64,000 nucleotides of DNA from Spirochaetota bacterium (GTDB lineage: Bacteria; Spirochaetota; UBA4802; JAFGDQ01). This document shows positions 1 to 64,000 of this stretch, one piece after another. A model generated the notes under the pieces. It was not told the DNA's origin, did no database searches, and saw nothing but the letters and a program-made list of their open reading frames with translations. Location: NCBI GenBank assembly GCA_043803405.1, contig JAZDKB010000009.1, positions 128,001 to 192,000 of the forward strand. The letters run 5' to 3'. Within the stretch, counting starts at the first letter, position 1. Each line of letters begins with the position of its first letter. The translations under genes and the position numbers were made by a program.

Positions 1-1020
1 CAGGCCTGTCTTTACTTCTACTCTGGTAACCGGCAGACTCTTGACTGCAAGACTTTGCTTTTTCCAGAGATATTTTTTACCGGGTTCAATTGCCATGTCA
101 ACAGGTGAGACAATAAACGCCTCGCTTGGAACGCGCAAAACATTTTTTTTGCTTGCCACTTCTACAGTTGCCGTTGCGGTCATGCCAGGTTTCAGGATTA
201 ACTCCTTGTTATAGCAGGTAACAATTGCCTGGTACGAGACAAGCTGTTCTTTTTTAATCGGGTTCAGCCTGACCTGGTCGATCCGTCCTTCAAAAGTTTT
301 TTCCGGAAAAGCGCTCACAGTAAATACGACGTTCTGGTCTTTTTTAATAAAACCTATATCCGACTCGTCAACCTGTATAATGAGGCGCATTCTTGTTAAA
401 TCCTCAGCGATAACGAACAGCACTTTATTTTGCGTAATGGGAACATCCTGCTGAATATCCTTTGAAATAATCACCCCGGAACTGGGCGCAAGTATTCTGG
501 TATTATTCTTATTCCTTTTGGCGATTTCATACTCGTTCTGTATCTGTTTTAGCTGCGTCTCAATTTTTTTATACTGAAGCTCTGCCTGCTCAAGGCCTTT
601 GCTGGATATTAAACCGTCCTTAAGCATATCCTTTTTTGCGTTCAGATCCCGCTTTGCAGAGAGCAGTTCAAACGCAATAGATTCTCTGCGTGAATCTATC
701 TTTAATATTTCCTGTTCAATTTCGGTTGCATCAATCGTTGCCAAAAGCTGGCCTTTCTTTACATGCTGGTTATAATCAGCATACACATTTGTAACCAGCC
801 CGTTTATCCGGCTGAGAACTGAATGAGAATCCTGTATCTCCAGCGTGCCGGTTGTTGAAATAGTCTTTTTTACATCACCCGTATTGAGCTTCTCATAACG
901 ATACGTTAATCCCGTATCTCCGCCGCAGCTTCTAAGCAGCAAATAAGTAGCTGCCGTCATTATAACAATAATTATTATTATAATTTTTTTATTGGGTATT
1001 TTCTTTTTTACTTTGTGCAT
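1..1020 (-). CDS. Efflux RND/MacA-type periplasmic adaptor subunit (3' end outside window)
   Basis: Manual translation from ATG at 1020: MHKVKKKIPNKKIIIIIIVIMTAATYLLLRSCGGDTGLTYRYEKLNTGDVKKTISTTGTLE. N-terminal anchor plus adaptor-like start; overlaps the TolC gene by 13 nt. Confidence 0.85.
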   Translation of the reverse strand, partial: MHKVKKKIPNKKIIIIIIVIMTAATYLLLRSCGGDTGLTYRYEKLNTGDVKKTISTTGTLEIQDSHSVLSRINGLVTNVYADYNQHVKKGQLLATIDATEIEQEILKIDSRRESIAFELLSAKRDLNAKKDMLKDGLISSKGLEQAELQYKKIETQLKQIQNEYEIAKRNKNNTRILAPSSGVIISKDIQQDVPITQNKVLFVIAEDLTRMRLIIQVDESDIGFIKKDQNVVFTVSAFPEKTFEGRIDQVRLNPIKKEQLVSYQAIVTCYNKELILKPGMTATATVEVASKKNVLRVPSEAFIVSPVDMAIEPGKKYLWKKQSLAVKSLPVTRVEVKTGL

Positions 1021-2387
1021 AAGTATTCTTCGCCTAGCCCGACTGCATTTGATAGTTTTGCAAGTATAATGAGATAATCATAACCTGCTTTAATGAAACC
1101 CAGCTCGGATTTTAAAAACGTCATCTCAGCGTCCTGTAATTCAAGCTGAGTGCTTAATCCGTTTTCATAGCTTTTCTGAGCCAGTTTAAGGTGCTTTTGT
1201 GAATTATCCATCATAAGTGCAGAAAGATCAATTTGTTTTTTATATTCATCTATACTTTGGAAATAATTTCTTATTAATGTCCTTATATTTATTAATATTT
1301 CACGCTCAATATATTTCGATTTATTGTATTCCGCAATTTTAGAATCTACCCTTGCATCAATAGCCCCGCCCGACCAGAGATTTAACTTTGCACTAATGCC
1401 AAGATTAATTGCTCCTGTCCAATTCTCCCACTTCACCTTGTCTTTAAATAATTCGGGATCATTATACTGATCTTTCCACCCATAAAGAATATTAGTATTC
1501 TGCATGCCTACTGCTCCCAATAAATCGACGCTGGGATAATGCGCCGAACGCGCAATGGAAATATTTGATTGATTGATTTCTTTAGACATCTGGGAAATTT
1601 TGATATCTGGATTATTGCTTTCCGCCAGTTGATACAATTTAGTCAAGGTAAAACGCAATACCGGTAGCTTCTCAGATTTAATCGGAGAGAATTCAATATT
1701 TTCATCTATAATCCCCATGGATGCAAGTAGCTCGGTTTTTACAATATTTTCATAATTCTTTGCTTTTTCGTACTCCAGCCGTGCATCGGCAAGGTCAACT
1801 TCCGATTTAGAGACATCAAGGATTGGCCTTTGGCCATTTTTATAAAGAAGATTCGCTTTCTGAAGTTTGGAATGGAATTTTTCTACAAGCTGCTCTCTTT
1901 TCGCCCTGTTTTCCCTGGCAAATAAATATCCGAAATAATTCTTTTTAACATTTACAATAATTTCAGCTTTTGCTTTAAAGGCTTTCATTTTCGCTAGGTC
2001 AATGCCCGATCTGGCGGAATCAATTGCATCTCCTCTTTGTGGATCATATAGATTATATATAAATGTCGGACCCACAAACAGTCCTATCGATGTATCATGA
2101 CCTGGTATACTCGCAATGCCATTTTTTGGCTTAACCACTCGGTTGCGTTCATCAATAAACTGATTTTCGATTGTCTTAATTTCGAAATTAATGTTCGCCC
2201 CGTTTTTCGATTTCGCGAACGCATAGTTAGCCTGTGCAATATGGACGTCCTCATCGGAGGCTTTTATTTCGGGATGATTTTGAACCGCAATGCCAATACA
2301 TTCGTTTAGAGAAATTTTTCTAAGTTCCGAATAAAGCGGACCTGAAATAAAAAGAATAATGGATAAGATAAGTAGATATATTTTCAT
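1008..2387 (-). CDS. TolC family outer membrane efflux protein
   Basis: Signal peptide, 'ISLNECIGIAVQNHPEI', and two OEP-like helical repeats ('LAQKSYENGLSTQLELQDAE'). Confidence 0.9.
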   Translation of the reverse strand: MKIYLLILSIILFISGPLYSELRKISLNECIGIAVQNHPEIKASDEDVHIAQANYAFAKSKNGANINFEIKTIENQFIDERNRVVKPKNGIASIPGHDTSIGLFVGPTFIYNLYDPQRGDAIDSARSGIDLAKMKAFKAKAEIIVNVKKNYFGYLFARENRAKREQLVEKFHSKLQKANLLYKNGQRPILDVSKSEVDLADARLEYEKAKNYENIVKTELLASMGIIDENIEFSPIKSEKLPVLRFTLTKLYQLAESNNPDIKISQMSKEINQSNISIARSAHYPSVDLLGAVGMQNTNILYGWKDQYNDPELFKDKVKWENWTGAINLGISAKLNLWSGGAIDARVDSKIAEYNKSKYIEREILINIRTLIRNYFQSIDEYKKQIDLSALMMDNSQKHLKLAQKSYENGLSTQLELQDAEMTFLKSELGFIKAGYDYLIILAKLSNAVGLGEEYLCTK

Positions 2388-2557
2388 TGAATAAAATATT
2401 AAAATGAATAACTGTTTATGGATGTATATATTATTATCGTCATAAGATGGATATTAATATATTTTTATAGATGACTTAATATTTTTTAAAACAACTAAAA
2501 AAATCATTGACATTAGACTCAAACTTTCAGACAAGAAAAAAGCGTTTTAATGAAATT

Positions 2558-2630
2558 GCTGGCGTAGCTCAATCGGTAGAGCAGCTGATTTGTAATCAGC
2601 ATGTTGGGGGTTCAATTCCTCTCGCCAGCT
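2558..2630 (+). tRNA. tRNA-Thr(TGT)
   Basis: Acceptor GCTGGCG/CGCCAGC, anticodon arm GCTGA-TTTGTAA-TCAGC, T-loop GGTTCAATTCC. CCA not encoded. Confidence 0.95.
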
Positions 2631-2637
2631 AATCGAT

Positions 2638-2719
2638 GGTGAGGTTCCCGAGCGGCCAAAGGGAACAGACTGTAAATCTGTCGGCGATGCCTTCGGAGGT
2701 TCGAATCCTCCCCTCACCA
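2638..2719 (+). tRNA. tRNA-Tyr(GTA)
   Basis: Acceptor GGTGAGG/CCTCACC, anticodon arm ACAGA-CTGTAAA-TCTGT, long variable arm, GGTTCGAATCC. Confidence 0.95.
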
Positions 2720-2743
2720 AAAAAAGTTATATATTTACAATGT

Positions 2744-2776
2744 CAACACCGCCTGTCAAAAGGCGGTGTTGCTGTT
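2744..2776. terminator. Intrinsic terminator hairpin between the tRNA pair and a convergent gene
   Basis: Perfect 11-bp stem CAACACCGCCT-gtcaaa-AGGCGGTGTTG. Confidence 0.7.
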
Positions 2777-2827
2777 TCCGGTTCTTATATCAATTTTTCT
2801 GTTGAAAGAACTTAATCAACTGCTTAA

Positions 2828-3052
2828 TTATTTTGCTGCCTGCTCATTTAATTCTTTAAGCATTTTCGTCAGCATTTTATCGTCGAAACCGTGAGCATGT
2901 GCTCCTTCTTCTATTGTTTCGCTTGTTGAAATATGACATCCGATACAATGCAAACCATAACCCGCCATTATTGGTGCGGATTTAGGAAAATTTTTCATTA
3001 CCTCGCCGAAAGTCATATTTTTATTAATCTTGTCCGGCATACGTTTTAACAT
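2828..3052 (-). CDS. DUF1858 / hybrid-cluster-associated redox disulfide domain protein
   Basis: 'INKNMTFGEVMKNFP...GLHCIGCHISTSETIEEGAHAHG' CxxC signature; true start may be the second Met. Confidence 0.85.
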   Translation of the reverse strand: MLKRMPDKINKNMTFGEVMKNFPKSAPIMAGYGLHCIGCHISTSETIEEGAHAHGFDDKMLTKMLKELNEQAAK

Positions 3053-3167
3053 CCTCCATAATATATTATTATATATAGTAATTTCAATTCGGATCGATGT
3101 CCACTACTTTTTAAAGATCAGCAAAAGCAGTCTCGATGCGAACAGAAATGAATTCAAAAATCCGGGA

Positions 3168-3437
3168 TCAGTTCTGAAAACCGCAATCCCCTCCGTACCT
3201 GTGCATTCCGCAAGTGCCGGAAGCGCAGCATGATCCTGCCTGAGCGCACGATGGCATTTCCACCGAAGCTCCGCCGCCTTTCATAATGAATCCGCTTCCG
3301 CCGGTGATCAATCTTTTAACCCCTGCGCCGCATTTAGGGCATTTATCTACCGGATTTTCTGTCATCCCGTGGAATACTTCAAATCTATTATTGCATGATG
3401 AACAATGATATTCGTATGTTGGCATAAAAAACCTCAA
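3168..3437 (-). CDS. FmdB family zinc-ribbon protein
   Basis: 'MPTYEYHCSSC...CPKCG...GGSGFIMKG'. Confidence 0.9.
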   Translation of the reverse strand: MRFFMPTYEYHCSSCNNRFEVFHGMTENPVDKCPKCGAGVKRLITGGSGFIMKGGGASVEMPSCAQAGSCCASGTCGMHRYGGDCGFQN

Positions 3438-3582
3438 TCCTGTTAAAATTTATTATAAAAACTGTGTTTAATAAAAAATACTAATTATCATATTGACAAG
3501 TCAAGTATTTAAACTAATAATCTATTGACATTTTATAAAAGTTCAATAAGTTTATTAAATTAAGTTAACATACGGAACAATA

Positions 3583-4488
3583 ATGCATATTGACGATAAA
3601 AATAACGACATTAATCTGGATTCATTCTCAGATGATGATCTGAATTTTGAAAATCTTTTTGAGGAACCGGAAGCCTCACTAAAATCATCCGAAAAAAAAC
3701 CTGTTCACAAAACAAAACCTGCTTCTGAAAAAAAACCGCAAAATAAAATCAGCTCTTTCGAAGACTTCACTGCATCTGAACCTGCGAAAAAAAAGCGCAC
3801 AATAAGCGATTTTGAACCGGATATGGACGCGCTGTTAATGACCGCGCAATCATCAATGATTATTGAAGGCATGGAACATTACAGCAATAAAGATTTCTCT
3901 TCAGAAGCGCTTCAAGTATATATCGAAGCATTTAAAGGAGTGGATCTTTATATAAAAATATTAAACAGGAATCCCAATAACTACCGCAAGCTTAAAAAAC
4001 TGATCGATTCAGATACGGATTGCCAGCAGGTGGAAAAATTCGCATTTGAATTATATAAGGAACAATGCGGGTCTACCCCAAATACAGATAAGGAAAAATT
4101 GGAAGCTTTTGAATTATTCAAACAGATATTCAAACAATCCATCAATAAATCAAGCATAAGCAAATCGATGAAATTATTAAGAAAATATTTTCTGTTATCC
4201 GGCGGACTTGATACAGAAAAGATTCAGGAACTGATAAACAGCGGCAGCCTTGAATTAAAAAGAGAGATTAACTATTTTCACCAGCATCTGCACGTCGCTC
4301 TTGATATGCTAAAAAAAGGCGACAGCGAAATCGTAAGAGGGCTCAAGGGAAGAGACTTGAATGTATTTATTACAAAAAGCTCTGAGCTGCTGGGACATTA
4401 TTATAAAACACAGGATAATATAAAAATTTCGGATTATTATTTCAGGATATATACTATTTATAAAAAATATTTTATAATTAAACAATAA
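3583..4488 (+). CDS. Hypothetical protein (acidic disordered N-terminus, helical C-terminus)
   Basis: 301-aa ORF filling the gap between convergent and divergent genes; no recognised motif. Confidence 0.75.
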   Translation: MHIDDKNNDINLDSFSDDDLNFENLFEEPEASLKSSEKKPVHKTKPASEKKPQNKISSFEDFTASEPAKKKRTISDFEPDMDALLMTAQSSMIIEGMEHYSNKDFSSEALQVYIEAFKGVDLYIKILNRNPNNYRKLKKLIDSDTDCQQVEKFAFELYKEQCGSTPNTDKEKLEAFELFKQIFKQSINKSSISKSMKLLRKYFLLSGGLDTEKIQELINSGSLELKREINYFHQHLHVALDMLKKGDSEIVRGLKGRDLNVFITKSSELLGHYYKTQDNIKISDYYFRIYTIYKKYFIIKQ

Positions 4489-4515
4489 AATTCCCGGGGG
4501 CAAGCCTCTGTGAGC

Positions 4516-5670
4516 TTATAAAAACATCTCTGTCATCTCATAAATTAATCCATCCATTTGAAAAAAGCCCTGTCTGCTAAATTTGACTTTCATATCATTA
4601 TCAAATTCTTCGATTTCCAGCAGATTCTTTTTTTGCAAATCAATGAATTTGCTCATTAACTCTTTGCTTAACCCGATTCCGAGTTTTGATTCAAAGTCCT
4701 TGACCGATATTCCTTCAGCAAGGCGCATTCCCGATAGAATATATTCCACAATCTCGGAATTTTTTGTTCTTTTATCCTTTTCCCTTATATTGCCATTCAT
4801 CTTAATATATTCTTCTATCGAAGCCGGATTATAAAAACGCTCATTATTATAAAAAGAGTGGGCGCCTGCGCCGAATCCGGCATACGGCATGAATTTCCAG
4901 TATTTTAAATTATGTTTTGATTCAAAATCCGGTAAAGCATAATTGGAAACCTCGTAATGGTTGTAGCCGGCATTTGTAAAAAAATCCATTGTCCTTTCCA
5001 AAAAAATTCTTTGCATATTGTTAAGGTTCTTAACCTGCAAACCGCTTTTCGCCAATGGTGTTCCGGCATCTATGCTAAGGGTGTACGCCGAAACATGCTC
5101 TATCCCATAACCGACAATTTTTTTTAGTTCTTCCCGCAAGTCACGTTCCGATTGGCCGGGAATGCCGATTATAATATCAACGCAATATACGATATCCGGA
5201 AAACTTATAAACTCCGAAAGCATCTTATCATTGCACAGACATGCGGATCTACCAAGAATACTATGCAATCTTTTATTAAATGTCTGCACACCAAGCACAA
5301 CCCTGTTTATTCCAACGGATTTATATTCTCCGATTTTATTTACAGAAAAGTCATCCGGGTTACATTCTATTGTAATTTCTAATTTTTCGTCTTTAAGTTT
5401 TAAACTTTTCTTTATCTGCGAAAATATTTTATTAAGCTGGATGGAAGTAAGAAGAGACGGAGATCCGCCTCCTAAATAAATCGTATCTATTTCAAAATCC
5501 CTTAGTTCAGTACTTCTTTTTTCAATCTCGCTTAAAAGCGCTTTTAAATATTTATTTATTATTCCGGTTTCATCATTTCTGTCGTTTTCATCAACAGGAA
5601 CCGAGTAAAATGAGCAGTAAGAACATTTTCTTCTGCAGAATGGAAAGTGAATATACAACCCTAAATTCAT
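4516..5670 (-). CDS. hemW: Radical SAM heme chaperone HemW (HemN-like)
   Basis: 'LYIHFPFCRRKCSYCSF' CxxxCxxC; 'YEVSNYA...SKHNLKYW'. Confidence 0.9.
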   Translation of the reverse strand: MNLGLYIHFPFCRRKCSYCSFYSVPVDENDRNDETGIINKYLKALLSEIEKRSTELRDFEIDTIYLGGGSPSLLTSIQLNKIFSQIKKSLKLKDEKLEITIECNPDDFSVNKIGEYKSVGINRVVLGVQTFNKRLHSILGRSACLCNDKMLSEFISFPDIVYCVDIIIGIPGQSERDLREELKKIVGYGIEHVSAYTLSIDAGTPLAKSGLQVKNLNNMQRIFLERTMDFFTNAGYNHYEVSNYALPDFESKHNLKYWKFMPYAGFGAGAHSFYNNERFYNPASIEEYIKMNGNIREKDKRTKNSEIVEYILSGMRLAEGISVKDFESKLGIGLSKELMSKFIDLQKKNLLEIEEFDNDMKVKFSRQGFFQMDGLIYEMTEMFL

Positions 5671-7364
5671 TATTTTTTATCCGGCATTCCCATGTTTACA
5701 TTTATACTTTTCTTAGGTTCAAATCCGCCGTTTAAACATAAAACAAGCTGCTTAATGGATTCATGCGTACTGGAGAATGTGAAAAACACAGGGGGTAATC
5801 CTTTAATTGAACCCAGTGGGAACGGATTGCCTGTGCATAAAAAATACAACTTAATCTGATTTTCTTTGCATACATTTATAATTTTATTAATTGAATTATT
5901 ATCTATTCTATCAAATTGATAATAAGCAATAGTGTTTTTTAAAGATTTCTTTTCTTTGTTTTGTAACGCACTTTTTAATGTTTGATTAATAAAATCATTT
6001 TCTGTTTTAAATAATTTAATACTTTTTTTTAAGTCCTTATCAGCTAAAGAGCCGACTTCGGTTATAAAAAAACTATTTGATGAAATAAATATTTTTGAAA
6101 ATTCATTATTAATAAAATCTTCTTTTCTATAGTTCGAACCGGAATAAAAATATATAGATTCTCTCGATACCTTCCTGTTCAGCTCTTCGGATTTCGTTAA
6201 AATCTCCGCTTCTTCTTTAGTATAATTATAATCTTCGTATTTACTTTTTCCTTCCTCATCATTCATTATTCCAAACCGCAATTTTGTTTTAATGATTCTC
6301 TCGACCGATTCGTTTATTCGATCAACAGGGATTATCCCATCAGCAACAGCTTTGTTAAGAGCTCCCGAAATTATTTCAATACTGTTACCGTAGGTGCTTA
6401 CTAAAACGATATCAGTACCTGCAATTACAGATTTCACTGCAGCATCTCCCAAATCCATAATTTTTGAAACCGCATTCATTTCCATGTCATCTGTTATAAC
6501 TATTCCTTTAAAATGCATTTTATTGCGTAAAATATCCGTCAGGAATTCTTTTGAAATTGTAGCAGGCAGATTATTTTTTAAAATCTCAGGGAAAGATATA
6601 TGAGCGGTCATAACTCCTTCTACGTTGTTATCTATAGCGCGAACAAAAGGTGGAAACTCGACCTTATGAAGTCTTTCAATATTATGATGAATTACGGGCA
6701 AAGTCAAATGCGAGTCTTTATCAGTATCGCCATGGCCGGGGAAATGTTTACATACTGCAATGCATTTTGATTTTTGCAGTCCTTTAATATAGGCTGCACC
6801 TAGCCTGGAAACGATGTCAGAATCTGAACCAAAAGATCTGGTGTTTATTACCGGATTTAAAGAATTATTATTTACATCAATCGCAGGCGCAAGGTTCATA
6901 TTTATTCCTATCATTCTGAGTTCCATTCCGGTAATCCTTGCACTGTCATAAACGAGTGATTCGTTATCTGCTACTCCAAAGGCCATATTACCCGGGAACT
7001 GGGTTACCCCGCTCGTAATGCGCCTTACTCTTCCTCCTTCCTGATCTATTGAAATAAACATAGGTATCCTGTAGTTGGATATTGCCGTTTGCTGCATTTC
7101 TTTTATATATTGCCTGGTATCTTCCGTGCTTCCGATATTATAACCGAATAAAATAATTCCTCCCGGATAATAATTAGTAATGATAGCTGTTGTTTCTTTG
7201 CAGATTTTGTTATCCGGAACTCCCAGCATAAGCATTTGTCCTATTTTCTCCTGCGTGCTCATTTTGCCGACCGCCTGGCCGGCTTTGTAATTTATTCTTG
7301 TTTCACAGCAAAGTAAGACAAATAGCAGAATAATCATTGATGAAATATTATATTTTGCCGGCAT
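5670..7364 (-). CDS. nagZ: GH3 beta-N-acetylhexosaminidase
   Basis: 'IDQEGGRV', 'KHFPGHGDTDKDSH', 'ITDDMEM'. Confidence 0.9.
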   Translation of the reverse strand: MPAKYNISSMIILLFVLLCCETRINYKAGQAVGKMSTQEKIGQMLMLGVPDNKICKETTAIITNYYPGGIILFGYNIGSTEDTRQYIKEMQQTAISNYRIPMFISIDQEGGRVRRITSGVTQFPGNMAFGVADNESLVYDSARITGMELRMIGINMNLAPAIDVNNNSLNPVINTRSFGSDSDIVSRLGAAYIKGLQKSKCIAVCKHFPGHGDTDKDSHLTLPVIHHNIERLHKVEFPPFVRAIDNNVEGVMTAHISFPEILKNNLPATISKEFLTDILRNKMHFKGIVITDDMEMNAVSKIMDLGDAAVKSVIAGTDIVLVSTYGNSIEIISGALNKAVADGIIPVDRINESVERIIKTKLRFGIMNDEEGKSKYEDYNYTKEEAEILTKSEELNRKVSRESIYFYSGSNYRKEDFINNEFSKIFISSNSFFITEVGSLADKDLKKSIKLFKTENDFINQTLKSALQNKEKKSLKNTIAYYQFDRIDNNSINKIINVCKENQIKLYFLCTGNPFPLGSIKGLPPVFFTFSSTHESIKQLVLCLNGGFEPKKSINVNMGMPDKK

Positions 7365-7507
7365 TAAAATACTCCTTGGAATTTATAGCTCAGAATAAAC
7401 AAAATATAGATCGATAATTAGTGTATTCAAGAATAAAATATATAATTGAATTTTTTTAAATCGTTTTTTAAACATGATGTTTTTAACATATATAACAGGA
7501 GAAAACA

Positions 7508-8254
7508 ATGAGCCTTAAAAAAGCAAAGGCAGCTTATTTAAATGCTGATTTCTTAACATCCAGAGAAGCCAGAACAATCAGAATAACATCTGAATATCTT
7601 GAACCCGAAAAACGATTTGAAGAAATGAATATATTCCACACTGTTGTTTTTTTCGGCTCAGCCAGAACAAAAGATAACAAGGAAAGCAAATCTTACTGGG
7701 CTGCTGAAAATTTCGCATATAAGCTTGCAGAATGGTCAAAAGAACTGGAAAAGAATGGCGAAGGTTTCTATATTATGACAGGAGGCGGACCCGGCATTAT
7801 GGAAGCTGCGAACAGGGGCGCAAACAGGGCGGGAGCAAAGACAATAGGTTTGAACATATCAATTCCTTTTGAACAGCAGCCAAATAAATATATATCGCCG
7901 GAATTAAATTTCGAATTCCATTATTTTTTTATGAGAAAACTCTGGTTTTTATATCATGCGAAAGCTCTTATAGTTTTTCCAGGCGGGTTCGGGACCCTGG
8001 ATGAACTATTTGAAACACTCACCCTGTTACAAACCAGAAAAATTGAAAAGGGCAACATACCTATCCTGCTTTACGACCGTGAATTCTGGGAAGGATTAAT
8101 TAATTTCCGGAAACTTGTAGATGAAGATCTCATATCGTCTGAAGATCTTAATTTATTTCATTTTTTTGATGATCTGGACGAAGGCTTCAATTTTCTTAAG
8201 CCGAGGCTGGAAAAGTTTATAAATAAAGTAAATCACGGATTAATTAAAGTTTAA
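7508..8254 (+). CDS. LOG family (TIGR00730-like) nucleotide phosphoribohydrolase
   Basis: 'FFGSAR', 'TGGGPGIMEAANRGA', 'FPGGFGTLDELFE'. Confidence 0.9.
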   Translation: MSLKKAKAAYLNADFLTSREARTIRITSEYLEPEKRFEEMNIFHTVVFFGSARTKDNKESKSYWAAENFAYKLAEWSKELEKNGEGFYIMTGGGPGIMEAANRGANRAGAKTIGLNISIPFEQQPNKYISPELNFEFHYFFMRKLWFLYHAKALIVFPGGFGTLDELFETLTLLQTRKIEKGNIPILLYDREFWEGLINFRKLVDEDLISSEDLNLFHFFDDLDEGFNFLKPRLEKFINKVNHGLIKV

Positions 8255-8462
8255 ATAAAAAATTATTTTATTTTATGCTGTTAATAGTTATTTGAACTCA
8301 TCTCAATAATGGCCGGTACTTTGAAAATTTGATAGAATTATAAAGATTTTATCATTGATTTTTTTTTATTATTTTATATCCTGTTAAAAGCCATATCCTA
8401 TAAAGCGTTTAATTATTATATCCGGACCTTTTCAAATAAAATATGTTTTCAGGAAGAAAAGC

Positions 8463-9098
8463 ATGAAAAACAATGTATTGAAACTCTGTATTATCCTGTT
8501 ATTTTTCTATATATCACCATCAAGCTCTTTCGGCGCAGTACAATACGGTAAATACATCAATAATACGTACAATTATGAAATAATAATACCGTTGTCATGG
8601 CAAAAGAAGGAATCAACAATCCAGAATAAACATGTAATGTATGCCTCGATAAACCCGAATACCGGGATCAAGGTAAGGGCATTTAAGTCATCAGACGAGG
8701 ATATTGAGAAAATAGTCCATTCCGAAACATGGGACCTGCGGAAAATAGATCCGAAATTAAGCAAAATTATCGAAACGGAAAAAATTACAGTAAAAAAGAA
8801 TATTACCGGAAAGTTATTAATATTTGAATATAGATCGAAAAAGAATGATATTTTACAAAGGACACTGATAACTTTAAACAATAAAATAATTTACATTGTC
8901 GAATGCAAATCGCCGCGATTTAATTTCAGTAAATATGAAGATATTTTCACTACTGCACTGGCAAGTTTTAAATACATTCAGGCCGGTGCCGGACAGGACG
9001 CAGCCATAAAGGATGAACCCCCTAAAGAGGAAATCATTAAAGAAAAACCGAAAGAACAACCGCAGGAAGAACTTATTGAAGAGGACGAAAAGCTTTAA
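8463..9098 (+). CDS. Exported hypothetical protein (possible PsbP/Mog1-like fold)
   Basis: Signal peptide; 'YNYEIIIPLSW' and 'F...LASFK' pattern; acidic tail. Confidence 0.6.
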   Translation: MKNNVLKLCIILLFFYISPSSSFGAVQYGKYINNTYNYEIIIPLSWQKKESTIQNKHVMYASINPNTGIKVRAFKSSDEDIEKIVHSETWDLRKIDPKLSKIIETEKITVKKNITGKLLIFEYRSKKNDILQRTLITLNNKIIYIVECKSPRFNFSKYEDIFTTALASFKYIQAGAGQDAAIKDEPPKEEIIKEKPKEQPQEELIEEDEKL

Positions 9099-9105
9099 AA
9101 CTGAT

Positions 9106-9191
9106 TGCCCAAGGCCGGACTTGAACCGGCACGGATGTTAAGGTCCGAGGGATTTTAAGTCCCTTGTGTCTACCAATTCCACCACTTGGGC
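9106..9191 (-). tRNA. tRNA-Leu(TAA)
   Basis: Reverse complement GCCCAAGTGGTGGAATTGGTAGACACAAGGGACTTAAAATCCC...GGTTCAAGTCCGGCCTTGGGCA. Confidence 0.95.
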
Positions 9192-9202
9192 ATGGTTAAA
9201 AT

Positions 9203-9274
9203 AGGCGCCGAGCGGATTTGAACCGCTGCATAAAGGTTTTGCAGACCTCTCCCTTGCCACTTGGGTACGGCGCC
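9203..9274 (-). tRNA. tRNA-Cys(GCA)
   Basis: Reverse complement GGCGCCGTACCCAAGTGGCAAGGGAGAGGTCTGCAAAACC...GGTTCAAATCCGCTCGGCGCCT. Confidence 0.95.
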
Positions 9275-9380
9275 ATTGACAAATACATCACCTAAATACA
9301 AACATCTATCTAATACACAAATCTTTTGTCAATCAAAAAAGCCGAATGTTAAATACCTGCATTTTAGTGCTCCGGTTATT

Positions 9381-9791
9381 TTAAAAATTAATAAATTTCG
9401 CATCTCCCCATAACCGTTCCAGCTGATAATATTCCCTGAGATCCTTTGTGAATATATGTATTACTATTTCATAATAATCAAGCGCTATCCATCCGCTATC
9501 CAGTCTTGGATTAGGCACCCCCTGAAAACTTATGTTCTTAAAATATTTCTGAACTTCTTTTGCGAGAGCGCCGCAATGAATATGCGAATTGCCTGTACAA
9601 ATAATAAAATAATCGAAATAACTGTTTATTTTTCTTAAATCCATGAGAAGTATATCTTTTGCTTTCTTCTCATCAAGAAGAGCTGCACAGTTTTTTGCTG
9701 TCTCAAGAATTTTACTTTCCGGTATATTTTTTTTTAACACTTCATGCAATCCTGATGATCTATTTCTGTTATTTATATTTCGCAAGGTCAC
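9381..9791 (-). CDS. rsfS: Ribosome silencing factor
   Basis: 'DEKKAKDILLMDL...FDYFIICTGNS...WIALDY..IVIHIF...REYYQLERLWGDA'; real start probably a little downstream. Confidence 0.9.
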   Translation of the reverse strand: MTLRNINNRNRSSGLHEVLKKNIPESKILETAKNCAALLDEKKAKDILLMDLRKINSYFDYFIICTGNSHIHCGALAKEVQKYFKNISFQGVPNPRLDSGWIALDYYEIVIHIFTKDLREYYQLERLWGDAKFINF

Positions 9792-10881
9792 TGCCGATTA
9801 TTATAAGCACATTAGTAAGCTGACTGCTGTCTACAATATGATAAATATTTGTGACCCCCAGAAGGTCGGCGACTTTTTTTACAGGCCCAATTTCTCCTCT
9901 TCTATTTATAATTACCGTCTTTTCAAATGCCGGGTAAGGAGCAGTGCCGAACTCAAGGACATTAAATCCCTGGGTCACAAATTTATACCTAATTTTTCTG
10001 GCAAGTCCTGCAACATCGGTACCGTTTAATATTTTTACTTTAACCTGCTGCTCGGACTCATCATCTACAACAAGTTTTCTTAAAAATTCTTTGGAATATA
10101 TTTTATAAGCGATCTCATCTATAGCGTAAAAGCCGTCTTTTCCCGAAAAACCGGGTAATACAGTACATATTAAATCAGAATTCTTTTTTCTTAATAATTT
10201 TGTAAGTGATAAAATTTCCTGTGGAAGTAAATTAGTTTTTACTGTTTTTATAATTTCAGAAATAAACTCAATATTAAAAAATTTTTCATATTTTTCTTTA
10301 TTGTAAAACAATGTTAACAAAATATTCTGTATCCGATCGTATTTTTTATAAATTGAATTCTCTTCCACTGAATTTATATATTGATTTACTTTATCACCAT
10401 TAAAATAATTAAGGCCGAAATTTATTCCGTGAATATTCATCCCGTCCAGCACATAAAGTTCGATTCCGTTGATAAGATCAATAAATCTTTCAACATCAGG
10501 CGAATACAGAACAACATAAAACGGAATATTTATTTTTAAATCACGCCCTAAAGATTTGCTTAAATCATTAAAATCATTAATATTAATTTCGCTGATTTTA
10601 TTAAAATTTTTACCTTTTCCGTTAAAGTCTACTCTGTATTCAGGAGGTATAAACGTTATTCCGATTTTACTTTTTTCCGGGTTAATGCTTAATATGGCGT
10701 AAAAGATATGCTTGTTTTTTTTATAAACATTGCTTCCTGCAATAAGTATATTAATCATTTTCCTGCTTTCAACAAAGTTATCAACAGCATTTCTGGTGTT
10801 TTTTTTATAAAATAAAAATATGAACAGAAAAATGACTATTGCAGCTAAAGATATGCTGATAATGGCAATCTTATTTTTCAA
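9769..10881 (-). CDS. LCP family protein with LytR C-terminal domain
   Basis: N-terminal TM; C-terminal 'VKILNGTDVAGLARK...VLIIIGSD'. Confidence 0.8.
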   Translation of the reverse strand: MKNKIAIISISLAAIVIFLFIFLFYKKNTRNAVDNFVESRKMINILIAGSNVYKKNKHIFYAILSINPEKSKIGITFIPPEYRVDFNGKGKNFNKISEININDFNDLSKSLGRDLKINIPFYVVLYSPDVERFIDLINGIELYVLDGMNIHGINFGLNYFNGDKVNQYINSVEENSIYKKYDRIQNILLTLFYNKEKYEKFFNIEFISEIIKTVKTNLLPQEILSLTKLLRKKNSDLICTVLPGFSGKDGFYAIDEIAYKIYSKEFLRKLVVDDESEQQVKVKILNGTDVAGLARKIRYKFVTQGFNVLEFGTAPYPAFEKTVIINRRGEIGPVKKVADLLGVTNIYHIVDSSQLTNVLIIIGSDLAKYK

Positions 10882-11462
10882 AATTTATAAAGCTCCTTTT
10901 TGATTATATATTTTCCCACGTCCGGCGGCACCAGATATCTGATCGATTTACCATTTCTTATGTTGCTTCTGATCCCGGAGGAACTTATCTCGATTAGTGG
11001 ATTATTAATTAATTTTACATCTTTTGCCTTTCTCATAATTTTTGTATTAATCTGATCGTACCCGGGCCGCTCCATAATAATAAAGGAAAGCATCTGCAAT
11101 AATTGATCAGCATTTTTCCATGTATCTACTTCATTAAAGGCGTCCGTTCCAATTAACAAGAATAATTCGGAATTCTTATAAATTGTAAATAATTGTTTTA
11201 TCGTAGTAATAAAATATGATTCGTCCGGCCTGTCTAACTCGATCCTTGAGGCCTCGAAATAAGGATTTTCCGATACAGCAAGCTCCACCATTTTAAATCT
11301 GTCATCTGAGGAAATATTGCCCTCGAGTACTTTATGAACCGGATGTCTGGAAGGAATAAACAGGACTTTGTCGAGCTGGAAAGCCTCTCTGATTATCTCG
11401 GCGTTTATTAAATGTCCATAATGTACAGGATTGAATGTACCGCCTAATAGTCCGATTTTCAA
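10878..11462 (-). CDS. nadD: Nicotinate-nucleotide adenylyltransferase
   Basis: 'GGTFNPVHYGH', 'ISSSGIR'. Confidence 0.95.
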   Translation of the reverse strand: MKIGLLGGTFNPVHYGHLINAEIIREAFQLDKVLFIPSRHPVHKVLEGNISSDDRFKMVELAVSENPYFEASRIELDRPDESYFITTIKQLFTIYKNSELFLLIGTDAFNEVDTWKNADQLLQMLSFIIMERPGYDQINTKIMRKAKDVKLINNPLIEISSSGIRSNIRNGKSIRYLVPPDVGKYIIKKELYKF

Positions 11463-12721
11463 TTTCTTATCTGGCCGCTCCCGTATATTACATATTTCAG
11501 GCAGGTTAAGCCCATTATACCCATGGTCCCGCGCGCATGGAGTTTCTGCGTGGAAATCCCGATCTCAGCTCCAAGCCCGAACTCGCCTCCATCATGAAAC
11601 CTTGTAGAAGAGTTTACAAATACTGCGGAAGAGTCAACTTTTTTCAGATAGTTTTCCGCGTTCTCATAGTCTGCTGTTACAATCGCTTCGGAATGATTGG
11701 ACCCGTACCTGTGTATATGATTTATTGCTTCTTCCATTGAATCTACTATTCTGACAGCCAATATCAAATCAAGATATTCTTCGTGCCAATCCGCTTCCGA
11801 AGCTTTTTTTACTTTTTCGGGCAATATGGCTAAAGTCCTATCGCATCCCCTGATCTCTACTCCCTTGTCGATAAGCGCTTTTAGCAGCCGCTTTGTTTCC
11901 GGAAAATCTTTATGAATCAGCAGGGTTTCCATCGCGTTGCAGACACCCGGCCTCTGGACTTTAGCATTAACTGAAATATTTATTGCCATCTCGGGTTCCG
12001 CGCTTTTGTCAATAAACGTATGACATACGCCTTTATCATGTTTAATAACAGGAATACGCGATTCTGCACTGACCATTTTTATGAGGCTTTCGCCGCCTCT
12101 TGGAATAACGATATCGATATACCCACTCATTTTAAGCAGCTGGATTACTGCTTCGTGCTCTGTTCTGTCAATAAAAGACACAGCCCCTACAGGGCACACG
12201 GATTTTTTAAGAACTTCATTGATAACGGAATAAAGGGCTTTGTTTGAAAATATCGATTCTTTACCGCCGCGGAGTATTGCTGCGTTTCCGGACTTTATTG
12301 CGAGAGCTGCAATATCCGTAGTTACATTAGGCCTGGATTCATATATCACTGCCACAACACCGATCGGGACTCTCATCTGCCCTACCCTGATGCCCGACGG
12401 CCTTACGCTCATAGATTCGATCCTGCCAACCGGATCTTCCAGCCTGGCAATATCTTCAATTGATGCTGCCATTCCGTTAAGCCTGTCGCTGTTCAGCAAA
12501 AGCCTGTCACGGACAGCTTTTGAAAGACCGGCTTTATCGGCCTCCGAAAGGTCTTTCTTATTTTCATCAGCGATAAAACCGGATTTCTCACGGATAGCCG
12601 CAGCAATATCATATAAAATTTTATTTTTTTCGTTTGTCGACAGGTTGGCAATTACTCTGGAAGCATTTTTGGCTTCTTCGCAAATACTGCCGATATATTC
12701 TGTAATATCCTTTTCAATCAT
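11459..12721 (-). CDS. proA: Glutamate-5-semialdehyde dehydrogenase
   Basis: 'IYESRPNVT', 'CNAMETLL', 'AEIGISTQKLHARG'. Confidence 0.95.
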   Translation of the reverse strand: MIEKDITEYIGSICEEAKNASRVIANLSTNEKNKILYDIAAAIREKSGFIADENKKDLSEADKAGLSKAVRDRLLLNSDRLNGMAASIEDIARLEDPVGRIESMSVRPSGIRVGQMRVPIGVVAVIYESRPNVTTDIAALAIKSGNAAILRGGKESIFSNKALYSVINEVLKKSVCPVGAVSFIDRTEHEAVIQLLKMSGYIDIVIPRGGESLIKMVSAESRIPVIKHDKGVCHTFIDKSAEPEMAINISVNAKVQRPGVCNAMETLLIHKDFPETKRLLKALIDKGVEIRGCDRTLAILPEKVKKASEADWHEEYLDLILAVRIVDSMEEAINHIHRYGSNHSEAIVTADYENAENYLKKVDSSAVFVNSSTRFHDGGEFGLGAEIGISTQKLHARGTMGIMGLTCLKYVIYGSGQIRN

Positions 12722-12755
12722 AATAACTAATGTGAATCTTTCCTTAAATCAGCTG

Positions 12756-12932
12756 TCAAGCTTTCCCTTTTTTATCTTTCTTATCATCTTCGGTATTTTC
12801 ACCGCTGATGCTTTTTTTAAACTCCCTGATTCCGCCGCCGATATCTTTGGCTATCTTAGGGATTTTACCTGCTCCGAACAAAAGAAGAACGATAAAAAAT
12901 ATAATTACTAATTCTCCCATTCCAAGTCCCAT
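12756..12932 (-). CDS. tatA: Twin-arginine translocase subunit TatA/E (58 aa, absent from ORF track)
   Basis: Manual translation MGLGMGELVIIFFIVLLLFGAGKIPKIAKDIGGGIREFKKSISGENTEDDKKDKKGKA; GGAGG RBS at 12939-12943. Confidence 0.92.
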   Translation of the reverse strand: MGLGMGELVIIFFIVLLLFGAGKIPKIAKDIGGGIREFKKSISGENTEDDKKDKKGKA

Positions 12933-13008
12933 AATTTACCTCCAGATGATGCTTATTCGATATAAACAGTTTTTTTATTCGTTTGTCAAATACAATAAAT
13001 GATCCGGG

Positions 13009-14016
13009 CTACATCTTTTGTGCCAACAGTTCCGCGATCTGAACAGCATTAAGCGCCGCACCCTTCCGAAGCTGGTCACCCGAGATAAAGAAATTCAGCC
13101 CGTTATCGCAGGAAACATCCTTGCGGATCCTTCCGACGTAACAATCGTCTTTTCCTGCCGCAAATAGCGGCATAGGGTACTTGCTGTTCGCTACATCATC
13201 AAATACCTGCAGCCCTGGCGCTTTCGAAAAAAGCTCCCTTGCCTTTTCAGGGGAAACCGGTTTTTCGGTTTCAATTGTAACAGCTTCCGAGTGCGCAGTA
13301 AACACAGGCACCCTTACGCAGGTAGCAGTTACTTTTATTGAAGTGTCACCCATTATCTTTTGCGTCTCATTATACATTTTCATCTCTTCTTTAGTGTATC
13401 CGTTATCCAGAAAGACATCGATATGCGGTATCAGGTTATAAAGGAGCTGATGCTTAAAGAACTCAACCTTTATTTCATGCCCTGCCGCCCACGCACGCGC
13501 CTGGTTCTCAAGCTCGTACATGCCTTTGGCGCCCGCACCGGAAGCAGACTGATAAGATGATACGACGACTCTGCTTATTCTACTGTGATCGTGAATGGGC
13601 TTTAGCGCAACAACCATTATTATTGTAGTGCAGTTCGGATTAGCAATAATCCCTTTATGTTTAAACGCATCGTCCGGATTAACTTCCGGAACAACAAGAG
13701 GAACGTCTTTTTCCATTCTAAAGGCGGAACTGTTGTCAATAACAACTGTGCCGTCAAGTACGGCAGAAGGTACGAATTCCCTGCTTATTGAAGCTCCGGC
13801 AGAAAAAAGAGCTATGTTTATATTTTTAAAGCTGGTATGTTTCAGTTCTTCTACTTTGTAAGATTTATGATTAAAGGTGTATTCCTTTCCGGCAGATCTT
13901 TTTGATGCCAGCAACACAAGTTTATCCACCGGGAAGTTACGCTGTTCAAGAATTTTAAGCATCGTTTCGCCGACAGCGCCGGTCGCACCAGCTATTGCCA
14001 CATTATATTTTTTCAT
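13009..14016 (-). CDS. asd: Aspartate-semialdehyde dehydrogenase
   Basis: 'GATGAVG', 'IANPNCTT', 'DQLRKGAALNAVQIAE'. Confidence 0.95.
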   Translation of the reverse strand: MKKYNVAIAGATGAVGETMLKILEQRNFPVDKLVLLASKRSAGKEYTFNHKSYKVEELKHTSFKNINIALFSAGASISREFVPSAVLDGTVVIDNSSAFRMEKDVPLVVPEVNPDDAFKHKGIIANPNCTTIIMVVALKPIHDHSRISRVVVSSYQSASGAGAKGMYELENQARAWAAGHEIKVEFFKHQLLYNLIPHIDVFLDNGYTKEEMKMYNETQKIMGDTSIKVTATCVRVPVFTAHSEAVTIETEKPVSPEKARELFSKAPGLQVFDDVANSKYPMPLFAAGKDDCYVGRIRKDVSCDNGLNFFISGDQLRKGAALNAVQIAELLAQKM

Positions 14017-14111
14017 AGCTCCTCTTAATTTAATTATTTCGCTTTGTTGAATACATACCTTAAAAAAATAATTTGACTCTTTTGCAACAAAAAAATTTTT
14101 AAAATATATTT

Positions 14112-15215
14112 TTATTTAAAATTTTGAATTATATTCTCAACATTGTCGAGGAGAGCCTTAACAGCATCGGCAGCCTTTATTGTTTTCAGTTTTTTTCCTT
14201 TGGAGAAAAGCAGCATTTTCCCCTTTCTTCCTCCGGCTATGCCTATATCCGCGTGAGCCGCTTCCCCCGGGCCGTTTACCTCGCAGCCCATAACCGCAAT
14301 TGTTAAGCTGATATTTTTCTCCTTAAGCGCATTACCGAATTTTGCGTTTAATTCAGTTTCGACGCTTTGCGCAAGGGAAAGAATATCGAGTGAAGGATCG
14401 GTTCTCCCGCAGGTGGGGCACGATATTATACGCAAAACAGGCTTTCGCTCGCCCACAGACTCCAGTATCTTCTTTGCAACAACGATCTCATCCGCAGGAT
14501 CGCCTGTCATACTGACGCGTATTGTGTCGCCAATACCGTTAAGAAGCAAATGACCTATCGTTATTGAACTCTGAACAGCGCACGACATCCCGTAACCCGC
14601 CTCTGTAAGCCCAAGATGCAGCGGATAATTCCTTACGGAGGAAAAAAGCTCATTTGCCTCAATCGTCTGAAAAATATCCGAGGATTTTATGGACACAACA
14701 ATATCGAAAAAATCATTATCCTCCAGAATTTTTATGTGCTCCATGGCAGAATCAACCAGGCTTTGCGGAGAAACGCTGCCGTACTTTTTTGTATCCACAG
14801 AACCGCTGTTTACGCCCACACGTATGGGCACCGAGTAATCCTTTGCGGCCTTCAGCACCTCCCTCACTTTATCCGCGCTGCCGATATTCCCCGGATTTAT
14901 CCTCACCTTGTCAATGCCGGCCTCGATCGACTTAATCGCTATCCTGTAATTAAAGTGCACATCCGCGGAAAGCGGCGTATCCACGGCTTTCCGTATTTTT
15001 TTAAGATATTTAATCGACTCTTCGTTTCGTACAGCAAGCCTCATAAGACCGGCTCCCTCATCTGTCAATTTTCGTATTTGTTTTATTGTGCCTTCAACAT
15101 CCTCTATAGGAACATTTGTCATAGACTGAATTGACACAGGAGCATCTCCGCCTATTCCAAGGCCGCGCACCACAACTTTTCTTGTTTGTTTTCTGTTTTG
15201 TCTTAAATTGTCCAT
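14112..15215 (-). CDS. ispG: (E)-4-hydroxy-3-methylbut-2-enyl diphosphate synthase
   Basis: 'IQSMTN', 'RINPGNIG', 'SCPTCGR', 'MGCEVNGPGEA'. Confidence 0.95.
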   Translation of the reverse strand: MDNLRQNRKQTRKVVVRGLGIGGDAPVSIQSMTNVPIEDVEGTIKQIRKLTDEGAGLMRLAVRNEESIKYLKKIRKAVDTPLSADVHFNYRIAIKSIEAGIDKVRINPGNIGSADKVREVLKAAKDYSVPIRVGVNSGSVDTKKYGSVSPQSLVDSAMEHIKILEDNDFFDIVVSIKSSDIFQTIEANELFSSVRNYPLHLGLTEAGYGMSCAVQSSITIGHLLLNGIGDTIRVSMTGDPADEIVVAKKILESVGERKPVLRIISCPTCGRTDPSLDILSLAQSVETELNAKFGNALKEKNISLTIAVMGCEVNGPGEAAHADIGIAGGRKGKMLLFSKGKKLKTIKAADAVKALLDNVENIIQNFK

Positions 15216-15517
15216 GCTGCTAATTACTTTCTAAATTAATAACTCATGCGTAATCGTTAACTATTTTCCCGTCGAGCAACCGGGGGAAATCCTGTTGTTA
15301 ACCAGGAACTAAATAGCACCTATTAAAGCATAAAATCAAGTAAATAAATTTTATTAGTTAATGTATAAGCGTATAGGAACTGGAAAAATTTATTATTTTA
15401 GCTTAAAATTAAATACTTTTTCATAGATATATTATATCTTGACAAAAAATCTGATTCGATTTATCGGGATTGTTAAAAAAGCAGAATATCAATTGAATAT
15501 TATTTATAGAGGATCTT

Positions 15518-16039
15518 GTGAAAAAAATTTTTGTATTATTTGTGTTTGCTTTGCTGATTTCAGCATGCAATAAAAGCTCCAGCGATTCCAGCGATACAAG
15601 CTTTAGGATGAAACCAAATACACTTACTAAGTTTGATTCGCCTGTGCCGGGGACTGAAATGAACTATAGTACAACTCTTGGAAGTGGAAATTATGCAATT
15701 ATATATAACGGAACTATCAATAATGAGAATTATGTTGGGATTTCTTTGAGTAATAATCCTGATCCTGAAGGAACAGAAAGTTTTAATTTAAAAATTTATT
15801 TTCAAAGCTCCACAATTCCTTCTAGTTTTGCGCTTACAACTACCAATTGTTCAATTACATATAAAACTGGAAGTAATACTTATACAGTGCTTTCAGGAGG
15901 GCCACTAACTTTAAATTTCGCATCAGCTCCGGCAACAAATACTACATATACTATATATACTATTACTTCAAGTGGTTCAATTAGTGTAGGAGGAAATGCA
16001 TTATCTTCTTTAAATATTAATGCAGTTAAAGCTAATTAA
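15518..16039 (+). CDS. Putative lipoprotein
   Basis: GTG start with GAGG RBS; lipobox 'LISAC'; Ser/Thr-rich beta sequence. Confidence 0.75.
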   Translation: MKKIFVLFVFALLISACNKSSSDSSDTSFRMKPNTLTKFDSPVPGTEMNYSTTLGSGNYAIIYNGTINNENYVGISLSNNPDPEGTESFNLKIYFQSSTIPSSFALTTTNCSITYKTGSNTYTVLSGGPLTLNFASAPATNTTYTIYTITSSGSISVGGNALSSLNINAVKAN

Positions 16040-16096
16040 TTTTTTAAAATAAAAAATAATTTTTCAATTTTAGTTTAATTAAAATCTAAAATTATA

Positions 16097-16705
16097 TTAA
16101 TACTCGCTATATATCGACTTGTTCACGCCCCAAAGCGTAAAGCGCACGCCTATGAGCGCCTGAAAGCCCATAATGTTATCATCCTTTAAATCATTGAAGA
16201 AATACGTCTTGTGAACACCTAAATCAATATACCCGCTTATGCCTTGCGTGAACATGTAAAGTATTCCTGTCCATGCTGCAACGCAAAGGCCTGTATCGCT
16301 CTTATCGGTTAAGTATTCATTGCGAAATGTTGTAGTGTTCCAGCCATAATCTTCTTTTATGCTCACCTTGCCTGCGCCGACTCCAGCCGAATTTTTCCAG
16401 AAAAGCGGCAATTTTTTTATATTGTAAAGATATTCAACCCCTGCAATTCCCATAAAATATTTATATTCATTATTTTTCGTTGTAGCCTCATCTTCAATTT
16501 TCCGTTGATTATAAATTCCTTTAGCAAAAATATTGAAATCATCGGCAACCTGGTAAAGTAGCGCGCCTCCGCCACCGACCTGGTTTTTAGCGTCCATTGT
16601 CTGGGTAAAAGCCCCGGCGCCATCCAGGGAGATATTGCCCATCGCAAATGATTCAGTGCAAAATAATAAAAAAATAAAAATTCCCGGAATACTTTTTAAT
16701 CTCAT
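16097..16705 (-). CDS. Outer-membrane beta-barrel protein
   Basis: Signal peptide; alternating Gly/aromatic beta-strands; 'LIGVRFTL' near the C-terminus. Confidence 0.7.
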   Translation of the reverse strand: MRLKSIPGIFIFLLFCTESFAMGNISLDGAGAFTQTMDAKNQVGGGGALLYQVADDFNIFAKGIYNQRKIEDEATTKNNEYKYFMGIAGVEYLYNIKKLPLFWKNSAGVGAGKVSIKEDYGWNTTTFRNEYLTDKSDTGLCVAAWTGILYMFTQGISGYIDLGVHKTYFFNDLKDDNIMGFQALIGVRFTLWGVNKSIYSEY

Positions 16706-16846
16706 GGAGGCATCTCCCCTTAATTTGATCTGTGATTTAATTTGCTAAATATTATAAATATTATTTTAAATAATGTCAAATACAATTAGTTAGTCAACCT
16801 GACTTACTTTTATACCGGTTGTCCGCAGGCATTAAAATTATATCTT

Positions 16847-18268
16847 TTATTTTGAACTCTTTGCGTTCCAGTATAAATAAAAAGGAATACCGGCAGCCAT
16901 AAGCATTGCACCAAGCAATGCTTCACGGGTATTGGTAAAGAATGAAATGACAACAAGAACAAGACAGAATAAAATAAAAAAAGCAGGAATAACAGGGTAC
17001 CCCCAGACTTTATATGATCTTTCAAGATGAGGCTCTTTTACGCGCATAATAAAAACACCCAATGTGGTTGCCCCGTAAAAGAAAAAAGCAGCAAAAACAA
17101 GCATATCTGTCAGCTGGTCAAATCCACCGGAAACAACAAGAAGAGATGCCCAGACTGCCTGTATCCATAATGCATAATTTGGACTATTGTATTCCGGATG
17201 AATTTCCGCTGCTTTTGAAAAGAATAACCCGTCTTTGGCCATGGCGTAATATATTCTGGGCGGCATAAGGATAGTGCTGTTGGTACAGCCGAAAGCTGTG
17301 ATAAGTATCAAAAAGCTTAACATCATCACACCGGTTCCGCCTGCAAAACTGCTGACTACTGTTACTGCCGCAATTGCGTTCTGGGATTTATGAACTTCCA
17401 CTAAACTGTCTATTGGAAGGACAAATAAATAAGTAAAATTTACAAGCAGATAAACTGTTATTACAATAGCCATTCCGCCAAACAGAGCCAGCGGTAAATT
17501 TTTCTTTGAGTTTTTAATTTCTCCGCCTAAAAATCCTACGCTGTTCCATCCTTCGTAAGCCCAGAAAGCAGCAAGCATAGCTGCAAACATGGCTTTTATC
17601 AGACCAAAATCGTACCAGCTTTTCTGTACATACAAGGATGAATTGTGCGTAATGCCGGAAATATTTCCTCCGCCGAAAAACAAGCCAGAGATCACTATAA
17701 TCGCGAGTCCGGCAAGGATCAGCCTGGTAATGGAATTACTGAGCGAAGAACCCAGTTTTAATCCCCTGGTATTAATAAATGTTAATCCCACAATTAAAAG
17801 GATTGTTAATAATTTTACGCCAAAGTTCTCAAATGGTTTAAATGCGTTAAGGAATTCCATCTGTTCCAGGGACAGCGGCAGATGAGGCAAGGGAACAATT
17901 GAATTTAACGAGTGTGAAAAAAGGTAGGCAATTGAAGCGACTGCCGACGACTTAATTACTGTAAATACGCTCCACCCGTAAAGAAACGCCATAAACCGGC
18001 CGTAAATACGTTTAAAATATACGTATTCTCCTCCGGAATCCGCCAGCATGCCTGCTATTTCCGCGTTGCTTAATGCTCCAAAAAGCGATATTACTCCGGC
18101 TAACAGCCAGCAAAGCAAAACCAAAGAGGGTGACAGGAGTTCGGCCGACATTGGCGCTACTTTCTTATATACTCCGGAGCCAATAATAGAACTTACTACA
18201 AGTATTATGCTTGCTCCAAGTGTTAATGACTGTTTTAGTTCTCCTTGTTGTTTTGGCGTATTTCCCAT
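16847..18268 (-). CDS. APC family amino acid permease
   Basis: 'IIGSGVY', 'FWAYEGW', about 12 hydrophobic segments. Confidence 0.92.
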   Translation of the reverse strand: MGNTPKQQGELKQSLTLGASIILVVSSIIGSGVYKKVAPMSAELLSPSLVLLCWLLAGVISLFGALSNAEIAGMLADSGGEYVYFKRIYGRFMAFLYGWSVFTVIKSSAVASIAYLFSHSLNSIVPLPHLPLSLEQMEFLNAFKPFENFGVKLLTILLIVGLTFINTRGLKLGSSLSNSITRLILAGLAIIVISGLFFGGGNISGITHNSSLYVQKSWYDFGLIKAMFAAMLAAFWAYEGWNSVGFLGGEIKNSKKNLPLALFGGMAIVITVYLLVNFTYLFVLPIDSLVEVHKSQNAIAAVTVVSSFAGGTGVMMLSFLILITAFGCTNSTILMPPRIYYAMAKDGLFFSKAAEIHPEYNSPNYALWIQAVWASLLVVSGGFDQLTDMLVFAAFFFYGATTLGVFIMRVKEPHLERSYKVWGYPVIPAFFILFCLVLVVISFFTNTREALLGAMLMAAGIPFYLYWNAKSSK

Positions 18269-18542
18269 TATTATTCCAGTTGATAGCCGCGGTATTTCTA
18301 TATATGATATTATCCTGACGGATATTTTATTCTATATTTATAAATATTTTATTTTGCAAAAAATATCATAATGGCAGGAAGACATTGCGTAAACGGATCT
18401 GCAGAACACCATTCAAGCTAAGCCAACCATGTATCTGAATAGAATTTTCTTTCCCATGGCTCCCCACAAATCTGTATTATCTAATATCTTTGCTGTATTT
18501 GACCATATAACTTCTCCATTTTTTAAGTCGATTTAAACAATA

Positions 18543-19289
18543 TTAATTATTAAAAAGAAGTGGTAATTTAAAATTAACTTGTTTTTCCCCTTTATCAAAT
18601 TCGCGACCTTCTATTATCATAATTGTTTTACCATTTTTTTCTAATCGACCGATTGTAAATTTATACTGTTTTGCTTTAAAAGACTGTATATCTTTTAAAG
18701 CATTTAAATCTATATCTTTTGGTTCTTCAAATTTCCATTTATATCCTTTCCATTTACTTAAAAAACCGTTATTTTCATCAGTGATGTTTAATGTTTCTGA
18801 AAATAATAATTTATGCTCACCAACTATTATGATATTTTTAGTAATATCGATCTTGATGGCTTTAAGTAATGCTAATTTTCCTTCTGCTTCAAATTGAATA
18901 AAATCCCCCTTCTTTTTTATTATTATTTCTGCTTTTCCTGTTGATGCCAATTCTATATTTTTAGAATATTTGAAAAATTCTGTATGTTCTTCTTTAGTTA
19001 TTCCGAGGTTTGGATGATAAGGCATTGGTTTTCCTTCAGGAATAGTCTTCATATAGTTCACAAACCACTGGTAATTTTTCCGTATTCCAACTTGAATTTT
19101 TTTTGCCAGTTCTTCTTGACGTTTATTTATTTTAGTCTCCATTATATCAGCAATTATTTTCCCTCCAGGTATAAGGATATTTACGTCTTTCTTTACATCA
19201 CCAGTTAGTTCTCTTAGGTTATTTGCTTGAGCTAAACTACAAATTACCAGCAAGTATAAAATAACAGCAATGCTAACGATTCGATTCAT
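18543..19289 (-). CDS. Exported hypothetical protein (gene cassette)
   Basis: Signal peptide, 'PMPYHPNLGITKEEH'; lies just after the R' end of the attC at 19319. Confidence 0.75.
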   Translation of the reverse strand: MNRIVSIAVILYLLVICSLAQANNLRELTGDVKKDVNILIPGGKIIADIMETKINKRQEELAKKIQVGIRKNYQWFVNYMKTIPEGKPMPYHPNLGITKEEHTEFFKYSKNIELASTGKAEIIIKKKGDFIQFEAEGKLALLKAIKIDITKNIIIVGEHKLLFSETLNITDENNGFLSKWKGYKWKFEEPKDIDLNALKDIQSFKAKQYKFTIGRLEKNGKTIMIIEGREFDKGEKQVNFKLPLLFNN

Positions 19290-19318
19290 ATATTTTCCTT
19301 ATTAAACTTATGATTTGA

Positions 19319-19429
19319 CCTTAACAATGAGAAAGTACAAGCATTCAATAAAATTCACGCAGAGGGCAAAGGTACATGCTCCACTGAGACAAATACGCCG
19401 CTTTGTCATACTGCAAGCCGATGTTAGGT
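19319..19429 (-). mobile_element. Integron attC recombination site
   Basis: Minus strand ACCTAAC-atcggc-TTGCAG...CTTGTA-ctttctcatt-GTTAAGG; R'' fits RYYYAAC and R' fits GTTRRR; starts 24 nt after the upstream gene's stop. Confidence 0.65.
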
Positions 19430-19453
19430 AAATGTTTAGCCCAAGCTTTTTGC

Positions 19454-20653
19454 TTATGGATTATTGAAATTTATAACCTCACCTGTATTTTTGTAACCGA
19501 TTAAGCATGAATCAGATGAAAGAACAATTCCACTAGCTTTGTTACGATTTAACTTATTTGTCCCTTCTATTAGAACAAAATTATTGGTAATCCCAGGATC
19601 TATTACTTTGATGAGATAAAAATCATTGAATTCAAATTTAAAACTATTATTTGTAATGAACATTTTTCCGGTTGACAGATAGGCAGACTCAGAATTTTTA
19701 CTCCAACAACAAAATAAAGCTACATCACAGTCTTTTACAATTTTACATAACTTAATACCACTTTTGGCTGCTGCTTTTATCTTTAAAGTAGAAATATTCT
19801 TCCCGGGGAAAGTTTTTAAAATCTCACATTCATAAATGATATTATTTTTATCTATTGCGTCTATCTTTACAATAGATTTTAGCTCATCAGTAAAACAAAT
19901 AATCAGTCCAGCATCCCTCACTAGTAAGCCATATATAGTATGATTTGTTGGCTTATATACATCAGGATAAAGATACTGAGAAACGTCTTTTTCTGAAATT
20001 GGTTTTATATGTTGTATATAATTAATCGTTACAATTGAATCTATGTAATTTTTAATTACATCATTTCCGATAGATAATTTTCTTTCTTCGGTTATAATCT
20101 CAAAAGAATCTAAAAGATCATTATAAAATTTAATATACTTGTTATACTCGTTTATGTCGCTGGAAGCGAGAGTAATTACAAATATTGATTTATTAGTTCC
20201 AATAAAGCATACTCTTTCTGTTTTATTATATGGCATATTTGTAAATTCATAAATTTGTCCTTTATATTTATTCTTTATAAATATGTCGTTTAATTTTTTA
20301 GCTTCAACTTTCTCAGTTTTACTTTTATAGTCCTTAATATCTCTTTCGATAAAACCTTGCAAACCACCATTTTCATTTTCAATTGAGTAGATAGAAGAAT
20401 ATATATAAGTAAAAAGTTTGTTGTTTTCATTGCCTTTTGGATAAATAAAAAATGGTACTCTGTTTCTTTTAGCAGTTACTTTATCCAGATACCAACCTTT
20501 ATCTGGTTTTAATGAATACATAACTGGGCCGGAATAAGGTGTCGCCGTAAAATTTCCAGTTTCTTCTTCGTTAATAGTTTCCGAATTAGCAGCAGTAATA
20601 GAAAATATGAAATTTAAGATCAGAAGCAATTTTATTAGTTTTAAATTCTGCAT
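19454..20653 (-). CDS. Exported hypothetical protein (gene cassette)
   Basis: Signal peptide, very AT-rich, bounded by attC sites on both sides. Confidence 0.75.
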   Translation of the reverse strand: MQNLKLIKLLLILNFIFSITAANSETINEEETGNFTATPYSGPVMYSLKPDKGWYLDKVTAKRNRVPFFIYPKGNENNKLFTYIYSSIYSIENENGGLQGFIERDIKDYKSKTEKVEAKKLNDIFIKNKYKGQIYEFTNMPYNKTERVCFIGTNKSIFVITLASSDINEYNKYIKFYNDLLDSFEIITEERKLSIGNDVIKNYIDSIVTINYIQHIKPISEKDVSQYLYPDVYKPTNHTIYGLLVRDAGLIICFTDELKSIVKIDAIDKNNIIYECEILKTFPGKNISTLKIKAAAKSGIKLCKIVKDCDVALFCCWSKNSESAYLSTGKMFITNNSFKFEFNDFYLIKVIDPGITNNFVLIEGTNKLNRNKASGIVLSSDSCLIGYKNTGEVINFNNP

Positions 20654-20693
20654 TAAAACTCCAATCTCTTTTATAATAAAATATATATTTTTA

Positions 20694-20824
20694 ACTTAAC
20701 GACGGGCTAAGTTGTTTTTACGGGTGACAGCAATGGCATTAAAAACTCGCTGATATTAAAACAGCAACCACATACTGAAACAGTGAAAGCGCGAGTAAAA
20801 ACCAGGCTTGAGACCATGTTAAGC
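20694..20824 (-). mobile_element. Integron attC recombination site
   Basis: Immediately after a TAG stop: GCTTAAC-atggt-CTCAAG-cctgg-TTTTTAC...GTAAAAA-caa-CTTAG-cccgtc-GTTAAGT. Canonical R''/L''/L'/R' with an unpaired extra base in L''. Confidence 0.85.
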
Positions 20825-21562
20825 CTATTTATTTTTTTGGTTAAATGGAATAAATTTTTCTTTATTTGTAAGCTCAAATTTTGATTTATTTGAATTCCAT
20901 TGGAATAAAATTTTTTCAAATTCTTTCATTCCAATATTATCTAAAGTATTGGAAATATTTATAAAATCTCTATCTTGATAAATTCTGTTTGCAAAATGTA
21001 AACATTTGTCACATACTTGTACCGTTATATTTAATCCTTCTCTTGGTAATTTGTAGTAAAAATTATCTAATTTAAAAGTACTTGCTATCTCTCTTCTTAT
21101 TTTATAGAAATTATTTTGTTTGCTATTAGAATAAAATTCTTCAATAGGTAGTATTGGAATTTTATTTAGAGTTATATCGTACCATTGTTTTCCATTAAAT
21201 GTATATATCCCAAATTGTAATGTGCTTGTGAACCCTTCACCTTGATCATATATGTTTATAGCTATAAAATGGTTATTTTTTTTATCAATAAAAAGAGCAA
21301 GTTCAGTTACATAAGAACTTGCTCCAGTTCCGCCATCCTTAATTTCAATAAAACCGTTTTTTATATCTACCGTAGCATAATCCTCATAGCCCATAGTTGT
21401 TTTAAATTTATATTTTGAATCTTTTAAAAAAATAGGATAATATCGTTGTTTAATTATCGATTCCGCATTTTTATAGTAATCCAGGATTGTAAACTTGCTT
21501 AAATCATCTGCATGTACATTAATTGCGGTAGTAATAAATAATAAAAATAATATTTTTTTCAT
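20825..21562 (-). CDS. Exported hypothetical protein (gene cassette)
   Basis: Start MKKILFLLF with GGAG RBS; 'VDIKNGFIEI', 'YKLPREG'. Confidence 0.75.
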   Translation of the reverse strand: MKKILFLLFITTAINVHADDLSKFTILDYYKNAESIIKQRYYPIFLKDSKYKFKTTMGYEDYATVDIKNGFIEIKDGGTGASSYVTELALFIDKKNNHFIAINIYDQGEGFTSTLQFGIYTFNGKQWYDITLNKIPILPIEEFYSNSKQNNFYKIRREIASTFKLDNFYYKLPREGLNITVQVCDKCLHFANRIYQDRDFINISNTLDNIGMKEFEKILFQWNSNKSKFELTNKEKFIPFNQKNK

Positions 21563-21581
21563 TACAATCTCCAAAAGACAG

Positions 21582-21713
21582 GCCTAATGATATGAATCAG
21601 CTGTTCTTGCGGGTAAAGGCACTGGATTACAAAAGCATAGTGGCTTTAACCTGCACTGAATTTAAAAACAAATAATACACGAGCAAAAATAAGACTGGAA
21701 CACGATTATAGGT
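21582..21713 (-). mobile_element. Degenerate attC site
   Basis: Minus strand acctataat-cgtg-TTCCAGTCTTATTTTTGC...GCAAGAACAGCTGAT-tcatatc-ATTAGGC; inner boxes resemble the attC at 22647, but both core GTT/AAC triplets are mutated. Confidence 0.6.
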
Positions 21714-21733
21714 TTTTATTTTTTTACTATTAA

Positions 21734-22123
21734 TTATACAAGCCATGTTTTATTTGGACGCTTTTGATAAATATCAACTATTTGATAATTTTGTAATATT
21801 GGTAAAATATAGTTTATACAACGTACATTTGAATTTTTATCTCGTGAAACAAGACAAAGAGGACCTGCTGCTTTTTCTGAATTTGATGAACGAATCTCAC
21901 ATTGATTTTTAAAATAATGATCGTTTTGAAACAGGTAGTGTAATGTAGAGGAAAACGATTCTTTAGTTATTGAAATATTTTGAGGTGTAATTGTAATTTT
22001 TTGGTTGTATTTCTCTTTGATAAAAAAATTTTTCCCTTTGTAAAGATCAGGAGTTCTGAACTGCCGACCTTCTTCTAACTTAGACCATACTTTTTCGATT
22101 ATATTTTGACAGTGTTCGCACAT
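21734..22123 (-). CDS. Hypothetical cytoplasmic protein (gene cassette)
   Basis: 129 aa, N-terminal CxxC, 'AGPLC...VRCINYILPIL...RPNKTWLV'. Confidence 0.7.
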   Translation of the reverse strand: MCEHCQNIIEKVWSKLEEGRQFRTPDLYKGKNFFIKEKYNQKITITPQNISITKESFSSTLHYLFQNDHYFKNQCEIRSSNSEKAAGPLCLVSRDKNSNVRCINYILPILQNYQIVDIYQKRPNKTWLV

Positions 22124-22156
22124 ATTTCATTTTCTATATAGTATATCTAAACACAT

Positions 22157-22624
22157 TTATTTATTTTGGTTTTGAGATGCATAATGCTTCAATCTATTAG
22201 GTAGATCTTTTTTTAATCCTGTTTCCCATAACAGCAGAGGGATTTCATCTCTCCATTTATTTTCGCTATTAAAAATTCCTTTAGCAATTAAATTTCGTTT
22301 TTCATATAACTTAAATTGTTTATTTCGTGAATTAAATACAAAAACATGTGTAGCAGTTGTATCAAATATATTTCCGCTATATTTAGCTGACTCTGTAGAT
22401 GTTCCGACTATTTGAATTTAATTTTTAATGAATATATTTTCAATATAATTATGAACATATTTAGAATTATCTGATAGTCCGAGGTACTTAGTAAGTTCAT
22501 CATCCGAATTTACAAAAATAGAAATCGAAGGATTATCAGTAGGAGTTTTCTTTATAATCAAATGATTATATGATGTCATGCAACCATATAAAAAGAGAAA
22601 AATAATAAAAAATAACCTTTTCAT
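22157..22624 (-). pseudogene. Lipoprotein cassette gene interrupted by one in-frame TAA
   Basis: Lipobox 'LYGC'; after TAA at 22418-22420 the same frame stays open (IQIVGTSTESAKYSG...QNQNK) to TAA at 22157. Confidence 0.7.
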
Positions 22625-22646
22625 TTTTTTACTCCAATAAGATATT

Positions 22647-22777
22647 TTCCAACGAAATGTTCAGCTGCATGGCGGGTACTGGCACAGGCATTGCTAACCC
22701 GGCCAATAATGGAACATGCATAAATAACAGCAGCTAATCCAGCGCCAGCCATGTCAGACTCGAACCGCTGGTTAGGC
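22647..22777 (-). mobile_element. Integron attC recombination site
   Basis: Minus strand GCCTAAC-cagcgg-TTCGAGTCTGACATGGC...GCCATGCAGCTGAA-catttc-GTTGGAA. Confidence 0.85.
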
Positions 22778-22974
22778 CTCTTTCTTTGCATTTATCAGAA
22801 TACATGCTGATGGCATCTAACGATTTGTCAAGATCAAAACTTTGTGATTTAGCCGATTTTCATGTATCATAATTTCTAATGCCGATCATCCAATTTGCCG
22901 AATGATAAATATTATTTACTAAATTTTATATATTATCATTTCTTTCATTGCCCTTACAACAATTACAAACATAG

Positions 22975-23450
22975 GTAAACGAACCGGCAGAGTATATTCA
23001 GCGTGTCCCGAATGCGCTCAAAGCTATTCTGAAAAAGCACTTTCAGAGCTTCTCTGAAAAAGACAGCAGTAAATACAATTCAGGATCAGAAAGGATCAGA
23101 CTTGATAGAATAGAGTCATTCAAGGATAGCCTGATCTCTTGCGGTGATTACACAAAAGGAATAGCGCGTATACAATGCTCAAAACTCGATTGCAAGCACG
23201 AGATATTCAGGCCATTTTCCTGCAAACGCTTTTACTTCTGCCCGTCGTGCAGCCAGAAAAGAGCGATTCTATTTGGTGAACACGTCTCTGACGAAGTACT
23301 TCTAAAACTGCTGCACAGGCATTGTTCTGGCGTTTCAGTCTTACGGTGACTTTTAAGATTTAATCCGCACTTACACAGCCTGATCCTCGAAGGAGGCTTT
23401 GACGAAGACGGCAATTTCATTTTTAGGCAGATACGCTATTTTGACCCCCT
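22975..23450 (+). pseudogene. IS91-family (zinc-binding plus HUH) transposase remnant
   Basis: Manual translation 'SCGDYTKGIARIQCSKLDCKHEIFRPFSCKRFYFCPSCSQKRAILFGE', then in another frame 'FQSYGDFLRFNPHLHSLILEGGFDEDGNF'. No start codon, internal deletion, C-terminus missing. Confidence 0.85.
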
Positions 23451-23529
23451 GCTTGGCCATTTTGTTGTGAATTATTAGTTGAAATTATTTTCAGGATTGC
23501 TATCTTATTAGGATGAAGACAATAAAACT

Positions 23530-24552
23530 ATGCTGATAAAAATCAAAAAAATTATTTTCACTTCACTTCTCCTGTTAATTTCAGGCATAGCATGCGGAGG
23601 AGGAAGCGATGAACATGGAACTACTTCATGGTATGAGGTGACAGATTTTCAATTAATCAATACATACAACGATTCCACAAGGCTTACCCTGCTGTATCCT
23701 AAAACTGTTTCCGGAAATATTATCTATATTGAAAGTTCAACTGATCTCCACATAAACACAGTGAGTGATTTCAATAATAGCCCTGCAGCAAAAACAACAA
23801 AGACTGTTGCTGCGGATGATAATATATATGATGATTATATCACTTCAATCTCTTACGGCAGTTTAAAGAAAGTGTACTTTTATGTGCTGTACGACGGCAT
23901 GCTCAGAACATTTACAGGCACAACATCCGGTTCCGGTTCAACAACAATAACCGGATCAGTAACCGGATCAACTACAATGACCACTACAATAACATTGCCT
24001 ACCGGTTACAATGATGATACATTAAAAACATGGCCATTCATAGTCTCGTTAAAAGGACCGGCTTTCGGTAATCTTCCATGTATTACGTTATGTGTTAATA
24101 TAAGCTGGAGTAACAATACACAGTACAATGCCGATCTCGAAGCTATTAAAAATCTGGTTAAATCTATTATTGAAGGTACGGTAAATGTCGGGGATGCCCC
24201 GGCCAGGATTAATAAAAATAAAATTTACGGATTCGGATTCAGCGCCGGAGGATGCGCTGTAATGCAGATAGCCAACGATGATGCTAGCAGTCAATATGAT
24301 TTTATTGCAATTATCGGAGTCGGGATAAGTTCATGGATTGGGCAGTATTATTCCGATAATCTGGGTGATAAAAATATCTGGCTGTTCTGGGGCGAGGATG
24401 ATGATCCCTATGGTCCACAGACAGTGACCGCATTCGGATATATCCCTGCCGGTAGCGGCGAACATATTTTAACAGAGATGTACGATACGGGTCATACGTC
24501 GACTCCAGTAACTGCAAGTCCGTATATGTATATGTGGCTTTTAAGTAAATAG
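23530..24552 (+). CDS. Lipoprotein with C-terminal alpha/beta hydrolase domain
   Basis: Lipobox 'GIAC'; nucleophile 'GFSAGG', Asp in 'WGEDD', His in 'DTGH'. Confidence 0.7.
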   Translation: MLIKIKKIIFTSLLLLISGIACGGGSDEHGTTSWYEVTDFQLINTYNDSTRLTLLYPKTVSGNIIYIESSTDLHINTVSDFNNSPAAKTTKTVAADDNIYDDYITSISYGSLKKVYFYVLYDGMLRTFTGTTSGSGSTTITGSVTGSTTMTTTITLPTGYNDDTLKTWPFIVSLKGPAFGNLPCITLCVNISWSNNTQYNADLEAIKNLVKSIIEGTVNVGDAPARINKNKIYGFGFSAGGCAVMQIANDDASSQYDFIAIIGVGISSWIGQYYSDNLGDKNIWLFWGEDDDPYGPQTVTAFGYIPAGSGEHILTEMYDTGHTSTPVTASPYMYMWLLSK

Positions 24553-24691
24553 GGATGACGATTATAAAAATAAATTCGTTAAAATAATAAAGTAAATGAA
24601 ATAAATTTTGTTTTATTCTCCCTTTCTGTGATCTAGAAATATTATTTGTTATAGATTTACTTGGTAATTTATCCTTGCTTTAAAAAAGCTT

Positions 24692-26347
24692 TTATTTCCA
24701 GTCGAAATACTGTAAACGGGTAATTCCGGGAAGCAGACGCCCGAGGTCTTTTCCGTCACTTAGCCGTATTAACCGCAGCTCGGCATAGCCGCAGGTCCGG
24801 ATATATGCCGCGTACTGCCCGCTTGGGTCATACACCGGCAGCCAGTTTATCCACGGGTCATGGACAAGCGTCCGCTGGCCGGAACCGTCCAGTTTTGCCT
24901 CAACAATATCCCATGGGACAAAGGACGCGCGGATATCCGAATAAAAATCGTATGGTGCCGTTATACGTTCAAATATCGCGCTGTCACCTTTTGCTACAGG
25001 GTCATGGTCTACAACATCATCTCCAAATGAAACCTGTTTTACATTGGTTCCGTCCGAGTCCATAATCGCGATCCTTAATTCGAATTCGTCAGGATAAGTG
25101 TACCATGGAGTCCACCTGCTAGTTTTAAAGATAATGCGTCCATCAGTTAACCAGTCAGGGTCATTCTCTTCGGTGTTAGTTGTTGTTTCAATACTCAGGT
25201 CTGTCGCAGTGCTGATGTCATCTGAATCCGCGACCCATATGTGGCCGGTACCGTATTGAAATGTTATATAAACAAGCTTCGAATCATCGGGTGACCAGCC
25301 AGGGTGGCCATGTACGAATCCTGTTGCTGAATTGAAGCGGTGGTAATCTGATCCGTCAAGTTTTATCATGTAAATATCTACATTGTTTGTTGTAAACATG
25401 GGTGTTGTTGATCCCATAAAGGCGACCCGGCTGCGGTCATGAGATAATGAAATGTTATCAATATACAGGCTTTCAAATTCCGCAACTTTTAAAGGGTCTG
25501 AATCTGTACATGTAAGCCGCGTAACAGCTTTTGTCTGCGGGTTGAATTTATAAATCTTACCTTTTTCATCTTCATGTCTGCTTATCAGTACTATCTGTCC
25601 CTGAAGATCCCCAGGTATGCTTAAATGAGAAAGTGGCCCTGCTGCAGTGAGCGGTATTTTGCTCCATTCACCTTCAAAGATATAGCCCGCATGGGTTGGT
25701 GTGCTGAACATGTGATTTACGATCATAACATTAAAACGGGAGGAGGGAGTTATATTTTTATCGTCAGTGTCGGTGCTTGTCAGCGGAATTATAAACTCCG
25801 CTTTATATTTTTTTTCACCAGGATAATACTTCATGTATCCGTTACCGTCTCCAATGAGATCATCATATTCGGCAGGATCAACCGGTGTTTTCCGTGAATC
25901 AAGATATTGCGCGCTGTTAAGCTCACTTACAATTATTTTCTGATCTTCATCATCCTGAAAAATCCCATCACCGTTGTTATCGATCATCAGAAATATTTCG
26001 TCACAGGCAACCGGGCCGCTTGAAGTGTACTGGTCGTCAAAAGATTCGTCAGTCCATTCTACTGCAATATATAATTCCCGGTCATCATTTACAAAAGCAA
26101 TGCGGACAGGTATGGTAGTGTAAACAACCTGGTCTGCAATGTTTCTTAGCGTAATGGTGTAGTCCTTGACATTACTGAGAGTAGAAAAGTCAACTATTCC
26201 GTCAACAGGGTATAATTCGGACAGGCTGGGATCTGTATGGCCGGGAGTAGAATTATCAGAATTAGTTTTTGAACAGCTTATTATTCCAATAATTAAGAAA
26301 TTGAGTAGGAATAAGGTACTAAAGTATGCTATCGATCTTTTTACCAT
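24692..26347 (-). CDS. Lipoprotein with TolB-like/PD40 beta-propeller and possible N-terminal DOMON/CBM9-like domain
   Basis: Lipobox 'IISC'; 'HPGWSPDDSKLVY', 'DPDWLTDGRIIF', 'PVYDPSGQY'; 'LYIAVEWTD'. Confidence 0.75.
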   Translation of the reverse strand: MVKRSIAYFSTLFLLNFLIIGIISCSKTNSDNSTPGHTDPSLSELYPVDGIVDFSTLSNVKDYTITLRNIADQVVYTTIPVRIAFVNDDRELYIAVEWTDESFDDQYTSSGPVACDEIFLMIDNNGDGIFQDDEDQKIIVSELNSAQYLDSRKTPVDPAEYDDLIGDGNGYMKYYPGEKKYKAEFIIPLTSTDTDDKNITPSSRFNVMIVNHMFSTPTHAGYIFEGEWSKIPLTAAGPLSHLSIPGDLQGQIVLISRHEDEKGKIYKFNPQTKAVTRLTCTDSDPLKVAEFESLYIDNISLSHDRSRVAFMGSTTPMFTTNNVDIYMIKLDGSDYHRFNSATGFVHGHPGWSPDDSKLVYITFQYGTGHIWVADSDDISTATDLSIETTTNTEENDPDWLTDGRIIFKTSRWTPWYTYPDEFELRIAIMDSDGTNVKQVSFGDDVVDHDPVAKGDSAIFERITAPYDFYSDIRASFVPWDIVEAKLDGSGQRTLVHDPWINWLPVYDPSGQYAAYIRTCGYAELRLIRLSDGKDLGRLLPGITRLQYFDWK

Positions 26348-26441
26348 TTTTCATCTCTCCAATTTTTTACTCTTTTAATAATAAATATATACAATGTTTA
26401 TTAAAAAAACGACATTATTGAAATTTTTTATCCTAATTATA

Positions 26442-26546
26442 GAGATCAATGAAAGCTATACAAAGCTCCGTCTTAGTATTCATAACTATTTGCCCGCCCC
26501 AAACTACCAATTCATTCAGTAAACTTTGTATAGTCTGATTCAGGGC
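26442..26546 (-). mobile_element. Decayed attC-like inverted repeat
   Basis: 10-bp IR CTATACAAAG (26456-26465) / CTTTGTATAG (26524-26533) just after the DJ-1 gene stop; R boxes not recognisable. Confidence 0.4.
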
Positions 26547-26576
26547 AATTTCAAAAAAATTTAAACTTCAATAATA

Positions 26577-27200
26577 TTAATTTTTTAATGAATTCATTAA
26601 TTCGAAGTAATACTTTGCTTCTTTTGTAATATATAATGAATACCAAGCAGATAATGTTTCTTTTTTGAAAATTTTTAATTGTTGAATAATCTCAAATGTG
26701 AATTCTAGTGGAGCTAAACCAGTGGCAGTAATTAGATTTTGATCACATACAGCAGGTTTTTCTTGGTATTTCCCTTCTCCACTATAATCTGGGCAAATCA
26801 TTTTTAAATATTCTTTGCTATTGGAAGTATGCATTTTATTATTTAATGCACCAATACGTCCTAAACCTATAGTTGCTCCACATATTGCTGCTACATTGTA
26901 ATCTCTTTCTATATAATTTTTTGCTATAAATAATGCATTTTCGTTTTCTTTATTCAACCATGTATCTGCACCAGGTAAAATTAAAATATCTTCTTTATTA
27001 AGATTTATTTTTTCAATGGTCATATCTGGAGTAATTGCTATTCCTCCCATTGTTTTTATTGATTCTCTTGTATTACCTATTTTAATCAAAGCACATTCTT
27101 CATTTTTATTCTTGAAATATCGCTTACTCGTTAACTCCGCAGTAATAAATCCAATTTCCCAATCAGCTAATGTATTTAATAAATATAAATATACTTTCAT
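26577..27200 (-). CDS. DJ-1/PfpI family (type 1 glutamine amidotransferase-like) protein
   Basis: 'LADWEIG', 'LILPGADTW', 'AAICGAT', 'HTSN', 'LITATG'. Confidence 0.9.
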   Translation of the reverse strand: MKVYLYLLNTLADWEIGFITAELTSKRYFKNKNEECALIKIGNTRESIKTMGGIAITPDMTIEKINLNKEDILILPGADTWLNKENENALFIAKNYIERDYNVAAICGATIGLGRIGALNNKMHTSNSKEYLKMICPDYSGEGKYQEKPAVCDQNLITATGLAPLEFTFEIIQQLKIFKKETLSAWYSLYITKEAKYYFELMNSLKN

Positions 27201-27244
27201 CTTAATTCCTCCACAGTAATAATTGTTTTTATTAGTATGTTCAC

Positions 27245-27299
27245 AAAGGATCGTACTTTACAGTTTTTGTAAACACGGGTGTAAAGGATGATCCTTTAC
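27245..27299. repeat. REP-like palindrome doublet
   Basis: GTAAAGGA-tga-TCCTTTAC (27281-27299) plus the degenerate copy AAAGGATCGTACTTTAC (27245-27261). Confidence 0.5.
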
Positions 27300-27654
27300 T
27301 GTGCCGTATCAATTCTAACATATTATTATATAGTTTCCATATAACTACGGCTATTCAGTCAATTTCACCCATTTATTGCCGGATTATAACTTTACCTGAC
27401 TGTATAATATTACAATTAGCATATTATCCCGAAACCGGATAATACCGCTATAGTATCATCGCATATAATTTACTGATAGCAAATGCTACTCCGGTCTCGA
27501 CTGCCAGAACTGTCTGCCGCAGACACGATAGGTCGTACCCTGCTTTATTAATTATTAGCTTCTTCAGACATCGATCTAAGAAATTTTTTCTTACAATTTA
27601 TATATGTAAATTGCTTAGGTGAGTTTTCTACATTGAAACGCCAGGCACTTTTAG

Positions 27655-28392
27655 CTAGTTTTTATCTTTAATTTTTTGGTCAACAACTTGTATGAACTTT
27701 TCAGCTATTTCATTTTCTATTTGTATGGCTTTTTCTAATTCCTGTGGTGTAAAAATATCTTTCGTTACATGCAGATTTACTTTGTAAAGATGACATCTGC
27801 CAGGTTCTTTTTCAGAACGGTCGATGAATTCAGAGAGTTCTTTTCCTTCACCAATAATGTCATGGGAAATTTTATTCTGAATATTTTTATGCACGATAAA
27901 AGTAGTTTCAGTCCCAATCAGTTTTAATTTTGTTAAACCCTTCTTTTTTAACTCGATAAGTTCCTGAAGCTCTTCTTTGTTCATCGGCGTCTCCTTTTTG
28001 ATAATAACTTCTCTATCATTACAGATTATAGTTTCAAATTTTATTGTCAATTCTTCTATTTTCTTACGAACCTCATTTAAATTAAATGGTTTTTTTAAAT
28101 AGTCATCCATTCCGCATTCGGAATATTTATCTTTAATTGAAATATTTCCTGTAACTGCAAGGATAGGAAAATATTTTGTTCTACGGCGAATCAACTTGGT
28201 TGCCTCGTACCCGCTCATATAAGGCATGTCAATATCCATTAAACAAATATCATATTTGCCTTCATTTTCTATTGCGCGGTTGACTGCATCTCTTCCATTG
28301 TCCACAAGGTCACAAGTATATCCCCACTTTGTAAGAATTTTTTTATAAAAGTTACTACTGGTCTGATCGTCTTCTGCAACTAATATTTTCAT
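27655..28392 (-). CDS. Response regulator with uncharacterised C-terminal domain
   Basis: 'ILVAEDD', 'LMDIDMPYMSGYEAT', 'DDYLKKPF', plus about 125 aa with no recognised fold. Confidence 0.85.
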   Translation of the reverse strand: MKILVAEDDQTSSNFYKKILTKWGYTCDLVDNGRDAVNRAIENEGKYDICLMDIDMPYMSGYEATKLIRRRTKYFPILAVTGNISIKDKYSECGMDDYLKKPFNLNEVRKKIEELTIKFETIICNDREVIIKKETPMNKEELQELIELKKKGLTKLKLIGTETTFIVHKNIQNKISHDIIGEGKELSEFIDRSEKEPGRCHLYKVNLHVTKDIFTPQELEKAIQIENEIAEKFIQVVDQKIKDKN

Positions 28393-28787
28393 ATTATTTG
28401 TCTCCCTATATTAAAATTCGCAAGTACTTTTCCTTAATGATTTAATGTAAAGTGAGCTTTGGTTATTCGTGTAAGGTTAATTTAAAATTTTTTATAAGAA
28501 CTTCTATATTTTTACTCTATGTACTTTCCTGTAATTAAAGGCAGTCAAATTCGCTCTGTTAACGACATCAAAAAGGTGTGAACCGCAATGCCGATGCTGA
28601 TAACAAATCGATTTAATCTCGGTAGCTCACCCAACCTGGCACAAACACAACAAGTAAATCAGGTTATATTATATCTTAAGCATTATACTTTGCAACGCTC
28701 TGTTTTCTTTTTAAAATTTACATCTATTCAAGTCATGGATATAAAAGTCTTAAATTTTTTATTTATGTATCATTTAATTATTAACTA

Positions 28788-29176
28788 TTATTGGCAGAAG
28801 TCATCTGAGATACTTCCCGAACTTCCGCCAGCAATATCCATCTCACTGGCAAGTTTATCATCTGTATAAATAGCAATTGTAATTGAGCTTCCTATATCAT
28901 TGTTTGTAGCATATAAAACTGCCTGCTGGCATATATCGGATAATTTTACTGTAAAATCATAATTCCATGGGAGGCTGTTGATTTCAGAACTTACCCATGT
29001 CGAGCCGGCTGAATTACCTCCATGCACTTCACCGCTATTAGTGAGAAATGTTACAGAAACGCTGCTGGAATCTCCGGTTATAACATATTTGAAATTAACT
29101 TCCTTCAATAGTGAAGCTAATGAGGTTAAATCGCAGCCGATAAAAAAAAATAAAATTATTATCAGTTTTTTTTCAT
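28788..29176 (-). pseudogene. Lipoprotein with its start codon out of frame by one base in a poly-A tract
   Basis: RBS AAGGA, then ATG-A8-CTG; an A9 tract gives MKKKLIIILFFFIGCDLTSLASLLKEVNFKY, in frame with ORF 28788..29108. Confidence 0.65.
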
Positions 29177-29236
29177 ATAATAGTCCTTAAATAACACTCC
29201 TTATGTTCCATATTTTGCTAATGATTGAGATTTGCC

Positions 29237-29728
29237 TCATGCATCCAGTTTAACTTCGCCTGTCTCAACATCAAGCAAAACTATAAAAAGTTGCAACAAT
29301 GATCGATCTGAAAGGTATCGATTGATTTCCCGATTGACTTCTTCAATAAGTAACCGGATATCCTCAAACTCTCTAATTGCCCGAATATAATCAGTGTCGG
29401 ACATAAACGGCCATCCATACGATCTTAAAGCGCCATGTACAATATAATTGCGAATATTTCGCACATATTCAAGTCGATCTGCCAATGAGTCATCAGGTAA
29501 TTGTTTCTGAAGCCCTTTAATAAGTTGGCCAAGGGTTTTCGACCAGAATTCAGCAGGATCCAGCTTACTCAGAAGACCCAGATGTGTCGCCAGACTAAAT
29601 TCAAATGACTGGATGACTGCCAGTGCCGCCCCCAGAGAGACAAATAGAGCAAGGTCGTCATGACTTCGCTGGAATTTAAAAGTAGTGTCTTTTCCTACTG
29701 GCAGAAGTATTGGTTCTTCATTATTCAT
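29237..29728 (-). CDS. HEPN-like domain protein
   Basis: 'KTLGQLI' followed by the RxxxxH motif 'RNYIVH' in an all-helical 163-aa protein. Confidence 0.6.
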   Translation of the reverse strand: MNNEEPILLPVGKDTTFKFQRSHDDLALFVSLGAALAVIQSFEFSLATHLGLLSKLDPAEFWSKTLGQLIKGLQKQLPDDSLADRLEYVRNIRNYIVHGALRSYGWPFMSDTDYIRAIREFEDIRLLIEEVNREINRYLSDRSLLQLFIVLLDVETGEVKLDA

Positions 29729-29825
29729 TTTTGCAACCTTATATGATCTTCGAGAAAAAAATATCAGAATTCTATTTTAATGCTTTTTATCGTTTCATCT
29801 GAGTTTGCCCCTGCCATGTGGGCCG

Positions 29826-29941
29826 GATAAATGCTGATAAGCCAATACGCGATACCTGCTCCAAAGCAATTTAAGCGAAGGCGAACTTCTCGGACAAACT
29901 CCAGCAAAGGGACTGGTCACATTTGGCTTCCAATGTTGAGG
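29826..29941 (-). mobile_element. Degenerate attC-like site
   Basis: Minus strand CCTCAAC-attgg-AAGCCAA...TTGGCTT-atcagc-ATTTATC, about 35 nt after the stop of the upstream lipoprotein. Confidence 0.4.
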
Positions 29942-29975
29942 ATTTTTATTTATTCTCTGTAAATATGTAATTATA

Positions 29976-30572
29976 CTATTTCTCACCTTTAGTATTCAGG
30001 AATTCTTTAATTTTTATCAATTCGGAATCAGACACTTTCATAGTAATTGCATCTGTCATTGCGTATAATCTATATTCCAAACTTTTAGAATTTATAATTG
30101 CTTTTTCAAGATCACTTGTTAACATTATTTTTCCTGTCAATAATTTTGATTCTCTTGTAGAAGATTCGACCTTTACTTCGTCTTTCCCTGTCATAAAGTT
30201 CTTTTCTGTTTTAGACTCATGTTCAACTTCAGTTTGCATTTTTGAAGATGGATCATTAAGTTTAAGTTCTGTGACTTTATTATCAACCTTAATGAATGCC
30301 TCATTCTTTAAATCATTAACATTCACAGATGCAATTATGCTAAAGAATACATTTGTTGGTGTACTCTTCCCATCTTTTATTTCCCTAAAATATTTCCCAC
30401 CATATGTCGTTACTCCTTTACTAAATCCACCTCCATCTATAGTTGCGTCATGATCCATATCCATTGTTATCACGATTGAATTTTTAAAAGAGTCTTTCTT
30501 AACCTGGATTTCACCGGTTGTACATCCAAAAATAAAACTAAAGCAGATGAGTAAAAAAACAAATCTTTTCAT
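29976..30572 (-). CDS. Putative lipoprotein
   Basis: Lipobox 'IFGC'; GAGG RBS. Confidence 0.75.
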   Translation of the reverse strand: MKRFVFLLICFSFIFGCTTGEIQVKKDSFKNSIVITMDMDHDATIDGGGFSKGVTTYGGKYFREIKDGKSTPTNVFFSIIASVNVNDLKNEAFIKVDNKVTELKLNDPSSKMQTEVEHESKTEKNFMTGKDEVKVESSTRESKLLTGKIMLTSDLEKAIINSKSLEYRLYAMTDAITMKVSDSELIKIKEFLNTKGEK

Positions 30573-30803
30573 ATGAACCTCTTTTTGTTGTAATTTTTTT
30601 TATAAATATAATTTATTGATATAAATTAATAATCTGCAATTCAAACACGGCTTCACCTAAGCTCCCGAACGCCCCTGCAACCCCGCCCGCCCTTCATGCT
30701 GAGTCAGCTTTATGCTCAGAACGCTCATGCATATAGTATGCTTTTGCTGCTGCGATTGCCTTCCTTTGCGTATTGCGAAAAGTAGGTTGAGCAATCAGCA
30801 AGT

Positions 30804-30919
30804 GAATAACAATGTACCAAATACCCCACTGACGATTAAAACAAAACTCAGTTGTGTTCTCCACGACACCAACAAGCTTAACAATTTAAGCATAGACGGA
30901 TTTCGTGTAAGTGTTATGG
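30804..30919 (-). mobile_element. attC-like site overlapping a stop codon
   Basis: Minus strand CCATAAC (contains the TAA stop)-actta-CACGAAATCC...GGTATTTGGTA-catt-GTTATTC. Confidence 0.45.
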
Positions 30920-32407
30920 ATTAATAACCTTAATAAAGCCTGCAGATGAACTCCCGTTATGTAAATCTATTCTTACTCCGTTTATCCAATAACAGGCAAT
31001 ATTGGTGAATCCAAGAGTATAATACCCGGCTGCATAAACATCAGTTCCCGATACAAAAATAGAGAAAGCATATGATTTGTTACCGTCACTATCCAAAAGA
31101 GTCCTGATTCCATTTTTCCAGTAACAAGCCTGTTCATAGCTGCCATTGTTATTATATCCTGATATATAAACATCCGTGCCAGAAACAAATACCGAGAGCA
31201 GGTTATAGGAGCCAGTTATCGTTAAATCAACAGGATTGTCTGTATTTTTCCAATAGCAGGCCTTCAACTGGCTACTTGCATTATAATGAGTGCCTATTAC
31301 ATAAACATCGGTTCCCGATACAGATATAGAACTTGTAGATGCATTACCTACGCCAACCATCGGTAAATAATAAATAGTGCTATTTATCCAGTAACATGGA
31401 ATTAAGACTCCGCTCTGATAGAAGCCATTTGTATACACGTTTGATCCAGACACGAATATAGAACCGGCAGATGAATCACCTGTTGTGTTAATTAAGTCAT
31501 ATCTAGTGCTGTTTTTCCAGTAACATGCTATGTTCCGTCCACTAACATAATAACCGGATGAATATACGTCTGTTCCTGATACAAACATATCGGTTACATG
31601 TGAATTATTTTGAGTAATTAAATCAGTTTTAACTCCATTTAACCAGTAACATGCAACATTGTATGTTCCATTATAATAAGAACCAGTAACATATGTATCA
31701 GTTTCAGATACTAATACTGAAGATGCACTTGAGTTACTTGTATTATGTAAATCAATTTTTTCACCATTTTTCCAATAACATGCTACATTATATGTTCCGT
31801 TATTGTAACTACCGGCTACATAATTATCATACTTCCAAATCGCATATAGTGTTATATCTGCCGTTCCTATTAGGAATGTTTTACCTTTCAAATATGTAGT
31901 CCCTGTGCCATCGGCCGCAGAATTCCACCAAACTAGACCATAACCTGATTTAACCAGACTGTTGTTTCCAAGAATAGTAGCAGTTTGGCCTTCTTCATAA
32001 TTTGTGCTGTCTATAGGCACGTCACCACTATCTGCGTCATTAGCTATATAAATTACTTTATATGTTGGATTAGAAATCCATTTTGCATAAAGAGTAACAT
32101 TTGTGGAACCCATGGTAAATGTTTCACCTTGAGTATAGGTCGTACCATTCCCATCCTGAGTTGTGCTCCAGCCATTAAAAGAATAGTGTGCTCTAACTAA
32201 ATTTCCAGTATTTCCCAGGACTGTAACTGTTTGACCTTTTTTATAGGAGGAATAATCGTTTGGTACATATCCGCTGTTTGCTTCATTTGCTAAATAAGTA
32301 ACACTATATGTGGAATTATCAGTATTACCACTGCTCCCTCCCCCTCCTCCACAAAAAAGAGAACCTAAAATAAATAAGGAAACCAGTAATAGAGTATATC
32401 TTTTCAT
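30914..32407 (-). CDS. Surface lipoprotein with two InlB B-repeats (Listeria-Bacteroides repeat) and C-terminal ACYWKNG repeats
   Basis: 'YSVTYLAN...FNGWST...VTLYAKW' twice; repeated 'IFVSGTDVY..G...ACYWKNG' propeller-like units. Confidence 0.85.
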   Translation of the reverse strand: MKRYTLLLVSLFILGSLFCGGGGGSSGNTDNSTYSVTYLANEANSGYVPNDYSSYKKGQTVTVLGNTGNLVRAHYSFNGWSTTQDGNGTTYTQGETFTMGSTNVTLYAKWISNPTYKVIYIANDADSGDVPIDSTNYEEGQTATILGNNSLVKSGYGLVWWNSAADGTGTTYLKGKTFLIGTADITLYAIWKYDNYVAGSYNNGTYNVACYWKNGEKIDLHNTSNSSASSVLVSETDTYVTGSYYNGTYNVACYWLNGVKTDLITQNNSHVTDMFVSGTDVYSSGYYVSGRNIACYWKNSTRYDLINTTGDSSAGSIFVSGSNVYTNGFYQSGVLIPCYWINSTIYYLPMVGVGNASTSSISVSGTDVYVIGTHYNASSQLKACYWKNTDNPVDLTITGSYNLLSVFVSGTDVYISGYNNNGSYEQACYWKNGIRTLLDSDGNKSYAFSIFVSGTDVYAAGYYTLGFTNIACYWINGVRIDLHNGSSSAGFIKVINP

Positions 32408-32612
32408 TAAACAACCTCCTAATTTTTTATGTTTTTAAAAAAGCTTAATATTAACTTCTGGTTGGGAAAAAACCGAATCGCGTACTGTTATTAAAGGAAC
32501 ACGCCCTGTTAAGACGCAATCTGTAAAGAATACCTCAAAAATAGTTTATTTTGTATTTATTTTAAATAACACTGTAAATTTAATAAAAAAAATTTATGAT
32601 ATCAACCGCTAG

Positions 32613-32675
32613 GTAATGAACGCTACGTGGAGTGTAATGAATGCTACATAGAGTGTAATGAACGCTACATGGCTT
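32613..32675. repeat. 3 x 21-bp tandem repeat
   Basis: GTAATGAACGCTACGTGGAGT / GTAATGAATGCTACATAGAGT / GTAATGAACGCTACATGGCTT. Confidence 0.9.
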
Positions 32676-32849
32676 TATTTTTCATATATGTATTTTTAAG
32701 CTATTTTCATCCCGCACAAATCATTTGTCCATGTCCATAAGTTTTATTAAATATTTCAATAAATACTTAGCAAATTTAGCTGTATTTTAAAAATTAACAA
32801 TAATGCTAATATTATAATTATGATAATTATAATATATTTAATAGATTGT

Positions 32850-33157
32850 CCCCCCTCTCCTTTTTTTTTAATTAATGGGAGATGGGGCTTGGGGGTGAGG
32901 GCATGACCGTTTGTACTCGACCAATCCATGTAATCCATGGTTCGGATGTTCCTCCCTTACCCATTCTTTATATGGGAGAAGGCGACGGGCACGGAGGCCC
33001 TAGTGTCGGGCGCGGTGACGAACAGGATGTTCTAATATCGGCTATGCGACAGGAGGTCGCGTTTATAGCCGATAAATGGATGTCCGTTTGCGCCTGACTG
33101 GTTAGGAGGGTGAGGTTATGTACGCTTGCGCCTGACTGGTTAGGAAAGTGAGGTTAT
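32850..33157. repeat. Cluster of short palindromic and direct repeat remnants
   Basis: CCCCCTCTCC...GGGGCTTGGGGGTGAGG; GAACAGGATGTTC; TATCGGCTAT-GCGACAGGAGGTCGC-gttt-ATAGCCGATA; 32-bp direct repeat at 33088 and 33126. Confidence 0.7.
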
Positions 33158-33196
33158 CCCTTCTCCGAAATTTTTTAAAAAAAAACATCCAAAAAC

Positions 33197-33225
33197 TTGA
33201 CGATTCAAAAATATTAATATATTTT
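33197..33225 (+). promoter_or_regulatory. Putative sigma70 promoter of the 33307 gene
   Basis: TTGACG-17 nt-TATTTT; AAGGAG RBS at 33295-33300. Confidence 0.4.
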
Positions 33226-33306
33226 TTATAGAATTATTAAATTTCTGATATTTTAATCTGATAATTCACCTTTTAATATTAAAAAATCAAATCAAAGGAG
33301 AGTCAC

Positions 33307-34038
33307 ATGGCAACAACCGACGAAACACCGGTAAAAAAATCTTCACAAAACGAATCAGGCCACGCAATAAACGTGGCAAATTTTTCTCAGCTTGTAACGG
33401 AAATAAAATCATTCTCAGCAGACTATAACCCGTCATCGGATATACTTAAGGTAGCAAATCTCGAAACACTGCGCGACAGTGCAAAAACCGCGCTCAATTC
33501 CATGCACCAGGCAGATTCCGTGTACAGGGATGCAATAAACAAGCGCCAGCTCGAATTCGATAAAATGAGCAGTCTTGTAACGCGGATAAGCGGCGCAGTC
33601 AAAGCCGCAGGCGTAGACAGCAAAGTAAAGGAAGAAATATCATCCCTGAACAAAAAGATAAAAGGCGGAGGGATAAAATCCGAAACAACAGAAAACAGCC
33701 ATTCAACTTCCCAGATGAGTTACGATAACAGGCTCAATAATTTTACACAGCTTGTGGTTAAACTTAAAGGCATACCCGAATACAAACCCAACGAAGCATC
33801 GCTTGCACCCGATTCCCTGGACGCGTATATAAATTCGCTCGCGCAGGTAACGGAAAGCGCGGATAAAGCATGGAGCGAGCTGGACAGGGCGCGCAGCGAG
33901 CGCGACCGTTTACTGTATTCCGATATCAACAACCTGGTGCCTGTTGCGCTCAGGGTCAAGGAGTATACCAAAAGCCTTTACGGCACCAAAAGCAGGGAGT
34001 ACAAGGCAGTATCTGCTTTAAAATTTAAAAATAATTAA
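33307..34038 (+). CDS. Uncharacterised all-alpha-helical protein ('ESGHAINVANF...YNPS...SQMSYD...YKPNE' type)
   Basis: 243 aa, strong RBS, amphipathic helices, internal YNPS/YKPNE pseudo-repeat. Confidence 0.85.
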   Translation: MATTDETPVKKSSQNESGHAINVANFSQLVTEIKSFSADYNPSSDILKVANLETLRDSAKTALNSMHQADSVYRDAINKRQLEFDKMSSLVTRISGAVKAAGVDSKVKEEISSLNKKIKGGGIKSETTENSHSTSQMSYDNRLNNFTQLVVKLKGIPEYKPNEASLAPDSLDAYINSLAQVTESADKAWSELDRARSERDRLLYSDINNLVPVALRVKEYTKSLYGTKSREYKAVSALKFKNN

Positions 34039-34049
34039 TGATACTTACA

Positions 34050-34091
34050 GCAGGGCGCGGATGCTTCAACAGGTTTCATGCCGCGCGCTGC
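34050..34091 (+). other. GC-rich hairpin directly after the stop codon, ahead of the repeat array
   Basis: GCAGGGCGCGG-ATG...CAT-G-CCGCGCGCTGC; no U-tract follows. Confidence 0.55.
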
Positions 34092-34159
34092 TTAACCCCA
34101 TGGCAGGCAAACAAGACCCTTGTCATTTTGCAAAGCATTTCACACAACACGCTTTCCCC

Positions 34160-34516
34160 CGCGTATATCATGCACCCGCGGAACATATAAACGCAATCCC
34201 GTATACATATCGCTATCCCTCGCGTGATTCATACGCATCCCCGGATGCATATCGCATTCCCTCGTATGATTCTTTTACGGCCTCGGATACATCTAGCTTC
34301 CCCTCGCATGATTCTTTTACGGCCTCGGATACATATCGCATTCCCGCACATGATTCTTTTACGGCCTCGGATGCATATCGCTTCCCCTCGCATGATTCTT
34401 TCGCAGCCTCGGATACATATCGCTTCCCCTCAATGTTATATTGCTTTATATCAGAGTATTATAGAACTATACCGGAGTGTTATTGCTTCTTCAAGGGGAT
34501 GTTTTGCTTTAAAAGT
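34160..34516. repeat. Array of 21-nt units; core 34202-34432 is 11 alternating A/B units (42-nt higher-order period)
   Basis: A ~ GATRCATATCGCWTYCCCTCG, B ~ CATGATTCTTTTACGGCCTCG; degenerate in-phase units on both flanks. Confidence 0.92.
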
Positions 34517-34536
34517 CTATTTAACTAGACAGTTCA

Positions 34537-34651
34537 GAATAATCAAAAAGGATAATATCTATGGAGCAGGCGACAGGACGTCGCCGGAACTGCGTAAAAC
34601 AGGATGTTTTTTACGCAGTTCCGGAATAGATATTATCCTTTTTGATTATTC
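34537..34651. mobile_element. MITE-like palindromic element
   Basis: Perfect 26-bp terminal IR GAATAATCAAAAAGGATAATATCTAT; internal hairpins GGCGAC-aggac-GTCGCC and CCGGAACTGCGTAAAA/TTTTACGCAGTTCCGG. Confidence 0.75.
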
Positions 34652-34919
34652 ATAGCACAATTTTTAATCTACCGGAACATTTCACATTAACTCCCTCTTT
34701 ATTACATTTTTAAACAGCAATTTGTGTGATTTTTTTGAAATAACAGATCAATTGTACGAAATAAGGTTGATTTTCCGTTGCGGTATTCCTATCAGTCTAT
34801 CATATCAATCATTAAAATACGATTATATTGAGATATATCAAAGCCCTTAAATCCGGGCATACTGCCGGATGTGACCGGCAAATATATATTAATTTTATTA
34901 ACGAACAAAACATATACTT

Positions 34920-36236
34920 ATGCTACCCGATTTATTTATAAAATTAATTCTTTCTATTGTTTTTGGCGCTACAATCGGACTGGAGCGCGAAAGCAGCAAT
35001 CCGGGTGATAACACTATCGGAGGTATCCGGACCTTTTCGCTGATAGCACTTGCCGGTGCCTTAACAGGAGTTTTATATTCAGAGAACTACATTCCTTTCG
35101 CGATTGTTATTTCTGCTGCCTTTTCCATACTGATAATTTCTTATTACATTATCGGGTCTTCATCAACCAAAGACTATGGGCTGACTAGTGAAATTTCAGC
35201 ATTAATAACTTATTTAATAGGAGCACTTTTAGTCTTAAATATAATTCCGCTTCGGATAACTATTGCGATTTTTATAATTATTGTATTCATTCTTTCCATC
35301 AAATCCAGGACAACCCGGCTGGCAGAAGGAATCTCAAGAAATGAACTGCATTCTTTTATCAGCTATGCCATTATCGCCCTTGTTGTATTACCGGTTTTGC
35401 CCGATGTTTCGTACAGATTAAAAGACATTCCGATATTGCCCGAAATCATGCGGGAATTAAATATTGATCTGGGACAATTCAATACACTTGATTTAATAAA
35501 TCCGCGGAAAATCTGGTTTGTAGTAGTTCTTATTACCGGAATCGATGTATCCGGATATATACTTGGAAGAATTGTCGGCAACAAGAGAGGTTTTGCAGTT
35601 ACCAGTTTAATCGCAGGATTTGTTTCGTCTACTTCTGCCACTCAGTCATTGGCGCAGCAAAGCAGGAAGACAAATTTTATAAACAATCTCACCGGAGCCG
35701 CAGTACTGGCAAATATGGCGAGTTTCTTTCAAGTAATTTTACTGATAGGCCCGTTAAACGCAAAATGGCTTGCTTCAATCTTTCCGAGTATCCTGCTGAT
35801 GATAATTTCGGCAGGAATTACCGCGTACCTGTTTTTAAGATTAAAAGAACCGCAAAATGAAGAGGCAGGGGAAGAAAAAAAGCAAAAAAAAATATTCTCT
35901 CTCATGCCGGCGCTTAAATTTGCAGGTATACTGATTACGGTAAAAATTGTGACCAAAATATGTTTAATCCTTTTTGGAAAGTCAGGATTCATAATAAGTT
36001 CCGTTATAGCTTCTTTTGCCGGGATTGACGCAATAATGGTTAACCTTGCAGAGATGGCCGGCAACACCATTACCTTCGAATTTGCATTTCTGAATTTTAT
36101 TTTAATCAATGCTACTAATCTAATGAGTAAAACTGTTTACTCCTATTTACAGGGAAGCCGCCAATTTGCTTTCAAATTTATGACTTCTTCAATTATTATA
36201 ATAACTGCAAGCGCGATCTGGCTCATCTTTATCTGA
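34920..36236 (+). CDS. MgtC/SapB family membrane protein with DUF4010
   Basis: 'GATIGLERE...GGIRTF', 'GLTSEI', 'GFVSSTSAT'; multi-TM. Confidence 0.9.
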   Translation: MLPDLFIKLILSIVFGATIGLERESSNPGDNTIGGIRTFSLIALAGALTGVLYSENYIPFAIVISAAFSILIISYYIIGSSSTKDYGLTSEISALITYLIGALLVLNIIPLRITIAIFIIIVFILSIKSRTTRLAEGISRNELHSFISYAIIALVVLPVLPDVSYRLKDIPILPEIMRELNIDLGQFNTLDLINPRKIWFVVVLITGIDVSGYILGRIVGNKRGFAVTSLIAGFVSSTSATQSLAQQSRKTNFINNLTGAAVLANMASFFQVILLIGPLNAKWLASIFPSILLMIISAGITAYLFLRLKEPQNEEAGEEKKQKKIFSLMPALKFAGILITVKIVTKICLILFGKSGFIISSVIASFAGIDAIMVNLAEMAGNTITFEFAFLNFILINATNLMSKTVYSYLQGSRQFAFKFMTSSIIIITASAIWLIFI

Positions 36237-36323
36237 CAGGTTCCGGAAAAATTCGAAACCTCATAAAATACAGTAAAATAATTAAAAACGCATTCAAAAG
36301 AAACAAAGGAAATTTTATTGTAA

Positions 36324-38858
36324 TCAGGAGAGTTTCAATCGATACTGTATGGCGCGTGCCAGTTCTCGCTGCGTAATTGGTTTATTGATCAGCGTCTGAA
36401 TGCCGATCTGTTTTGCTCTTTCTTCGATAACTTTATCAAAATAACCGGAACAGAGCACAATAGGGATATCCAAACGTATTTGCCTAACTTTCTCGGCAAG
36501 TTCAATCCCTGTTAACTTCGGCATGGTATAATCGGTAATCACAAGGTCGAATGCGGAAGGGTCCTGCCGGAATATTTCCAGTGCTTCATTGCTGTCAGTG
36601 AAGCCTTTGACCTTATAACCAAGATTCTCCAGCATTGTTTTCTCGATCGTAACAATGTTTATCTCATCATCAATCAGCAATATCCTTTCAGTTCCGGCGG
36701 CCAATTCAACGTCGGCCTGTTCTTCCCTGGGAGCAGTATCTCCGCCGGCTGCAGGCAGGTAAATAGTAAATTCCGTCCCTTTCCCGATTTCGCTGGATAC
36801 AGTGATAATACCTCCGAAATTTTTTACAATACCGTGAACAACTGAGAGCCCCAGGCCGGTTCCTGCGCCTTTCTCTTTAGTCGTAAAAAACGGCTCAAAG
36901 ATACGTTCAAGGTTCTCAGGTGGAATGCCATGCCCGGTATCAGAAATTTTTAAACGTACATAGCTGCCGCGTTTTAACTCGGGATAAAGCAGCAGGAACT
37001 GTTCGTCTGCTGTTACATCATCAAGACTGACTTTAAGTACCCCGCCTTTCACCCTCATGGCATGGGACGCGTTAGTACAGAGATTCATGATTATCTGGTG
37101 AAACTGGGTCGTATCACCTATGATCGGGGTTGTACTGGTTATTGTCTCCTGTATTTCAATAGTGCTTGGGAGTGATGCGCGTAAAAGTTTCATTATTTCC
37201 TTAATGAGAGGCTGCGGCGCTATAGATACATACTCCTGTTCGGTTTTGCGGCTGAACGTCAATATGTGGTTGACCAGGTCACGGGCACGACCGGCCGCGC
37301 TCAGGACATTCTGAATATACTGCCCGCTCTTTTCGACGTCTTCCTTGTTAAGCAGAGCTAATTCCGCGTAACCGAAAATTCCGCTCAGGATGTTGTTAAA
37401 GTCATGTGCAATCCCGCCTGCAAGGGTTCCAATTGCTTCCATCTTTTGCGATTGACGGAGTTGCGCTTCCATACGGAGTTCGCGTGTAATATCGCGTCCT
37501 ATTTCCAGGTAACCGCTTATCATTCCTTTACTATTGCGTATTGGTGTAATGGTTACTTCGAGGCAGAAACGGGATGCGTCATCCGTTACGCAGCCTTTCC
37601 ATATTTTACCCTGATTAAGAATTTGCCAGACATCTTCAGGCTGTATCCCTTCATTATTCTTAAGAAGAGGTTCGCTGCCGATAAGATCATCGGCCGGACG
37701 GCCGCTGATCTTTTCCATTGCGGGATTCACAAACTGCACCTTCCTGTCAAGGCCTATAATGCATACCGTTTCTGTTGCCTGTTCAATTGCCTTATTCAGG
37801 TTACTTAAAGTTTTCTGTATCGGCGAACTGATAGTCCTGACAATTACAAAAATGGCAATAAACAGCACAACAGACGATAAAATACCGTTAATAATACTTG
37901 CCCATACAAGATTCTTTGCTTTTTTCAGAACAGTAGGAAGCGGAACATTAATGCCGAAACTCCACGGCGCATCCGATTTACCTATCTTAACAGGGACAAT
38001 ATGTACATACCACGTAAGGCCTGTCAGCGGGGATGTCCTGACCTCGCTAATTTCTTTCCCCTGCAGAATAGCATCAATCGTCTTTTGGGGAGCCCCGAAC
38101 TTAGGTTCCGCTATATTATAACCTAAATAAATGTCCCACGGATGGGCTACAAAGACACCGGTGTTGGATACCATAAAGGCAAAAGTCTTTTCATCAAGAG
38201 GCCTGATATTTCCCAGACGCTTCGACAGATCCGATAGTGCAAGATCGATCCCGACTATTCCCATCACCCTGCCATTATCAATAATAGGAACGCAGAAGCT
38301 TGTCATTAGGGTTGATGCATCGGCTCCCCTGAATACTTCGTTAACAGTTTCTTTTTTGGACTGTCCGGTCAGGCGATAGCAGTCCCCATGCCGCTTATCC
38401 CATAATCCCGCATCACCTCTAATTATCCTGTATTTTCCACGGTATGCATAGGGAGTAAAACTGCTGACAGCAGTAATCCCGGTATTTGCGCCGGCAGAAA
38501 ACGCACCAGCACTAAACAAAGCCCAGACAACCGATTTAGCAGGCAGAAAATCGACGAAAAGTTCCGTGTTTTTCATTATGGAGGCTCGCTGATCTGCATT
38601 GGCCTGTAGCAATACGCTATGCACTGTTATGGCATATGCCCGGGCAATTGCCATTATATCACCGAGCTCCTTTTCCACATCATGGGAATGGCGGTAAGCA
38701 ATCTCCCTGACTTTACTGAAAGACTCTTCTTTAAGTTCTTCTGCTGAATTTACAACTATGAGCCCCAGCGTTATCAGGCTTATGACCAGAACTGCAGTCG
38801 AAATTAAAAGGAATATCTTAGTCTGAAGCCTTAATTGCAGTTTCAGTTTTTTTACCAT
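36324..38858 (-). CDS. Hybrid sensor histidine kinase/response regulator (Cache-PAS-HisKA-HATPase-REC)
   Basis: '[15 protein letters not shown]', '[14 protein letters not shown]', '[11 protein letters not shown]'. Confidence 0.93.
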
Positions 38859-39026
38859 TTTAGACCTTTTGTTTGCTCATATAAGCAATTGATTGTCATA
38901 ATGGAATTATCGCAAAATTATTATTTAAGATTTCCGATTATTAAAATTAATTAAAAAAATTTTATTAACTTCTGTACTGCAGTTTAAGCCTACAGCCTAT
39001 TTTTGAAAAAGTCAATTTACATTTGT

Positions 39027-39815
39027 TTAATAACTCATTCTGTTTCTTCTTCTCTTCTTTCCGGAGTTCGCGGATTGCTTCTTTGAAGGAATTTGCTGTG
39101 GTTTCCCGCACACAATGATGGCAGCAACGCCGAATGTCTGCGGATAACGCGCTACGTTGGTAAAACCGCCCTTCCCGAGCATCAGCTTCAGATCGTCCGG
39201 GTCAACGAATGTCCTTATAGTGTTTGAAAGATATTTATACGCCATCTGTTTGCCGGAAACAAGCCCGCCTATAAATGGCAGCAGTTTATTAAGATACAGA
39301 GCATAGACAATCTTTACGAACCAATTGCGCGGACGCACGAGTTCAAGAATAGCAAGCTCGCCGCCAGGCGCGAGCACGCGGTGTACTTCTGCGATAAAGT
39401 TGCGAAGGTCGGGAATGTTCCGGATGCCGAACGCTATTGCAGCTGCCGTGAAAGCACAGTCCACGAACGGGAGCCTGCTGGCGTCCGCAGCAACGCAATG
39501 GCCGAGGAGCGCACGCCTCTCCTTTCCCCTCGCTAGCATTTTGAGCGAGAAATCGAGCGATACAACCTCGGCGCCCTGCCTGTGCATCAGCAGAGAAAGG
39601 TCGCCTGTGCCGCAGCAAAGGTCAAGAACGCGTGCATCTTTTACAGAATGGATAAGCTTAAAAATTTTCTTCCGCCACAGCACATCTGTGCCGAAAGAAA
39701 GCAGGTGATTCAGCAGATCATAAGTCGGAACAATATCATCAAACAGTTTGCGGATAAAACGCTTTTTATCTTCGGGGTTTTCATTGTTAAGTTCATACGA
39801 CAGCGAAGGCTTCAT
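39027..39815 (-). CDS. menG: UbiE/MenG demethylmenaquinone methyltransferase
   Basis: 'YDLLNHLLSFGTD..WR', 'LDLCCGTGD', 'AFGIRN'. Confidence 0.9.
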   Translation of the reverse strand: MKPSLSYELNNENPEDKKRFIRKLFDDIVPTYDLLNHLLSFGTDVLWRKKIFKLIHSVKDARVLDLCCGTGDLSLLMHRQGAEVVSLDFSLKMLARGKERRALLGHCVAADASRLPFVDCAFTAAAIAFGIRNIPDLRNFIAEVHRVLAPGGELAILELVRPRNWFVKIVYALYLNKLLPFIGGLVSGKQMAYKYLSNTIRTFVDPDDLKLMLGKGGFTNVARYPQTFGVAAIIVCGKPQQIPSKKQSANSGKKRRRNRMSY

Positions 39816-39834
39816 TCATATCTCCAAAAACTAA

Positions 39835-39945
39835 CCATAGAGGGCACAGAGAAGTCACAGAGAACGCAGAGACAAACAAAAGAATTTTTAAAAAATTTAT
39901 AATCCTTTCTCTGTGACCTCTGTGATTTCTCCGTGATCTCTATGG
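39835..39945. repeat. Inverted repeat built from (C)ACAGAG / CTCTGT(G) units
   Basis: CCATAGAG-GGCACAGAG-AAGTCACAGAG-AACGCAGAG ... CTCTGTGAC-CTCTGTGATTT-CTCCGTGAT-CTCTATGG. Confidence 0.75.
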
Positions 39946-39974
39946 CGATCTTTTAATAATTCATATTTTGTAAA

Positions 39975-41036
39975 TCAATAATATTTTACGGCTTCGTAAG
40001 CCGAGTTTCTTTCGACAGGCACTTTGCCAGCGTTTGTTATAATATCGATAAACTCCTGTTTGCTCGAGCGCGTCTCAATGCCGGTGGACTTTACCACAAC
40101 CTCTTCGGTCAGCACTCCGCCCATGTCGTTCGCTCCCATTGCGAGCGCGACCTGCGCGAGCTTCAATCCCTCGGTGAGCCAGCCTGCCTGTATGTACACA
40201 ACGTTATCTAAAAATATTCTTGATACTGCAACAACTTTAAGGTAGTCCATGCCTGTAGCAGGCACAATATCCTCCATCTGAGTGTGCGCGGGCGAGAACG
40301 ACCACGGAATGAAAGCTCGTATAATTCCGGTGCTGTCCTGAACATCGCGCACAACCCGAAGATGCTCCACCCTGTCGGCAAGAGTCTCGCCCATGCCGTA
40401 AGTCATTGTCGCGGACGACATCATGCCGTGCTTCTTAAGCGCCTGCATTACGCCCTGCCAGTCACGCGTGCTAATCTTGTTAGGGCACACCCTTTGCCGC
40501 ACGTTGTCCACCAGCAGATCGGACGCCCCTGGCACTGAATCGAGCCCTGCTTCCTGTAAAGCAGAAAGAACTTCATCAACACTTAAACCAGCTTTCTTAG
40601 AAATATGCAAAAGCTCGGAAGGAGAAAAAGAATGCAGTTTGATGTTCGGGAAACGCGTTTTTACTGTTCTAAGAATCTGTGAATATCTATCGAGAGTATA
40701 GTCCGGGTGCAGCCCCCCCTGAAGCATAATCTGCGTGCCGCCTGCAGAGGCAAGCTCTTCCGCTTTGCGCAGGATATCTTCGAGTGTCAGCTCGTACGGA
40801 TCCATTCTCCCAGCCTTTGCATGAAATGCACAGAAGCTGCACTTCGCTTCGCAAATATTGCTGTAATTGATAATGCGGTCTATGATGAATCCTACATCTT
40901 CTTTCGGGAATATGACGCGCCGCCTGTAGTCCGCTGCCATGCCGAGTTCAAGTATGTCCCACGCAAAAAGCCCGGCCGCTTCTTCCGGCGTTATGCGCTC
41001 GTTATCGTATATCTTTTGTTTTAATGAATTATTCAT
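39975..41036 (-). CDS. mqnC: Cyclic dehypoxanthine futalosine synthase (radical SAM)
   Basis: 'IDRIINYSNICEAKCSFCAF', 'MLQGGLHP', 'FIPWSF'; start moved to MNNSLKQ because the ORF-track start lies inside a REP. Confidence 0.85.
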   Translation of the reverse strand: MNNSLKQKIYDNERITPEEAAGLFAWDILELGMAADYRRRVIFPKEDVGFIIDRIINYSNICEAKCSFCAFHAKAGRMDPYELTLEDILRKAEELASAGGTQIMLQGGLHPDYTLDRYSQILRTVKTRFPNIKLHSFSPSELLHISKKAGLSVDEVLSALQEAGLDSVPGASDLLVDNVRQRVCPNKISTRDWQGVMQALKKHGMMSSATMTYGMGETLADRVEHLRVVRDVQDSTGIIRAFIPWSFSPAHTQMEDIVPATGMDYLKVVAVSRIFLDNVVYIQAGWLTEGLKLAQVALAMGANDMGGVLTEEVVVKSTGIETRSSKQEFIDIITNAGKVPVERNSAYEAVKYY

Positions 41037-41066
41037 GTAATTAATATTATTATTTCCTGTATGTTT

Positions 41067-41163
41067 GTAGAGACGCACGGCCGTGCGTCTCTACACGATT
41101 ATCCCCCTGCGTCTCTACACGATTATCCCCGTGCATCTCTACAATATTTCCGTGCGTTTCTAT
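41067..41163. repeat. GTAG-type REP palindrome plus three tandem half-REP units
   Basis: GTAGAGACGCACGGCCGTGCGTCTCTAC, then two ~24-bp units ACGATTATCCCC[C/G]TGC[G/A]TCTCTAC and a shorter degenerate third unit. Confidence 0.9.
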
Positions 41164-41755
41164 ATATGTTCCTCTGCTTTCCAATTTTTGGGATTTTCTT
41201 TAATATACTGCCTTATTGCAGATAGTTCTTTATCATTGCGAATAATTACATCGTAAAACCGCGTTTGCCAAACAGGCAACCGCGGTGTTCCGCGATATTC
41301 GTTAATACGTCTGGTTGCACCCGCTTTAAATCCTGCGATAAATGATGAAATGGATTTCGGCGCACGTCTCGGCATTTGCGTTGATAATTCCCGTAGAGTA
41401 GAGACGCACAGCCGTGCGTCTCTACTACACGATTATCCCCCTGCGTCTCTGCGGGACGCCCCTGCATTTTTGCGTATTTGATCACTACAATTGCGTGAAT
41501 ATGATCCGGCATTATAATATATGCATCCGGTGCTAATTCCTTTCGTATTTCAAACGATCTTTCCCATTCCAGTCTGACAATCTCACCTGTCGGATTTAAC
41601 TGCATTTTCCTGTCACGTATTTCTCCGAACAGGCATTCCTTATTTGCAGTACATATTGTCAGGTAATACCATCCGGGGAAAGAATAATCCCATCCCTTTA
41701 ATCTGGCAGATGGTACTCTGTAAATATTTTTGAATAACTCCCTGTCATCACTCAT
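41160..41755 (-). pseudogene. REP-associated tyrosine transposase (RAYT/TnpA-REP), frameshifted
   Basis: 'SARLKGWDYS..GWYYLTICT', HUH 'MPDHIHAIV', then in another frame 'SISSFIAGFK...VWQTRFYDVIIRN...YIKENP'; internal REP at 41398-41425. Confidence 0.88.
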
Positions 41756-42000
41756 AAGTAAATTTAACTTAAAATTATAATTATCAGTGTATATGAAACC
41801 TTCTTCTGAAAAACCGAATTTTAAAATCCTGTTTTAATTCTTTTATCGTTTCTTCCGGATTTGTCCCAGCCCTGCCGGCAGGTTGAATTGTTAAATAATC
41901 AATTTCAATAACAATTCTTTTACGAAAATTCTATATCATTACTTTAAAAAAAATGCATAAGTAGAATACTTTAACAACTATTTAAAAGTATTATTAAAAC

Positions 42001-43812
42001 TTAATTTATACCGCCCCCGATAGCCTCAAGCTCTTCCCATCTTATAAAAAGAAGATCAAGCTCTTTTTCGAGCTGTTCCAGCTCGGCCTTTATTTCCGTA
42101 ACCTTTGGCCCGCTTTGTTTATAGAAAGAAGGATCAGCCATCAGCGCATAGATTTCATGCTTTCTCTTTTCCTTTTCCTCAATGACCAGATGAATTGATT
42201 CATACTCTTTTTTTTCTTTAAAGGAAAGCTTTGTTTTCTCAGGTGTTTTCTTTACGCGGTCGTTCTTTTTTTGTTTTTCTTCCTTTACTGTTTTATCGGG
42301 TTTTTGAGCCAGCCAGTCGTCATATCCGCCTGCATACTCCCTTACTTCGGAATTTCCTTCAAACGCGAAAATACCGGTTACAACATTATTTAAAAAAGAT
42401 CTGTCATGGCTAACAAGAAGGAGGGTTCCCTCATAGTCAAGCAATAGCCCTTCGAGGAGCTCAATGGTCTCAATATCAAGATCATTTGTAGGCTCGTCCA
42501 TGATGAGAAAATTAAACGCCTTTGTAAAAAGCTTTGCGAGAAGAAGCCTGTTCTTTTCTCCGCCGGATAATACCTTTACCGGTTCGTCTGCCCTGTCCGG
42601 GCTGAAAAGGAAATCCTCAAGGTAGCCGATCACATGCCTTTTCCTGCCGTTAAAATCGATTATTTCCCCGCTGCCGGAAACATTCTGCTTAATTGTAAGA
42701 TTATCATCGAGCTGATTTCTAAGCTGGTCAAAATACGCTTTCTGAATCCCTGCCCCGATCCGCACATCCCCGCTTTGCGTTTCCAGCTCACCTAACAATG
42801 TTTTTATGAGTGTGCTTTTCCCGCACCCGTTCGGCCCTATTATGCCTATCCTGTCGCCCCTCATTATCCTTGTCGAGAAACCAGAGAACAACTTTTCATC
42901 AGTGTATCCAAATGAGATATCCGTAGCTTCTATTATCATCTTCCCTGAGTTTCCTGCCCTCTGCATCTCCATGCGGACATTGCCGGCGCGCTCCCTGCGC
43001 GCCGCCCTTTCCCCGCGCAGCTTTAAGAGCGCCCTTACCCTGCCCTCGTTCCTTGTGCGGCGCGCCTTTATCCCCTGCCTTATCCATGCCTCTTCCTGCG
43101 CCAGCTTTTTATCAAAGAGAGCGTTTCTAGTTTCCTCAGACTCCAGCCATGCGTCCTTCCTCTGCAAAAAAGTCCTGTAATCGCACTTCCAGTCAAAAAG
43201 CTTTCCCCTGTCCAGCTCTACAATACGGTTTGCGATCTTCTGAAGAAACGCGCGGTCATGCGTTACAAAAAAAATAGTCTTGTTATACCTGCTTAAAAAA
43301 TCCTCCAGCCACTTTATCGATTCAATATCAAGATGATTAGTCGGCTCATCAAGAAGCAGAATATCCGGTTCATTCACAAGAGCGCGGCCCAGAAGTACTC
43401 TCCTTTTCATTCCTGCAGAAAGGTTCTCAAAGAGAAGTTCAGGATCAAGCTTCAGTAATGATATGGTCTTTTCTATCTGAATATGAATCTTCTGCTCTTC
43501 AGCATTATCCAGATGATTAAGCAGCGAATCATGAACTCCTGCTCCGCCTGCGATAACAGCATATACAGTTCCGGAAAGATCACGCGGTACTTCCTGCGAG
43601 AGCAACGCAGTCTTAAGCCCCTTTTCGCGGAACATACTTCCGGAGTCCGGTTCAATTCCGCCATTAATAAGATTCATCATTGTAGATTTTCCTGCCCCGT
43701 TGCGGCCGAGCAGGCATATCTTCTCACCCTGATGTATCTGCAGGTCAACGCAGTCAAGAAGAGGAATACTCCCGAAACCAAAGGATACGTTCTGTAGATT
43801 TAATAATGCCAC
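42001..43812 (-). CDS. uup: ABC-F ATPase Uup-like
   Basis: Two ABC domains ('GRNGAGKST', 'GPNGCGKST'), 'GIKARRTRNEGRVRAL', C-terminal coiled coil. Confidence 0.9.
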   Translation of the reverse strand: MALLNLQNVSFGFGSIPLLDCVDLQIHQGEKICLLGRNGAGKSTMMNLINGGIEPDSGSMFREKGLKTALLSQEVPRDLSGTVYAVIAGGAGVHDSLLNHLDNAEEQKIHIQIEKTISLLKLDPELLFENLSAGMKRRVLLGRALVNEPDILLLDEPTNHLDIESIKWLEDFLSRYNKTIFFVTHDRAFLQKIANRIVELDRGKLFDWKCDYRTFLQRKDAWLESEETRNALFDKKLAQEEAWIRQGIKARRTRNEGRVRALLKLRGERAARRERAGNVRMEMQRAGNSGKMIIEATDISFGYTDEKLFSGFSTRIMRGDRIGIIGPNGCGKSTLIKTLLGELETQSGDVRIGAGIQKAYFDQLRNQLDDNLTIKQNVSGSGEIIDFNGRKRHVIGYLEDFLFSPDRADEPVKVLSGGEKNRLLLAKLFTKAFNFLIMDEPTNDLDIETIELLEGLLLDYEGTLLLVSHDRSFLNNVVTGIFAFEGNSEVREYAGGYDDWLAQKPDKTVKEEKQKKNDRVKKTPEKTKLSFKEKKEYESIHLVIEEKEKRKHEIYALMADPSFYKQSGPKVTEIKAELEQLEKELDLLFIRWEELEAIGGGIN

Positions 43813-43863
43813 ACTGTTTTCCTGTTTTATAATTTTATTAGAACTTATCTTAAAAATAGTTAA

Positions 43864-43988
43864 TAGTGTTTGCGATGTTAAAATTTGATGGAATTAGTAA
43901 AAATTTTCGAGGACTGTTTGAGTTTTCCAAGTTTTGTCCGAGTTCCGCAGGAAATTTTTACTAATTCTATCAAATTTTTAAAGCACTA
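43864..43988. mobile_element. MITE-like inverted-repeat element
   Basis: 27-bp IR (26/27 match) AAAATTTGATGGAATTAGTAAAAATTT at 43880-43906 and 43952-43978; outer TAGTG/CACTA ends. Confidence 0.7.
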
Positions 43989-43989
43989 G

Positions 43990-44604
43990 TTAATATTCAG
44001 ATGAGCTCTTGTTGCTTACCAGCTTCCATCGGAAGTACTTAATATCTGCCAGGTCCATCATCTCTTTATCATCAGCCGAATCCCCGTAAGCATATATAGT
44101 CTGATATTTTTCGATATTATAATTCTCTTTTATTCTCTTTGCTTTTTCTTTTCCGCCGCAATCACCGCGATAATACTTTCCTGTAATAAGCCCGTCTTTA
44201 ACCTCGAACTGCGAACAGATAAGACCCAACCCGTGTTTATCGCACCAGCGTTTCAGGTAAACATCAAAAGACGCAGAAACGATAACGACAGTATCTCCCT
44301 GCGATTTATGCCACTCAATTATTTTTAATGCTTCGGGAATTACATATTGCGGTAAAACCTGATCTGCATATTTAACTCCGATGGATTGAATATCAGTTAA
44401 CTTGCGGCCTTTAAAAGCAAATCCTGCCACTGTTTCCCTGGTTTTCCCGGATGGTATTATGCCCAGTTTATATCCTAAAATTACCGGGATCAGAATCATC
44501 TTTCCAAGCATTATTCTTTTACGTTCAGCTGCAAAATAAATAAAATCAATATAAGTATCTATTGTTGTAATTGTTCTATCGAAATCAAATAATGCAAGAT
44601 TCAT
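43990..44604 (-). CDS. HAD-IB family hydrolase
   Basis: 'LFDFDRTIT', 'IVSAS', 'YAYGDSADD'. Confidence 0.9.
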   Translation of the reverse strand: MNLALFDFDRTITTIDTYIDFIYFAAERKRIMLGKMILIPVILGYKLGIIPSGKTRETVAGFAFKGRKLTDIQSIGVKYADQVLPQYVIPEALKIIEWHKSQGDTVVIVSASFDVYLKRWCDKHGLGLICSQFEVKDGLITGKYYRGDCGGKEKAKRIKENYNIEKYQTIYAYGDSADDKEMMDLADIKYFRWKLVSNKSSSEY

Positions 44605-44683
44605 AAAATTACTCTAAATTAAAAACATCGCAATTTGCATGCTGCAAACAGTAGTCACCTTTTCTTATTGGTGTTAAAATAAA

Positions 44684-44761
44684 ATACCCCGGGGTAACCC
44701 CCTGGTACTGACATAACAACCGCCACCTTCGGTGTCGGCTGGGTATTATGTTTCAAGGCGT
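44684..44761. repeat. CCCCGGGG(C/T)AA hairpin repeat element
   Basis: ATACCCCGGGGTAACCCCCTGGTAC hairpin ending TTTCAAGGCGT; related to 45630 and 4489. Confidence 0.55.
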
Positions 44762-45206
44762 TTAAATAAAAAAGCTGATTTTTCCCCCGCTCTTATATGC
44801 ATATTATAATATCCGCGATACTTATAACAATATAAAATCTTGTCATCATAAATATTACAATGAATCTATTTCAGTGAAAATAAATTCCCTAATTTCTCTC
44901 TTAGTTAAAAAATTATGCTTTCAATAACTTGTTTATTATGTTATATTCATTTCTGAATTTACAGGGAAAAATTCCATACAATAAATTAGATTCCATACCC
45001 CAAAATTTTGATTAAAAAATAATTATCAATTATATTTTTATCTAACTTTCCGTGACTACCATTTTACTTTTTTAAATGTTTAATATTTCCTGACAGTTTT
45101 TACGTGCAAAAGCAATCGTGTTTTTGTTGTAATATTATTTGAAAAAACTAATGAAAAGTTAGAAAACGCTTCCCGAAACCCAATACCAATAATAGGAGAT
45201 AGTATT

Positions 45207-45626
45207 ATGAAAATCAGGACAATATTTATTATCATGTTCTTTTTCGCAGCTTTCATTGCCTGCAGTCCAAAGGAAGACAAATCCTCTGCTCCTGCTGAGA
45301 CTAGTAAATTGCAGACTTATGCTTACGCAGAAAAGGATGAATTCATAAAAAAAATGAAAGCCGAATTAAATAAAGTGAACATGGAGTTAATGGAGCTAGA
45401 AACGAAAGCTAAAACATTAAAAAAAGAAGCCAAATCAGAAGCAAAACAAAAAATTCAAATGTTAAAGGATAAATCAAATGCTTTAAATAAGCAGATTGAC
45501 AAAGCCAAAAACGCCACAGAAGCTACATGGAACGGAATAATGGGCGATTTCAATAAATCTTTCAGTGAAATCAAGGACTCTGTTGAGCAAACACGTACCT
45601 GGCTGAGTAAAAAAATCGCTCCTTAA
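45207..45626 (+). CDS. Coiled-coil lipoprotein
   Basis: Lipobox 'FIAC'; Lys/Glu-rich helices, 'ATEATWNGI'. Confidence 0.8.
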   Translation: MKIRTIFIIMFFFAAFIACSPKEDKSSAPAETSKLQTYAYAEKDEFIKKMKAELNKVNMELMELETKAKTLKKEAKSEAKQKIQMLKDKSNALNKQIDKAKNATEATWNGIMGDFNKSFSEIKDSVEQTRTWLSKKIAP

Positions 45627-45629
45627 TAA

Positions 45630-45712
45630 AATGCCCCGGGGCAAGCGTCGAGGTATTACGCCTTGAAATAAAATGTCCCGAACTAAGATGCCGATGCTGT
45701 CGCATCGGCATC
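45630..45712. repeat. CCCCGGGGCAAG hairpin element plus an 11-bp stem-loop
   Basis: AATGCCCCGGGGCAAGCGTCGAGGTATT-ACGCCTTGAAA; GATGCCGATGC-tgtc-GCATCGGCATC. Confidence 0.55.
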
Positions 45713-45841
45713 CGTTTCCTGTGCAGGTCGGTATATTTAAATAGTTAAAATATAAATAACAATACTTATAATTAAATTGCCTGTGTAATTGTAAGCAATT
45801 ACACAGCTCTTTTAAAATTAAATATTACTAATGGAGAAATT

Positions 45842-46702
45842 ATGAACCAGACCTGGATTTATATTACTATAGCAATTGTTGTTATCCTGTTCTTCCTGGG
45901 GATACGAATTGTACGTCCTACTCAAAGGGGTTTAATCGAGCGTCTTGGCAAATACGTACGGTTTGCCAAGCCGGGATTTCACTGGATTTTTCCGGTTATC
46001 GAAAAGATGTATCTTGTGAATATTACGGAACAGATGGTGGATGCAGAGCCTCAGGAAATTATCACCAATGATAATCTCAATGCCCGCGTGGATGCACAGG
46101 TTTATTTCAAAGTGAAGGAAGAAGAGGATGAAGTAAAAAAATCGATATACAAAGTAAATAATTACCAGTGGCAGATTGTAAACCTTGCCAGAACTACTCT
46201 GCGGAATATCATTGGTACAATGTCTCTTAAATCGGCCAATAGCGAGAGAAGCAGAATAAATACGGAATTGCTGAAAACTCTTACTACGGAAACCGCACAC
46301 TGGGGTATAGATGTTGTCAGGACGGAATTGAAAGAAATCGATCCGCCCAAGGATGTCCAGGAAACAATGAACAAAGTAGTTAAGGCGGAAAATGAAAAGA
46401 TAGCAGCGATAGATTTTGCAACGGCCACGGAAACAGATGCTGACGGGCAAAAAAGGTCAGAAATAAAAAAGGCCGAAGGTGTCAGACAGGCTAGAATATT
46501 ACAGGCCGAAGGCGAGGCTCAGGCGATTAAACTCGTGAACGAAGCAGCGGAAAAATATTTTGTCGGAAATGCACAATTATTAAGAAGAATCCAAATGGTG
46601 GAAGAAGGCCTTAAAAATAATTCCAAGATAGTTGTACCTGCAGGATCCGATCTAGTCAATGTTATTGGTGAAATGGCCGGAATTTTGCCTATAAAGAGAT
46701 GA
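45842..46702 (+). CDS. SPFH/band 7 domain protein
   Basis: N-terminal TM; 'LIERLGKY...PGFHW', 'QEIITNDN', 'TTLRNIIG', 'WGIDVVRTE'. Confidence 0.92.
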   Translation: MNQTWIYITIAIVVILFFLGIRIVRPTQRGLIERLGKYVRFAKPGFHWIFPVIEKMYLVNITEQMVDAEPQEIITNDNLNARVDAQVYFKVKEEEDEVKKSIYKVNNYQWQIVNLARTTLRNIIGTMSLKSANSERSRINTELLKTLTTETAHWGIDVVRTELKEIDPPKDVQETMNKVVKAENEKIAAIDFATATETDADGQKRSEIKKAEGVRQARILQAEGEAQAIKLVNEAAEKYFVGNAQLLRRIQMVEEGLKNNSKIVVPAGSDLVNVIGEMAGILPIKR

Positions 46703-46760
46703 AGGTGTTAGCTCTATACTAAGAACGCATTTCAGTAAATATGTCATTCATAATCTGACT

Positions 46761-46830
46761 GGATAATATCTATGGAGCAGGCGACAGGCCGCTCTCGCAC
46801 CTCCTGTGCTTCGCGGCATTCGCCACCTCT
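46761..46830. repeat. Partial copy of the 34537 element
   Basis: 28 nt GGATAATATCTATGGAGCAGGCGACAGG identical to 34550-34577. Confidence 0.75.
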
Positions 46831-46840
46831 CAAGCATTTA

Positions 46841-49800
46841 TTATTCTCCTCCTGCTGCTCCGACTATTATCAATTCTACCGCGTGTTCCTGACGGTCATC
46901 AACAAGTGGAATAATATTGTCGAATCGTTCAACTCCATCTATGGTCAGGATTGTCTCAATGCTTCCAGCCGGCATTTGCCGGATAATGATATGATAGATG
47001 GTTTCACGGTAGCGGTAATGCATTTGGAACGTCTCCCAATCTGCAGGGAGGCACGGTTCGAACCGCAGTTTGTCTACTTCAAGTCTTAGGCCAAGGAGTG
47101 ATTCCATGATAAGCCGGTACATCCAGCCTGCGGATCCTGTGTACCATGTCCATCCGCCGCGTCCGATATGCGGTGATACGGCATATACGTCTGCTGCGAC
47201 AACATATGGTTCTGCTTTATAGGTTTCAATTGTTTCAGGAGATAGCCCATGGCTCACAGGGTTGATTATTGACAGGATTTCCCACGCGCGGTCTCTGTCT
47301 CCCAATGCGGCGAATGCCATTGCTGTCCAGACTGCTCCATGAGTGTATTGCCCGCCGTTCTCCCTCACGCCGGGAACATAGCCCTTTATATATCCGGGAT
47401 TTAAATTTGATTTGTCGAAAGGCGGGTCCAGTAGCTGAACAAGAGAACGATCGCGCCTGACGAGATGTTTTTCAACCGCATCCATTGCCTTGCGCGAGCG
47501 TCGGGCATCGCCGGCACCGGATAGAACAGACCAGCTTTGTGCAATGGAATCAATCCGGCATTCCGCATTATGCGCAGAACCGAGCGGCGAACCGTCATCA
47601 AAGAAAGCGCGGAGATACCACTCTCCGTCCCAGGCATTCTGTTCGATATTTTTTTTAAGTTCACCTGCTTCCTTCAGACAGCGTTCTGCAAAGGGCAGAT
47701 CATTATGCAGACGTGCAATCTCATTAAATCGAATAAATACTTTATAAAGAAAGAATCCAAGCCATACACTTTCTCCTTTGCCGTTTTCACCAACCTTATT
47801 CATTCCGTCGTTCCAGTCCCCTGAACCGATAAGCGGGAGGCCGTGCGCCCCGAAACTTTCAAGGCTTCTCATGATGGCCCGCACGCAGTGGTCATATAAA
47901 CCGGCAGTCTCTCCGGACATGCCCGGCAGATCATAATACGAATCCTCGTCCGCGTTAACCGGGCGGCCTTCGATGAAATGAATGGTTTCATCCAGTACCC
48001 CCGTATCTCCGGTGGTCAGAACATAGCGGGCTACAGCCAGCGGCAGCCAGAGGTAATCATCCGAACAATGCGTACGCACACCCCTGCCCGACGGCGGATG
48101 CCACCAGTGTTGTACATCTCCCTCTTTGAACTGATGTGCCGCGCAGAGGAGGAGGTGCCCGCGTACAAGGCGCGGTTCGCTATGGATAACAGCCATCACA
48201 TCCTGCAACTGGTCGCGGAAGCCGAATGCGCCACCCGACTGATAATATCCGCTGCGGGCCCAGAGACGGCATGCAATAGTCTGGTACAAAAGCCAGCCAT
48301 TGGCCAGTATGTTTACTGACCGGTCGGGTGTTTCCACATTTACAGCGCCCAGAGTATGCTTCCAGTATTGCCATACTGCTTCAAGCGCTCCGCGTGCCGC
48401 AACAGATCCCCAGAAGCGGTGTATCAGATTGCCGGCATCAGCGGCATTCCGGACTGCTCCCATAGTAAATACAATCTCACGTTCTCCCCTTGCAGCAAGT
48501 TCAAAAGAAACACGTATTGTTCCGCACGGATCAAAAGATGCTCCCGTCTTTCCGGAAAGCCGCGACCGTGTCATTGCGGCAGGATTTGACATAGTACCAT
48601 TGCGACCAAGAAATTCTCTACGGTCGCCGCTTACAGTCCGGGTAGTATCATCTGCATTAAAAAATGCGATCCGGCTGCTGAATTCGGTACTGTACGGATT
48701 TCGCGCAAGCAAAGCGCCGCTTTGAGGCTCAATCTCTGTAACTATATGCATGGCCGATTTAGCCCGCAAATCTCCCAGCACCCATTCAGCGAACCCGGTG
48801 ACGGAAAGACGGCGTATTCTATCAGACTTGTTACGCACCTTAATTACCGTAAACTTGACAGGAGCATCAATGGCAACATATACCCACACCTCTGTATTAA
48901 TACCCCGTTCTGTGTGCTCAAAAACACTGTACCCGAATCCATGGCGCGTAATATAAGGCGTATGTCCGCGGCATGGCAACGGCATGGGAGACCAGTAATG
49001 TCCGCGATCTTCATCGCGAATATAAAATGCTTCTCCGCCGGAATCGCTTACAGGATCATTGTACCATGGCGTAAGACGGAATTCATGCGCATTCTCGCTC
49101 CACGTATATCCAGTGCCGCTTTCCGAGATAACAGTTCCGAAGTCCGGGTTGGCCAATACATTTGCCCAAGGGGCTGGTGTCAGCTGTCCGCGCGAGGTTG
49201 AAATAACATATTCACGGCCGTCAGGTGTAAATCCGCCCAGACCATTATAAAATATAAGGTCCTGACGTGGCAGAGCTGCTACATCCGACAGATCATGGCT
49301 TTTGGTTCGGACAGGAATAAAATCAGGAACCGTTTCTTCTGTTATATTCCGACGGGACATCTGCTCCGATAGAGTTCCCCTGCTGTCAATGATAACAACG
49401 CGGGCTACCGACTGAAATAATATACGATCCTCCTCGGATATCTGGTCGGCAAGTCGTACGTAGATACTGCCGGGCCTGTCTGCTGCATTTGCATTATTGC
49501 CTGCGGCAATAAGCGCCGTAATCTGATCCTGGAGATTCTGCCTGTACCCGGCGTGATCTTCATTCCAGATTACCAGGTCAACTGCCAGTCCCTTGAGACG
49601 CCAGTAAGTGTACGCCTGAATGAGTTGACGAACAAGATTGATATTGGCCTGATCTTCAATCTGTAGCAGCACAATGGGAATATCCCCCGAAATGGAATAT
49701 CCCCAGAGACCCGACTGCTGGCGTTTGTTCCTTATAAGAATACCGGGCGCGGCACGCAGCGAAGAGTTTGCGTATATAACCGATGCGGCAAGATGCCCAT

Positions 49801-52800
49801 ACAGTTGCGCGTCAGCTTCAACTGCATTTATCTGCCTCAGAAGTACCTGGCTATGTGTCCATGCCAGATTAAAAACGCGATCCGCGAGATTCCGGTCCCT
49901 GTATTTTTCCACAAGGCTTAGGGTTATGTCCCGCGTTTCACCTACGCCAGTAACGATATTAATCGTCACCTGCTTTTCAGGATTCAGAATTATCTGATTA
50001 CGAATGGCCACAACGGGATCAAGCACAGGTCCCTCTGTTCCGGAGAGTGGAGACAAGTTGCTCATTGCTTCGGGATGAATTAGAGTATTTCCACGGCCAA
50101 TAAACCGCATCCGGTCAGTCTCATAAGATACTTCCCCTGTTTCCGCACCGTGCACGACCATTAAATGAAACATTATGGGCGGATGCTCTTCCGTCGAGCG
50201 CGGACGGCGCGTACAGAATATAGCCTGCTTGCGGCGTACAATCTCCGTCTCCACAAAAAGATTGCTGAAGGCCGGGTGCATCGCGTCCGAAGCCTGATTC
50301 GCGAGCACTACTTCAGCATAACTTGTTATATCAATTGTCTTTCGCGTCCGTCCGCGGTTGGTGATTGTAATCCGTCGAAGCTCGATGTCATCCTCAGGTG
50401 AAACAGCAATTTCGGTATATGTATCGAAATCGTAATCACGGCGGCGAAACTCAGCCCGCCCTTCTGAAAATATTGCTTCATAATTTTTGGATGCTTTAAG
50501 TGCAGGTTGATATGATGTTGACCAGAATTCTTCGCTTGCTAAATCCCGGATATAACAAAATGTACCCCAGTTGTCACACGTGCCGTCTTCACGCCAGCGA
50601 GTCACAGCCATATCCTTCCAGCGGCTGAAACCGCCACCGGCGTTTGTGATCATTACATGATACCTGCCGTTGGATAAAAGCTGTACCTCCGGCATTGGGG
50701 TATCCGGACTATCGTAAACGCGTATAGGCATTTCGTCCACGTCAGTTAAAGCAGAATGTAACTCGGCCTTTGAGAATTCGGTTTTGTTGGAATAGAAGGC
50801 CATGGCTTTCGGCACCCTTTCCTGAAGCAGCGGCATGGTTGCCTGGAACGATAAGTCCGACTCAAACCGTTTCTGCATTTGTCTGTCAAGAATCAGGTAA
50901 GCAAGTGATAGAAAACTCATGCCCTGATGATGAGCCATAAATGAACGAACAATCGCGCTTGATTGACCGCGTGGTATACGCCCAGGAGTATAGTCAACAG
51001 CTTCGTAAAAACCATACTTTCCTTCAGCGCCGAGAGCGGATAATTCTTCGAGATTAATGCATGCCTCAGAAGGTGCCACCATAAGGGCCAGCGCTGAAGC
51101 ATAGGGCGCAATAACAGTATCTGAAGTTAACCCGCGTTTTAACCCCAGACCAGGCACGCCAAAGGCGCGATACTGGTAATTAAAATGAATATCAATCATA
51201 TTATAACCGGATTCCGAAATCCCCCACGGCACGCCTATCTTCTTTCCATACTCGATCTGTCTCGCCACAGCGGCCTTACAGGTCTGGTACAGCAGGGAAT
51301 TCTCGTAGGTCGGCATTACCAGGAGCGGCATCAGGTATTCGAACATGGAACCGCTCCATGAAAGAAGAACCGGCTCTCCTCCAGCTGTTGTGAGCAGTCG
51401 CCCAAGTGCAAACCAGTTCTCCTGCGGCAACTGTCCCTGCGCAATGGCGACGAAACTTGAAATCCTAGCTTCCGATGCAAGTAAATCGTAATAACTCCCG
51501 TCACGCCGGTTTCCGCTGACATTATAACCTATTGCCAGCAAATGACGACTTTCATCAAATAAAAATGCATATTCCATACGTGCGAGTTCCCGGCATTGAA
51601 TTACAAGCTTTTCGATAACAGTAATTCGCTCCGCAGCATGTTTGCTTGCCGTTCTAATAAGATCTGTGAGCTCATTGACTCTTTCGGACTCCCCTGTTGT
51701 CTTTTTATTCGGGCTTTGATCTTTGATGAACGGCATTGATTCGGCATCAAGATCTGCTATCTGGCGCAGAGTCGGGATCCCGCCAAAGCCGGTATAACTG
51801 CTTAGATTATTCGGAAATAGCGGCTGTCCGGTCCAGGGTACAAATAAAGTAAGGTCATCAAGGACGGCCCGGCATTGCTCTGCAAAGGCGCGTGCCCACC
51901 ACCCGGCCTGACTTCCGGAGGCAGGATCAAAACCCTGGATATTATCCAGGTCAAATGTCATAAGTTTATCAAATATTTCCCGCGCGGCCTCAAGCGTATC
52001 CGGCTGAGAAACGCAGACGGATTCCAGGTATTTTTGCAGTTGAACAAGCCCGGCTGGACGGTTTTCTCCGACAGCATCCATAAAAACATTCAGCGTGTCC
52101 CTGAGCCCGTCAAATAATTGCGGTCCGATTATCTTCGTATCCGGGAGCTTTATAAGCCCCTGCTGCAAGGTCAGCAGATGAGCAGCAAGATTACCGCTAT
52201 CTACTGTCGAAACATACATGGGCAGCAGTGGTTTCAGGGATTCAGTGTCATACCAGTTATAGAAATGACCCCTGAAACGTTCCAGATTTTCCATTGTATG
52301 AAAAGCTTTCCCTGTTCGCTCAATAAGCTGCCGGGAATTAATATAGCCGAAATCCCATGCTGATAGATTTGCCAGAAGCGCAAGCCCCATGTTTGTCGGC
52401 GATGTACGGTGGGCAATAACGGCTACCGGGTCTTCCTGAAGATTATCGGGCGGAAGCCAGTTATCCTGCTCTCCGACAAAAGTCTCAAAGAACGCCCATG
52501 TTTTCCTGGAAATCCTTCTGAGAAAGACAATCTGCCCTGCACTGAGCTTTGCTTCCTGCCGGGCAAACGGCCTGCTGATCCACCATGTGAAGACAGGCGA
52601 TAAAAACCACAGAATAAGAACCGGTAATGCTATAAACAGAACATACGGCCTTGAAAAAGCGAGATAATACGCTGTTGCAGCGGCAATTAGCGGGGCGATC
52701 CACATGGCTCGTAATGATCCCGCAAAGTCAGTCCTGCCGCTAGCCTCAGATTCGCCGGACGGATTCCATTCCAGGAGATGCTTCCGTGTGATCAGCATCC

Positions 52801-55582
52801 GCCATGCGGTATGCAGAATGGCATTCGTACTGAAAAAAGCTTCGTATGGCAGACAAAGGATTGCAAATATTATTTGCGCAAAATGCCTGCCGAACGTGCG
52901 CATTGCGCCGTCGAAGTGCTGACTGAGGAGCACTTCATCCGGCTTTTGAAAAAATTCCGTTAGAGAGCTGATTAGCTGCGGAATAAATATAATTCCGATA
53001 ACCGACAAAGTCCATAACCATGGCAAAGGCAGTATCAGCCAGCCCGAAAGCAAAAGAAGCGTTAATGCCGTAGCCGTAAGACTGCGTCTCAGATTGTCAA
53101 ATATCTTCCACCTCGACAACAATGAGAGCGAATTTTTTTGGAAGCGCCCATCCTCGCCCGGAACACCCGGCAACAGCCACCGCAGTATCTGCCAGTCCCC
53201 GCGAATCCAGCGGCGCCGCCGGCTCACGTCGGCGCTGTAGCGTGACGGATATTCCTCGTATAACTGCACATCGCTTATCAGCCCTGAACGAGCATAGCAC
53301 CCCTCAATAAGATCATGACTTAAAATTCTATTCTCAGGAAAACGTCCTTTAAGCACCTGTTCGAACGCGTCAATATCATATATCCCCTTACCTATAAATG
53401 ATCCTTCACCGAAAAGATCCTGGTAAACATCGGAAACAACGCGCGTGTATGGATCAATTCCGGAATCGCTCCCGAACATACGACCGTACCCGGACCGGTT
53501 TGAGCCCGGCAGGTTCATGGATACACGCGGTTGAAGGATTCCGTATCCGGCGGAGATGCGTTGTTTCCGTTCATCATATTGCGGCCGGTTCAACACATGC
53601 GACATGGCACCTGCAAGCTGCCGCGCCGAATCACGGGACAGCTGTGTATCCGCGTCGAGAGTGATGACATATTTTATTTTTGATAATTCCTTTATGTTCC
53701 CGACGATAATGGAAAAGTCGGATTTTGCACCTCCGCGGAGAAAAGAATTCAATGCTGCAAGCTTTCCGCGTTTCCGCTCGTAACCCATCCAGACTTGTTC
53801 CTTTGAATTCCATTGACGCGGACGATGAAAAAGACAAAAGACACCGGATTTCGAACCTGTGTACTTTTCATTCAACTCTTCGATTCTTTGCCGTACCAGA
53901 GATGATAGCTGTTCGTCATCCGGAAGACTTTTTTCGGATGCGTCACGAAAATCGGTTAACAGGCTAAAGTAAAGGTTTTCGTCCCGGTTTGCAAGAAACC
54001 GGACTTCAAGGGCATTCACCATCTGCTCAATGTTCCCGATGCTTGAGAGCATAGCAGGAACAACAACCAGGGTTTGCTCATCCTGCGGAATTCCTTTGGT
54101 AAAATCCATTCGCGGCAGCGGACGGGGCGTAACAAGACGTGTTGCAAACCAGTTCGCCAGTGTTATCGCTAACTGGCTTACGGACAAAAGTAAAAGTATA
54201 GCAAGGATCCACAGCGGAAATCCGTGCAATCCGTTATAATAAGCTTTTGCGAGCAATCCCGCAGTTGAGATCACTGTAATAAGTATTATAAAGCCGAGAT
54301 AGAGAAGCAAAGGGAACCGCCTGCCGGCTTTTTGAATGGTCTCCAGTACGGAAAATCGCGTCCCTGTCCGACGTTCAAGCTGCTCCAGCCCTTTATCTAT
54401 CAGGTAAAAGCCCACATGAGCCGCTCTACAGTCGCTGCGGTTTTCCTCAGCCGCGCTGTTCTTCGCAAGCCGTATCGCCTCGCGGGCAACCCCGATTTCT
54501 GATAAAGTGCTATGCTTTGCTATTTTTTCCACTACGTGCCGGTAACGGTCACGAGTTGGGAAATCCATCCTGCTGTATACGCCGCAAGGGTCCTCCATGA
54601 GCATTGCTTCCACAACGCTCATACTCTCAACGAACTCGCGCCAGTCCATTGCGCCCAGAAAACGGAGGCCGCCGATGCTGTTGCTTATGGATTGCTGATC
54701 AGCAGCCTGCTGCTGATTCTCCGACTGAACCAGTTGCTCAATCGTCAGGAATGATTCTGACAGCTGCTGCTCAATCCATGTGAGCGGCAATGCCAGTGCC
54801 GGCCCCAATCCCTGCAGACGACGGGTTAGCTCCGCAACAAATGAACTTACGATGGGCGGGTTTGACCGCGCCATGTCTGCAACCATAAGGATCAGGCTTT
54901 TGGGGTCATTTTCAGCAGTCTCCGTTATCCTGTCTGCCCAGTAATCGGCAAGATTCCGGTTTATTCTGTCCGCAGCAATCCGGGCTGAAACACGACGGAG
55001 ATTCTCAATCAGCGCCAGGCGCAGCATGATGGGAATTGCCCATAATTCCCCCAGATGCAGTGCGCTGACCTTCTGGTAGGCGGCCACAAAACTGCTTAGG
55101 TTTTCAATATCCACGCGGCCATCGCCGTGAGAAATAATCTCCAGCGCGATGTCGTACACGCGCGGGAGCCCGGCCGACGGACCATTTTTTAAACGCGGCA
55201 GTCCCTTGCTGTAGCCCTTCGGCAAATGTCGCCTGGCTATACGAATCTGTTCTTCGATAAGATAAAAGTTGTCGAGAAGCCATTCCCCTGCAGGCGCAAT
55301 CCTCCTGTTCGACTTAATAGCCTCTGTCAGCAGATCACGGACTTCAAGGAGGACACCTTCGTTTTCAGCCAGCCTTGAGAGCAGGTACTCAGGATTATGG
55401 CCAGGGCTTAACGCATGTGAACCGGCAAGGATCTTGCCGTGCTGCTCCATTTGAGATGCGCTGAACAACTCTGATCGCAGCGGCGGTTCACCCCCGGCGT
55501 ATTTTTTTGATAAGCTGTTTCCGCGCAGACCCATCCATAACCCGGATATGCTTCCGATTATTCTTTTACCACTTATTTTCAA
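46841..55582 (-). CDS. Cyclic beta-1,2-glucan synthase (NdvB/Cgs; GT84 plus GH94 domains)
   Basis: 2913 aa; 'EWLLDNFY', 'GYERKRGKL', 'LSHDLIEG', 'RWIRGDWQ', 'SWSGSMFEYLMP', 'QSGGAFGFRDQLQD', 'GDWNDG', 'RENGGQYTH'. Confidence 0.93.
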   Translation of the reverse strand: MKISGKRIIGSISGLWMGLRGNSLSKKYAGGEPPLRSELFSASQMEQHGKILAGSHALSPGHNPEYLLSRLAENEGVLLEVRDLLTEAIKSNRRIAPAGEWLLDNFYLIEEQIRIARRHLPKGYSKGLPRLKNGPSAGLPRVYDIALEIISHGDGRVDIENLSSFVAAYQKVSALHLGELWAIPIMLRLALIENLRRVSARIAADRINRNLADYWADRITETAENDPKSLILMVADMARSNPPIVSSFVAELTRRLQGLGPALALPLTWIEQQLSESFLTIEQLVQSENQQQAADQQSISNSIGGLRFLGAMDWREFVESMSVVEAMLMEDPCGVYSRMDFPTRDRYRHVVEKIAKHSTLSEIGVAREAIRLAKNSAAEENRSDCRAAHVGFYLIDKGLEQLERRTGTRFSVLETIQKAGRRFPLLLYLGFIILITVISTAGLLAKAYYNGLHGFPLWILAILLLLSVSQLAITLANWFATRLVTPRPLPRMDFTKGIPQDEQTLVVVPAMLSSIGNIEQMVNALEVRFLANRDENLYFSLLTDFRDASEKSLPDDEQLSSLVRQRIEELNEKYTGSKSGVFCLFHRPRQWNSKEQVWMGYERKRGKLAALNSFLRGGAKSDFSIIVGNIKELSKIKYVITLDADTQLSRDSARQLAGAMSHVLNRPQYDERKQRISAGYGILQPRVSMNLPGSNRSGYGRMFGSDSGIDPYTRVVSDVYQDLFGEGSFIGKGIYDIDAFEQVLKGRFPENRILSHDLIEGCYARSGLISDVQLYEEYPSRYSADVSRRRRWIRGDWQILRWLLPGVPGEDGRFQKNSLSLLSRWKIFDNLRRSLTATALTLLLLSGWLILPLPWLWTLSVIGIIFIPQLISSLTEFFQKPDEVLLSQHFDGAMRTFGRHFAQIIFAILCLPYEAFFSTNAILHTAWRMLITRKHLLEWNPSGESEASGRTDFAGSLRAMWIAPLIAAATAYYLAFSRPYVLFIALPVLILWFLSPVFTWWISRPFARQEAKLSAGQIVFLRRISRKTWAFFETFVGEQDNWLPPDNLQEDPVAVIAHRTSPTNMGLALLANLSAWDFGYINSRQLIERTGKAFHTMENLERFRGHFYNWYDTESLKPLLPMYVSTVDSGNLAAHLLTLQQGLIKLPDTKIIGPQLFDGLRDTLNVFMDAVGENRPAGLVQLQKYLESVCVSQPDTLEAAREIFDKLMTFDLDNIQGFDPASGSQAGWWARAFAEQCRAVLDDLTLFVPWTGQPLFPNNLSSYTGFGGIPTLRQIADLDAESMPFIKDQSPNKKTTGESERVNELTDLIRTASKHAAERITVIEKLVIQCRELARMEYAFLFDESRHLLAIGYNVSGNRRDGSYYDLLASEARISSFVAIAQGQLPQENWFALGRLLTTAGGEPVLLSWSGSMFEYLMPLLVMPTYENSLLYQTCKAAVARQIEYGKKIGVPWGISESGYNMIDIHFNYQYRAFGVPGLGLKRGLTSDTVIAPYASALALMVAPSEACINLEELSALGAEGKYGFYEAVDYTPGRIPRGQSSAIVRSFMAHHQGMSFLSLAYLILDRQMQKRFESDLSFQATMPLLQERVPKAMAFYSNKTEFSKAELHSALTDVDEMPIRVYDSPDTPMPEVQLLSNGRYHVMITNAGGGFSRWKDMAVTRWREDGTCDNWGTFCYIRDLASEEFWSTSYQPALKASKNYEAIFSEGRAEFRRRDYDFDTYTEIAVSPEDDIELRRITITNRGRTRKTIDITSYAEVVLANQASDAMHPAFSNLFVETEIVRRKQAIFCTRRPRSTEEHPPIMFHLMVVHGAETGEVSYETDRMRFIGRGNTLIHPEAMSNLSPLSGTEGPVLDPVVAIRNQIILNPEKQVTINIVTGVGETRDITLSLVEKYRDRNLADRVFNLAWTHSQVLLRQINAVEADAQLYGHLAASVIYANSSLRAAPGILIRNKRQQSGLWGYSISGDIPIVLLQIEDQANINLVRQLIQAYTYWRLKGLAVDLVIWNEDHAGYRQNLQDQITALIAAGNNANAADRPGSIYVRLADQISEEDRILFQSVARVVIIDSRGTLSEQMSRRNITEETVPDFIPVRTKSHDLSDVAALPRQDLIFYNGLGGFTPDGREYVISTSRGQLTPAPWANVLANPDFGTVISESGTGYTWSENAHEFRLTPWYNDPVSDSGGEAFYIRDEDRGHYWSPMPLPCRGHTPYITRHGFGYSVFEHTERGINTEVWVYVAIDAPVKFTVIKVRNKSDRIRRLSVTGFAEWVLGDLRAKSAMHIVTEIEPQSGALLARNPYSTEFSSRIAFFNADDTTRTVSGDRREFLGRNGTMSNPAAMTRSRLSGKTGASFDPCGTIRVSFELAARGEREIVFTMGAVRNAADAGNLIHRFWGSVAARGALEAVWQYWKHTLGAVNVETPDRSVNILANGWLLYQTIACRLWARSGYYQSGGAFGFRDQLQDVMAVIHSEPRLVRGHLLLCAAHQFKEGDVQHWWHPPSGRGVRTHCSDDYLWLPLAVARYVLTTGDTGVLDETIHFIEGRPVNADEDSYYDLPGMSGETAGLYDHCVRAIMRSLESFGAHGLPLIGSGDWNDGMNKVGENGKGESVWLGFFLYKVFIRFNEIARLHNDLPFAERCLKEAGELKKNIEQNAWDGEWYLRAFFDDGSPLGSAHNAECRIDSIAQSWSVLSGAGDARRSRKAMDAVEKHLVRRDRSLVQLLDPPFDKSNLNPGYIKGYVPGVRENGGQYTHGAVWTAMAFAALGDRDRAWEILSIINPVSHGLSPETIETYKAEPYVVAADVYAVSPHIGRGGWTWYTGSAGWMYRLIMESLLGLRLEVDKLRFEPCLPADWETFQMHYRYRETIYHIIIRQMPAGSIETILTIDGVERFDNIIPLVDDRQEHAVELIIVGAAGGE

Positions 55583-56130
55583 AATTTATGTCTCCTTCTG
55601 AGAAGCGGATTCTCTGTAAACAGGATAGCAACGGCGATTGCTTTGAATTATCTTTTACCGGCATCCAGTGAATATTCACAGACACTTGTTTTAAACTCCG
55701 GTTCCGATAGGTATGCTTTGCCACGACATGACAAAAGCGAATTTACGAATGGCGGAAGGATTGCATGTAGCAGATTATTTTAAGAAATAGAGAACGAAAC
55801 AATAACCGCATAAAATCCGGAGTATAGTTCCGGAAAACATTAATCTTCACTCTTTTTTCACTGAAATTATCTTTTGCTTTATCTTATTTGTAGACTGAAA
55901 TATTGGGGAAGTCAACATAAATCCCTGATTCTATATAATTTTTCAAAAATTAAAATCTAAACAGATTAAGGATATTTAAGGGAGATATTAAATTTTGTAT
56001 TCGATGCAGAGCAGTAGTCATTTTCATGGAAGGCTATGGCAATCAGCCGCATTTTACAATATCTGCTGCGTTTATAACAATAAATACAGTGGATATTAAA
56101 CCGCGCTTAACAATAAATCCGCAATTTTTT

Positions 56131-56934
56131 TTAAATCGTTTCAATTATATCTATCTTTTTTAATAAACCCATTTCGGCCGCAATATCAAAATAGAATTTG
56201 AGCGCTTCTTTAAGTTCTTTGGTAAATTCGTACTGGAACAGGCTGTAATAAAAATCAATATTATAAACAATGTCAGGATAACGTTTCTTTGCTTTTTTCA
56301 CTACCATATCTTTTTCGGCTTTCATGCAATCTAGCGATTTATTGTACGAGCCGATTATGTCCGCAATCTGCTTTTTAAATGTATCGAGCGCGGATTTCTG
56401 AACAGCAAAAACCGCGAACACAACAGGGTAGCCTGTCTTTCTGAACCATAACTCGCCCAGATCGTATTTGTATGCTATGGGCACAGGAAGCGTCATCATT
56501 GCTTCATTGCCGATCAGAAGCGCTGCATCAAAGTTGTTCATATCCGGCAAAGGAGGCGAAGGAACATAGCTCGGTTTTATTCCGTAAAATCTTTCGAGCA
56601 ATATCTTCATCAAAGCGACAGATGTTGCCGAAGCGTTTGTAACCCCGATCGCTTTGCCGTCCAGCACTTCAATGGGCACTTTGCTTACCAGGTTTACTGA
56701 ACCGACATAGCCTACAGAGCTTAAGCAGAAGTCCGTGAGCAGCGCAGCATGTCCGACGATGTCGGGGTACGCGCCAGCGGATATGGGGCTCATGTCAAGC
56801 TCCCTTAGCATCATCATCCTGTTCAGATTGCTCGGGTAACCGGGAAATATTTTTACATCTGCAACCTTGTCTTTTTCGAACATGTGGTAATAGAACGGGT
56901 AACAGTTTAAGTAATCTATATAACCAAGCTTCAT
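56131..56934 (-). CDS. mqnA: Chorismate dehydratase (futalosine pathway)
   Basis: 'LGYIDYLNCYP', 'SATSVAL', 'LLIGNEA', 'DLGELW...GYPVVFAV'. Confidence 0.88.
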   Translation of the reverse strand: MKLGYIDYLNCYPFYYHMFEKDKVADVKIFPGYPSNLNRMMMLRELDMSPISAGAYPDIVGHAALLTDFCLSSVGYVGSVNLVSKVPIEVLDGKAIGVTNASATSVALMKILLERFYGIKPSYVPSPPLPDMNNFDAALLIGNEAMMTLPVPIAYKYDLGELWFRKTGYPVVFAVFAVQKSALDTFKKQIADIIGSYNKSLDCMKAEKDMVVKKAKKRYPDIVYNIDFYYSLFQYEFTKELKEALKFYFDIAAEMGLLKKIDIIETI

Positions 56935-56982
56935 TTGATTTATACCTTATTGATTTTAACATCATCCCCATACTCCACTTTT

Positions 56983-57023
56983 CCCACTCTCCTTTTTTTA
57001 GGAGTGGGGGCTGGGGAGTGAGG
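56983..57023. repeat. CCCACTCTCC...GGAGTGGGGGCTGGGGAGTGAGG palindromic repeat
   Basis: Same motif family as 32850-32900. Confidence 0.6.
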
Positions 57024-57096
57024 TCAAAAGATAACCTTAGTACTTTTTACACACCCTTGGGATTCGGAGGCTATAATATTCTCTGTCCTTCTTTCA

Positions 57097-58191
57097 TTAT
57101 ACCTTCTCATACAAGGCAGTTGTTCTGACCGGCTTAAGGCCAGCGTCCCCGATAAGCCTCACGAGAAAAGGCTCTGTGCCGTAATCCGGCGTCTCTGCGC
57201 CTGCGGCATGCACAACTTTCTCATTCTGATATGTCCCGCCCAGTTCGTCTACTCCGAAATGAAGTAAAAGCTGTGCCATCTTATCTCCAAGGTACATCCA
57301 CAGGGCTTTTATGTGCGGGACATTATGCAGGATAATCCTCCCTGCCGCATATATCCTTATATCATCATATCCTGTTGAATCCCTGCGTTTTGATTTTATC
57401 TGCGTATTTTCTTCGTGAAACAAAAGAGGCACGAAAGTCTTGAATCCGCCGGTCTCATCCTGCAGGCCGCGTATTTTAAAAAGATGATCTATAATGTCAT
57501 CAACGCTCTCAAGCTGATTGTAAAGCATTGTCGCGTTTGTCTTAAGGCCGAAGCCATGCGCAACCTTCATTACTTCCAGCCATCTCTTGCCCGATATCTT
57601 TTTTGGCGATATAATATCGCGTACGTGAGGCGAAAATATCTCCGCTCCTCCGCCGGGAAGCGCGTCAAGTCCTGCGTCGATCAGCTTTTTAAAAACTCTC
57701 TCAAGCGGCAGATTGTTGAGCCTGGCAAAATAATCGTACTCCACTGCTGTAAAAGCGACAATAACGATACCGGGCTTAACCGCTTTTATCCTGCTGAGCA
57801 TTGCTTCAAAATAATCTAGCTTAAGTTCAGGATTAAGCCCTCCGACTATATGCACTTCGTCAATCCCTGCTTTTACAGCGCTTCGCACGCGCGCTTCTAT
57901 TTCTTCGGGTGACAGCAGAAAAGCGCGCTCATCGCCCCTGTCGCACGAATACGCGCATAGCGGGCAGCGAAGCTCGCACACATTCGTGTAATTGAGATTC
58001 ATGTTCACGCCGTAATAGGCGCGGTTGCCGTGGCGTTCGGTTCTCGCGTAGTGGGCAATCGCGCCCAGTTCAAGAATATCGTTCGTCGTAAGCAGAACGC
58101 GGGCATCCGCTTCGTTAACAGGCACTTTAGCAAGTACTTTCTCCGCGATTGCGCAAAGCTCCGGATTTTTTATGTCGTCAGGCAACATCAT
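57097..58191 (-). CDS. mqnE: Aminofutalosine synthase (CofH-like radical SAM)
   Basis: 'LNYTNVCELRCPLCAY', 'EVHIVGGL', 'PGGGAEIF', 'TNATMLY'; adjacent to mqnA. Confidence 0.85.
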   Translation of the reverse strand: MMLPDDIKNPELCAIAEKVLAKVPVNEADARVLLTTNDILELGAIAHYARTERHGNRAYYGVNMNLNYTNVCELRCPLCAYSCDRGDERAFLLSPEEIEARVRSAVKAGIDEVHIVGGLNPELKLDYFEAMLSRIKAVKPGIVIVAFTAVEYDYFARLNNLPLERVFKKLIDAGLDALPGGGAEIFSPHVRDIISPKKISGKRWLEVMKVAHGFGLKTNATMLYNQLESVDDIIDHLFKIRGLQDETGGFKTFVPLLFHEENTQIKSKRRDSTGYDDIRIYAAGRIILHNVPHIKALWMYLGDKMAQLLLHFGVDELGGTYQNEKVVHAAGAETPDYGTEPFLVRLIGDAGLKPVRTTALYEKV

Positions 58192-58347
58192 ATTTTTTTT
58201 TATCTTAAAAAAATACTTTTAATTCTAGTGGTCAAATTATTTATTCAACATAATAAAGATACAAATATATTTTAAAATAATTTTTTAATTTTTGCCTTTT
58301 TTATATTGCGGATATTATTCCTTTACCAAAATGAATATTGAATTTTT

Positions 58348-59019
58348 ATGAAAGATATAATGAAAATTTATGGCTCCCTTTTTAAATTATACGGTCCTCA
58401 GGGCTGGTGGCCTCTGCTTTGCCTTAGTAAGTCTGATAAAAATGAACAAAATAATTTTTCTAAAGGTTATCATTCTGGAGATTATTCATATCCTAAGAAC
58501 AATTCGCAGAGATTCGAAATCTGCGCAGGCGCAATTTTAACGCAAAATACGGCATGGCTTAACGTCGAAAAAGCGCTTATTAATCTATATAAGCAGGATC
58601 TGTTAAACGCAAAGAGCATCAGTAATATAAACATTGAAAAATTAAAGGAGCATATACGGCCTGCAGGATATTATAATCAGAAAGCAGTTTACCTAAAGGA
58701 GCTCGCAGTATTCTACTTATCCTTAAAAGGAAAAACACCTTCCAGGGATTTGCTGCTTTCTGTAAAAGGCATTGGACCTGAGACTGCTGATTCCATGCTT
58801 CTGTACGCTTTTAATCAGCCCGAATTCGTTGTAGATGCCTATACTAAACGAATGTTTTCTCATCTGGGATTCTTTGATAAAAATGCAAAGTACAATGAAA
58901 TAAAAGAGATGTTTGAAAAGAATCTCCCAAAAGAGACAATTTTATATCAGGAATATCATGCATTAATAGTGCAGCATGCCAAGAATAATTATTCGCGGAA
59001 AGTTAAGAGTGCTTCCTGA
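58348..59019 (+). CDS. Endonuclease III-related HhH-GPD DNA glycosylase (no C-terminal Fe-S cysteines)
   Basis: 'YGPQGWWP', 'GAILTQNTAW', 'VKGIGPETAD', 'FVVDAYTKR'. Confidence 0.88.
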   Translation: MKDIMKIYGSLFKLYGPQGWWPLLCLSKSDKNEQNNFSKGYHSGDYSYPKNNSQRFEICAGAILTQNTAWLNVEKALINLYKQDLLNAKSISNINIEKLKEHIRPAGYYNQKAVYLKELAVFYLSLKGKTPSRDLLLSVKGIGPETADSMLLYAFNQPEFVVDAYTKRMFSHLGFFDKNAKYNEIKEMFEKNLPKETILYQEYHALIVQHAKNNYSRKVKSAS

Positions 59020-59179
59020 AATTCACTAAATTTAACGCAATGCGCGACTTTCCCAGCGGGATAAAATATTAAATCAATAAAAAAAGAATTGTATTATTCA
59101 CAAATACATATAGTAATATACAATAATCATATAACATACTAAAGATTGGGCGCTTTACGGCTGATAATATAAGTATATT

Positions 59180-60865
59180 ATGAGTAAGGAAATTAAAGTA
59201 TTAATTGTAGATGACGACAGGCTTATAAGAGTAGCTGTAAAACGCATCCTCGAGAAGAATAATCATAATTTTTCGGTTGATGAAGCGACGAACAGCTCGC
59301 ACTTGCTTGAAACCCTGAAAGCAAAAAAATACGACTGCATAATTCTTGACTATGTACTTGCGGACACAACCGGCATCGATGTCCTGAAACAACTCAGCGA
59401 GTATAAAATATACACACCCGTTATCATGATGACGGGACAGGGCGACGAGCTTATCGCGGTTAAAGCTCTTAAAGCCGGCGCTTACGATTATCTTCCTAAG
59501 TCCATCCTTTCCAACAATGAAGCAGCAGAAATTCTATCTTACACAATACAAAACGCAATTAACCTGTTTAAAATAAAAAACGAAAGGGAAAGAACAATGA
59601 ACGCTCTGCAAAAGAGCGAAGAAAGATACCGCAGCCTGATTGAGCACTCCCCGATGCTGATACTTCGATTCTTCCCCGATGATAAGCTGATATCCTTTGT
59701 CAACGACGGCTATTGCACTTATTATAACACTACAAGAGCAGACATGATCGGTAAAACCTTCTATGAATGCATATTCGAAGAAGACCCAGAAATGACCGAC
59801 AAAATCATTAATTCATTAATTATAAAAAATCCCTTTGCAAGCTTTGAACATTCCAGCGGCAAAGAACCGGTGCGGTGGCAGTTATGGACATTACAGGCGC
59901 TGTACGGCAAACAGGGAAAAATCCTTGAGTACCAGTGCATCGGCGAGGACATCACTCCTATAAAGAACGCCGAGAAAGACCTTTATAATCAGAAACTATA
60001 TTTCCAGTCCATACTCGATTCGCAGGACAACATTATCATTGTAACGGATAAAAAAGAGATCCTTGAAGCGAACCTGAGCTTTTTAAAATTCTTCGGCTAC
60101 CAGAGCCTTTCCGCGTTTAAAAAAGAACATAAAGATATAATTGAGCTTGCTGTAAACATTCCGGGATATATTACAAAAAAGAACAGTTTGCACTGGATAG
60201 ATTCTATTTTAAAAAATCCGAATGCCGAAAGATTAATATCCTTTAAATATGAAGGCCTGGAATATCCTAAAATATTTTCCTTAACCATCAGCCAGCTTTC
60301 GCTCGAACGCGAAGTCTATGTTGTTACTTTTTCCGATGTAACAGAACTGGAACAGAAAAGCAAAACATTTGAGGAGAAAGCATCGATTGACGCATTAACC
60401 GGAATATTCAATAAAGATAAATTTGATGAAATGCTGGCCTTTAATGTAATTTCGGCAAAAAAATACAACTCGAGTTTATCATTAATATTTTTCGATATCG
60501 ACCATTTTAAAAACATCAATGATACGTACGGGCACCAGGCCGGAGACGATGTGCTTCAGCAGCTTGCAGGAGTAATAAAGAACTGCATAAGGAAGTTCGA
60601 CATCTTTGCCAGATGGGGCGGCGAGGAATTTACAGTGCTTTTGCCGAAGACCGATCTCGACAATGCGCTTAAGGCAGCGGAAAAATTCCGCAAACAGGTT
60701 ATGAACACTGAATTTAAAACGATCAGGCATTTGACTTGCAGCTTCGGCGTTGCAAAGCTTCAGGAAGACGACAATCCGGACAAGCTGGTTGCCAGAGCGG
60801 ACAAGGCTCTTTACAAAGCAAAGGAAAGCGGCCGCAACCGCGTCGTTGGGCTTAAGTCGAAGTAA
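59180..60865 (+). CDS. Diguanylate cyclase (REC-PAS-GGDEF)
   Basis: REC 'LIVDDD', PAS, 'DIDHFKNINDTYGH', I-site RKFD, 'RWGGEEF'. Confidence 0.93.
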   Translation: MSKEIKVLIVDDDRLIRVAVKRILEKNNHNFSVDEATNSSHLLETLKAKKYDCIILDYVLADTTGIDVLKQLSEYKIYTPVIMMTGQGDELIAVKALKAGAYDYLPKSILSNNEAAEILSYTIQNAINLFKIKNERERTMNALQKSEERYRSLIEHSPMLILRFFPDDKLISFVNDGYCTYYNTTRADMIGKTFYECIFEEDPEMTDKIINSLIIKNPFASFEHSSGKEPVRWQLWTLQALYGKQGKILEYQCIGEDITPIKNAEKDLYNQKLYFQSILDSQDNIIIVTDKKEILEANLSFLKFFGYQSLSAFKKEHKDIIELAVNIPGYITKKNSLHWIDSILKNPNAERLISFKYEGLEYPKIFSLTISQLSLEREVYVVTFSDVTELEQKSKTFEEKASIDALTGIFNKDKFDEMLAFNVISAKKYNSSLSLIFFDIDHFKNINDTYGHQAGDDVLQQLAGVIKNCIRKFDIFARWGGEEFTVLLPKTDLDNALKAAEKFRKQVMNTEFKTIRHLTCSFGVAKLQEDDNPDKLVARADKALYKAKESGRNRVVGLKSK

Positions 60866-60870
60866 AAACA

Positions 60871-61638
60871 ATGAAAATTATCTCATGGAACGTTAACGGC
60901 ATCAGGGCCGTTTATAAAAAAGGCTGCCTTATGCCGCTCTTTAATGAAAACCCGGACATCCTGTGCCTGCAGGAAACAAAAGCCTCCGAAGAGCTGCTTG
61001 TAAAAGAACTCAGGAACATCGAAGGATACAGCTCGTATTTTTCGTCCGCTGAGAAGAAAGGCTATAGCGGCGTTTGCATTTATTCAAAAGAAAAACCGAA
61101 GAAGATCGAACACGGTTTCGGCATAAAGGAATTCGACTGCGAAGGAAGAATCCTTATCGCATATTATACTGATTTTGTTCTTTTTAATATCTATTATCCG
61201 AACGGAAAAGCTTCAAAAGAAAGGCTCAATTATAAAATGAATTTTTATAATGCATTTCTTGACTTTGCGGATAATCTTAAAAAAAATGGCAGCAGTATAA
61301 TCATGTGCGGAGATGTGAACACTGCCCACGCAGAGATCGATCTTGCGCGGCCGAAAGAAAACGAAACCACTTCGGGATTTCTTCCGGAAGAGAGAGAATG
61401 GATAGACAGGCTCATCTCGCACGGGTATATCGATACCTTCCGCATATTCACTAAGGAAGGCGGGCATTACTCGTGGTGGGACTACAAAACAGGCGCGCGG
61501 GAAAGGAACATAGGCTGGAGAATAGATTACTTTTTTGTAAGCGAAAGCATAAATAAAAAAATTAAATCGGCATTTATAATGAAAGAAATTATGGGCTCCG
61601 ATCACTGCCCTATAGGGATTGAATTCAATGGAAAATAA
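60871..61638 (+). CDS. xth: Exodeoxyribonuclease III
   Basis: 'ISWNVNGIRA', 'LCLQETK', 'GWRIDY', 'SDHCP'. Confidence 0.95.
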   Translation: MKIISWNVNGIRAVYKKGCLMPLFNENPDILCLQETKASEELLVKELRNIEGYSSYFSSAEKKGYSGVCIYSKEKPKKIEHGFGIKEFDCEGRILIAYYTDFVLFNIYYPNGKASKERLNYKMNFYNAFLDFADNLKKNGSSIIMCGDVNTAHAEIDLARPKENETTSGFLPEEREWIDRLISHGYIDTFRIFTKEGGHYSWWDYKTGARERNIGWRIDYFFVSESINKKIKSAFIMKEIMGSDHCPIGIEFNGK

Positions 61639-62308
61639 GGAACGAAAAAACGCGGGTACTGCAGCGGTTGCGCAGAGCCCATGGGACACACACTACTTAA
61701 AAACAAAATCCATACTCGCCTACCCGGACGAAAATCTTGTAAGAATGATTAAAGCATTTCTTATAGGCAAAAAACCGCATACACTTGCGTCTATTGATCT
61801 CGGATGCGGAACAGGCAGGCATCTTAAACTGCTTCACGAGTCCGGGTTCGACAATATTATGGGACTGGACACTAGCCTGAATGCCCTGGTCATGTGCAAA
61901 GGGCTTTACATACTGCCTCTCGTTCAGGGGAACAACATGTCTTTGCCTTTCAAAGACTCTGCTTTTGATGTGGCAATTTCGTGGGGCTCGCTTCACTACT
62001 GTGCAAAGGAACTTCTGAAACAGCAACTGAGCGAAATTCACCGCATAATGAAAAAAGGCGGACGCTTCTTCGGGACGCTCCGCTCCGATATGGACACGTA
62101 TTTGAAGACAGGTAAAAACATCGGGAATGATACGTGGGTTACGGACATTCCGGACATAAAGAATTCAGTAGTTTCTTTTTATAATGAAAGCGAACTGAAA
62201 GATGCGATGAGCATTTTCAGGGCATTCAAATACGGAACAATCGAAAGGACAATAATAGGCGACATGCAGAAAAGGATTTCACACTGGGTTTTCTGGGCAG
62301 ATAAATAA
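61628..62308 (+). CDS. Class I SAM-dependent methyltransferase
   Basis: 'YPDENLVR', 'IDLGCGTGRH', 'SWGSLHY'. Confidence 0.85.
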   Translation: MENKERKNAGTAAVAQSPWDTHYLKTKSILAYPDENLVRMIKAFLIGKKPHTLASIDLGCGTGRHLKLLHESGFDNIMGLDTSLNALVMCKGLYILPLVQGNNMSLPFKDSAFDVAISWGSLHYCAKELLKQQLSEIHRIMKKGGRFFGTLRSDMDTYLKTGKNIGNDTWVTDIPDIKNSVVSFYNESELKDAMSIFRAFKYGTIERTIIGDMQKRISHWVFWADK

Positions 62309-62328
62309 CGCCTGCGGAAGCTAAAGTT

Positions 62329-63261
62329 TTGAACGCAAAACTCTATCAATATCTTATGAAAACCAATAATAAGCCCGGATTATTCAGCAAACCCCTAACC
62401 GTATGCCCGTTGTGTAAAAGCAAAAACATTAAGCCATATTATCTTATTAAAAATTACAAACAGCATTTTAAAACAGATAAATGTACAGACTGCGGATTTA
62501 TATTCATGAATCCGAGATTCGGCAATAAAGTCCTTAAAGACATGTACTCCGAGCATTATTACACAGGAAACGCGGAATATAAGTATTACGATGAAAGGGA
62601 CGCGGAAAAATACTCGCGCTATGTGTGGGAAAAGAGAGTAAGGAAGATAAGGCAATACGCGGACGGCGGCAGCTTTCTGGATGTGGGGTGCGCTTTCGGC
62701 GGGCTGCTTAAAACAGCGTCGGAGCATTTTACTCCGTACGGCATAGAGCTCTCGGAATATTCCGCAGGATACGCAAAAAAAGCGTTCGGGAGCAAAATCC
62801 ATTGCGGGAGCCTGGCAGATCACCGCTTTAAACGGGGCTCTTTCTCGGTCATTACCATGATCGAACTGCTGGAGCATATCGCTGACCCGGTATTCGCAAT
62901 AAACGAATGCTATAAGCTTTTAATAAAAGGCGGGCTTCTTGTTGTTCAGACTGCGAACATGAACGCTCTCCAGGCAAGGATACTGAAAGACATGTATGCT
63001 TACTTTATGCCCGGACATGTATCGTATTTCAGTAAAAAGAATCTGACAGATATTTTAATTAAAGCAGGGTTCAGCAAAATAAAAGTATACTACCCGGTGG
63101 AATTCGGGCTGCTTCCAAAGCTTTTAAAATCGCGATATACTTTCAAATCACTGTTCGATTACAGGCACTGGATGAGAATTGCGTATTACCACTGCATAAG
63201 CAAGCTGCACTTTAAAGATTTCGCTGCTACAAGTTCCATGGTGATTTACGCGGTGAAGTAA
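62329..63261 (+). CDS. Class I SAM-dependent methyltransferase with N-terminal Zn finger
   Basis: 'CPLC...CTDCGFIFMNPR', 'LDVGCAFG', 'ELLEHIADP'. Confidence 0.85.
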   Translation: MNAKLYQYLMKTNNKPGLFSKPLTVCPLCKSKNIKPYYLIKNYKQHFKTDKCTDCGFIFMNPRFGNKVLKDMYSEHYYTGNAEYKYYDERDAEKYSRYVWEKRVRKIRQYADGGSFLDVGCAFGGLLKTASEHFTPYGIELSEYSAGYAKKAFGSKIHCGSLADHRFKRGSFSVITMIELLEHIADPVFAINECYKLLIKGGLLVVQTANMNALQARILKDMYAYFMPGHVSYFSKKNLTDILIKAGFSKIKVYYPVEFGLLPKLLKSRYTFKSLFDYRHWMRIAYYHCISKLHFKDFAATSSMVIYAVK

Positions 63262-63813
63262 TTATTTTATCAGCTTGCTTATTGCCTTGAACTCCTCAGT
63301 GCCCGAATACTCCAGAAGCTGAAAGAGTATCATCTCCGTTGAAACTATAAAAACGCCCGACTGCCGCATCCTTTCCAGGGCAATCGATTTATTTTTCAAA
63401 GTCCTCGAAGAGACAGCATCCGCGACCAGGTGCACTTCGAGGTTGAGCTTAAGCGCATCGAGCGCTGTTTTTAGCAGGCATACGTGCGCCTCAACGCCGA
63501 AAAGCACAAGCGATTCTACGCCAAGCGCAGTTATTTTGTTTCTGAATTCGCTGTTTCCGAAGCAGCTGAAATGCAGCTTTTCTATAATCGCCGCGTTCTT
63601 TGGCAGCATTATTTCCCTGAGCGTTCTTCCAAGGCCTTTCGGGTACTGCTCCGTTGCAACAACCGGTATATTTAAAATACCGGCAGCCTGAATAAGTATC
63701 CTGGCATTTGAAATGACCTCTTTTATTCCTTTTATTGCTGTATTAAATCTGTCCTGTATGTCTATCTCTACAAATGCGGTTTTACTTTTTTCTATAATTC
63801 CCAACTTATCCAT
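63262..63813 (-). CDS. Isochorismatase family hydrolase
   Basis: 'IDIQDR', 'TEQYPKGLG', 'GVEAHVC'; start set at MDKLG with GGAGG RBS. Confidence 0.9.
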   Translation of the reverse strand: MDKLGIIEKSKTAFVEIDIQDRFNTAIKGIKEVISNARILIQAAGILNIPVVATEQYPKGLGRTLREIMLPKNAAIIEKLHFSCFGNSEFRNKITALGVESLVLFGVEAHVCLLKTALDALKLNLEVHLVADAVSSRTLKNKSIALERMRQSGVFIVSTEMILFQLLEYSGTEEFKAISKLIK

Positions 63814-63936
63814 GCCTGCCTCCCGGATATTACTGTCTTGACTTAATTGTAAGACAAATTTATAATATGTGAACCTAAAAAAATAATATAAAACAGTAAA
63901 TTTATTTTTTACAAGCAATTTTATTGAGGTGAAATT

Positions 63937-64000
63937 ATGTCGATAATAAACATGATGGAAGATAAAATAAAAGCAACCGTAAATGATATTCTTTCCCTCA
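63937..64000 (+). CDS. Probable ComFB (late competence development) family protein, 5' end only
   Basis: GAGGTG RBS; MSIINMMEDKIKATVNDILSL resembles the ComFB 'NxMExxV' N-terminus; only 21 codons visible. Confidence 0.5.
   Translation, partial: MSIINMMEDKIKATVNDILSL

Follow-up and report, generated by a model that had tools for sequence, protein, structure and literature searches.

In ParR-parC, SopB-sopC, TubR-tubC, pSK1 Par and iteron systems, a gene lies beside phased tandem sites for its own product. The locus presented here, found in the window (the whole stretch of 64,000 nucleotides that was analyzed), resembles these plasmid systems in that phased tandem sites, to which the product would bind, adjoin the gene and in that specificity diverges between copies. 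However, the unit here is chromosomal, has no motor or replication partner and gave no plasmid match with one query protein; fold searches with the protein returned generic helical bundles and no helix-turn-helix or ribbon-helix-helix match, the array is mostly downstream, and specificity appears to lie in two short arms. In the type III toxin-antitoxin systems ToxIN, CptIN and TenpIN, as outlined in the portion of PMC3401426 drawn on here, repeats of 31-60 nt lie upstream and form RNA pseudoknots that inhibit a Kid/MazF-like RNase. The present unit likewise joins a stand-alone gene to a tandem array, in many cases with a terminator separating the two, and shows cognate specificity and a patchy distribution, whereas its units are 21 nt long and unstructured and lie downstream in 189 of 215 loci and upstream in 20 of 201. 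No match to a ToxN/CptN/TenpN-like RNase rose above noise in Pfam, NCBIfam or PADLOC, and the protein model is all-helical.

TIGR-Tas and VIPR arrays, too, lie next to a cognate protein and interleave short constant motifs with variable bases. According to the main text of a survey from 2026 that deals with periodic elements between genes (bioRxiv 10.64898/2026.10.21.760802), they have periods of 18/36 and 5 nt, unique spacers and proteins of Nop or Vipr fold. The array here differs in its period of 21, and the main text of the same survey lists no 21-nt class; sequence searches gave no Cas, Nop or Vipr match. The intergenic direct repeats of Bacteroidota, namely the TAACTGA heptamer repeats (PMC4679880) and the BrickBuilt MITE minisatellite (PMC4596501), are comparable, and the AACTG core recurs in one array class of our family; however, their periods are 7 nt or 23 nt, and the portions of these sources used here mention no cognate adjacent gene. 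The closest description is that of Subirana and Messeguer (2021; PMC8161180), who reported tandem repeats of constant 20-21-nt size in Bacillus, pointed to two turns of DNA and proposed a protein polymerizing on DNA. The arrays here fit that description on each listed feature, being non-coding, fixed in period and variable in sequence, with short conserved words and several families per genome, whereas the relevant part of that paper names no protein and no gene linkage and the family here has a gene. Why many bacteria retain non-coding 20-21-nt repeats without common sequence has been a puzzle since that report, and the family described below is a candidate reader of them.

The literature covered, which took in subscription papers thinly and had supplements outside its scope, holds no earlier description of the family, the pairing or the code. 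The pairing of gene family and 21-bp array is real and conserved, comes with a candidate specificity code that can be tested, and is undescribed in that literature. An earlier reading of the window from its letters alone (the sequence-only reading) had proposed an undescribed protein-plus-array unit, and this is supported. The pairing is general across family loci, and no named family was matched.

Gene and array in the window

The features of the locus are as follows.

33294..33302, + strand: purine-rich ribosome-binding site (RBS) of the 243-aa gene, from sequence
33307..34038, + strand: 243-aa gene with a basic, all-helical product, from the open reading frame and an AlphaFold2 model
33652..33675, + strand: RKIxG-x-R loop, codons 116-123, whose residue 121 co-varies with array patch 1
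33667-33669, + strand: codon 121, Gly in the window protein
34024..34035, + strand: codons 240-243, conserved Phe and C-terminal tail, FKNN here, the tail co-varying with patch 2
34049..34092, + strand: GC hairpin without a U-tract, -23.1 kcal/mol on folding
34139..34201, + strand: possible decayed units on the left, identity at or near chance
34202..34432, + strand: array core of 11 non-coding 21-bp units, alternating A/B, from TRF and the 21-nt register
34433..34516, + strand: possible decayed units on the right; of the four, one (12/21) exceeds chance

The 243-aa helical gene and its RBS, as read earlier from the letters, are borne out by the open reading frame, the RBS sequence and the model. 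The promoter-like TTGACG assigned with them is a 9/12 match and carries no weight as evidence, because five sites of this type were observed where 6.2 are expected.

TRF reported a period of 42/21 at 34203-34431 with scores of 290-326. The core units alternate strictly (A, B, A and so on; six A and five B), each being identical to its own type at 13-21 of 21 positions, and the A and B types have in common exactly positions 2, 3, 7, 9 and 17-21. The strict alternation and these nine positions, including the terminal CCTCG, were found just as the sequence-only reading had given them. What it missed is that, as judged from sequence, the nine positions are the two specificity patches of the family: T7 and T9 are patch 1, and positions 17-21 with 2-3 (CCTCG-AT) are patch 2. 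Its dismissal of CRISPR also stands as regards the spacers, since the units are copies of two types; sequence searches matched no Cas protein. Its count of about 17 units does not. Among nine flanking 21-mers, one matches at 12/21 (chance 0.005), two at 10/21 (chance 0.06) and the others at chance, so 11 is the defensible unit count.

No Rfam family covers the window array or the hairpin, and the array RNA folds no better than its shuffles (z -0.72). The GC hairpin without a U-tract is present as described, while its membership in the system is not supported, given the 61 of 145 family arrays that begin within 25 nt past the gene stop; it is locus-specific and not a conserved part, and is probably either a weak terminator of the 243-aa gene or an inserted repeat. 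Alternation of A and B is likewise no defining trait, given that 117 of the 145 arrays are plain 21-nt repeats, 20 alternate at a dominant period of 42 and eight have a period of 63. Hairpin and alternation are thus local features, as most family arrays are plain and many start near the stop.

Several further repeats surround the unit. An 18-nt inverted repeat brackets it (33173-33190 and 34497-34514), and nothing general was found when terminal repeats bounding gene and array were sought in 121 loci. REP-like hairpins flank it on both sides (33019-33084, 33080-33157 and 34537-34651; Rfam Bacillaceae-1, 36.7 and 26.8 bits), the right one within a perfect, MITE-like 26-nt inverted repeat and the left one followed by a 38-nt tandem duplication. 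A different three-copy 21-bp repeat at 32613-32672 recurs at C15:16503, C36:33964 and C9:221734 of the window's genome (G000); it precedes four unrelated genes and resembles the operator of a regulator. One of these genes may be Cas6-like.

A basic helical protein family

The AlphaFold2 model of the 243-aa protein is all-helical with a pLDDT of 94.5, and it includes a helix of 52 residues. By arithmetic on the predicted model, such a helix would span about 78 Å at 1.5 Å per residue, compared with 71 Å for 21 bp of B-DNA. The protein consists of two halves, one spanning roughly residues 12-122 and the other 128-243, which hhalign identifies as homologous (probability 97.4, E 1.4e-11). The family comprises 1883 representatives (50% identity) at E<=0.001, and its members are basic, their median pI being 9.4, and share conserved Arg, Lys, Tyr and Ser residues. 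It is carried by 40 of 401 Bacteroidia genomes, often in multiple copies, by 22 of 201 genomes of one family, and by three of 101 among the window's genome and its relatives. The named loci are mostly from Bacteroidota, with others from Ignavibacteriota, Acidobacteriota and Edwardsbacteria, which agrees with the earlier suggestion of a Bacteroidota family linked to repeats, as arrays do lie beside these homologues.

Pfam, NCBIfam (150 members), PHROG and PADLOC (nine proteins) gave no family match above noise, PDB sequences gave none for the family under E 0.01, and Foldseek gave no structural match at E<=0.001 against PDB and BFVD. When the model was compared by VIA-align, only generic helical bundles were returned, the best match having Z 9.1, rmsd 3.0 and 87 aligned residues; for the half-domain, the best was Z 8.3, rmsd 2.2 and 67 aligned, again a generic bundle. 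Structure prediction with Foldseek, the check that the sequence-only reading had suggested, yielded a confident helical model and, among fold matches, generic bundles. ESM Atlas neighbors are all unnamed, with DUF6261 at 0.81 as a lead only.

With one query protein, no family match was found among 72,556 plasmids or 50,697 phages, and two IMG/VR contigs carry a member. Gene neighbors vary from locus to locus even at 93-98% protein identity. No recurring partner gene emerged: the largest neighbor cluster covers four loci, and no conserved ATPase was seen. Among 70 upstream neighbors scanned, eight are restriction or defense-like genes (a count without a background control). An empty-site comparison covering five relatives located neither the flanking gene nor the solo-array locus. 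Gene and array together are likely a mobile unit that occupies many unrelated chromosomal sites.

Pairing of the gene with a 21-bp array

We scored all periods of 5-70 in the flanks of 215 family loci and kept the best. Downstream of the gene, 189 of 215 loci had a best period of 21, 42 or 63, as did 20 of 201 upstream; on either side, it was so in 200 of 215, which answers positively the proposed search for periodic arrays beside homologues. Among later-fetched loci, the top period was a multiple of 21 downstream in 80/85 and upstream in 5/74. (From 122 later loci, 16 without a full-length match, 12 duplicates and nine with <250 nt downstream were left out.) The 15 loci without such a top period are mostly distant members. 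Three of them (L142, L143 and L161, of a distant clade) carry 22-bp arrays after a clear terminator. In six loci (L122, L132, L141, L145, L158 and L283), the array precedes the gene, at a distance of 100-340 nt, and does not follow it.

Array length is narrow, with a median of 11 units and a 10-90% range of 8.5-14.5. Arrays differ between clades, paralogues in one genome carry different arrays, and the more alike two proteins are, the more alike are their arrays when compared on the same strand. By a partly circular measure, 127 of the 145 arrays fit the sense register better. Many arrays are homogenized to near-identical units, and a minority combines a short constant core with individually distinct, colinear units (L007, L009). 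A common non-coding element follows the array in L008, L011, L013, L014, L017, L035, L036 and L042; of 133 loci, 45 have a downstream element in common with a member <70% identical, and this element may be a cassette recombination site. Heptamer repeats of 7 nt, distinct from the arrays, were noted close to L126 (upstream), L005 and L077 (upstream) and L113 (downstream).

Arrays of the window's family also stand without a gene in G000. One (C30:31369-31527) has kept the A/B alternation and the core positions, with mismatches at 6/63 core and 33/84 other positions (p 5e-5). Another (C4:193179-193452) consists of a homogenized A unit and is antisense to its flanking genes.

Conserved solo arrays, the narrow array length and an architecture that recalls a centromere-binding protein with its tandem sites would all suit a DNA-bound, motor-less centromere or nucleoid-organizing patch that aids segregation, in which the binding is the same and the purpose another. 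Considering that no conserved ATPase or other partner was found, that one query gave no plasmid or phage match, and that the spread is patchy and multi-copy, we regard this purpose as unlikely.

Two arms of the protein co-vary with two patches of the array

For the analysis of specificity, arrays scoring <15 in delimitation or shorter than 105 nt, upstream arrays and redundant loci were dropped, which reduced 178 loci to 145. Aligned without protein information, the 145 arrays settled in one register, with 0.474 in all 30 starts compared with 0.34 for the null. The columns richest in information are 5 and 14-15, which mark two conserved patches about a turn apart. When protein columns were scanned against array similarity, residue 121 came first (r 0.17, the next 0.09), and tails grouped with array types. 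By within-clade permutation, residue 121 is associated with array columns 2-3 (z 8.8 and 8.2; <=1.6 on columns 12-17), tail positions +3/+4 after Phe240 with columns 14-15 (z 12-13), and tail position +1 with columns 16-17 (z 11 and 8.5); scattered single cells of other residues also reach z 7-13 (99th percentile 6.1).

The tail rules were fixed before the later loci were fetched, whereas the residue-121 mappings and the column traits were defined after all loci were in hand. Kinship was handled only by a test on independent pairs, drawn from a core-only FastTree tree. The tail F[TS]x[PAQ]R goes with AG at columns 14-15 in 18/23 proteins compared with 0/122 of the others (independent pairs 6.8:0, p ~0.016), and in 11/11 compared with 0/45 among the later loci. 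The tail F[KR]x[VIL] goes with CT (19/27 vs 7/118; pairs 6.5:0.2, p ~0.03). In the case of residue 121, Lys goes with GA (21/33 vs 4/112; pairs 7.6:1, p ~0.04), while the associations of Arg with TG (21/34 vs 3/111; pairs 3:0) and of small residues with C (26/45 vs 15/100; pairs 4.6:1.6) were not significant in the pair test. Smaller classes concur (FKxR tail 6/6 vs 12/139; D/E121 9/13 vs 38/132), and none of eight cross-controls on independent pairs was significant. With the window included in the counts, its protein fits the code in both arms (G121 class 7/9 vs 19/136; FKN tail 3/3 vs 16/142).

The two arms are separable. Among proteins <60% identical, those with equal residue 121 have a patch-1 similarity of 0.31 compared with 0.03, whereas for patch 2 the values are 0.19 and 0.18; those with similar tails have a patch-2 similarity of 0.42 compared with 0.18, whereas for patch 1 they are 0.10 and 0.08. 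Residue 121 thus predicts patch 1 only and the tail patch 2 only, a double dissociation, and all six arm combinations were found with the matching patch pair. The arrays have no nucleotide match to the codons of residue 121 or of the tail (p 0.18-0.92), and therefore the link runs through the amino acids. Because the tail codons adjoin the array, recombination can move both together, as in L012 and L013; pure linkage is countered only by the residue-121 signal and the mixed arm combinations. The L012 and L013 proteins are 96% identical and differ in their last residues, and their arrays are unrelated, each fitting the tail code; L012 lies at a contig end, where misassembly is possible.

Evolution of the arrays

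Orthologous arrays are colinear unit by unit, and in 12 close pairs indels are absent or multiples of 21 nt, except for one 1-nt gap. Over 16 pairs, core columns differ at 158/1062 and variable columns at 682/2491 positions. In several pairs, divergence in the variable columns is below that of four-fold sites (strongly so in one, 0.04 vs 0.29); in others, it is near the four-fold rate.

A coding array, including one reached by read-through of the gene stop, was ruled out because 27 of 73 arrays have every one of the six frames interrupted by stops and because a codon-phase signal is lacking: the 73 arrays have no 3-nt harmonic, and 16 pairs show no synonymous or third-position bias in any frame. 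The stop-free frames of the window array are accordingly by-products, as had been suspected, and selection of the array frame as a 7-aa repeat protein, which the sequence-only reading had named as the finding that would speak against it, is not seen in these pairs. Open frames are slightly more frequent than under a column-permutation null in the 73 arrays (sense 30 vs 20, antisense 30 vs 22), and some are heptad-like. This excess, together with the fact that TRF reports period 21 more often than any other in the window's genome (60 of 218 TRF loci, many weak) and that array similarity follows protein identity, could reflect a minisatellite or heptad-peptide gene that hitch-hikes, with co-variation owed to common ancestry. 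However, an array at 200 of 215 loci, the double dissociation between distant proteins, the all-frame stops and the missing third-position bias make such hitch-hiking the least probable of the alternatives considered here.

The 10.5-nt harmonic is strongest in 18 of 45 arrays, and weak 7- and 14-nt autocorrelation is also present. Palindromic units are not general, as dyad symmetry reached p<0.05 in 5/73 only, despite the two-fold protein. When folded as RNA, neither strand of the arrays does better than column-permuted nulls (mean z -0.15 and 0.20, n=40; pseudoknots are outside the folding model). Terminators separate the gene from its array in 14 of 51 longer leaders and follow the array in four of 76. 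An own promoter for the array was rejected: with a Bacteroidota -7 consensus, the motif was found in 4/48 leaders and 4/76 distal antisense flanks, compared with 22/78 upstream of the gene. RNA-library contigs of relatives, from the locus of another species, contain the gene and parts of the array in small shares, without strand, start or end.

These data bear on the reading in which the two patches are recognized by the protein on array RNA in single-stranded form, as a 3' UTR or as processed units, the RNA being coated in a nucleocapsid-like manner or neutralizing the protein as in a type III toxin-antitoxin pair. The library contigs, which make array transcription putative, the kept strand polarity (127/145, by the partly circular measure), the many arrays that begin shortly past the stop and the weak 7- and 14-nt autocorrelation agree with it. 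It is the main rival, but we consider it unlikely, given that neither strand has a fold signal, that no promoter motif serves the array, that terminators are often ahead of it and seldom after it, that some arrays are upstream or displaced, and that the period equals two turns of B-DNA. The cutting of array RNA into 21/42-nt units, an option in the sequence-only reading, is not supported, given the same lack of fold signal and own promoter.

A guide RNA array, TIGR- or VIPR-like, in which the protein clamps the patches and the variable bases pair with a target, would account for the arrays with a constant core and distinct colinear units (L007, L009) and for the pairs in which variable columns diverge less than four-fold sites, 0.04 vs 0.29 being the strongest. 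Many arrays are homogenized, however, variable columns of other pairs diverge near the four-fold rate, and the arrays have no match to their own gene, so that we hold this to be very unlikely, if slightly less so than the hitch-hiking. The fold searches, which return generic bundles, list no Nop, RAMP or nuclease. The idea that the gene serves as template for its array, or pairs with it, was rejected for want of a match between the two; a weak sense-strand excess of array matches was noted in the upstream 200 nt (77/139, p 0.019).

Proposed binding of the array as DNA

Taken all together, the best explanation is a two-part unit of gene and array in which the protein binds its own array as double-stranded DNA by reading two patches, and we give this whole reading a probability of roughly 60%. 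Its parts differ in strength. That the protein recognizes its own array directly is very probable, because the code holds between distant proteins and is no nucleotide match. That the ligand is double-stranded DNA and not RNA is probable: this is favored by the two-turn period, the patches about a turn apart, the flexible position of the array and the placement of terminators, as well as by the solo copy antisense to its neighbors and the solo copy that keeps its core. The pairings of Arg/Lys with G and of Asp/Glu with C, which are typical of DNA read-out, also favor it. Arg with TpG has been reviewed (PMC11514455, drawn on in part), and the argument from this pair is weak here because other classes also often have T at column 2. 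The phased DNA-binding platform that the sequence-only reading had offered thus seems the best reading of these sequences, given period, register and co-variation.

In the proposed arrangement, one protomer per 21-bp unit would read the two patches, about one helical turn apart, through two short variable arms, the residue-121 loop and the C-terminal tail. About 11 protomers may load side by side to give a protein-coated rod of about 230 bp. As to purpose, the array could be a DNA sponge that holds its own protein in check, making the unit an addiction or defense module whose separate codes would keep paralogues from interfering with one another. This is the most speculative step and, even if DNA is the ligand, less likely than not; it is favored because a stand-alone, mobile, multi-copy and partnerless unit with diversified specificity most resembles addiction modules. 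No toxic motif or PADLOC match was found in the family, and segregation or nucleoid organization is nearly as plausible a role. In its fullest form, in which a helical-rod protein about two DNA turns long tiles the 21-bp array via two swappable arms and loss of the array as antitoxin or sponge frees the protein, the model is rather doubtful, if somewhat less so than the RNA and centromere readings.

The code is predictive, in that swapping one residue or the four-residue tail should alter the preferred patch. If the binding model is true, the family would represent a nucleic-acid-binding fold that is new and modular in its specificity, carried by roughly one in ten of the Bacteroidia genomes sampled. 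If the tiling and sponge reading were also true, it would explain the constant length of 21-nt satellites and provide a new programmable DNA-binding scaffold and a new class of two-part mobile module with a residue-to-base code.

Other 21-bp arrays in the window's genome

Three further helical-looking genes of G000 lie beside 21-bp arrays of their own families: a 158-aa gene (C47:24039-24848, L296), a 172-aa gene (C6:97455-98148, L297) and a 127-aa gene (C2:39556-40368, L298). The unit described above, if true, could serve as a template for other families of a helical gene with a 21-bp array. The 158-aa family ends in a helix, a Phe and a basic tail like the 243-aa family, with an hhalign probability of 0.2-1.3%, which is not significant. 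The 158- and 172-aa gene families also have solo arrays (C15:125712, C47:60502 and C7:56662). Long 21-bp arrays are furthermore found within operons without a helical gene at C19:331778, C26:10203, C33:40972, C6:47198 and C53:35441.
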